Both the position numbers and the translations under genes were made by a program. The notes beneath the pieces were generated by a model. The model had not been told where the DNA came from, ran no database searches, and was given only the letters and a program-made list of their open reading frames with translations. Below are positions 1 to 32,955 of a stretch of DNA of 32,955 nt, piece after piece. The stretch is from a bacterium (GTDB lineage Bacteria > Zhuqueibacterota > Zhuqueibacteria > Oceanimicrobiales > Oceanimicrobiaceae), in assembly GCA_046757165.1 (NCBI GenBank), contig JBHHXT010000038.1, positions 1 to 32,955 of the forward strand, given 5' to 3'. How positions within the stretch are numbered: position 1 is the first letter of the stretch; each line of letters starts with the position of its first letter.

Positions 1-10
1 GTCACCATTC

Positions 11-517
11 CTACAAGTCAGTACCAAGCCAATCGTTACCATAATCCTTAACCGGATACTTAAACCAGATATCCCGAGCCTTCTCTCTCCCAACCCTGTC
101 AAGATACTCCCGAGCACTCGAAAAGGGCCACTCTTGCCACTTTTGCACCAGACCGTGTTTCACCGGGTGATGATGAATATAGTTCATTCCATTCGAATGA
201 AGTTCTACCATGCAGCTTGCCCAACTCTTTGATGCCTCCATGTGAAGCTGCGCATGATAATGGTTAGGCAAAACACACCAGGCGAAAATCTCTGTAGTTA
301 AGTCGCCGAGAGTTTCCAACAAAGCTTGTGAAAAGTTTTGCAGCCTATCCGGGGTTGTGCCGATGTATGGTTCGTGTTCATAACAAGCAGCGCAGATATG
401 GTAGAGGCCCGTTGAGCCCTCTAAATGAGGTGGGGTGTGCCAGGGCTGGCCTTTTAACTTGCGCTCGCGCAACATCCGGGCTCTTTCGTCGGGAGATGCT
501 TTGCGCCATTCGTACAT
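11..517 (-). pseudogene. REP-associated tyrosine transposase (RAYT, HUH/Y1 family), internally deleted and frame-scrambled
   Basis: ATG at 517 (MYEWRK...). Has the HUH motif 'AWCVLPNHYH' and C-terminal 'NYIHHHPVKHGLVQKWQEWPFSS'. The family-like segment 'IKELGKLHGRTSFEWNE' lies in a different frame (about 184-237), and the segment normally between it and NYIHH is missing. Confidence 0.8.
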
Positions 518-534
518 GGTTTGAACTCCAGTGT

Positions 535-855
535 TCACGGACGGTGTTCTGCGGTCAGAAAAGATTGCCGGTTCTTCATCATCCACCCACTCACCTGACG
601 CTCTAAAGCGTGGTAGCGCGGAGTGTCATGCTCAATCCCACCCTTAAACATGGTCTTGACCGTTCGTCGAGTGCGCGGATTCAACATTAGGATTAAGCTG
701 TTTTCAGCATTCAAGAGACTCGACGCCTTGTGTGAAACGAGACGCAGCATTTCTTTGAAATCGGTTTGCTGATTAAGAAGGTCGGCGAACTCGATCAATG
801 TATCTGAAGTGACTTTCGTTTCGATGGCATAAGTCTTTTTTCGTATTCTTGTCAC
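535..855 (-). pseudogene. truncated N-terminal GAF-like sensor domain (fragment of a regulator, possibly a sigma54 activator)
   Basis: 'LIEFADLLNQQTDFKEMLRLVSHKASSLLNAENSLILMLNP...VSGWMMKNRQSFL' matches the first half of a GAF fold. The ORF stops mid-domain next to the RAYT, and the nearest upstream ATG is out of frame. Confidence 0.55.
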
Positions 856-887
856 AGTCGGATCGGGCGAATATTGCTTGCCAGTTT

Positions 888-985
888 GAGAGAGCCTGTC
901 TGAAAAGTCAGAATTATCCAGGCGATGCTCTCACCGAGTCTTTGGGAAACAACCAGAATCTCTGATAGAACAATTCAGACAGAGC
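888..985. mobile_element. short MITE-like remnant with terminal inverted repeats
   Basis: ctgtctgaa (896-904) and ttcagacag (974-982) form a perfect 9-bp inverted repeat. The left end gagagcctgtctgaaaagtc resembles IS-type termini. No ORF inside. Confidence 0.35.
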
Positions 986-988
986 GTC

Positions 989-3829
989 CTAATCCTCCTC
1001 CTGTCTCGCCAGCTCGACCCTGACCACCACCGGGTCATGGTCGCTGGCGCGCCGGTCGTGCGCAAAGTCGGCGTTGAGGTGCACAATATCGATTTCCGGC
1101 TGGTGGTGGCGCCGGAGATTCTCGCTCACCAGAACGTGGTCGAGTACCTGGGAATTGCCCTGGTAGATATACGTGTAGCGGTGCTGGAGCGGAACCCGTT
1201 CGATGAGGTTGGTCAGGTGGGCTCCTGCCAGCAAGTGCAGCGGGGCGCGAAATTCTTGCTCGTTCATGTCGCCCAGAACCATGACGTTCGCAAGCGGGTC
1301 TCGCGCAACCAGCTCATGCACGAAACCCTGCAGAATCAGCGCCTGCTCCTTTCTCTTGATTTCGCTGTGGAATTGTGGCGGTTGGCTGCTGCCAAAGATG
1401 GCGTCGTCTGCACGTCTCGAGCTCAGGTGGTTGTTGATGAGAAAAAGCCGGTGGCCGTTGAATTCAAATTCCGCTGCCAGCGATTTGCGGGTGCGCACGA
1501 ACGCGCGCTCATGCGGCGAGATACGGCCCGGACTCAGGCTCAAATGCAGGCCGGTCGAGTCCAGGATGGCGCGTGTCGCCTCGTCTGCCCCCCCTTTGCC
1601 GCGGCGTATCAGCCTCACCCGGTCGGGATTGAACAAGTAGCCGACGCGAATATTGCCGCCTGGCTGACCGCCATCGGTGTTGTTCAGCGGATCGATCTGG
1701 CAGAAGTCGTAGGTCGGTCCGCCCGCGGCCATAATCGATTCGATCAGCCGCTGGAACGTCTGGCTGGCGTCCACCTCGCCGTTGTTTTCCGCGCCGTTGT
1801 TGTCCTGTATCTCCTGCAAAGCCAGGATATCCGGCGACAGCAGGCTTTTGACGATGGTTCCGGCGAGGGAGACAAACCTTTCTTCCTCATCCTCGAAATC
1901 GAGATTCTCGGCGTTAAAGGAGGCGACGGTCAGCAAATCTGCCATCCCCTGAAGCAGGGTTGTTTCCGCCGGGCTGGGGTTGGCAGCTGGATCAGGGAGT
2001 GTGTCTGTCACAAAAAGCTGGAAATTCCCGCGGCTGTATTGCAGCACACCGGTGATGACCCCGGGCAGCGAGTCGCCGACACTCACAGCCTGGCGGTTCG
2101 CCCGTTTGTAGGCACGAACGGTCATGCGCTCCGGGTTGAAATCATCCTGCTGCAGAAGAAGGCCACCCCGCCCCGTGCGTACCGCAGCGCCCCGGCCGCT
2201 ATCCGGCACGACCACGAAATGGCCCCAGGCCGTCAGCGGGCCAACGACGACCGGATGGTGGAGTGCCACGCGCATGCCCTCCAGACTTTCGTAAAAATCA
2301 ATGCCGTCATGTTCCGGGTCGAACTCCGTCAGCCGGTCATCATCGATGATTTGAGCCGGCGGGAGGCGGCCTTCCCGGCCGATCAAGACGGCTTGCGGCA
2401 GCGCCAGACCGCTGGCCTGCACAGAAATCCTTGTGGCATTGATTTGCGTCACCGTCAAGCGGGCTTCATCGCCAACCTCAGCCACCTGACCGCTCACCGA
2501 GACCAGATCCCCCACCTGGGCAGCAGGCGATTCCGTGCCGGTTGAAACATAGATTGCCTCCGAAGTGGCCATATCCCCGTCGCCGGCACCATCTTGCATC
2601 AGGAATCCTTTGTTCTTTCGGCGTACCGGGATGTGGGTGACGATGCCTTTGACCTCAATGACTTCCGACGCCAGAAGGGGGGACCGGTGTGCACGCCCCT
2701 GAATGGTGTAAATGGCCACATCCGTCAAAACCGCGCGAGAGATCGCGAAGGCGAGGAACTGTGTTATCTGGCTCTGGCTGAAATTATTGTCGCTCACCAG
2801 GATTAGAGCGCGCTCCCCATCTGGCAGAGCCGGGCCTAAGGTCATGCCCTCCAGATTGTCCAGCCGGAACCCGAGCACGGCCAGGTCGAGTATCAGACGT
2901 TTCTTTGCGGCTTTGATGTCCGAGAAGTTGCTTCTGTCCAATCTAGCAATAGTCTGAATATTGTCCGCCTGTCGCAGCGAAATTTCATAGATTCTCACAG
3001 TGTTGCCGCTGCCGGCGACGTAGGAACGCTCCATCGCCAACAACGTGTGTTCGTCGAGTGCAACGAGCTCGACCAGACCATTGTCCATGTAGCCGTTCGC
3101 TGGTTTTGGCGCAGTGGGTATGGGCTCGACCCAGTACAAGAATTCCGCCACGGGGGTCGCCGTGTGCAGGTCATATTTTACGATGCGCACCGGGGACTTC
3201 CATGCCAACCCGGCTTCGGAGCCGTCTTGAGCGAGAGCTGCTTCATTTGCGGTGAAGAGAAACGACTGGTCCTCCGTTACGGTCAGGCCTTCGAAACCAC
3301 GATTTTTCACAATGCCGAAGTCGCGCGTCCGTGTTGGCAGAAATTTTTCTGGAATGATCAGGCTATCGAGCAGGCTGCCGTTGAGCGCAAACCTGCGGAT
3401 GAACGGCTTGAAGCGCGTGTCTGAGCTGCCCTCGGAGGAAACATAGAAGGCATCCGGCGGTGAAAAGGCGATGGCCTCGGCGTCAATGCTTTTCGGCTGA
3501 AACGGCTGACCCGCGACGTCCAGCAGGGGGGTTGTGGCGACGAAGGCGACATCGCCGTTGGTTAGCATGCCGTCGCTCAAATCAATTGTCAGAGTATAGA
3601 TCAGCGACTGCACCTGGTCGCTATAATGGTCACAGATAGCGTAGAAGAGATTCCGGTCGGCGTCGTAGGTGATCCCGGAGAGACCGCCGGTTTCAACCCC
3701 ATTCGCCTGGTGGCCGGTTTGGAAGGTGGCTTCGCCAACAAAGCGCAGCGTGATGTCGCTGGGGCTGGCAAAAGGCGTCAAGAAAAGCAGGAAGGCCCCT
3801 GTCGTCAAGCACGAGACGAGTTTTCGCAC
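989..3829 (-). CDS. secreted fusion: phytase-like esterase beta-propeller + OB-fold + endonuclease/exonuclease/phosphatase (EEP) extracellular nuclease
   Basis: N-half motifs GGLSGITYD, DAEAI, GFEGLT, LDNLEGMTLGP, LVSDNNF. C-half motifs IYTIQG, FYESLEGMRV, TVASFNAENL, ALQEIQDNNG, GDMNE, LDHVLVS, SDHDP. GTG at 3829 has an upstream AGAGG and a signal peptide; the ORF is open to 3904. Confidence 0.85.
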   Translation of the reverse strand: MRKLVSCLTTGAFLLFLTPFASPSDITLRFVGEATFQTGHQANGVETGGLSGITYDADRNLFYAICDHYSDQVQSLIYTLTIDLSDGMLTNGDVAFVATTPLLDVAGQPFQPKSIDAEAIAFSPPDAFYVSSEGSSDTRFKPFIRRFALNGSLLDSLIIPEKFLPTRTRDFGIVKNRGFEGLTVTEDQSFLFTANEAALAQDGSEAGLAWKSPVRIVKYDLHTATPVAEFLYWVEPIPTAPKPANGYMDNGLVELVALDEHTLLAMERSYVAGSGNTVRIYEISLRQADNIQTIARLDRSNFSDIKAAKKRLILDLAVLGFRLDNLEGMTLGPALPDGERALILVSDNNFSQSQITQFLAFAISRAVLTDVAIYTIQGRAHRSPLLASEVIEVKGIVTHIPVRRKNKGFLMQDGAGDGDMATSEAIYVSTGTESPAAQVGDLVSVSGQVAEVGDEARLTVTQINATRISVQASGLALPQAVLIGREGRLPPAQIIDDDRLTEFDPEHDGIDFYESLEGMRVALHHPVVVGPLTAWGHFVVVPDSGRGAAVRTGRGGLLLQQDDFNPERMTVRAYKRANRQAVSVGDSLPGVITGVLQYSRGNFQLFVTDTLPDPAANPSPAETTLLQGMADLLTVASFNAENLDFEDEEERFVSLAGTIVKSLLSPDILALQEIQDNNGAENNGEVDASQTFQRLIESIMAAGGPTYDFCQIDPLNNTDGGQPGGNIRVGYLFNPDRVRLIRRGKGGADEATRAILDSTGLHLSLSPGRISPHERAFVRTRKSLAAEFEFNGHRLFLINNHLSSRRADDAIFGSSQPPQFHSEIKRKEQALILQGFVHELVARDPLANVMVLGDMNEQEFRAPLHLLAGAHLTNLIERVPLQHRYTYIYQGNSQVLDHVLVSENLRRHHQPEIDIVHLNADFAHDRRASDHDPVVVRVELARQEED

Positions 3830-3925
3830 AAACGCGCCTCTGTCGGGAGAGTGGCCCAAAGCGGGTGTTCGTGGCGTGAACCGTGAAATCATGCCAGGCT
3901 CCATTTAAGAATTGTGTGCAGGTGA

Positions 3926-3964
3926 AATAAAGAAAAACCCCCCGTGGTGACTTTAGCGGGGGTT
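3926..3964 (-). terminator. intrinsic terminator/attenuator-like hairpin upstream of the nuclease gene
   Basis: Minus strand AACCCCCG-ctaaagtcacca-CGGGGGGTT followed by TTTCTTTATTT. Confidence 0.5.
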
Positions 3965-3999
3965 GGTAACAATAGGTTATATTTGAGACAAAATCAAGG

Positions 4000-4161
4000 G
4001 AAATCGTGGGTCGCGTGTTTCGACATCCGGCTTTTGGCGGTCAAATTCGATGGGCGAGGCGTCTCTTCTCGCACCATGAAAAAGCCGCCCATGCAGGTGC
4101 TTCTGAAGAGTCCAGTCACCCTGAGGCCTACTCGAACTGGACACGCTTGCCAGGAGATTTC
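4000..4161. ncRNA. candidate structured RNA (multi-branch, possible kissing loop), family unassigned
   Basis: Nested complementary segments: gaaatc/gatttc, ggcga-g-gcgt/acgcttgcc, ctcttc/gaagag, gcacc/ggtgc, tccagt/actgga. Loop-loop complementarity cggctttt (4028-4035) with aaaagccg (4080-4087). Confidence 0.4.
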
Positions 4162-4226
4162 ACGGACCGAGCAGGAATGACATGAGGGGCTTAGCTGCCG
4201 GTCATACACGAGCCTGTGCCCGCCCC

Positions 4227-4259
4227 AAAAAAAACAGGGGTACGGTGACGTACCCCTGT
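4227..4259 (-). terminator. rho-independent terminator
   Basis: Perfect 11-bp stem ACAGGGGTACG-tcac-CGTACCCCTGT running into a T-tract on the minus strand. Confidence 0.85.
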
Positions 4260-4462
4260 CGAGCTGTCGGCATGAACTCATTCATCCTGGTTTGAAGCGT
4301 CCCCTACAAATGAACAGGACATGCCACCTACACAACTAACCTAAATACAACTACTTCTCTTACCTTGTTGCTTGCTTGTTTGTTATGATTCACAGTGTGA
4401 CACGGTGAATCTTGAATATCGTTGGTAGAGTTTTAGACACCAGGAGGGTCTCCCCTGTCCAT
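4227..4462 (-). ncRNA. candidate small RNA, or long structured 3' UTR of the radical SAM gene
   Basis: No credible ORF. Hairpins at 4435-4460, 4387-4411 (GATTCAC/GTGAATC) and 4269-4325 (GGCATG/CATGCC), A-rich and GU-rich single-stranded tracts, and the strong terminator at its end. Confidence 0.4.
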
Positions 4463-4582
4463 CTCTATCTATATAGACAGAACTGAACGCAGGTTTTTCT
4501 CAAAGAATTTTTCTAAACTGACAAATTTCTTATGACAGGGCTGGTGACTTGTTGCAGGGGACACACGGCAGATTTGCAGGTG

Positions 4583-6457
4583 CTAGGTCTCGAGAATGAG
4601 GTTGAATACCGATGAATCGATGTCGATTAGATGGCGTAACTGCTCGTTGACAGCGATATTGACTCTATCGCCATACTGCGAAAGCTGTTTCAATAGCCGG
4701 TTCAAATGTTTGAGGTGCGTTTCGTGTAGCTCTTCAATATGGAGCGTGATAGAAGACGTTGTGTCCTCGAGCACTTTTTCAAGCTGATGAGCCGCACGCA
4801 CAAAAAATCTCTTGTCCAGACCTGCCTTTATCGAAATGCTCAGATGGGCAGCGGTATTCTTCAACCGATGCAGCGACACCTCCAGGGCGCCGACACGGAG
4901 ATAGCGTTGAAACAGGAATTCAATTTCTTTTAGATAATCGTGGGCCAATTGATTGACGTTGTCAAACTCGAAGACAAAATGGCGCTCCACATAGTCGCGC
5001 ATCGCCAGGCCAATAATCCAATCCCTGACAACGACCGGAATGAGATGGGGTCTCGACAAAGGAAGAGAACGGACAAAAAGGGCCATTCGGGACATTCCTC
5101 CCGGCAGCAGCCCCTTCATGAAGAATCTATAAAGAATCCTGAACCCCTCTCGGTACGAGACTTCCTCCGTGTTCTTCGGCTTGCCCAGATAACGGACCTT
5201 GTTTTTGATGCGCTTGGCAATATTGCAAGGATCGAGCAGACGGGTGTAGAGTGTACAGTATTCTCTCACCATCTCTTCGTATTTCATCTGTTTGGGGACA
5301 ACATTCGTGCCGAGCTTGGTATTGTCCGAATCATGATCGTAGGTTTTTAGCCTTCCGTCTTTCTCGAGCCGCTCATAGAGAGGGGTCCTGGGTAAGGCTG
5401 TTAGCAGGCCTATCATCGCGGCCTGAATTCCAGAATGCATAATGAACTGATATTGCTGGTCGAATGTTGCGATGGTATCGTTGTCGAACCCGACGATAAA
5501 ACCGGCCATGATATCGAGGCCATAAGAATAGATTTCTCGAATTGAAAGGAGCAGATTCTTCTGGCGAATATTTTGGTATTTTTTGGTCTCGATCAAGCTT
5601 GCTTCATCCGGCGATTCAATTCCGATGAATACCCACTTGAAATTTGCTTCCCGGAAAAGAGCCAGGAGTTCTTTGTCTTGCGCCATGTTCAAGGAAGCTT
5701 CCGTGCCAAAGGCAAAGCGATGTTTGTGCTCGCGCTGGTAATCCGTGAGAAAGTGCAACAGACTTTTGGCGAGCGGTTTGTTGCCAATCAAGTTGTCGTC
5801 GACAAAAAACGCACTGCGTATATTGAGCGCTCTCAGCCTGTCCAGTTCCCGGCCCACTTGGTGCGGGGATTTCGTGCGCGGTTTGCGTCCAAACATCACG
5901 ATGATATCACAAAACTCACACCGAAATGGGCACCCTCTGGAGAATTGCAGACTGACGGACTGATATTTTTCCAACTCCAGCAAATCAAATCTGGGCACCG
6001 GCGAGTCTGCCAGGTCAACCTCGCCTGTTTCCCGGTACAGTGGCCGTGGCTGCCCGTTTTCAAAATCCAGGCAAAACTCTCTCCAAATGTACTCGGCTTC
6101 CCCGGCAACTGTGGTATTTGCGAACGATTCATACGACTCGGGACACAATGAAGCATAGCTTCCTCCGGCAACCACATAGTGGCCTTGCCTCTCATAATAG
6201 GTGAGGAGTTCTAGTTGCCGCTTGAATTGCACACCCATGCCACAAATCCCGATGACGTCAGCCTGCGGGTTGACGGGAATCGGTTGGATATTTTCATCCA
6301 CGATCTCAATATCCCAGCCGGGGGGGCAGAGCGCGGCCAGCGTGGCCAGACCCAGAGGCGGATTCGTTGTTCTGATGTTCGGTAGGATCTTATCTGCCAC
6401 CCATTTGAAACTCCAGAAGCTCTCGGGAAACCTTGGATTGATCAATAGCAATTTCAT
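4583..6457 (-). CDS. B12-binding domain radical SAM protein (DUF4070/HpnP-like class B) with an extra C-terminal domain
   Basis: MKLLLINPRFPESFWSF start with RBS AAAGGA; PPLGLATLAAL B12-binding motif; CxxxCxxC (GCPFRCEFC); VDDNLIGN, FIGIES, GFIVGFDND. Confidence 0.9.
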   Translation of the reverse strand: MKLLLINPRFPESFWSFKWVADKILPNIRTTNPPLGLATLAALCPPGWDIEIVDENIQPIPVNPQADVIGICGMGVQFKRQLELLTYYERQGHYVVAGGSYASLCPESYESFANTTVAGEAEYIWREFCLDFENGQPRPLYRETGEVDLADSPVPRFDLLELEKYQSVSLQFSRGCPFRCEFCDIIVMFGRKPRTKSPHQVGRELDRLRALNIRSAFFVDDNLIGNKPLAKSLLHFLTDYQREHKHRFAFGTEASLNMAQDKELLALFREANFKWVFIGIESPDEASLIETKKYQNIRQKNLLLSIREIYSYGLDIMAGFIVGFDNDTIATFDQQYQFIMHSGIQAAMIGLLTALPRTPLYERLEKDGRLKTYDHDSDNTKLGTNVVPKQMKYEEMVREYCTLYTRLLDPCNIAKRIKNKVRYLGKPKNTEEVSYREGFRILYRFFMKGLLPGGMSRMALFVRSLPLSRPHLIPVVVRDWIIGLAMRDYVERHFVFEFDNVNQLAHDYLKEIEFLFQRYLRVGALEVSLHRLKNTAAHLSISIKAGLDKRFFVRAAHQLEKVLEDTTSSITLHIEELHETHLKHLNRLLKQLSQYGDRVNIAVNEQLRHLIDIDSSVFNLILET

Positions 6458-7010
6458 CGAATCCTTTTCATCTTTTTTCTCCTCCGCCCTGCCCGAGTCA
6501 ATCTGTTCCGTAACAAAGGCACGAGAACGACAACGTCTCTGGAGCACTTCGGCTAGTTTGTCTCGACGCAGGCAATGTCTCGATTTGAATCAGAAGGCGA
6601 GGAAGAAGGGGTGTTTCTGTGCCCGGCACGTGTCATCGAAGGTTAGAGTCTGCTCTTGGGTCGATTAGGTATTTAGACCTTTGTCAATTGCTTTTGGTTC
6701 CCCACTCCACTCCCTATGGGGGGTATATTTACCGTTTGGTCGATGGCGCGGTTCGGTCGAGAAACTGAAAAATATTCACCCATACCAAACACATTTTGAC
6801 ATCTGGACCATTTTTTACACAGATAGTTCTTGACTTTGCGCATTTTTTTTCTTACTTGCTAACGGTGTCGCTCGCAGGAATTGTGACATTTAGGCAAAAG
6901 GCTACTCCGAAGACGACATCACAGGTTGGCTCGCATGAGGAGCAAAATATTGCTTGTAATAACCCCAAAAAATGGAGTAAATCGTTGGAATCATTTCAAA
7001 GGAGCAAATC

Positions 7011-7196
7011 ATGCCGGACAGTACCTTGATCTGTGTTGACTGTGGGAACGAGTTTGTTTTTTCTGAAGGGGAACAAGAATTCTACAAGGAGCGAGGATTC
7101 GAGGAACCCAAAAGGTGCAAACCCTGTCGTGAGCAACGGAAGAAAAACCGCGGAGGTGGCCGTGGTTCTGATGACAACCGGCGAAGGTCATACTAA
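7011..7196 (+). CDS. zinc-ribbon domain protein (zf-trcl-like, CxxC-x24-CxxC)
   Basis: 'LICVDCGNEFVFSEGEQEFYKERGFEEPKRCKPCR' signature; strong RBS AAAGGAG. Confidence 0.9.
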   Translation: MPDSTLICVDCGNEFVFSEGEQEFYKERGFEEPKRCKPCREQRKKNRGGGRGSDDNRRRSY

Positions 7197-7449
7197 GCTG
7201 GGGCAGGTCATACCAAAAGCGATGAATCCACATGGACCAGGCTCCGTGCGGATGGAAGAAAGGGTAAGCGTGCTAGTATCTGCGAAGAGGTGAATCATTC
7301 CAGATACTAGCTAAGCTAGAGCGAGAACGGAAAAGAGAAAAATGCCAGACGCAGGGTCGCAAAACTGCCAATCACAAATGGGAGATACCCTGTTGACGTA
7401 TTATTTTTGAGCCAAAAGCGCGTGCCAGAAGCCGACGAGAAGACGTGCT

Positions 7450-7686
7450 ATGACGCGGGAAAAACTAAATGAGCTGAAACGGCGATACAATGCCCTGTTG
7501 TCGAAGGAAAGAAAATTGGCCGCTTACTTAGAGAACGGCGATATTTCTCCTGACGAGCGTATTGAAGTCGAGCCTGAGGTCAGCAAAATAGAGAATGCCC
7601 TGGGAGGACTTCTTTTGGAAATCGAGAATCTAGGGGGCACGTACACAGACCGGGATGTAATACGCGGCTTTGAGTTTGATGAGTAG
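7450..7686 (+). CDS. small helical hypothetical protein (78 aa)
   Basis: ATG-initiated ORF with natural amphipathic helical composition, co-oriented with its neighbours. Confidence 0.6.
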   Translation: MTREKLNELKRRYNALLSKERKLAAYLENGDISPDERIEVEPEVSKIENALGGLLLEIENLGGTYTDRDVIRGFEFDE

Positions 7687-7766
7687 AATGATCCAGAGCC
7701 CGCTAGAAACTGAAGGGAGTGGAGTACACAATGTCGAACGAGAATTTAGGGTGCAAGGAATGCGGA

Positions 7767-7797
7767 ACTGAGGGTGAACCACGGGTTCACCCTCAGT
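7767..7797. repeat. perfect 14-bp inverted repeat upstream of rpsU
   Basis: actgagggtgaacc-acg-ggttcaccctcagt. Confidence 0.8.
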
Positions 7798-7896
7798 CGG
7801 AATTCGAGCTCCAAACGAGATATCAAACGTATCGTGACAAACACAAAAAGAATGGAGGATACATGAGAAGTCGTGAGCATGGCCGAGGGATTACAA

Positions 7897-8088
7897 ATGG
7901 TCGGTATTAGCCTAAGAGATGGAGAATCAATAGACCACGCTCTGCGCAGATTTAGAAGAAAATGTCGCTATGCCGGTATCCTGAAAGATGTCAAAAAATC
8001 AAGGCACTACATCAAACCAAGCGATAAACGGAAGATTGCAAGAAATAAGTCTAAAAGGCGGTATAGAAGGCTATTGACTCGGCTCTAG
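7897..8088 (+). CDS. rpsU: 30S ribosomal protein S21 (bS21), divergent copy
   Basis: MVGISLRDGESIDHALRRFRRKC..GILKDVKKSRHYIKPSDKRK matches the bS21 pattern; RBS GAGGGA before ATG 7897. Confidence 0.9.
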   Translation: MVGISLRDGESIDHALRRFRRKCRYAGILKDVKKSRHYIKPSDKRKIARNKSKRRYRRLLTRL

Positions 8089-8343
8089 TGAGAAAGCTAA
8101 CTGGTGGATTACGATAGACGGAGTAAATGGATCGCCTCGAGTCCATAGGACGAAACGCGAGCATTCGCGGCAACAAGAATAATCCTGGCAAGTGTATCTA
8201 CGCCTAAGCCGTTCTTCACCCCCCCCCAAAAGTGGTCTTCAAAATTGCGGATTAGGGGCGAGGGTTTTGAGCATCATACCTCGACCGGTGCGCAAAAGCG
8301 GACAATCTGTGCGAGCAATACTATCGTGAATTTGCTGAAGCGA

Positions 8344-8769
8344 ATGACTTTTGAAACGGTTTTCGTAATCAAGTGTTCTGCGTTCCATGACCTCAAGACC
8401 CTGCTTGAAGAACTCATTGTCGCCTATGAAAACGTCTTAGTTCGGTTTTCTCTTTCGTTCTTTGAACCCGTTCAAGCAGTCTTATGGGTAGAGCTGCGGT
8501 TAGATTCAAGTCGAAATCCAAATGACATTTTCACACGAATCCAAAATCTGATCGAGACCCATCAGTTGACGGTCGAGAAGATCTATAAGTTATTCAACGA
8601 AGACCAGTCTCTCACATTGACGTTGAAAAAGAATTATGTCAACAACTGTGAGGCGTCTTTCGATATTCAATCTGCTGCCGAGATTCAAACAGCATTTGAG
8701 AACATGTATCGGAATCTCAGGCTGGACAAAATAAGAATGCGTTATATTAACAAAATGAAGAGAGCCTGA
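8344..8769 (+). CDS. hypothetical protein (possible ACT-like fold)
   Basis: Open frame 8245-8769, likely start ATG 8344 or GTG 8326; alternating beta/alpha pattern. Confidence 0.55.
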   Translation: MTFETVFVIKCSAFHDLKTLLEELIVAYENVLVRFSLSFFEPVQAVLWVELRLDSSRNPNDIFTRIQNLIETHQLTVEKIYKLFNEDQSLTLTLKKNYVNNCEASFDIQSAAEIQTAFENMYRNLRLDKIRMRYINKMKRA

Positions 8770-8809
8770 GTGATTGCACAACAGTGCCTTTGCCGACCCT
8801 TGAGAACCC

Positions 8810-10436
8810 GATGACCGCACAGACGTCACCCCCTCAACTTGAATCCAATAGACTGCTTTTTGCGGGCACGCCTGTGCTCAAGACGTGCCTGATCTTAGCT
8901 GGTTGGATTGCCATCACGCTCGGTGGGAGCACAACAAGAGCGCAAGAGTGCGTGGCTGATTCTGTCACGGTTGGCTATCGTGATTTTGCGTTTGGCGGCG
9001 GGGACGTAACCAGCGCGCCAACTGAAGAAAAGCCAGAAAGCAAACTTTGGTGGCATGACGGTTTGTGGTGGGCAGTGCTGTGGGACCACGATTCCCAAAG
9101 GTATACCATTCACACTTTCGATCGGGCCAACCAATGCTGGCTACGGGTTGGACCGGAGGCGGATGAACGACCCCGGTCGAGTTCCGATGCGCTTTGGGAT
9201 GGCAAGAAACTTTACATTGCCTCGCGCGCCAAAATGACGCACAAACCAGAACATGGACCGGAATCCGCGCGACTCTATCGATACAGCTACGACTCGGGCA
9301 CGAAGAGCTATCATCTCGATCCAGGCTTTCCGATGCAAATAAATGATTCAAGATCACGCGCACTGGTGCTCACAAAAGACTCTGCGGGCAAGCTTTGGGC
9401 GACCTGGGTGCAGGAAGATGATGTCATGATCAACCATACCGACGGCGACGATCTGAGCTGGGGCACGCCCGTGGTCTTGCCGGTGCAGGGGAATGATGTC
9501 GATACCATCGACATCTCCGCCGTTCTGGCTTTCGGGGGGGATAGGATCGGCGTATTCTGGGGCAATCAAATCGACAAAAAATACTACTTCGCCGTCCACA
9601 TCGATACCAGGCTTGCGGCCGATTGGGAGCCGAGAGAAGTTGTCCTGGGGGATGGCATGGCCAGGTTTGCGGATGACCATATCAACCTGGCGAGCAGTGC
9701 CAGCAGCGGGTTTGTGTTCGCTGTCGTGAAAACGAGTCTCGTTGGAAGCGAACGGCCACGCATCTTGTTGATGAAACGACATCCGGGGAATCGTGTTTGG
9801 ACCAGTCACGTCGTGGGTCTTGGAAAGGACGACCATACTCGCCCCATTGTCCTGTTCGACTCTGAAAACGATAGTCTCTATGTCTTTGCCAGAGTCAAAT
9901 TCAAGAATGCGATATATCTCAAGAGCGCCCACATGGATGACCCGACATTTTCTGAGGGTATCGGACGGCCTTTTATTCAGAGTACGACCGACTCCGATGT
10001 TAACAACCCAACCTCTACAAAACAGACCGTAAGCTCCGAGACCGGGTTGTTGGTCGTTGCGGGTGACAGACTCACCAAATTCTACTTGCACAATTACCTG
10101 AATCTGCGAAACACACCGGTTGTGGTTGAAGATAGGGCCTCTGTGGGAAATCATCCTGACCGTTTTGAGCTGCTGCGAAATCATCCAAACCCGTTCAATC
10201 CGACCACCACGATTAGGTATACGTTGGCCGCAGCGAGTGAGGTCACCCTAACCATTTACAACACGCTAGGCCAGCAGGTGCGAACCCTGGCAAAAGGCAG
10301 ACAACCCGCCGGTGCGTACCGCGTGCAATGGGATAGTCGAGACAGTGCTGGCAAGCTTGTGGTGAGCGGTGTTTATCTGTATTCCTTAAAAGCTGGCTCC
10401 TTGGTCCAGACACGTACGATGGTTCTGGCTCGATAG
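8810..10436 (+). CDS. secreted beta-rich (probable beta-propeller) protein with C-terminal FlgD-Ig/T9SS-type sorting domain
   Basis: Signal-like segment ending TRA-Q; 'PTEEKPESKLWWHDGLWW' N-terminus; C-terminal 'FELLRNHPNPFNPTTTIRY...WDSRDSAGKLVVSGVYLY'. Start uncertain. Confidence 0.8.
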
Positions 10437-10539
10437 TATCAGCATGCCAGAATGACACAAATCCTTGATCCTTTCTCTTTTTTTCTCATATTTACACTCT
10501 TTGGCATTGTTCGAGGTTCAGGCGCAAATCTGTTCCGGT

Positions 10540-10946
10540 ATGAGGCTCAATCTCAGAGATATTTCGTTTCTACGCTGCGGGACGAAAAAGCAGGAAAAGG
10601 CATACATCGTTCTGCAGGTGAGGAAATTCGATCCGGTCTTTGTCAGCACGGTGACCATCGGGGTGGACATCGATGGCAGTGACCTGGATATCATTTGCGA
10701 GGTCCGGTAGAAAAGCAGAATGCGTACCGCCATCTGATGGTCTGCAACCGTCTATTGCGAATCGGTGGCAACAAAGCCCGGCAGCAGATTCTCGAGCTCA
10801 GAGGCAGGGGGATGAAAACAGAACCAGCGTTTGCGGCCTATTTCGGTCTCAAAGGCGACCCGTACCAGGTGCTGCTGGAGCTCGAGGCACTGGACGAGCA
10901 AGAACTCGCACGCACGATGCGGAAGGATAAAACCGCTCGAGTGTGA
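10540..10946 (+). pseudogene. DUF4269-family (nucleotidyltransferase-like) protein with internal deletion and frameshift
   Basis: One frame reads 'DISFLRCGTKKQEKAY...IGVDIDGSDLDIICEV'. It is joined near 10704 to another frame reading 'PVEKQNAYRHL...GMKTEPAFAAYFGLKGDPY..LLEL'. The central part is absent. Confidence 0.75.
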
Positions 10947-10987
10947 CGCAAGGCGATAGCTGACGGCACATGGGCGTACCAGGTTCG

Positions 10988-11045
10988 GCGAAGCAGAGCT
11001 TCGCAGCTCAGTGCGTGCCCAAACCTGAGTTTGGGCACGCACTGA
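10988..11045. repeat. REP-like double hairpin
   Basis: gcgaagc-aga-gcttcgc (10988-11004) followed by a perfect 17-bp stem tcagtgcgtgcccaaac-ctga-gtttgggcacgcactga (11008-11045). Confidence 0.75.
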
Positions 11046-11176
11046 ACCGGCAGGCCCCAACCTCCAGCGTCATTCATGACGCTTCTCGACCTGAGCCTGA
11101 CGATTCATCGCCGGGCGGCCCATGACACGGCCAAACGGGAGTTTTGGAGAAAGAACCGCGTCACCTCGATGGATGA

Positions 11177-11368
11177 TCATAAAGCCGTTTCCTTGTGCAT
11201 CAACAAATCATAATACATTTGTGACAACTGCAGAAACGTTTCTTTCAATTGAGAATATTGCCGAGGATACAGAGAGGTGATCTCCATGTTGGGCACGTGA
11301 TATTCGCAGTACCATGCCAGATCAGTTCGATACTTGGCCGCATGACCACATAAGTCACAAGTCATCAT
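11177..11368 (-). CDS. small putative zinc-finger protein (CxxC-x13-CxxH)
   Basis: MMTCDLCG...WYCEYH followed by a helical tail; RBS AAAAGGGGA upstream. Confidence 0.55.
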   Translation of the reverse strand: MMTCDLCGHAAKYRTDLAWYCEYHVPNMEITSLYPRQYSQLKETFLQLSQMYYDLLMHKETAL

Positions 11369-11548
11369 GATAAATCCCCTTTTGTTAGAGCATGCTTACA
11401 GGAAACATGCGAGGAGAAGTTGGGCTGAGAGGCCCGTGCTGTTTCATCAAGTACTCAAGTATACCCGGCTTGTGAAGCAGTTGACAAATTATTTTGTCGT
11501 TATTCCCGTTAAAAACCGTTCATTGAACGCCAGGGCCGCAGATTGGGC

Positions 11549-11634
11549 CCACGCGGATCAAAAAAGCACACGGAAGAATATCTCAATTTGACTTAAGAAA
11601 TCCGTGTGGTTTTTTGATCCGTGTGGAATATTTT
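11549..11634. repeat. dispersed inverted-repeat element, copy 1
   Basis: ccacgcggatcaaaaaagcacacgga ... tccgtgtggttttttgatccgtgtgg; related copy at 28902. Confidence 0.75.
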
Positions 11635-11656
11635 ACCTTTTCCTGCCCGCAGGGCC

Positions 11657-11685
11657 TCTCGACTGGGCGAAATTCCCAGTCGAGA
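11657..11685. terminator. 11-bp hairpin just downstream of msrP
   Basis: tctcgactggg-cgaaatt-cccagtcgaga; no clear U-tract. Confidence 0.45.
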
Positions 11686-11699
11686 CGTAGATGGCTTAG

Positions 11700-12683
11700 C
11701 TAGTACAGCCGTGCCACCTCGTCTTCATAGCCATTGTAGAGCAACGTCGGAATCCGCTCGTCGGTGTCGATAACTCGCTCGCTCGCCTGAGACCAGCGCG
11801 GATGGGGCACATTGGGATTGACGTTCGACGTAAAGCCGTACTCATTAGGTGTCAGGTCGTTCCAGAAAGTACGTGGCTGCTTCTCGACAAACTCAATTCT
11901 GACAATGGATTTGATCGATTTGTAGCCGTACTTCCAGGGCACGATCAGGCGTATGGGCGCGCCGTGTTGTTTGGGGAGGGCATGGCCATAAATGCCGGTC
12001 GCCAGCAAGGTCAGTTCATTTGCTGCTTCGGCCATCGTCAGCCCTTCGTAGTAGGGCCAGGGATACCAGCTCTGCGTCCGCTGGCCGACGGCCTGCTCGG
12101 GACGGTTGAACGAGACCATGCGGACATACTTTGCGCTCGCAAACGGTTGCACTTCGTCGATCAGCTTCTTGAACGGAAAACCCGTCCAGGGCACGACCAT
12201 AGACCACGCCTCTACGCAACGAAAACGATAAACACGCTCCTGCAGCGGAAACTTCTTGACCAGGTCGTCGAGATCAAAGGTGCGTTTGTTGTGCACCAGG
12301 CCGGTCACTTCAACCTTCCAGGGCTCGATCTCCAGCTCTTGTGCCAGCTTCCACACCCGGGCTTTGTCTGTGGTGAATTCGTAAAAGTTGTTGTAAGCAG
12401 CCGCTGTTGCCTCGGCACTGAGCGGGCGATCGACGGTATACCGGGCATTGCGCTCAGCGGGGTAGGGCGGCAGGGGCTTCGGGATCGTGCCTTTGAAGTC
12501 GCCAGGATACGTTTCGACTCTCGCTTCGGATGTGCCTTTAAAGCACCCCATCAGAAGTCCGAAGGCGCCCAGACCCGAAAAGCCCAATTCTTTGATGAAG
12601 CTTCTCCGGTTCAGGAACACCTTCTCCGGCGTGGCCGTGCTTTCCAGGTGCTGCCAACTTTTCCTTATTTTGATATTGGCCAT
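11700..12683 (-). CDS. msrP: protein-methionine-sulfoxide reductase catalytic subunit MsrP (YedY, molybdoenzyme)
   Basis: Tat motif NRRSFIK; YNNFYEF, RFRCVEAWSMVVPW, PYYEGL, QHGAPIRLIVPWKYGYKSIKSI, HPRWSQASER; RBS AAGGAGG. Confidence 0.95.
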   Translation of the reverse strand: MANIKIRKSWQHLESTATPEKVFLNRRSFIKELGFSGLGAFGLLMGCFKGTSEARVETYPGDFKGTIPKPLPPYPAERNARYTVDRPLSAEATAAAYNNFYEFTTDKARVWKLAQELEIEPWKVEVTGLVHNKRTFDLDDLVKKFPLQERVYRFRCVEAWSMVVPWTGFPFKKLIDEVQPFASAKYVRMVSFNRPEQAVGQRTQSWYPWPYYEGLTMAEAANELTLLATGIYGHALPKQHGAPIRLIVPWKYGYKSIKSIVRIEFVEKQPRTFWNDLTPNEYGFTSNVNPNVPHPRWSQASERVIDTDERIPTLLYNGYEDEVARLY

Positions 12684-12913
12684 CAGGGCCTCCTTTCGGT
12701 TTAGTATCGACAGGCGGTTCCAGTCGGTTGTTTCTTGGGAAAATCTTCTCGCGTCAAAGATAGTACGAGGTGCTGCGGCGAAAAGGATTCATCCGCGATG
12801 ACAGTATCTTCAAACTTAAACGTCCGGCTGGTGCTCAAGTTCATATAGATAGCAGCCGTTGTAAACACTACCACCGCTTCAGCTTCAGCAGCCATTGTTA
12901 GAGTTTATGAAAG

Positions 12914-13942
12914 ATGTTTGAACGATACACTGAATCGCCCAAGATTTGTGAGGAATATCTTCGGTTGGCTCTGCCGCTCATGAAAAAGCTGGGAGCCGCC
13001 GTCCATCCGGCCAACTATGCTGTCTTCTTCTCTTATGTGGCCGGAAAGAATAAGCAACTCAAAGAGGAAGTTGGCGAACTGGTCAAACGGCGAGAGCGTC
13101 TGACACGTGTGCAGTGTGAAGTGCTCTATCGCAAATACTTCCTCGATTATGTCGATGACCAGGTCGAACGATTCCAAAAGAATACCAAAAAGATCTTGAC
13201 CGAGGTCTTTACCGCCCTGAAATACGCCAACAACGACACGTCACGGTTTGGTAACGCCCTGGAGGGATACAAATCTCAGTTGGAAACGGATGGCTACGAA
13301 GACAGGGTGCAACAAATCATCGACAGCATTCTGGCAGACACACGCTTGATGAAGCGTTCCTACACAGAGTTGCACAAGCAATTGGAAGACAGTACGAGCG
13401 AGATCCAACACCTCAAGAAGGCCCTGCAGTCTGCGCGCCAGGAAGCCGTCCATGACCCGCTGACAGGACTGGCCAATCGCAAAGGTTTTGCAAACGCACT
13501 GAAAGCGGCCATCGCCGAAATGCACCACGGGGCACACCCTCCCTGTCTGCTCATGTTGGATATCGACCGTTTCAAAAGGATCAACGATAATTTCGGTCAT
13601 GTTTTTGGGGATAACATCCTGAAGATGGTTGCTGTCATTCTCAAGAACACCGTGAAGGGTAGAGACACCCCCAGCCGTTATGGCGGTGAAGAGTTCGCCG
13701 TCATTCTGCCGGACACGCCGTTGCCGGGCGCCAAACACGTGGCTGAAAATATTCGCGCCACGGTCGAAAAAGGAAGGATTCAGCGCTCCAGCGACAAGGA
13801 GAACGTGGGGCGCGTAACCATTTCCATTGGGGTCGCCTCTCTCATGGCCGGCGAAACCGCCCAACAGCTCATTGCGCGTGCGGATGCTGCACTGTACGAT
13901 TCGAAGCAAAGGGGACGAAACCGGGTGACGGTTGCCACGTGA
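12914..13942 (+). CDS. cytoplasmic diguanylate cyclase (N-terminal helical/coiled-coil region + GGDEF; VdcA-like architecture)
   Basis: DPLTGLANR, DIDRFKRINDNFGHVFGD, RYGGEEF; the I-site position reads KGRD instead of RxxD. Confidence 0.92.
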   Translation: MFERYTESPKICEEYLRLALPLMKKLGAAVHPANYAVFFSYVAGKNKQLKEEVGELVKRRERLTRVQCEVLYRKYFLDYVDDQVERFQKNTKKILTEVFTALKYANNDTSRFGNALEGYKSQLETDGYEDRVQQIIDSILADTRLMKRSYTELHKQLEDSTSEIQHLKKALQSARQEAVHDPLTGLANRKGFANALKAAIAEMHHGAHPPCLLMLDIDRFKRINDNFGHVFGDNILKMVAVILKNTVKGRDTPSRYGGEEFAVILPDTPLPGAKHVAENIRATVEKGRIQRSSDKENVGRVTISIGVASLMAGETAQQLIARADAALYDSKQRGRNRVTVAT

Positions 13943-14404
13943 CAATGTATCTTTTTCTTAACATGCCAACTTAGTGTTTGCACTTGGCGGTGTTTTTCCC
14001 TATACTGAGCAGTCCACCAAAAAGGGGAAATGGGGTGATAAAAGAAGAATCACCGCACAACGTGGCCCGAGCTTCACAGCGTTCGCGCTCTGCGCAAGGC
14101 CCGATTTCGATTCCAGACCCTGACGCGACCAAGGGGTGACGCCTGTCCCCTCTCCTGCCGACCTCAGTAAATCCGGATCCAGCCTCTGGACTCATCCATC
14201 GCCAGCGCTCATTTGAAGAGGCCTCACCTGATTTGCAGGCGTTCATGGCGTCGTGCGCGTTGCAAGGTTTGGCGTATTATGATCAGGCACCGATCCTCTG
14301 CACGGTCTGTGACCGTGTATTGGAGGCCGCTTCCCACGCTGTGGAGTTAAGCCGGACAAGAAGCAGCTCGTCAGTTACTAAACCAAAATTAAGGAGGACT
14401 CCCG

Positions 14405-15892
14405 ATGCCAAAGCAAATCCTTACTTCCAAATGGGGGGCATGGATTCTTATCCTGCTCACCACCATGCTGATTGGTTGTGGGTCGAATCAAGATGGCATG
14501 GATGAGATTTTCATCACCACGAACTCGGACCAGGCGCGCCACTTGTTCAATGAAGCACTGGCCACCTTTGAGAAGATCCGTTTCACCGAGGCACGAGAAA
14601 TGTTTTCCAAAGCCATCGAGGTGGACCCCGGCTTTGCCATGGCACATTATTACCGGGCAATCACCAGCTCGACGGCCGGAGAGTTCAATGAGCATATTCA
14701 GAAAGCGAAGGAGTTGAGCAGCTCGGTGACGGAGGGCGAACGCCTGATGATTGAGGCCTCTTATGCCGCCCTTGTTGAAAACAATCCCACGCGGGGGATC
14801 GAGATTCTGCAGCAGTTGGCCGAAACCTTTCCAAAGGATAAGCGGGTGCACGCGACGCTTGGCAACCTCTACTATGGCCAGGACGAAGATGACAAGGCGA
14901 TACAGGCCTTCCGTAAAGCCATAGAAATCGATCCCGATTACTCAACGGCGTACAACTCCCTGGGCTACGCTTACCGGGAAAAGGGCGACTTCGAAAAGGC
15001 AGAAGAGGCGTTCAAGAATTACATTCGCCTGCTCCCCGATGAAGCAAATCCGCACGATTCTATTGCCGACCTGTACACCCGCATGGGAAAACACGAAGAC
15101 GCCATCCGTCACTATGAGAAAGCTGCTGAGCTCAACCCGAAGTTCGCGGTTTCACAACGCAAGATCGGAATGAATCTGATCTACATGGGCAAGTTTGAGG
15201 AGGCCAGACAGGCGTTTGACAAGGCCATCACTATGGAATCCACGGTAGCGGGTAAACTGAGCGACCTCGACAGGGTTGCAAATTCGTACCTCTATGAAGG
15301 CAAATTAAACCAAGCACAGAGGGCGTGCGAGGACATCATCACGCTCGCAAGCCAGGAAGGCATCCCGGAGTGGCAGGCCACTGGCCATGCGACGCGTTGC
15401 CAGGTCTTCCTGGCCATGGGAGACCTGGAAAACGCAGAAGCGAGTATGGCGGAATGCCGCAACGTCGTGATGACCTCTGATCTGATGCAATCCATTAAGG
15501 AAAGTTTCATCAAGGACGCTCTATTCAACGAAGCGATAATCGCTGCCAAACGTGGAGATTTTGACGCCGCGTGGCAGAAGGCAGATGAACACAAAACCAG
15601 GATCTCCGCTGGCAATAACCCGAAAGAAATGGAAGACCACCATGCTCTGCTCGGCCGGCTTTATCTGGAGCGCGGAGAAACAGGCGAAGCTATCGAGCAT
15701 CTCAAACAGGCGGATATGGAGAATCCATATACCGTCTTCGAGCTCGCCAGTGCGTACGCTTCGACCGGAGATGAGGAGAAGGCAACTCAGTTGTACCGGG
15801 ACGTTGCCGGCTGGAACCAGCACAGTGTGGACTACGCGCTGGTGCGCTCGCATGCCATTGAGGAGGTCAACCGGAGAGTGGCGGCAAAGTAG
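14405..15892 (+). CDS. tetratricopeptide-repeat lipoprotein
   Basis: Lipobox LIGC; multiple TPRs (AIEVDPGFAMAHY, AIEIDPDYSTAYNSLG, AAELNPKF); RBS AAGGAGG. Confidence 0.9.
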   Translation: MPKQILTSKWGAWILILLTTMLIGCGSNQDGMDEIFITTNSDQARHLFNEALATFEKIRFTEAREMFSKAIEVDPGFAMAHYYRAITSSTAGEFNEHIQKAKELSSSVTEGERLMIEASYAALVENNPTRGIEILQQLAETFPKDKRVHATLGNLYYGQDEDDKAIQAFRKAIEIDPDYSTAYNSLGYAYREKGDFEKAEEAFKNYIRLLPDEANPHDSIADLYTRMGKHEDAIRHYEKAAELNPKFAVSQRKIGMNLIYMGKFEEARQAFDKAITMESTVAGKLSDLDRVANSYLYEGKLNQAQRACEDIITLASQEGIPEWQATGHATRCQVFLAMGDLENAEASMAECRNVVMTSDLMQSIKESFIKDALFNEAIIAAKRGDFDAAWQKADEHKTRISAGNNPKEMEDHHALLGRLYLERGETGEAIEHLKQADMENPYTVFELASAYASTGDEEKATQLYRDVAGWNQHSVDYALVRSHAIEEVNRRVAAK

Positions 15893-15907
15893 CACTGTAT
15901 TCCGCAT

Positions 15908-15953
15908 TTTTGACAACGTTGCCTGAAAAAATGGCAGCGTCCGGTTGTCAAAA
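15908..15953. terminator. inverted repeat after the TPR gene (terminator or operator)
   Basis: ttttgacaac ... gttgtcaaaa (10 bp) enclosing gttgcc/ggcagc. Confidence 0.45.
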
Positions 15954-15994
15954 GTTCTCAGAATCCTCAGAATCCTCAGGTGAAGGTTGTTGCG

Positions 15995-16053
15995 TAACAT
16001 CTTGATATTTAACAGGTTGATAGTTATGCTTGCGTACTGGCACAGGATTTGTA
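15995..16053 (+). promoter_or_regulatory. IHF-like site plus sigma54-type -24/-12 promoter upstream of hsp20
   Basis: Reverse complement of 15995-16007 is TATCAAgatgTTA (WATCAAN4TTR). TGGCACaggatTTGTA at 16038-16053 has one mismatch at the -12 C. Confidence 0.5.
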
Positions 16054-16133
16054 AAGCGTCGGGTGTTGCAATTCTGTATCGTAGTCGTTAGCATGATTTT
16101 CCTTGAACAGATGAAGCAAAGGAGGTGTTCACC

Positions 16134-16583
16134 ATGGCTATGACACGTTGGAACCCGGCGCGAGACTTGTTGAATATCACCGACGAAATGAATCGTCTGG
16201 TCAACAGTGTATTCCATCCGAGCGAAACGCGCGAGACATCTTTGTTCAGTGGAAGCTGGAGCCCGGCAGTCGACATCAGCGAGGACCGCGATAATTTTTA
16301 CTTGCATGCTGACTTGCCCGGTCTGACAAAGGACGATGTCAGGGTGAAATACGAAGAAGGGGTGCTCACGGTCACGGGTGAAAAAAGAACCTCACGGGAA
16401 GAAAAGGACGTGAATTATCACAGGACCGAAAGAGCTTACGGCAAATTCGAGCGCAGCTTTCGCATCACCTCACAAATTCTTGCTGATCAAATATCGGCTG
16501 ACTTTTCAGATGGCGTCCTGTCCGTGACTTTGCCGAAGGCAGAGGAGGTGAAGCCCAAGGAGATCGAGGTAAGAATCAAGTAA
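16134..16583 (+). CDS. small heat-shock protein, Hsp20/alpha-crystallin family
   Basis: WSPAVDISE, ADLPGL, ERAYGKFERSF, DGVLSVTLPK, C-terminal IEV; RBS AAGGAGGT. Confidence 0.95.
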   Translation: MAMTRWNPARDLLNITDEMNRLVNSVFHPSETRETSLFSGSWSPAVDISEDRDNFYLHADLPGLTKDDVRVKYEEGVLTVTGEKRTSREEKDVNYHRTERAYGKFERSFRITSQILADQISADFSDGVLSVTLPKAEEVKPKEIEVRIK

Positions 16584-16840
16584 ATGGCTCTTTATCGGCT
16601 CTGAAACCGGGAAACGACTTTGTGGCCCGGTTTCGTGCCTTCCCCCCGATATTTCAGAACCCGGGCTGTCTCAAAAGGTTCAGGGTCGTTCCTGCTGAAG
16701 CAGGATTCTACAAAAAAAAGGACGCATAGATTGCCGTTCCCTCTCTTGCCTGAGTTTACTCCGCAAAGAGGGGGCACGCTTCACAGGGCCGCCCCGCGGA
16801 ACGTCTTTTGGGACATCCCCCCAAAAAAAGGAGGTTAATG

Positions 16841-17125
16841 ATGAACGTTAAACCACTTGCTGACCGTGTTTTGGTCAAACCCATCGATCCTGCAGAGGTG
16901 AAGAAAGGCGGCATTATCATTCCGGATACCGCGAAAGAAAAGCCGCAGGAAGGAGAAATTATGGCGGTGGGGCCGGGCAAAATCAATGACGCGGGCAAGA
17001 AAATCGAGCTCGAGGTGAAGAAAGGCGACCGGGTGCTCTATGGCAAGTACTCCGGGACTGAAATCACCATCGATGGCGACGAATATCTCATCATGAGAGA
17101 AAGTGACATTTTGGCGGTCATCTAA
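16841..17125 (+). CDS. groES: co-chaperonin GroES
   Basis: [49 protein letters not shown] (alternative ATG 16838). Confidence 0.98.
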
Positions 17126-17151
17126 AGAATTGAAACATAGAATGGAGGTAA

Positions 17152-18786
<1,635 letters not shown>

Positions 18787-18813
18787 AACGAACCCCATCC
18801 GCAACGATACCCG

Positions 18814-18848
18814 GGGCCGCTTGTGTCACACCACAAGCGGCCCTTCTT
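18814..18848 (+). terminator. rho-independent terminator of groESL (may also serve the convergent gene)
   Basis: gggccgcttgtg-tcacac-cacaagcggccc followed by ttctt. Confidence 0.8.
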
Positions 18849-18873
18849 GCTGAACCGTCTGGCATCTGCCCTC

Positions 18874-21333
18874 TTACTCACATCGCAATGCCTCGACTGG
18901 ATTGGCCATGGCTGTCCGGATGGCCTGGTAGCTAACCGTGGCGACTGCGATCAACAACGCCAGCAGGCTGGCCAAGACAAAGGTGGCGGCTTGCCCATGG
19001 ATATCGATTCGGTATGCAAAGCGCAGCAGCCACTCTTGCATCGCATAAAAGGAAACAAACCACGCCACCACCGTTGCCAGTCCGACGAGCAGCACAAACT
19101 CCCTGGTCAAGAGCAATGCGACGTTCGGCACCGTAGCGCCGAGCACCTTGCGAATCCCGATTTCCTTGTGGCGCTGTTCTGCCATGAATGATGCCAGCCC
19201 AAAAAGTCCGAGACAGGCGACACTCACTGCCAGAACCGAGAAGAGGATGAAAATCTGTCCCAGCTTGTGCTCGTTTTGGTACAAATCCGCGTAACGCTCA
19301 TCGACAAAGGAGGCGTTAAAAGGCTGGTTGGGCAGGTATTGCTGCCACCTGGTCTGAAGGAAACTCAGCACGTTCTGGATATCGTCTGGTTCCTGAGGTC
19401 GGATCTTGATGGAGATCTGGTTGAAACGACGGGGCCAAAGCACCATGACAATGGGCGTGATCGGTTGGTGCAAGGATTCGTAATGAAAATCTTTCACCAC
19501 GCCGATGATCTTGCCGCGCCGCCCGCCGTATTCAAACGGCTGCCCGACCGCTTCGTGCGCCGAGCTCCAGCCGATTTTCTGCACGGCCGTTTCGTTCAGG
19601 ATAAACGCTTCCGTGGAATCCGTTGCAAATCTGACGGAAAAGTCCCGGCCGGCCGCCAGCTCGATACCATATGTCTCCAGGAAATTATGGTCGATGCGCA
19701 CGTTGGCGAGACGGAAGTTCAGCGGCTCTGTGCGATCGCCGGCGACAAGCCTCGCGCCGGAGGAATCCAGCAGCCGGCCGGAGGGCACCCGTTTCGAACC
19801 GGCGACGCTGACGATAAGCGGATGCTGCAGCAACTGGCTCTTGATCGAGGCAAACATGCCGCGCATCTGCTGGCTGATGGGCAGCACGATGATATGTTCT
19901 TTGTTCAACCCGAGGTTCTTCTTGTTACAGTATTCCAGTTGGTTGTAAACCACGCCCATGCTGATAATCAAGATGATGGAGATGGCAAATTGGAAAATCA
20001 CGAGCGTTTTACGTAAAACGGATTTGGACGAACCGCCCGAAACTGCCGTCTTTAGAACATGGACCGGCTGGAACCTGGAGAGGTAAAACGCCGGGTAGCT
20101 CCCTGCTGTCAGCCCGACAAACAGCGCAATAGAGAGTAGTGCCAGCAAAACCCTGAAGTTGTTCTCAACATCGAGCACAAACTGCAGCCCCACAAACTCA
20201 CTGAACCTGGGCAGGGCGGCCTCGACGAGGAGTACAGCCACCACTAACGAAACCAACGCCATGAAAACAGACTCACCTAAGAACTGCACAATCAGTCGCT
20301 TGCGGTCCGCGCCCACGACTTTGCGTAGCCCCACTTCTTTCATCCGGTTAGCGGAACGTGCCGTCGCGAGATTCATGAAATTGATACAGGCGATGAGCAA
20401 AACAAAAAACGCTGTTAAGGAAAAAATATAGACGTAGATGATGTTGCCATTTGCCTCGATTTCGGAATCGAGCTGGGAGTGAAGATGAATGGTGCGCAGT
20501 GGCCAGAGATGGAGCTTGTTGCGCTCGCTAGGCGGTCTCGTCGGCGGCTGTCCAGTCCGCTGGATATTCCGGGCCGTCAAGTGTTTGTCAAGAAAAGCTG
20601 GAAAGTGCGCTTCCACTTCCTCTGGCGGCAGGTCTTGCGGGAGCAGAAGATACGTTGCGTAATTGTTGCTGCCCCAGCTCTGGAACTCATCATCACCAAA
20701 TGCCAATTCCAGCGCCTTCATCGAGCCGACAAAATCGAGGTGAAAATGAGAATTGCCCGGCATATCTTGCATGACGCCGGTCACCTTGAAATCGGTCTTG
20801 AGCAGGCCCGGAATCTCAAAAGTCAGCACCTTGTTGAGCGGGTCTGCCTCGCCGAAGTATTTGTCAGCGATGGACACGGTGATGACAACATTGTTGGGGT
20901 CGCGGAGCGCAGTCTCTGCGTCACCTCGGGCAAAAGGCAGGGTGAAAACCTGAAAGATCTCCGGGTCCGCAAAAAAGAAGCGCTCTTCCTGGAAATATTT
21001 GTCGCCATAATTGATGAGAGGATTGCCCCAGCCTGTCAACCTCACCGCTTGCTCGATATCCGGGTATTCGCTTTTGAGCAGCGGCGCGATGGGCGGCGCA
21101 ACATGGCCGAGATGCAAGCTCGATGATCCGTCCGAGTTGAACCACTCCCGGCTGAGACGGTAGATGCCGGTGGACCGTTCATGGTAATTATCGAAACTAA
21201 GCTCGTACTGCACGTAGAGCAAGATCAACATGCAGCAGGCCATGCCAATAGCCAATCCCGCAATATTGATAAACGAATAGCCTTTGTGCGTGAGCAAATT
21301 TCTCACGGCAATTTTCAGGTAGCTTTTGAACAT
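18874..21333 (-). CDS. ABC transporter permease, duplicated MacB-periplasmic/FtsX type
   Basis: MFKSYLKIAVRNL..YSFINIAGLAIG; LIACINFMNLATARS..KEVGLRKVVGA; KEIGIRKVLGA; NPVEALRCE; RBS GGAGG. Confidence 0.95.
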   Translation of the reverse strand: MFKSYLKIAVRNLLTHKGYSFINIAGLAIGMACCMLILLYVQYELSFDNYHERSTGIYRLSREWFNSDGSSSLHLGHVAPPIAPLLKSEYPDIEQAVRLTGWGNPLINYGDKYFQEERFFFADPEIFQVFTLPFARGDAETALRDPNNVVITVSIADKYFGEADPLNKVLTFEIPGLLKTDFKVTGVMQDMPGNSHFHLDFVGSMKALELAFGDDEFQSWGSNNYATYLLLPQDLPPEEVEAHFPAFLDKHLTARNIQRTGQPPTRPPSERNKLHLWPLRTIHLHSQLDSEIEANGNIIYVYIFSLTAFFVLLIACINFMNLATARSANRMKEVGLRKVVGADRKRLIVQFLGESVFMALVSLVVAVLLVEAALPRFSEFVGLQFVLDVENNFRVLLALLSIALFVGLTAGSYPAFYLSRFQPVHVLKTAVSGGSSKSVLRKTLVIFQFAISIILIISMGVVYNQLEYCNKKNLGLNKEHIIVLPISQQMRGMFASIKSQLLQHPLIVSVAGSKRVPSGRLLDSSGARLVAGDRTEPLNFRLANVRIDHNFLETYGIELAAGRDFSVRFATDSTEAFILNETAVQKIGWSSAHEAVGQPFEYGGRRGKIIGVVKDFHYESLHQPITPIVMVLWPRRFNQISIKIRPQEPDDIQNVLSFLQTRWQQYLPNQPFNASFVDERYADLYQNEHKLGQIFILFSVLAVSVACLGLFGLASFMAEQRHKEIGIRKVLGATVPNVALLLTREFVLLVGLATVVAWFVSFYAMQEWLLRFAYRIDIHGQAATFVLASLLALLIAVATVSYQAIRTAMANPVEALRCE

Positions 21334-21443
21334 AGTCCCTCCGTGCGAGAAGTAAAACAGCACATTGGCTGACCGCAGTGAATCTCTACAAGGAAATCTC
21401 TAACTTTAGACTTTAGACATGAAAACTCGAAAAAGGTTAGCAA

Positions 21444-22130
21444 TCATTGCAAGGGCTGAATGCCTTTGTGGTGAACAATCCGGCCATCCAGAAGATGAAT
21501 CGTCCGGCTGCCATAGGACGCATTTCTTTCCGAGTGGGTGACCTGAACAATCGTCGTACCCTCTTTGTTCAACTTTTTGAACATCTCCATGATCTCCTGC
21601 CCCTGCGCCGAGTTTAGATTTCCGGTCGGCTCATCTGCCAGAATGACTTTTGGTTCGATGATGACCGCGCGTGCAATGCCGACGAGCTGCTGCTGGCCGC
21701 CGGAGAGCTGGTTGGGAAACAGGTCCTTTTTGCCAACGATACTGAACCGGTCCAGGATATCTGCGACCATTCCTTTGCGTTCAGATCCCTTGATTTTCTT
21801 GTAAAGCAGCGGCGTTTCAAGGTTCTCGTACACCGTCAGCTCGTCGATCAGGTGGTAGCTCTGGAAGACAAAGCCGATGTTTTGCGAGTGGAGCTCGGTC
21901 CGTTTTCTATCATTGAGTTTATTGACGTCGATATCATTGAAGGTGTACTCGCCACTGGAGGGCGAGTCCAGCATGCCCAGGATGTGCAACAAAGTCGACT
22001 TGCCCGAGCCAGAGGGTCCCATGATGGTGAGGAACTCACCGGCTTCGATCTGCAAATTGATATCCCGCAGAACAAATGTATTGCCGGCACCGGTTTTATA
22101 GTACTTCACGATGTTTCTCAAAGTGATCAT
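21444..22130 (-). CDS. ABC transporter ATP-binding protein (LolD/MacB-type)
   Basis: Walker [33 protein letters not shown] 22130 with RBS AGGAG. Confidence 0.95.
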
Positions 22131-22228
22131 CAATTCGCTCCTGTTTATTGTGGGTTGCAGGGCCCCTGGGGCTTGCGCCCCAAACCGTAACACGACATTC
22201 ATGTGGTGACTCTTTGCGGCTAGATTAT

Positions 22229-22293
22229 CGCGACATAAATGTCGCGTTACAGACCCCATGATGCCCGTGGCAATTGACTCAAGAAATATGCCA
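22229..22293 (-). promoter_or_regulatory. possible sigma54-type promoter and downstream palindrome for the ABC operon
   Basis: Minus strand TGGCATatttcTTGA (22293-22279); perfect palindrome cgcgacat-aa-atgtcgcg (22229-22246). Confidence 0.35.
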
Positions 22294-22524
22294 AACCTGA
22301 TTTTGAAGAACTTAGCGCCGATAGGGACGTCGCACCGTCGAGAAGGTATCCGCTGATAGTACATGACGTGTACGCTGGCGAACACGAAAAGATTCCTGCC
22401 ACAGAAAGGCAAAGATGTAACTTTTTTCTTGCTTGTGATGACCGAAATCCACATATTTTGTCATCTACCTTAGATCGTGCTCCATCTTTTATTTCCGACA
22501 GTTTCACCAAACGTGAGACGCCTG

Positions 22525-23313
22525 ATGCGACCAGGACTGAACATTCTCCTGTGCCTGCTCGTGCTTCCGGGGCTGACTTCGGCGCAGAATCACTCATACG
22601 CGCCAAAGGAAATCGCCAAAGAAATCTTCAGATTGACGAACCTGGAACGCACGGCCAGGGGATTGCGGCCACTCGAGTATCATGCCCAGCTCGAAGCTCT
22701 GGCCGAGCTGCAAAGCCGCAACATGCTCGAGTATTCGTTTTTCTCCCACACAGACCACAAAGGCAGAAGCGTCCACGAAAGAAAGGATGAGTATTTTCCG
22801 AAGCTCTTTGGCGGCATGGGAGAGAATATCGCCTACATACAGGGCATCCCCGCGTCCAAACTGGCTCGCAAGTTCGTAAAGATCTGGATGAACTCTGCCG
22901 GCCACCGGAAAAACATCCTCCATCGTGATTTCAGCCATTTTGGCGTCGGTGTCGCCCGCAAGGCCGGCGAGTATTCTGCAACACAAGTGTTCGGGGCCCT
23001 CGTGGCCGAGATGGTCAGTGACGTCGATGATTCCTACCGGTTTGGGAGCGAGCATGGTTTCAAATTCAGATTCCTCGGAAAATTCCCGCGGCAAAAGATC
23101 ACCATCTTTGTACACTTCCCGGACAAGACCGCGCGGTTCTTCACCAAAAAAAATCTTTATTACACCGGCGTTGGCCACTACAAGCCGATCTGGCTGGACC
23201 ACAACACCTTCAGGATCAAAGTCAAATTCGACAAAGGCCGCGGACGATACAACCTCACTATGGGGAGTTATGGTTCGTACGTTCCTGGCGGTTTGGACCT
23301 GGTCGTGAAATAG
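22525..23313 (+). CDS. secreted CAP (SCP/Tpx-1/Ag5) domain protein with C-terminal beta domain
   Basis: Signal peptide; TNLERTARGL, FFSHTD, GENIA, WMNSAGHRKNIL, GVGVA. Confidence 0.88.
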   Translation: MRPGLNILLCLLVLPGLTSAQNHSYAPKEIAKEIFRLTNLERTARGLRPLEYHAQLEALAELQSRNMLEYSFFSHTDHKGRSVHERKDEYFPKLFGGMGENIAYIQGIPASKLARKFVKIWMNSAGHRKNILHRDFSHFGVGVARKAGEYSATQVFGALVAEMVSDVDDSYRFGSEHGFKFRFLGKFPRQKITIFVHFPDKTARFFTKKNLYYTGVGHYKPIWLDHNTFRIKVKFDKGRGRYNLTMGSYGSYVPGGLDLVVK

Positions 23314-23472
23314 ATCTCCTCCCTCCTTCGAGCACCTGCCAGAAAAAGTTCTGTCCCACGGGACATGGCGTTTTACCACTCTATGTTGAGTCCCCGTGAG
23401 AGTTCTGCCGTTTTGCACACCCCCTATCTATGGTATCAGACAGAGGACTTACGATAAAAGGGAGAAAGAGCG

Positions 23473-24621
23473 ATGCGCAAGCAAAAGGGGTCTCCGTCAC
23501 CATACGTGATTCGACTCATCTTATCGGGCTTGTTCGCCCTCGTTAGCCTCACGCCGGGTTTCGCTCATGAAACGGCAAAATCAAAGACCGAGCACCGCAA
23601 CAAACTTCAATCCATCACCAGGGGATTTGCCATTGGCAAGGATACGCGTATTTTGCCTTACGCCATCCTTGGTCCGGTGGCGGGGGATCAGCGGGTTGGA
23701 CTCAAGCTCAAGCACCGGTTATTCTGGAGCGCAACAGATCGGGTCAGCCACCACTTCAGATTCGAAAATCTACATGACTACTACTGGCGGCTGCGATATG
23801 ACGCCAATTCGCTTTCGACTGCCACCACCAGAATCAGCTTTACGTTCAAACGGAAGCTGGACCTGGACAGTCACTTTTATGGCCTCGGCAGCGCCATAGA
23901 CAAGTCGAATCGAGCGCCGATGACCTATGCCTCGGTGGTCGTGTATGGGGAAATCTCGCGTCTCCTTTCCGAGGGTCTCAGGCTCGGCTGGTCGCCTGGT
24001 TTCTGGCAGTTCAGGAGCGGCATTCTCGACACTGAGAGAAACCACGGGACCGACAACGTCACCACCGCACGCTACGTGACCTCCCGTTTTTCTCTGCGCG
24101 ACGGGTCACGCGAGCAGGAGAACGAGACAGGAAGGGCCACTCGCTGGGCGACCTACCTGGAGTTTGGCCTGCCTTTGAATTCCTCGGTTGCGGCGTATGC
24201 CCGGGTCAATTTTCGAACATTGACCAGCGTGCCGGTTTTCAACAAAACCAGGTTTTCGGTGGGAACACGCGTTGAGTATTTGGCTTCCCCCGCGCGCAGG
24301 CTGGTGCCTTATTTCGCCCTGCCTGAGATCGGCTCCAGGAGTGGTCTGCGCGGTTTCTCGAAGGCGAGATTTCGCAACTATGCCGTGCTTGCGCTCGATC
24401 TGGAATATGCGGTTCCGCTGTCTTCTGCCATCGAAGGATTCTTGTTAACGGATCTGGCTCAGACCGCAAAAAGCCCGGCTGGTCTGCTACGGAAACCGAT
24501 GCATCAGAGTTACGGACTTGGGTTGCGTGTGCGGAACGCCAGTCGTCCGGCTTCCTTTGGTGTTGCCGTCGGGCGGGAAGGATGGAAGGTGTTTGCAGTG
24601 GTTGGAGTTGGGTTGGGTTAG
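23473..24621 (+). CDS. outer-membrane beta-barrel protein, Omp85/BamA-TamA-like
   Basis: Signal peptide (GFA-H); FYGLG motif; 'PYFALPEIGSRSGLRGFSKARFR' resembles the Omp85 (V/L)RG(F/Y) loop; SYGLGLRV. Confidence 0.65.
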   Translation: MRKQKGSPSPYVIRLILSGLFALVSLTPGFAHETAKSKTEHRNKLQSITRGFAIGKDTRILPYAILGPVAGDQRVGLKLKHRLFWSATDRVSHHFRFENLHDYYWRLRYDANSLSTATTRISFTFKRKLDLDSHFYGLGSAIDKSNRAPMTYASVVVYGEISRLLSEGLRLGWSPGFWQFRSGILDTERNHGTDNVTTARYVTSRFSLRDGSREQENETGRATRWATYLEFGLPLNSSVAAYARVNFRTLTSVPVFNKTRFSVGTRVEYLASPARRLVPYFALPEIGSRSGLRGFSKARFRNYAVLALDLEYAVPLSSAIEGFLLTDLAQTAKSPAGLLRKPMHQSYGLGLRVRNASRPASFGVAVGREGWKVFAVVGVGLG

Positions 24622-24653
24622 ATGGCCAGCCGAGTTCTCCCCGAGCGTCGCGA

Positions 24654-26831
24654 TCAAACCATCGCGCTCTCGAACCCGGAGTCTTTCACGAACAAACACG
24701 ATGATTTCGTTTGCTCCGAGGCGCTGCGAACGAAGGCAAAGGGGACGGTATCGCGCAGGCCAAAAATGTTGATATCTGCGCGCGGCGCCCTTTTGAGATT
24801 CTCCTCGAACTTGCCAATCAGAACATGGAAGTCAGTCATGGACGGAAGGCGCGCCTGGTCGCTCAACCGGGTCAGGAAGCTGTAGAGCCGCTTTTCATCC
24901 GCTGGCTCCTCGGTCGAGGTGATGAGGTTGATGCTGCCGTCCCAATTGATTTGCAACTGCAGGGCGATCAGCAGGGCAAGCTGCCAGTTGGGACTCTTGT
25001 CGCGCAGCCAGAGATTGACCGTCTTCTGCATGCCAAATGCGACGCGCGGATGCTGGCGCAGGATAATCGTGCCCATCTGGTTGGTGACTGCGTGCTGCAT
25101 GAGCTGGCTGATAGTTTCGTCCTTCTTCCTGTTGCTCCCCAGGGTCAGAAACAAGATGTTTGGCCGGAAGGCGCCACCTTTCAAGGTCTGAATGACCAGC
25201 TTTGCGCCGTGCAGGAATTCGCTGTCCTCGATGACCGTGGCGTTCACCAGGATCTCTTCCTCCTTGATAGGCAGCAGCAGATCTTGCAAGTCCTTTTCGG
25301 TCTCCTCCACCTTCTCGTTCTTGACGGAAAAGGCAAACAGGCTGCCGGAGGGGTAGGTGATGTTGCGAATAAAGAGCAGCGGCCCGGACCAGATTTTCGG
25401 TTCGTCGATGGGCAGCAGCAGGTCGGGTTTCCAGGAAACACGGTGGCGCGGAAATTTCATCGCCATGCGGGAGGCGCGCTCGGCCAATACCATGAACAGG
25501 CCGCCGCGAATGTCCCCCCACTTGCTCTGCTGTAGGCCGCGACGTTCGAGCCAGAAGTAGAGCGCGACGACAGTGGTCAACGCGACCAGGCTGAAGGCGG
25601 CGTTGATGAGAAACATGATGAAAATACACCCGACTGCACCCAGGAGTGGAGTGAAGCGCGGAATTCGGAAGGTGGGCCGGAAGCTGATGATGCGCATGCT
25701 CTGCTGAATGAAGACCACCAGGTTGAGTATCCCGTAGGTGATCAAAAAGAACATCGTGATCAACGATGCCAGATAGTTGAGGTTGCCAAGCAGAAGCGCC
25801 AGAACGATGATGGCCCCCGTGAAGATGATGGCATTGCGTGGTTCGTTGCTTGCTGTTTTTTGTGCAAAGAGGTGGGCGAAGGGGACGGTTTTCTGTTCGG
25901 CCAGCGCTTGCAGGATTCGTGGCGCGCCCAGCATCGCGCCCAGTGCAGAAGAAAGGGTGGCGCCGAGGATGCCGGCCACCACCGCCGAACCCCATCGCGC
26001 TTTGTCGACCATCACCATCTGGTTGCTGCGCAGCTCCTCGGACGTGGCCACATTCGCCAGCACATAGGCGATAGCGATGTAGATGAGCATGGTCAGGAAA
26101 ATGGAAAAAAGCGTGCCGAACGGAATCGACTTGCGCGGGTCCTTCAAATCGCCCGACAGGTTGGCGCCGGCCATGATGCCGGTCACCGCCGGGAAAAAGA
26201 CCGCAAACACCTGCCAGAAGCTGGCGTCCTGAAAGTTGCCGTTTATCGAGAATTCGGGCACGGCCTCCACAGGCGTCAAGAAAAACGATAGCAGCGAAAG
26301 TCCAATGATCGTCATGATCACATACTGAATTCGGATGGCAAACTGCGCACTGACATAGGAAACCACAAGCAGGCCGATCCAGGCCAGCATCGAGATGAGC
26401 AGCGGCGGAAAGCCCGGCAAGATAAGGCGCATGCCTTCGGTGAAACCGATGATGTAGAGCGCCGCGGAGAGCGTCTGAGAAATATAGAATGGGATGCCAA
26501 TGCTTCCGCCCGCCTCGAGGCCGAGGGAACGCGAGATGATCGAATAGGCGCCGCCCGCACCGATGCGGATGTTGGTGGTGATCGAGGCCATGGAAAAACC
26601 CGTGCAGATGGTAACCAGTTTGGCCAGCAGAATGATGATCACCGCGCCCCAGAAGCCGGCATTCCCCACGACCCAACCGAGACGCAAGAACATAATCACG
26701 CCGAGAATGGTCAGGACGTCCGGCGTAATGACACCGCTAAAGGTGCCGAATTTTTTGGCAGCGGCTTGCCGCCGGAAGAAGGGCCGCGCCTTCATCCGCA
26801 AGGCACGATAAATGACGGGCAGAGGTCTCAT
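24654..26831 (-). CDS. cation-chloride cotransporter (SLC12/CCC-like, APC superfamily permease)
   Basis: KKFGTFSGV..LTILGVIMFLRLGWVVG, GGAYSIISRSLG.E.GGSIG, FFPAVTGIMAGANLSGDLKDP, FRPTF, long soluble C-terminal domain. Start 26831 or 26795. Confidence 0.92.
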   Translation of the reverse strand: MRPLPVIYRALRMKARPFFRRQAAAKKFGTFSGVITPDVLTILGVIMFLRLGWVVGNAGFWGAVIIILLAKLVTICTGFSMASITTNIRIGAGGAYSIISRSLGLEAGGSIGIPFYISQTLSAALYIIGFTEGMRLILPGFPPLLISMLAWIGLLVVSYVSAQFAIRIQYVIMTIIGLSLLSFFLTPVEAVPEFSINGNFQDASFWQVFAVFFPAVTGIMAGANLSGDLKDPRKSIPFGTLFSIFLTMLIYIAIAYVLANVATSEELRSNQMVMVDKARWGSAVVAGILGATLSSALGAMLGAPRILQALAEQKTVPFAHLFAQKTASNEPRNAIIFTGAIIVLALLLGNLNYLASLITMFFLITYGILNLVVFIQQSMRIISFRPTFRIPRFTPLLGAVGCIFIMFLINAAFSLVALTTVVALYFWLERRGLQQSKWGDIRGGLFMVLAERASRMAMKFPRHRVSWKPDLLLPIDEPKIWSGPLLFIRNITYPSGSLFAFSVKNEKVEETEKDLQDLLLPIKEEEILVNATVIEDSEFLHGAKLVIQTLKGGAFRPNILFLTLGSNRKKDETISQLMQHAVTNQMGTIILRQHPRVAFGMQKTVNLWLRDKSPNWQLALLIALQLQINWDGSINLITSTEEPADEKRLYSFLTRLSDQARLPSMTDFHVLIGKFEENLKRAPRADINIFGLRDTVPFAFVRSASEQTKSSCLFVKDSGFESAMV

Positions 26832-26948
26832 GGTTTCACTTAACGGATGTAAGAAATGATGACGGGACGCTAAAAATACCAAATAAATGTCTCATTGTCA
26901 AGGTTTTAGCTTGACAAACTTGGCAGAATTACACATCTTTGAGCGACG

Positions 26949-28226
26949 ATGAAAAAGCCAAACTACGATTCTGTCGCCTGGTTTCCGATTCTCGCGGTCG
27001 GCCTGTCGATGGTCGCGTTCACGATGATCAAGACGGGCCGCGATGCCGTGTTTTTCCAGCAAGACGGGCTGCGGAAGCTCCCTCTCGCCTACATTTGGAT
27101 TGCCATCGCCGCGGTACCGGCCGCCATCATTCACCTGCGCGCGTTTGACCGCTGGGGCGCTCGCAAGACGCGCACGGCGCTGTTTTACCTCACGGCGGCT
27201 GTCTTTCTGCTCTTCGTCCCGGTGACCGCTCCCGAGCACCGCTTCTCGATGATCTTCCTGTTCATCATCGTTCCCACCCTGTTTGCTGCCGTGTTCGCCG
27301 GCGCCTGGCTGCTGGCAGGAGACCTGCTGGAGGGTGCCAGGCAAAAAGAGCTCGGCAAAGTCTACAGCCGCATCGGCGCTGCTTCGATGATGGGTGGTAT
27401 CCTGGGCGGGCTGCTTTCCAAGTGGCTGTCGCTTGCTTTAGAGCCGCGGTATTTGCTGGCCGGGGGCGCTTTTTTTCTGGTGCTGGTCGGTTTGCTGGTG
27501 ACGAAAGCGCATCGCGATTATCCGGCGGAAAACTACGCTGGATTCGAGGCAGAGATCGAGCGAAAGGCCGAAAGCTTCGGGGCAAAAAAGTCACAATTGC
27601 TCAAACAACGCTATGTGCAGATTCTGGTCGGCATCAGCACGATGGCGACGATAGCGGCCCTGTATATCGATTTCCAGTTTTACGCCACCGCCACCTTCAC
27701 CGGCAACAACAACGCACAATTCTTCGCAAATTTCTATATCATCCTGAACCTTGCTTCACTCGCGGTGCAACTGATTGTCGCGCCCAGGCTGCAATCGAAG
27801 CTGGGCGTGGCCGGAGCGTTGCTTTTGCTCCCGTACGCCCTGCTCGGTGGCGTCGGCATCTTCAGTGCCTGGACCATCGTGCAGGCGCGCACGATCATGA
27901 AAGTGACCGAAGGCGGGCTGAAATCCTCGATTCACCGTTCGATGTGGGAGCAAGTCTACTTGCCCATCGACCGGAAGCTCCGCGATGTGGCGAAAACCGT
28001 GGTGGATGGCATGGTCGCGCGCGTGGCTGAAGGCATCGGCTCCCTTTTCCTCTTCGTGTGGCTCGCTCTGGAAAGCCGGCCGCTCGAGGCCCTCGACTTC
28101 AACTGGATCTCGTGGGTCATCTTTGCCCTGATTGTTGGCTGGATTGCACTGACGCGCTATCTGGGCAGGCTCGGATGCTCGGACATCGAACCGGTGGAAG
28201 GGTTCATCCGCTTGCCGGACGGGTGA
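26949..28226 (+). CDS. TLC/Npt1-Npt2-type (ATP/ADP antiporter-like) MFS transporter; candidate selenoprotein extending to TAG at 28265
   Basis: About 12 hydrophobic segments; KTGRDAVFF; 'LKSSIHRSMWEQVYLPI...AKTVVDGMVAR' family-like motifs; ends at a TGA followed by a SECIS-like hairpin. Confidence 0.8.
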   Translation: MKKPNYDSVAWFPILAVGLSMVAFTMIKTGRDAVFFQQDGLRKLPLAYIWIAIAAVPAAIIHLRAFDRWGARKTRTALFYLTAAVFLLFVPVTAPEHRFSMIFLFIIVPTLFAAVFAGAWLLAGDLLEGARQKELGKVYSRIGAASMMGGILGGLLSKWLSLALEPRYLLAGGAFFLVLVGLLVTKAHRDYPAENYAGFEAEIERKAESFGAKKSQLLKQRYVQILVGISTMATIAALYIDFQFYATATFTGNNNAQFFANFYIILNLASLAVQLIVAPRLQSKLGVAGALLLLPYALLGGVGIFSAWTIVQARTIMKVTEGGLKSSIHRSMWEQVYLPIDRKLRDVAKTVVDGMVARVAEGIGSLFLFVWLALESRPLEALDFNWISWVIFALIVGWIALTRYLGRLGCSDIEPVEGFIRLPDG

Positions 28227-28265
28227 CAGACCGTCACCGCCCTCGGGAAGGGAAAACGGCGATAG
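28224..28265 (+). promoter_or_regulatory. candidate bacterial SECIS element after an in-frame UGA
   Basis: TGA-cagacc-GTCACCG-CCCT-cggga-AGGG-aaaa-CGGCGAT. The apical loop begins 17 nt after UGA with G in loop position 2. Confidence 0.55.
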
Positions 28266-28509
28266 GCCGGGTGAGACATTTTGGTCGGATCACCGGCGCT
28301 GCCGGCTTACGAAACGGCTGCGTCAATTTCCGCACGTGTCTGGTTCGCTGGTATCTTCTCCTATCCCTGGATTGTCTTTTAATGTCTTCTGTGAAAAAAG
28401 GGTGGCTTTGCTGAAAGAAGCAGCTTTAGACTTGATGGCAGAGATATGGGACTGCGCTTATAAGACATGGGCATTACCGTAGAACTGTGTGACAAAGCCG
28501 AGACGGTTT

Positions 28510-28654
28510 TGACGCTGAAAGCGTCATACAACGCAGCCCAGGGGTGCTGCATCCGCGGCACCCCTGGGTCATCCGGGCAATACCCACCTGAACCCCGAAC
28601 GGGGTTCCACAAAGGGGACCACGTGCGCTTCAGCATGTTTGACCCGGTTGGGGA
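28510..28654. repeat. REP/REPIN-like multi-hairpin element
   Basis: tgacgct-gaa-agcgtca; cccaggggtgctgc-atcc-gcggcacccctggg (14-bp stem); gaacccc-gaac-ggggttc; degenerate partner gacccggttgggga. Confidence 0.65.
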
Positions 28655-28833
28655 AAACACACAATCCCAAAACCGGCAAAACAACAACCGTCAAAAAAGG
28701 CGTCAAAAAAACACACAATCCGCGCACGGGCAAGACGACCGTCAAGAAAGGGAGCAAAAAGACCACCAGGAAGAAGGGCGGCAAAAAGACCACGGTCAAG
28801 AAAGGCAGCAAGAAGACAAGAACAAAGAGATAG
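28651..28833 (+). pseudogene. 3' remnant of a Lys/Thr-rich repeat protein (KTHNP(K/R)TGKTT(T)VKKG, KKTTVKKGSKK)
   Basis: Differences between the DNA repeat units are mostly synonymous in this frame. There is no convincing start, and the 5' end abuts the REP-like element. Confidence 0.5.
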
Positions 28834-28901
28834 CCAACTGCATAGGCCGCCGCATGCGGCGGCCCTTGAAAAATAGCAACAATTTGTTGTCGCCATTGGA
28901 T

Positions 28902-28971
28902 CCACGCGGATCAAAAAACCACGCGGAAAAAGCTGCTTAACTCGATGTAAGAAATCCGTGTGGAATGTTTT
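28902..28971. repeat. dispersed inverted-repeat element, copy 2 (partly deleted)
   Basis: ccacgcggatcaaaaaaccacgcggaa ... taagaaatccgtgtggaatgtttt; matches 11549-11634. Confidence 0.75.
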
Positions 28972-28987
28972 GTCTTTTCCAGCGATC

Positions 28988-31837
28988 TCATCGCAAAAAG
29001 AGCATCTTGCGAGTGACCTTGACGAATTCACCGATTCTTAGTTCGTAAAAATACACGCCCGTTGCAACCGTTTTCCCTGCACCGTTTTTGCCGTCCCAAA
29101 CCACGGCATGGCGTCCTTTGTCCTGGTTTTCGTTCACCAGGGTGCGCATTTCCTGCCCGGTCAGATTGTAGATTTTGAGGGTCACCTGGCCTGCTGTGTC
29201 GAGCTGATATTCGATGGTCGTGGAGGGATTGAACGGGTTGGGGTAGTTCTGCTGCAAGGCAAAGGTTCCCGGCAGGGGCCCTTTCTCTTCGACTGAGGTG
29301 ATGTCCGGATTTTGCCACAACTGATCCGCAGCAACGTCCGCCACTGTCTGCACTTCCCCACTCGGCCATGTAATGGTGACCTCGGCCTTCGTCGCGCGGC
29401 CCAGGCCAAAGTGCAGAATCAAGCTGCTGGTCGAGGCGCAGGTGTGGCTGCCAGAGCGGACTTCGCGCATCTGGCGCACCCGATTCCCATGGCCCTGCAC
29501 ATCGGCTATTACTTCCACCCGGGCGCCGATGGCATCCGGGGTATTCCGGTATTTGCCTGAGAAGATCTCCGAATCTCCTAGCAGCTTGACTTGCAGCCAA
29601 TGGTTGCCCAAAGTCGCGCTCTCGTTATGAAAGAGGGCTGAGGGCGTGCCGCCGCGGTTCACCACAAAAACATCCGCCCATCCATCTCGATCGTAGTCAG
29701 CGTATGCCACAGCGCGAGTCCCCCACGCCTGTCCCAGACCCACGCCCACGGTCACGTCCCGGAACAGAATTCGACCCGAGGAATCGAGACCATCGTTGCG
29801 GAAAAAATAATCCATGACCCGGTCATTGGTGGCAACGTGCAGGTCCAGATCACCGTCATTGTCGGCATCCACCCAGGCGGTGCCCCAGGAAAACCAGGGG
29901 GCGGCCACCGGGTTGGGTTCCACCACACGCTGCAAGCCAAAGCCGCCGCCATTCTCGATGAGCATATTCTTGTAGAGGTCCATCGTGCCGACATCGGTCA
30001 GGTAGATATCCAGGTCGCCATCGTTGTCAAAGTCACCGGCATCGATGCCCATGGCCGCGCCCGTGACATTTCCCAGGAATATGTCCGGCTGGCTCGTGAA
30101 GTACTCGGTAAAGGTTCCGGCCCACGTCCCATCTGCGGGATTTGGGCCATCATTGAGAAACAACTGGTCTCTCGACGGTCCATCCCCTTTGTTGGTGACA
30201 TAGATATCCGGCCAGAGGTCATTGTTGAAATCCGCGAACATCAACGCCTGGGAGGCGCGATCCGCTCGGGCAGCGTTTTCCGTCGCAATCCTGGCCGGGA
30301 TGGTGATATCGGTGAAGGTGCCGTCGCCATTGCTCAGGTAGAGCACATCCCGCTCCCCCTCGGGGAAGCCGCAGCAGATATGATTGCCAACATAGAGATC
30401 CAGAAATCCGTCCCGGTTGATATCGGCCCATGCCGCCGTCAGGGTGTGATTGAGAACCTTGCCGTCCGTGTCGATGCCGATGCCCACCCCCTCCTGCCGG
30501 TCCCCGAACAGGTCGGCGGGCGTGGGATCGGTCTCTGCTGTGACGTCAACATAGATGCCCCCCCGGTTCTGGTAAAGCGTGTTGCGTTCGCCAAAGTTGA
30601 TGACGTAGATGTCCATATCTCCGTCGTTGTCATAGTCGGCCAGAAGCGCGCCGGTGCTATGGCGCGGATCGTTTGCGCCGGCAGCATTTGGAACGAGGTC
30701 AAATTTCCCCTGGCCGGTGTTGCGGTAGAGAAGATTCGGCGCCATACCCTGTACCAGATAGAGATCGGGGAGGTCATCCCCATCGACATCTGCAAAGATG
30801 GTTCCGGGCGAATGGCCTTCGCCAAAGTAGGTGTAGTCCGGCACGCGGGCCGCTTCGCTCACGTTCTGGAAGCGGATGTCGGTTTCCTCGCCCGGGGCAA
30901 GAACAAAGAGCGATTCCCTGAGATTGGCGACCGTCCCCTCTTCCTCAGAAATTTCGGTCAAAGCCGCGGTGACGATGCGATAGCGCTGTGGGAAAGGCCC
31001 CGTCCATCCGATCACGCCGCCTGCAAAGATAAAGGTGTCCGTCCCCTTGACGGCGAGCAGCACCTCCTTGACCTCGTTGTTTTGCCAGATGTCCATCGTC
31101 GTGATCATGTCGACAGGAAAAGTCACTTGTGGAGAGATCTCAGCCCACGCGCCTGCCGGATGATCCAGGTCGAGGAAGTAGACCTTGGCGCCGTCTGTCG
31201 CGAGCAGCTCCGGTTTCGCGGTGGCTCCTCCGACATCCAGCGCAGTCATGGCGTTGAGAGACATCCCCTGTGAAAAAGGCCCTGCCCAGGTCGGGATGGG
31301 CACATCCAGGTCCAGCCAGTAGAGGTCTTCGCCGCTGGCCGCCACAAGCTCTTTCCTCTGCGTTCCGGCCATATCCACTGCGGCGAGCGCCCCAACGGCA
31401 AACGTTGGGGCCGGCGTAAGAGTCAGCCCCCCATCGCCGTCCAGATCGAGACCGAAGATGGTGGCACCGTCCGTCCACAGGATCTCTTCTCGCAGACTCA
31501 CACCTCCGACATCCAGCGCGGCCAAGCTTGTTATGGGAGATTGGAAATCAAACGGTCCGATGATTCCCTCCACCAGGCTTTCTCCATCCAGGAACGTGAA
31601 AAAGCCATGGACGTAGAGCTGTGACTCCCCTGCTCCGAAGGGCAAAGAAAAGGACGAAAACAGGTCACTGTCCAGCGTACTGCCAACGCCGATAGATGCT
31701 TGTCCCACAGGGCTGAAGTTGGACGCAACAGGAGGATTTCCTGCCGAACCAGGACTGAAAGAACCGGCCCAAAACGTCGCGACGCAGAACAAAACGGCTA
31801 ATAGAATTCTGGATTTGAATCGGTCTGGTTTCATCAT
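28988..31837 (-). CDS. secreted CRTAC1-like protein: FG-GAP/VCBS repeats + ASPIC/UnbV domain + FlgD-Ig/T9SS-type sorting domain
   Basis: Signal peptide; repeated DxDxDGDxDIYV motifs; 'NHWLQVKL..DAIGARV..LHFGLG..VTITWPSG'; 'FALQQNYPNPFNPSTTI'; RBS GGAGG. Confidence 0.92.
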   Translation of the reverse strand: MMKPDRFKSRILLAVLFCVATFWAGSFSPGSAGNPPVASNFSPVGQASIGVGSTLDSDLFSSFSLPFGAGESQLYVHGFFTFLDGESLVEGIIGPFDFQSPITSLAALDVGGVSLREEILWTDGATIFGLDLDGDGGLTLTPAPTFAVGALAAVDMAGTQRKELVAASGEDLYWLDLDVPIPTWAGPFSQGMSLNAMTALDVGGATAKPELLATDGAKVYFLDLDHPAGAWAEISPQVTFPVDMITTMDIWQNNEVKEVLLAVKGTDTFIFAGGVIGWTGPFPQRYRIVTAALTEISEEEGTVANLRESLFVLAPGEETDIRFQNVSEAARVPDYTYFGEGHSPGTIFADVDGDDLPDLYLVQGMAPNLLYRNTGQGKFDLVPNAAGANDPRHSTGALLADYDNDGDMDIYVINFGERNTLYQNRGGIYVDVTAETDPTPADLFGDRQEGVGIGIDTDGKVLNHTLTAAWADINRDGFLDLYVGNHICCGFPEGERDVLYLSNGDGTFTDITIPARIATENAARADRASQALMFADFNNDLWPDIYVTNKGDGPSRDQLFLNDGPNPADGTWAGTFTEYFTSQPDIFLGNVTGAAMGIDAGDFDNDGDLDIYLTDVGTMDLYKNMLIENGGGFGLQRVVEPNPVAAPWFSWGTAWVDADNDGDLDLHVATNDRVMDYFFRNDGLDSSGRILFRDVTVGVGLGQAWGTRAVAYADYDRDGWADVFVVNRGGTPSALFHNESATLGNHWLQVKLLGDSEIFSGKYRNTPDAIGARVEVIADVQGHGNRVRQMREVRSGSHTCASTSSLILHFGLGRATKAEVTITWPSGEVQTVADVAADQLWQNPDITSVEEKGPLPGTFALQQNYPNPFNPSTTIEYQLDTAGQVTLKIYNLTGQEMRTLVNENQDKGRHAVVWDGKNGAGKTVATGVYFYELRIGEFVKVTRKMLFLR

Positions 31838-32057
31838 CGTATCCCTCCATTTCGTGCTGTGGCTAAAGTATTCTATCCCGGCGAGGCAGTTGAAAAAGTC
31901 CGGATCCTGAACAATCTGTCTGGCACAGGTGGATGTTGTCCTTGGAGACTAAGCCAACGAAAAGGTACGTCGCTGAGAGCGAATAAGCAACGAAAATGGG
32001 GCTTTTTTATTTGTTGAATGTCCCCAGTTGGAGGGATAGCTAATTCAAATCCGATCC

Positions 32058-32121
32058 AACACGGTTTGCAACCGTGTTTTAGGTACAAATCAGCGAGGGA
32101 TACACAGTTGCAATCTGTGTA
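32058..32121. promoter_or_regulatory. pair of related palindromes (putative operators) upstream of the CRTAC1-like gene
   Basis: aacacggtt-tgc-aaccgtgtt (32058-32078) and tacacag-ttgcaat-ctgtgta (32101-32121). Confidence 0.5.
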
Positions 32122-32254
32122 GGATCATTGTTTCTCCATTCTTGAAGTCTTGACAAGAAATGACAGAACTTGACTTGTCAGGGATCAGGGCGACTGTTTA
32201 CGAAGTTGGCTTGCTTCTCAATTCTGACCCTGAAGCGCAGATCAAACGCAAAGT

Positions 32255-32955
32255 TTATAGCCGAAACATCCAATCAAAGGCAAACGCCGCTCCTTTGCCG
32301 GAAAACATGCCGTCTTGACTCGAGACCGCAAAATCCCAGGAAAAGATCGAAAAGTCGAGCGCGAAACCGACCGAAGAGGAAAGCCCTCGGTTTCCCCCAA
32401 CCGCTAGGCCGGCGCGCAGCGGTATGAAGCCTATCAGACGAAATTCCCCGCCGAGCGCGAGACGTGGATTGGTGGAAGCCGCCGCGCTGGCGCTCAGGAC
32501 CTGAATGTAGTCCACGGCGATGGTGAGCCTTTTCGTGGTGCGGGCGAATCCGAGTCGCAACTGCCGCGGCAAGTTTGTGCTAAAGGGCTGGATGTCGACT
32601 TCTTCATCCGAGTCGACGATGACGGAATCGATGTCTGAGTCCTGGAGTTTTTGCAAAGAAACAGAATCAGCTCTGAAGGTGTAGGTCAGGCGTTTGGTTT
32701 CAGTTTTCCAATTCACGCTGTTTATTAAGTTGGTTATCCCCAGGCTTGCCGTCCACCTGGTGTTCAGATTGGTTGCCGCACCCAGATCGAAGGCCAGTCC
32801 ACTGCCTCCAAGAGCGCGGTCGATGACGATGCGGCCGCTGCTGTGGACGCCATCGATATCAGTGTAGATCTGGCTCGAGGCTTCCACCACTTTGCCGTAG
32901 GCGAAACCACGCAGAATCTTGGCAGAGACACCGACGGCCACCTCCCGCGGTCCGA
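32255..32955 (-). CDS. C-terminal part of an outer-membrane beta-barrel protein (DUF5723-like); start lies beyond the window
   Basis: Frame is open to the window edge; 'GSGLAFDLGA', 'LPRQLRLG', 'IPLRAGLAVGG'; aromatic alternating C-terminal strand FAFDWMFRL. Confidence 0.7.
   Translation of the reverse strand, partial: GPREVAVGVSAKILRGFAYGKVVEASSQIYTDIDGVHSSGRIVIDRALGGSGLAFDLGAATNLNTRWTASLGITNLINSVNWKTETKRLTYTFRADSVSLQKLQDSDIDSVIVDSDEEVDIQPFSTNLPRQLRLGFARTTKRLTIAVDYIQVLSASAAASTNPRLALGGEFRLIGFIPLRAGLAVGGNRGLSSSVGFALDFSIFSWDFAVSSQDGMFSGKGAAFAFDWMFRL

Follow-up and report, generated by a model that had tools for sequence, protein, structure and literature searches.

We describe a transporter gene whose in-frame UGA codon very likely encodes selenocysteine (Sec), so that the gene encodes a selenoprotein. 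It lies on a 32,955-nucleotide stretch of DNA that we refer to as the window. If the UGA at 28224–28226 (+) is read as Sec426, the full coding sequence spans 26949–28265 (+) and specifies a 438-aa transporter of the NTT/TLC-fold MFS type with 12 predicted transmembrane helices. An earlier note on this DNA had proposed the Sec reading, which is now supported by Cys-aligned homologues, conservation beyond the UGA, a hairpin in the UGA-containing orthologues, and the sel genes of the host; none of the results that the note had listed as contradicting Sec was observed.

The family as a whole may be the first MFS selenoprotein family: a secondary transporter gated by a Sec tail, found in many uncultured phyla, with Sec as the majority and possibly ancestral form and, in some lineages, reset by a neighboring Sec flavoprotein reductase. 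We hold this composite picture with slightly less than even confidence.

Reading Frame and Genomic Setting

The open reading frame at 26949–28226 (+) contains 425 codons for amino acids and terminates in the TGA at 28224–28226. Beyond it, the frame continues for 12 further sense codons to the TAG at 28263–28265, giving the same tail that the earlier note had written. Contigs of sequencing run X4 span the UGA codon and list no alternative letter there, making an assembly error less likely; X4 is not itself marked as a possible source but comes from the study to which the possible source runs belong (labeled as a hydrothermal vent metagenome).

The gene is divergent from a prokaryotic cation–chloride cotransporter gene (24654–26882, −) across a 66 bp gap and has no partner downstream; this divergent cotransporter was found again only at L004, in a genome of the same family. 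Promoter and terminator signals did not exceed chance in a scan that marked a single sigma-70-like site, located on the minus strand (26901–26873), and Rfam returned a single chance-level match outside the transporter gene. A palindromic element at 28500–28650, REP-like by appearance, is repeated across many further contigs from runs X1 and X4 and reaches a depth of up to 380 versus 23. The ORF at 11–586 (−), which we take to resemble a REP-associated transposase, has no Pfam match at 1e-7. About 14 kb from the transporter gene, 11700–12683 (−) encodes a molybdopterin oxidoreductase (PF00174, MsrP-like), and PF00174 also adjoins Cys-form transporters.

Conservation of the UGA Site and the Tail

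A protein search returned 91 matches to the window protein, 89 of which were counted after setting aside the window's own entry and one 677-aa protein. Of these relatives, 67 stop exactly one residue before the aligned site, 17 have Cys at the site, and 5 are fragments; the codon itself is unseen in such database proteins, and TGA is inferred from the truncation. At the level of DNA, in a set of 92 loci, the aligned site is TGA in 23 (a count that includes the window and three duplicates) and Cys in 65, with two loci cut by contig ends and two encoding long outgroup proteins. TAA or TAG, which the earlier note had named as evidence against Sec, occupies the site in 0 of the 92 loci. All 23 TGA loci continue for exactly 12 codons and then reach a stop that varies (10 TAA, 9 TAG, and 4 TGA).

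The phylum of an Acidobacteriota genome contributed ten further loci, drawn from 9 of its 401 genomes. Eight have TGA (one repeats L003) and two have Cys, with tails of 11–26 codons and identities down to approximately 28%. In the phylum of genome G170, 1 of 301 genomes contained a match. After duplicates were dropped, 26 distinct TGA loci remained.

More distant proteins show the same pattern. A profile search recovered 39 additional proteins, 33 ending at the site and 6 carrying Cys (6 of the 39 were assigned by eye). Among the best 150 representatives of 50% clusters, 17 exceed 600 aa. The remaining 133 comprise 64 that stop at the site (the pattern gave 65, one of them falsely), 42 with Cys (20 by eye), two that end at or near the site, 24 fragments, and P0367, a 171-aa fragment that is the sole case among the 133 with a different residue at the site.

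Conservation extends past the UGA. In alignment A3, the site and G433 are invariant in 79 of 79 tail-bearing rows (18 TGA read as Cys and 61 true Cys), and the invariant tail element places Sec or Cys in a proline-aspartate-x-[U/C]-x6-glycine frame. Cys-aligned homologues and conserved residues after the UGA had both been named in advance as support for Sec, and both are found. A FastTree tree restricted to the membrane portion (103 rows and 392 columns, without proteins shorter than 390 aa) divides the Cys forms into five groups, of which three nest within truncated or TGA forms. The nesting suggests repeated Sec-to-Cys change within the transporter family, in a tree whose root is unreliable and whose outgroup branches are long.

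A SECIS-like Hairpin Downstream of the UGA

The upper stem-loop of a SECIS-like element lies at 28240–28252 (+), where a 4 bp core (CCCU/AGGG) closes a 5-nt loop (CGGGA, 28244–28248) with G at loop position 2. The loop begins 17 nt after the UGA, as first described, and the pair probabilities of the stem are 0.70–0.76. This geometry agrees with the bacterial SECIS consensus described in PMC13188914. The lower stem of the hairpin as originally drawn (28233–28263, +) fared less well than the conserved upper part: it contains one A·C mismatch and is paired in 53.1% of cells. With this stem, the whole hairpin folds at −9.8 kcal/mol, compared with −4.5 kcal/mol for the upper stem alone, and the lower-stem fold is the minimum-energy structure only for a fragment of the UGA plus 39 nt, with other pairings replacing it in longer contexts. 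The window hairpin taken alone is no better than chance, as 35 of 200 shuffles of a 52-nt piece fold as well and comparison with synonymous shuffles gives p = 0.39. The evidence from the hairpin therefore rests on its conservation across relatives.

Over the 26 distinct TGA loci, 87.8% of the cells of a 6-pair stem are paired (slid controls, 33–61%), and four of the six pairs show compensatory changes on both sides, a result matched by 0 of 500 shuffles, although the stem was picked after the alignment columns had been seen and the relatedness of the loci inflates the test. The hairpin that the earlier note had expected in UGA orthologues is thus conserved with covariation. We also devised a simplified SECIS rule and used it on tails and ORF ends. 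Seventeen of 19 distinct TGA tails satisfy this rule (4.2 expected from synonymous-codon shuffles), as do 4 of 55 Cys tails (1.4 expected). The mean folding z is −1.65 for TGA tails versus 0.00 for Cys tails, and the leucine codon within the stem is CTC in 21 of 26 TGA forms versus 11 of 56 Cys forms. These comparisons point to a conserved hairpin that is specific to the TGA forms and mostly lacking in the Cys forms.

It is highly improbable, in our judgment, that the UGA is an ordinary stop and that the codons and hairpin behind it are relics or arose by chance. All database entries do end at the UGA, the window's own hairpin is not significantly stable, and among long frames of the host genome about 5% of ordinary TGA ends satisfy the hairpin rule (80 of 1521; TAG, 45 of 862; TAA, 39 of 845). 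An ordinary stop, however, would sit poorly with TGA at all 26 distinct loci ahead of a next stop that varies, with a tail conserved at approximately 28% body identity, with Cys aligned in the other forms, and with a hairpin specific to the TGA forms. The conserved TGA/Cys site, the conserved tail, and the covarying hairpin effectively refute this explanation.

Selenocysteine Machinery of the Hosts

The window genome, which is 99.98% complete, carries selA, selB, selD, and tRNA-Sec, the machinery for which the earlier note had recommended a search. Two selD matches exceed the cut-off (C171:910–1833 and C43:29007–29678); one of the two falls within a stop-free open frame of 757 codons, whereas the other has its own TGA and lies directly behind selB. 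ARAGORN predicted two tRNA-SeC genes of 68 and 99 nt, the shorter of which may be spurious.

selB is present in 15 of 15 genomes carrying a TGA form, an association that is weaker than it looks because selB is common in the phylum anyway (120 of 167 genomes). It is also present in G554, the one genome with Cys forms tested. selA was found in 9 of 10 TGA-form genomes tested and was not detected in G167, for which no completeness is given. SelB would almost certainly recognize the hairpin and insert Sec426.

Fold and Relation to NTT Proteins

Pfam detected weak MFS_1 and TLC matches (PF03219, 20.2 bits versus a cut-off of 21), and the sole NCBIfam match was TIGR00769, at 20.3 bits versus a cut-off of 387.2. 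Two AlphaFold2 (AF2) models have 12 helices and pLDDT values of 86.3 and 90.3. Foldseek placed NTT1 proteins at ranks 1–4 among solved structures; the structural match to AtNTT1 has Z = 37.2 and an rmsd of 2.9 over 406 residues (LacY, Z = 28.6) at a sequence identity to NTT1 of 13–15%. On the strength of these models, we predict an NTT-fold transporter of the NTT/TLC-like MFS branch, in agreement with the TLC/Npt-type assignment originally made.

Residue correspondences to AtNTT1 use a numbering offset of 84 that we inferred from three consistent residue matches. Glu361 (28029–28031, +) aligns with the ATP-binding Lys527 of AtNTT1 and is Glu in 122 of 125 rows. E385 of AtNTT1 aligns with D241, where Asp or Glu occurs in 125 of 125 rows, and E245 aligns, bridged through P0092, with P109, which is invariant in 125 of 125. 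K28 and R31 are conserved, and R31 may correspond to K155 of AtNTT1; the tool alignments stop short of AtNTT1 helix 1. Four charged residues are reported as important in AtNTT1 (PMC4256464). According to the same source, K527 matters for triphosphates and not for diphosphates. A K527E mutation abolishes ATP binding by AtNTT1 (PMC3306366). By alignment, the ATP-binding lysine of NTTs is probably lost in the window protein, and since Glu361 takes the place of K527, ATP/ADP exchange is unlikely.

Three more NTT-like genes are present in the host genome (contigs C273, C24, and C128); of these, the single-domain paralogue on C273 lacks a Sec tail and retains Lys at the position equivalent to K527. 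In two genomes, a further TLC-like transporter gene (L119:8235–9602 and L122:5767–7161) adjoins the Sec transporter. The closest relatives outside the family are long NTT-HEAT fusions (best E = 3.3e-54), and HEAT_2 was detected in 5 of 5 long relatives tested. The window protein has no HEAT match in Pfam and ends 30 residues after helix 12, which bears out the earlier observation that it lacks the HEAT extension of many free-living Npt homologues.

The C-Terminal Tail

The predicted cytoplasmic tail comprises residues 409–438 (28173–28262, +). With loop boundaries assigned manually, Lys and Arg number 33 in the termini and even loops versus 1 in the odd loops, a distribution that places the tail in the cytoplasm. 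A first AF2 model, computed mostly from truncated alignment rows, gave the tail a pLDDT below 50; with tails in the alignment, the value rose to 62–77 and a helix appeared at 427–432. As read from pLDDT only, this suggests that the tail docks on the transporter body.

Cys410 (28176–28178, +) is a candidate partner of Sec426 at an offset of −16, and these two are the only Cys/Sec residues in the window protein, whose transmembrane body is without Cys. The proposed C-terminal Cys···Sec pair is common but not universal. Of 67 truncated homologues, 54 have a second Cys within 22 residues upstream, and in 49 it stands precisely at −16. This Cys is missing in 13 and is not a family invariant: it is absent from L006, L111–L116, and most distant members. 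Because both some close and most distant members lack the upstream Cys, an intramolecular Se–S bond cannot be general. The tail exists in natural Sec, UxC, CxC, and single-Cys variants. CxC is found in 11 of 17 Cys forms, in three separate clades, and in the large Cys clade the tail contains three Cys residues.

Gene Neighborhoods

We compared 20 distinct Sec loci with usable flanks; for the earlier loci, selected ORFs were scanned. A thiol-redox gene lies within approximately 5 kb at 5 of these 20: a CoA-disulfide reductase–rhodanese gene separated by 5 bp from the transporter ORF that follows it (L038/L042), class-I flavoprotein reductases (L119 and L120), and AhpD-like genes (L121 and L122). 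Among the ORFs scanned, no redox gene was detected in the other 15, the window's own neighborhood included, and the scanned neighborhoods show no conserved operon for Sec forms. The 6.09 Mb host genome has such reductases on 4–5 contigs, so that a chance occurrence is roughly 1% per 10 kb, with kin among the loci not independent. The window genome has no match to two AhpD-like queries.

The 65 Cys loci come mostly from one lineage and, as close kin, do not provide independent neighbors. Their surroundings include a GH63/MGH1-like hydrolase (27 loci), cytochrome b (28), an MsrP-like molybdoenzyme (24), and a flavoprotein reductase (12). At L046:2462–3802 (+), TGA takes the place of the second Cys codon of the CxxxxC center in a flavoprotein resembling glutathione reductase and lipoamide dehydrogenase. 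This TGA-bearing CxxxxU reductase occurs in nine loci (L046, L049, L051, L059, L078, L079, L087, L094, and L098), usually directly upstream of the Cys-form transporter, and a 6 bp hairpin with a G in the loop follows in 6 of 6 folded loci. The best 120 database relatives listed all start after the UGA, and two are labeled Candidatus Binatia. It is not among the 119 families in Table 1 of PMC13188914. A search of the window genome yielded no CxxxxU reductase: of its four matches, the three whose motif could be read carry CxxxxC.

At L124, a Cys-form transporter is lined up with genes for an ArsM-like methyltransferase and a radical SAM protein and with a DUF3179 gene (1649–2587, −) that is split by an in-frame TGA; DUF3179 is a listed selenoprotein family.

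Possible Function of the Tail

We give an even chance to the reading that the Sec/Cys tail is a cytoplasmic redox-sensitive switch that gates the transport of a cargo which, judging from the residue comparisons, is probably not ATP. A redox or metal switch had also been suggested in the earlier note as what the Cys···Sec pair could be. The motif after Sec would dock on the cytoplasmic face of the transporter. Upon oxidation, the selenol would form a selenenylsulfide with Cys410 where that residue is present, or alternatively a mixed adduct with a thiol or electrophile of the cell; this would alter docking and thereby how fast the cargo is transported, and the oxidized tail would be reset by one of the cell's disulfide reductases. 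In the closest relatives outside the family, the position of the tail is held by a HEAT-repeat domain, to which the tail could represent a minimal alternative. Removing the last 41 residues of AtNTT1 raises its activity more than 10-fold (PMC3306366), so a regulatory tail has precedent in the NTT fold. We favor a gating tail over its rivals on account of the position of the tail, the AtNTT1 precedent, the thiol-free membrane part, and the redox neighbors.

The tail might instead serve to capture a substrate, acting in the cytoplasm as a ligand for a metalloid or soft metal (Hg, As(III), or Cu) that it either hands to the cavity for export or senses, a role that we consider unlikely. The extra thiols of the Cys forms (CxC in 11 of 17, three tail Cys residues in the large clade) would suit such a ligand, and the known Sec-bearing transporters in PMC13188914 are mostly tied to metal resistance. 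MerA-like reductases also lie near several loci, but these fall below the MerA cut-off, and although the Cys paralogue at L124 sits beside ArsM-like, radical SAM, and DUF3179 genes, no mer, ars, or cop operon recurs among the scanned neighbors. Metal capture must further accommodate a transmembrane body that in the window protein has no Cys, invariant cavity residues that include many Lys and Arg, and a single Sec or Cys in many members.

Alternatively, Sec could take part in moving a sulfur or selenium solute or a low-molecular-weight thiol or disulfide, for instance through a transient selenosulfide, by analogy with the Sec-containing YeeE/YedE listed in the selenoprotein table of PMC13188914. 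The CoA-disulfide reductase–rhodanese gene 5 bp upstream at L038/L042 and the glutathione-reductase-like neighbors in the Cys clade speak for this relay; we nevertheless judge it improbable, given a Sec located on a soluble tail 18 residues past the last helix, outside the membrane path, and the lack of recurring sulfur-assimilation genes among the scanned neighbors. It also appears quite improbable that the protein is an NTT-type carrier of a nucleotide or cofactor (ADP, NMP, NAD, or ATP) to which a Sec regulatory tail has been added. Its closest solved structures are NTT1 proteins, the acidic residue at E385 is matched in every row, and because K527 matters for triphosphates and not for diphosphates (PMC4256464), non-triphosphate nucleotides are conceivable as cargo. 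Set against these points are Glu at K527 and an invariant Pro at E245, a score of 20 versus 387 bits for TIGR00769 at 13–15% identity to NTT1, hosts with large genomes, and one uncharacterized-type NTT that failed to move nucleotides, as described in PMC5381601.

With Sec at this site, Sec chemistry would extend to secondary transporters, and the family would provide a compact test of selenium gating transport. It would also offer a handle on NTT-like proteins of free-living bacteria, with a tiny, mutable tail where HEAT is usual. The UGA lies just 13 codons from the end, so the protein proposed by gene callers looks complete and the error is invisible; other near-terminal Sec residues have probably been missed by gene callers in the same way.

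Comparison with Known Systems

Bacterial selenoproteins are mostly soluble oxidoreductases. A 2026 inventory lists 119 prokaryotic selenoprotein families (PMC13188914, Table 1), and no MFS or NTT domain appears among the 119 in that table, through which we also compared the families of Haft and Tolstoy 2025. None of the NCBIfam selenoprotein models matched the 11 proteins scanned. No such protein appears in the text passages and four supplements of deep-Sep (PMC12013277) that we consulted or in the consulted portions of SelCysML (PMC13745706), and the consulted text of BSepDB (PMC13326102) contains no transporter term, with a supplementary family table that could bear on novelty. The combination of an NTT with a Sec tail is not among the architectures named in the consulted part of PMC5381601. 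A literature search, with most subscription journals and U-bearing records outside its scope, returned nothing on a Sec-tailed NTT family. It is therefore well supported that, within this literature, the Sec-tailed NTT-like family is undescribed and constitutes both a new selenoprotein family and a new NTT-like architecture; the earlier note likewise had not recognized it as a characterized selenoprotein family.

The predicted Sec-bearing transporters in Table 1 of PMC13188914 include SO_0444 Cu/Zn efflux (UxC), YeeE/YedE (GUxSG), SaoP/SaoB/SaoX, a mercuric transport protein, and an E1–E2 ATPase. Like the window family, these are membrane transport proteins with UGA-encoded Sec and Cys orthologues. 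Unlike it, none is listed under an MFS or NTT domain and their motifs are different; no NCBIfam match connects them to the window family.

With the NTT/TLC/AAA translocases (AtNTT1, 9j3m/9j3l/9j3j; Chlamydia pneumoniae NTT1, 9j3n/9j3o; PF03219 and TIGR00769), the window family shares the 12-helix MFS fold and an acidic residue at the E385 position, and with AtNTT1 it also shares a C-terminal tail, which in AtNTT1 itself limits activity (PMC3306366). It differs in an identity of 13–15% with scores below the family cut-offs, in having Glu at K527 and Pro at E245, in the Sec/Cys tail motif, and in its large-genome hosts. The NTT-HEAT and NTT-HEAT-cNBD fusions of free-living bacteria (Major, Embley and Williams 2017, PMC5381601) have R31, D241, and E334 in common with the window family, whereas P109, W333, and E361 are specific to the latter, in which a 30-residue Sec tail occupies the position of the HEAT domain of approximately 500 residues.
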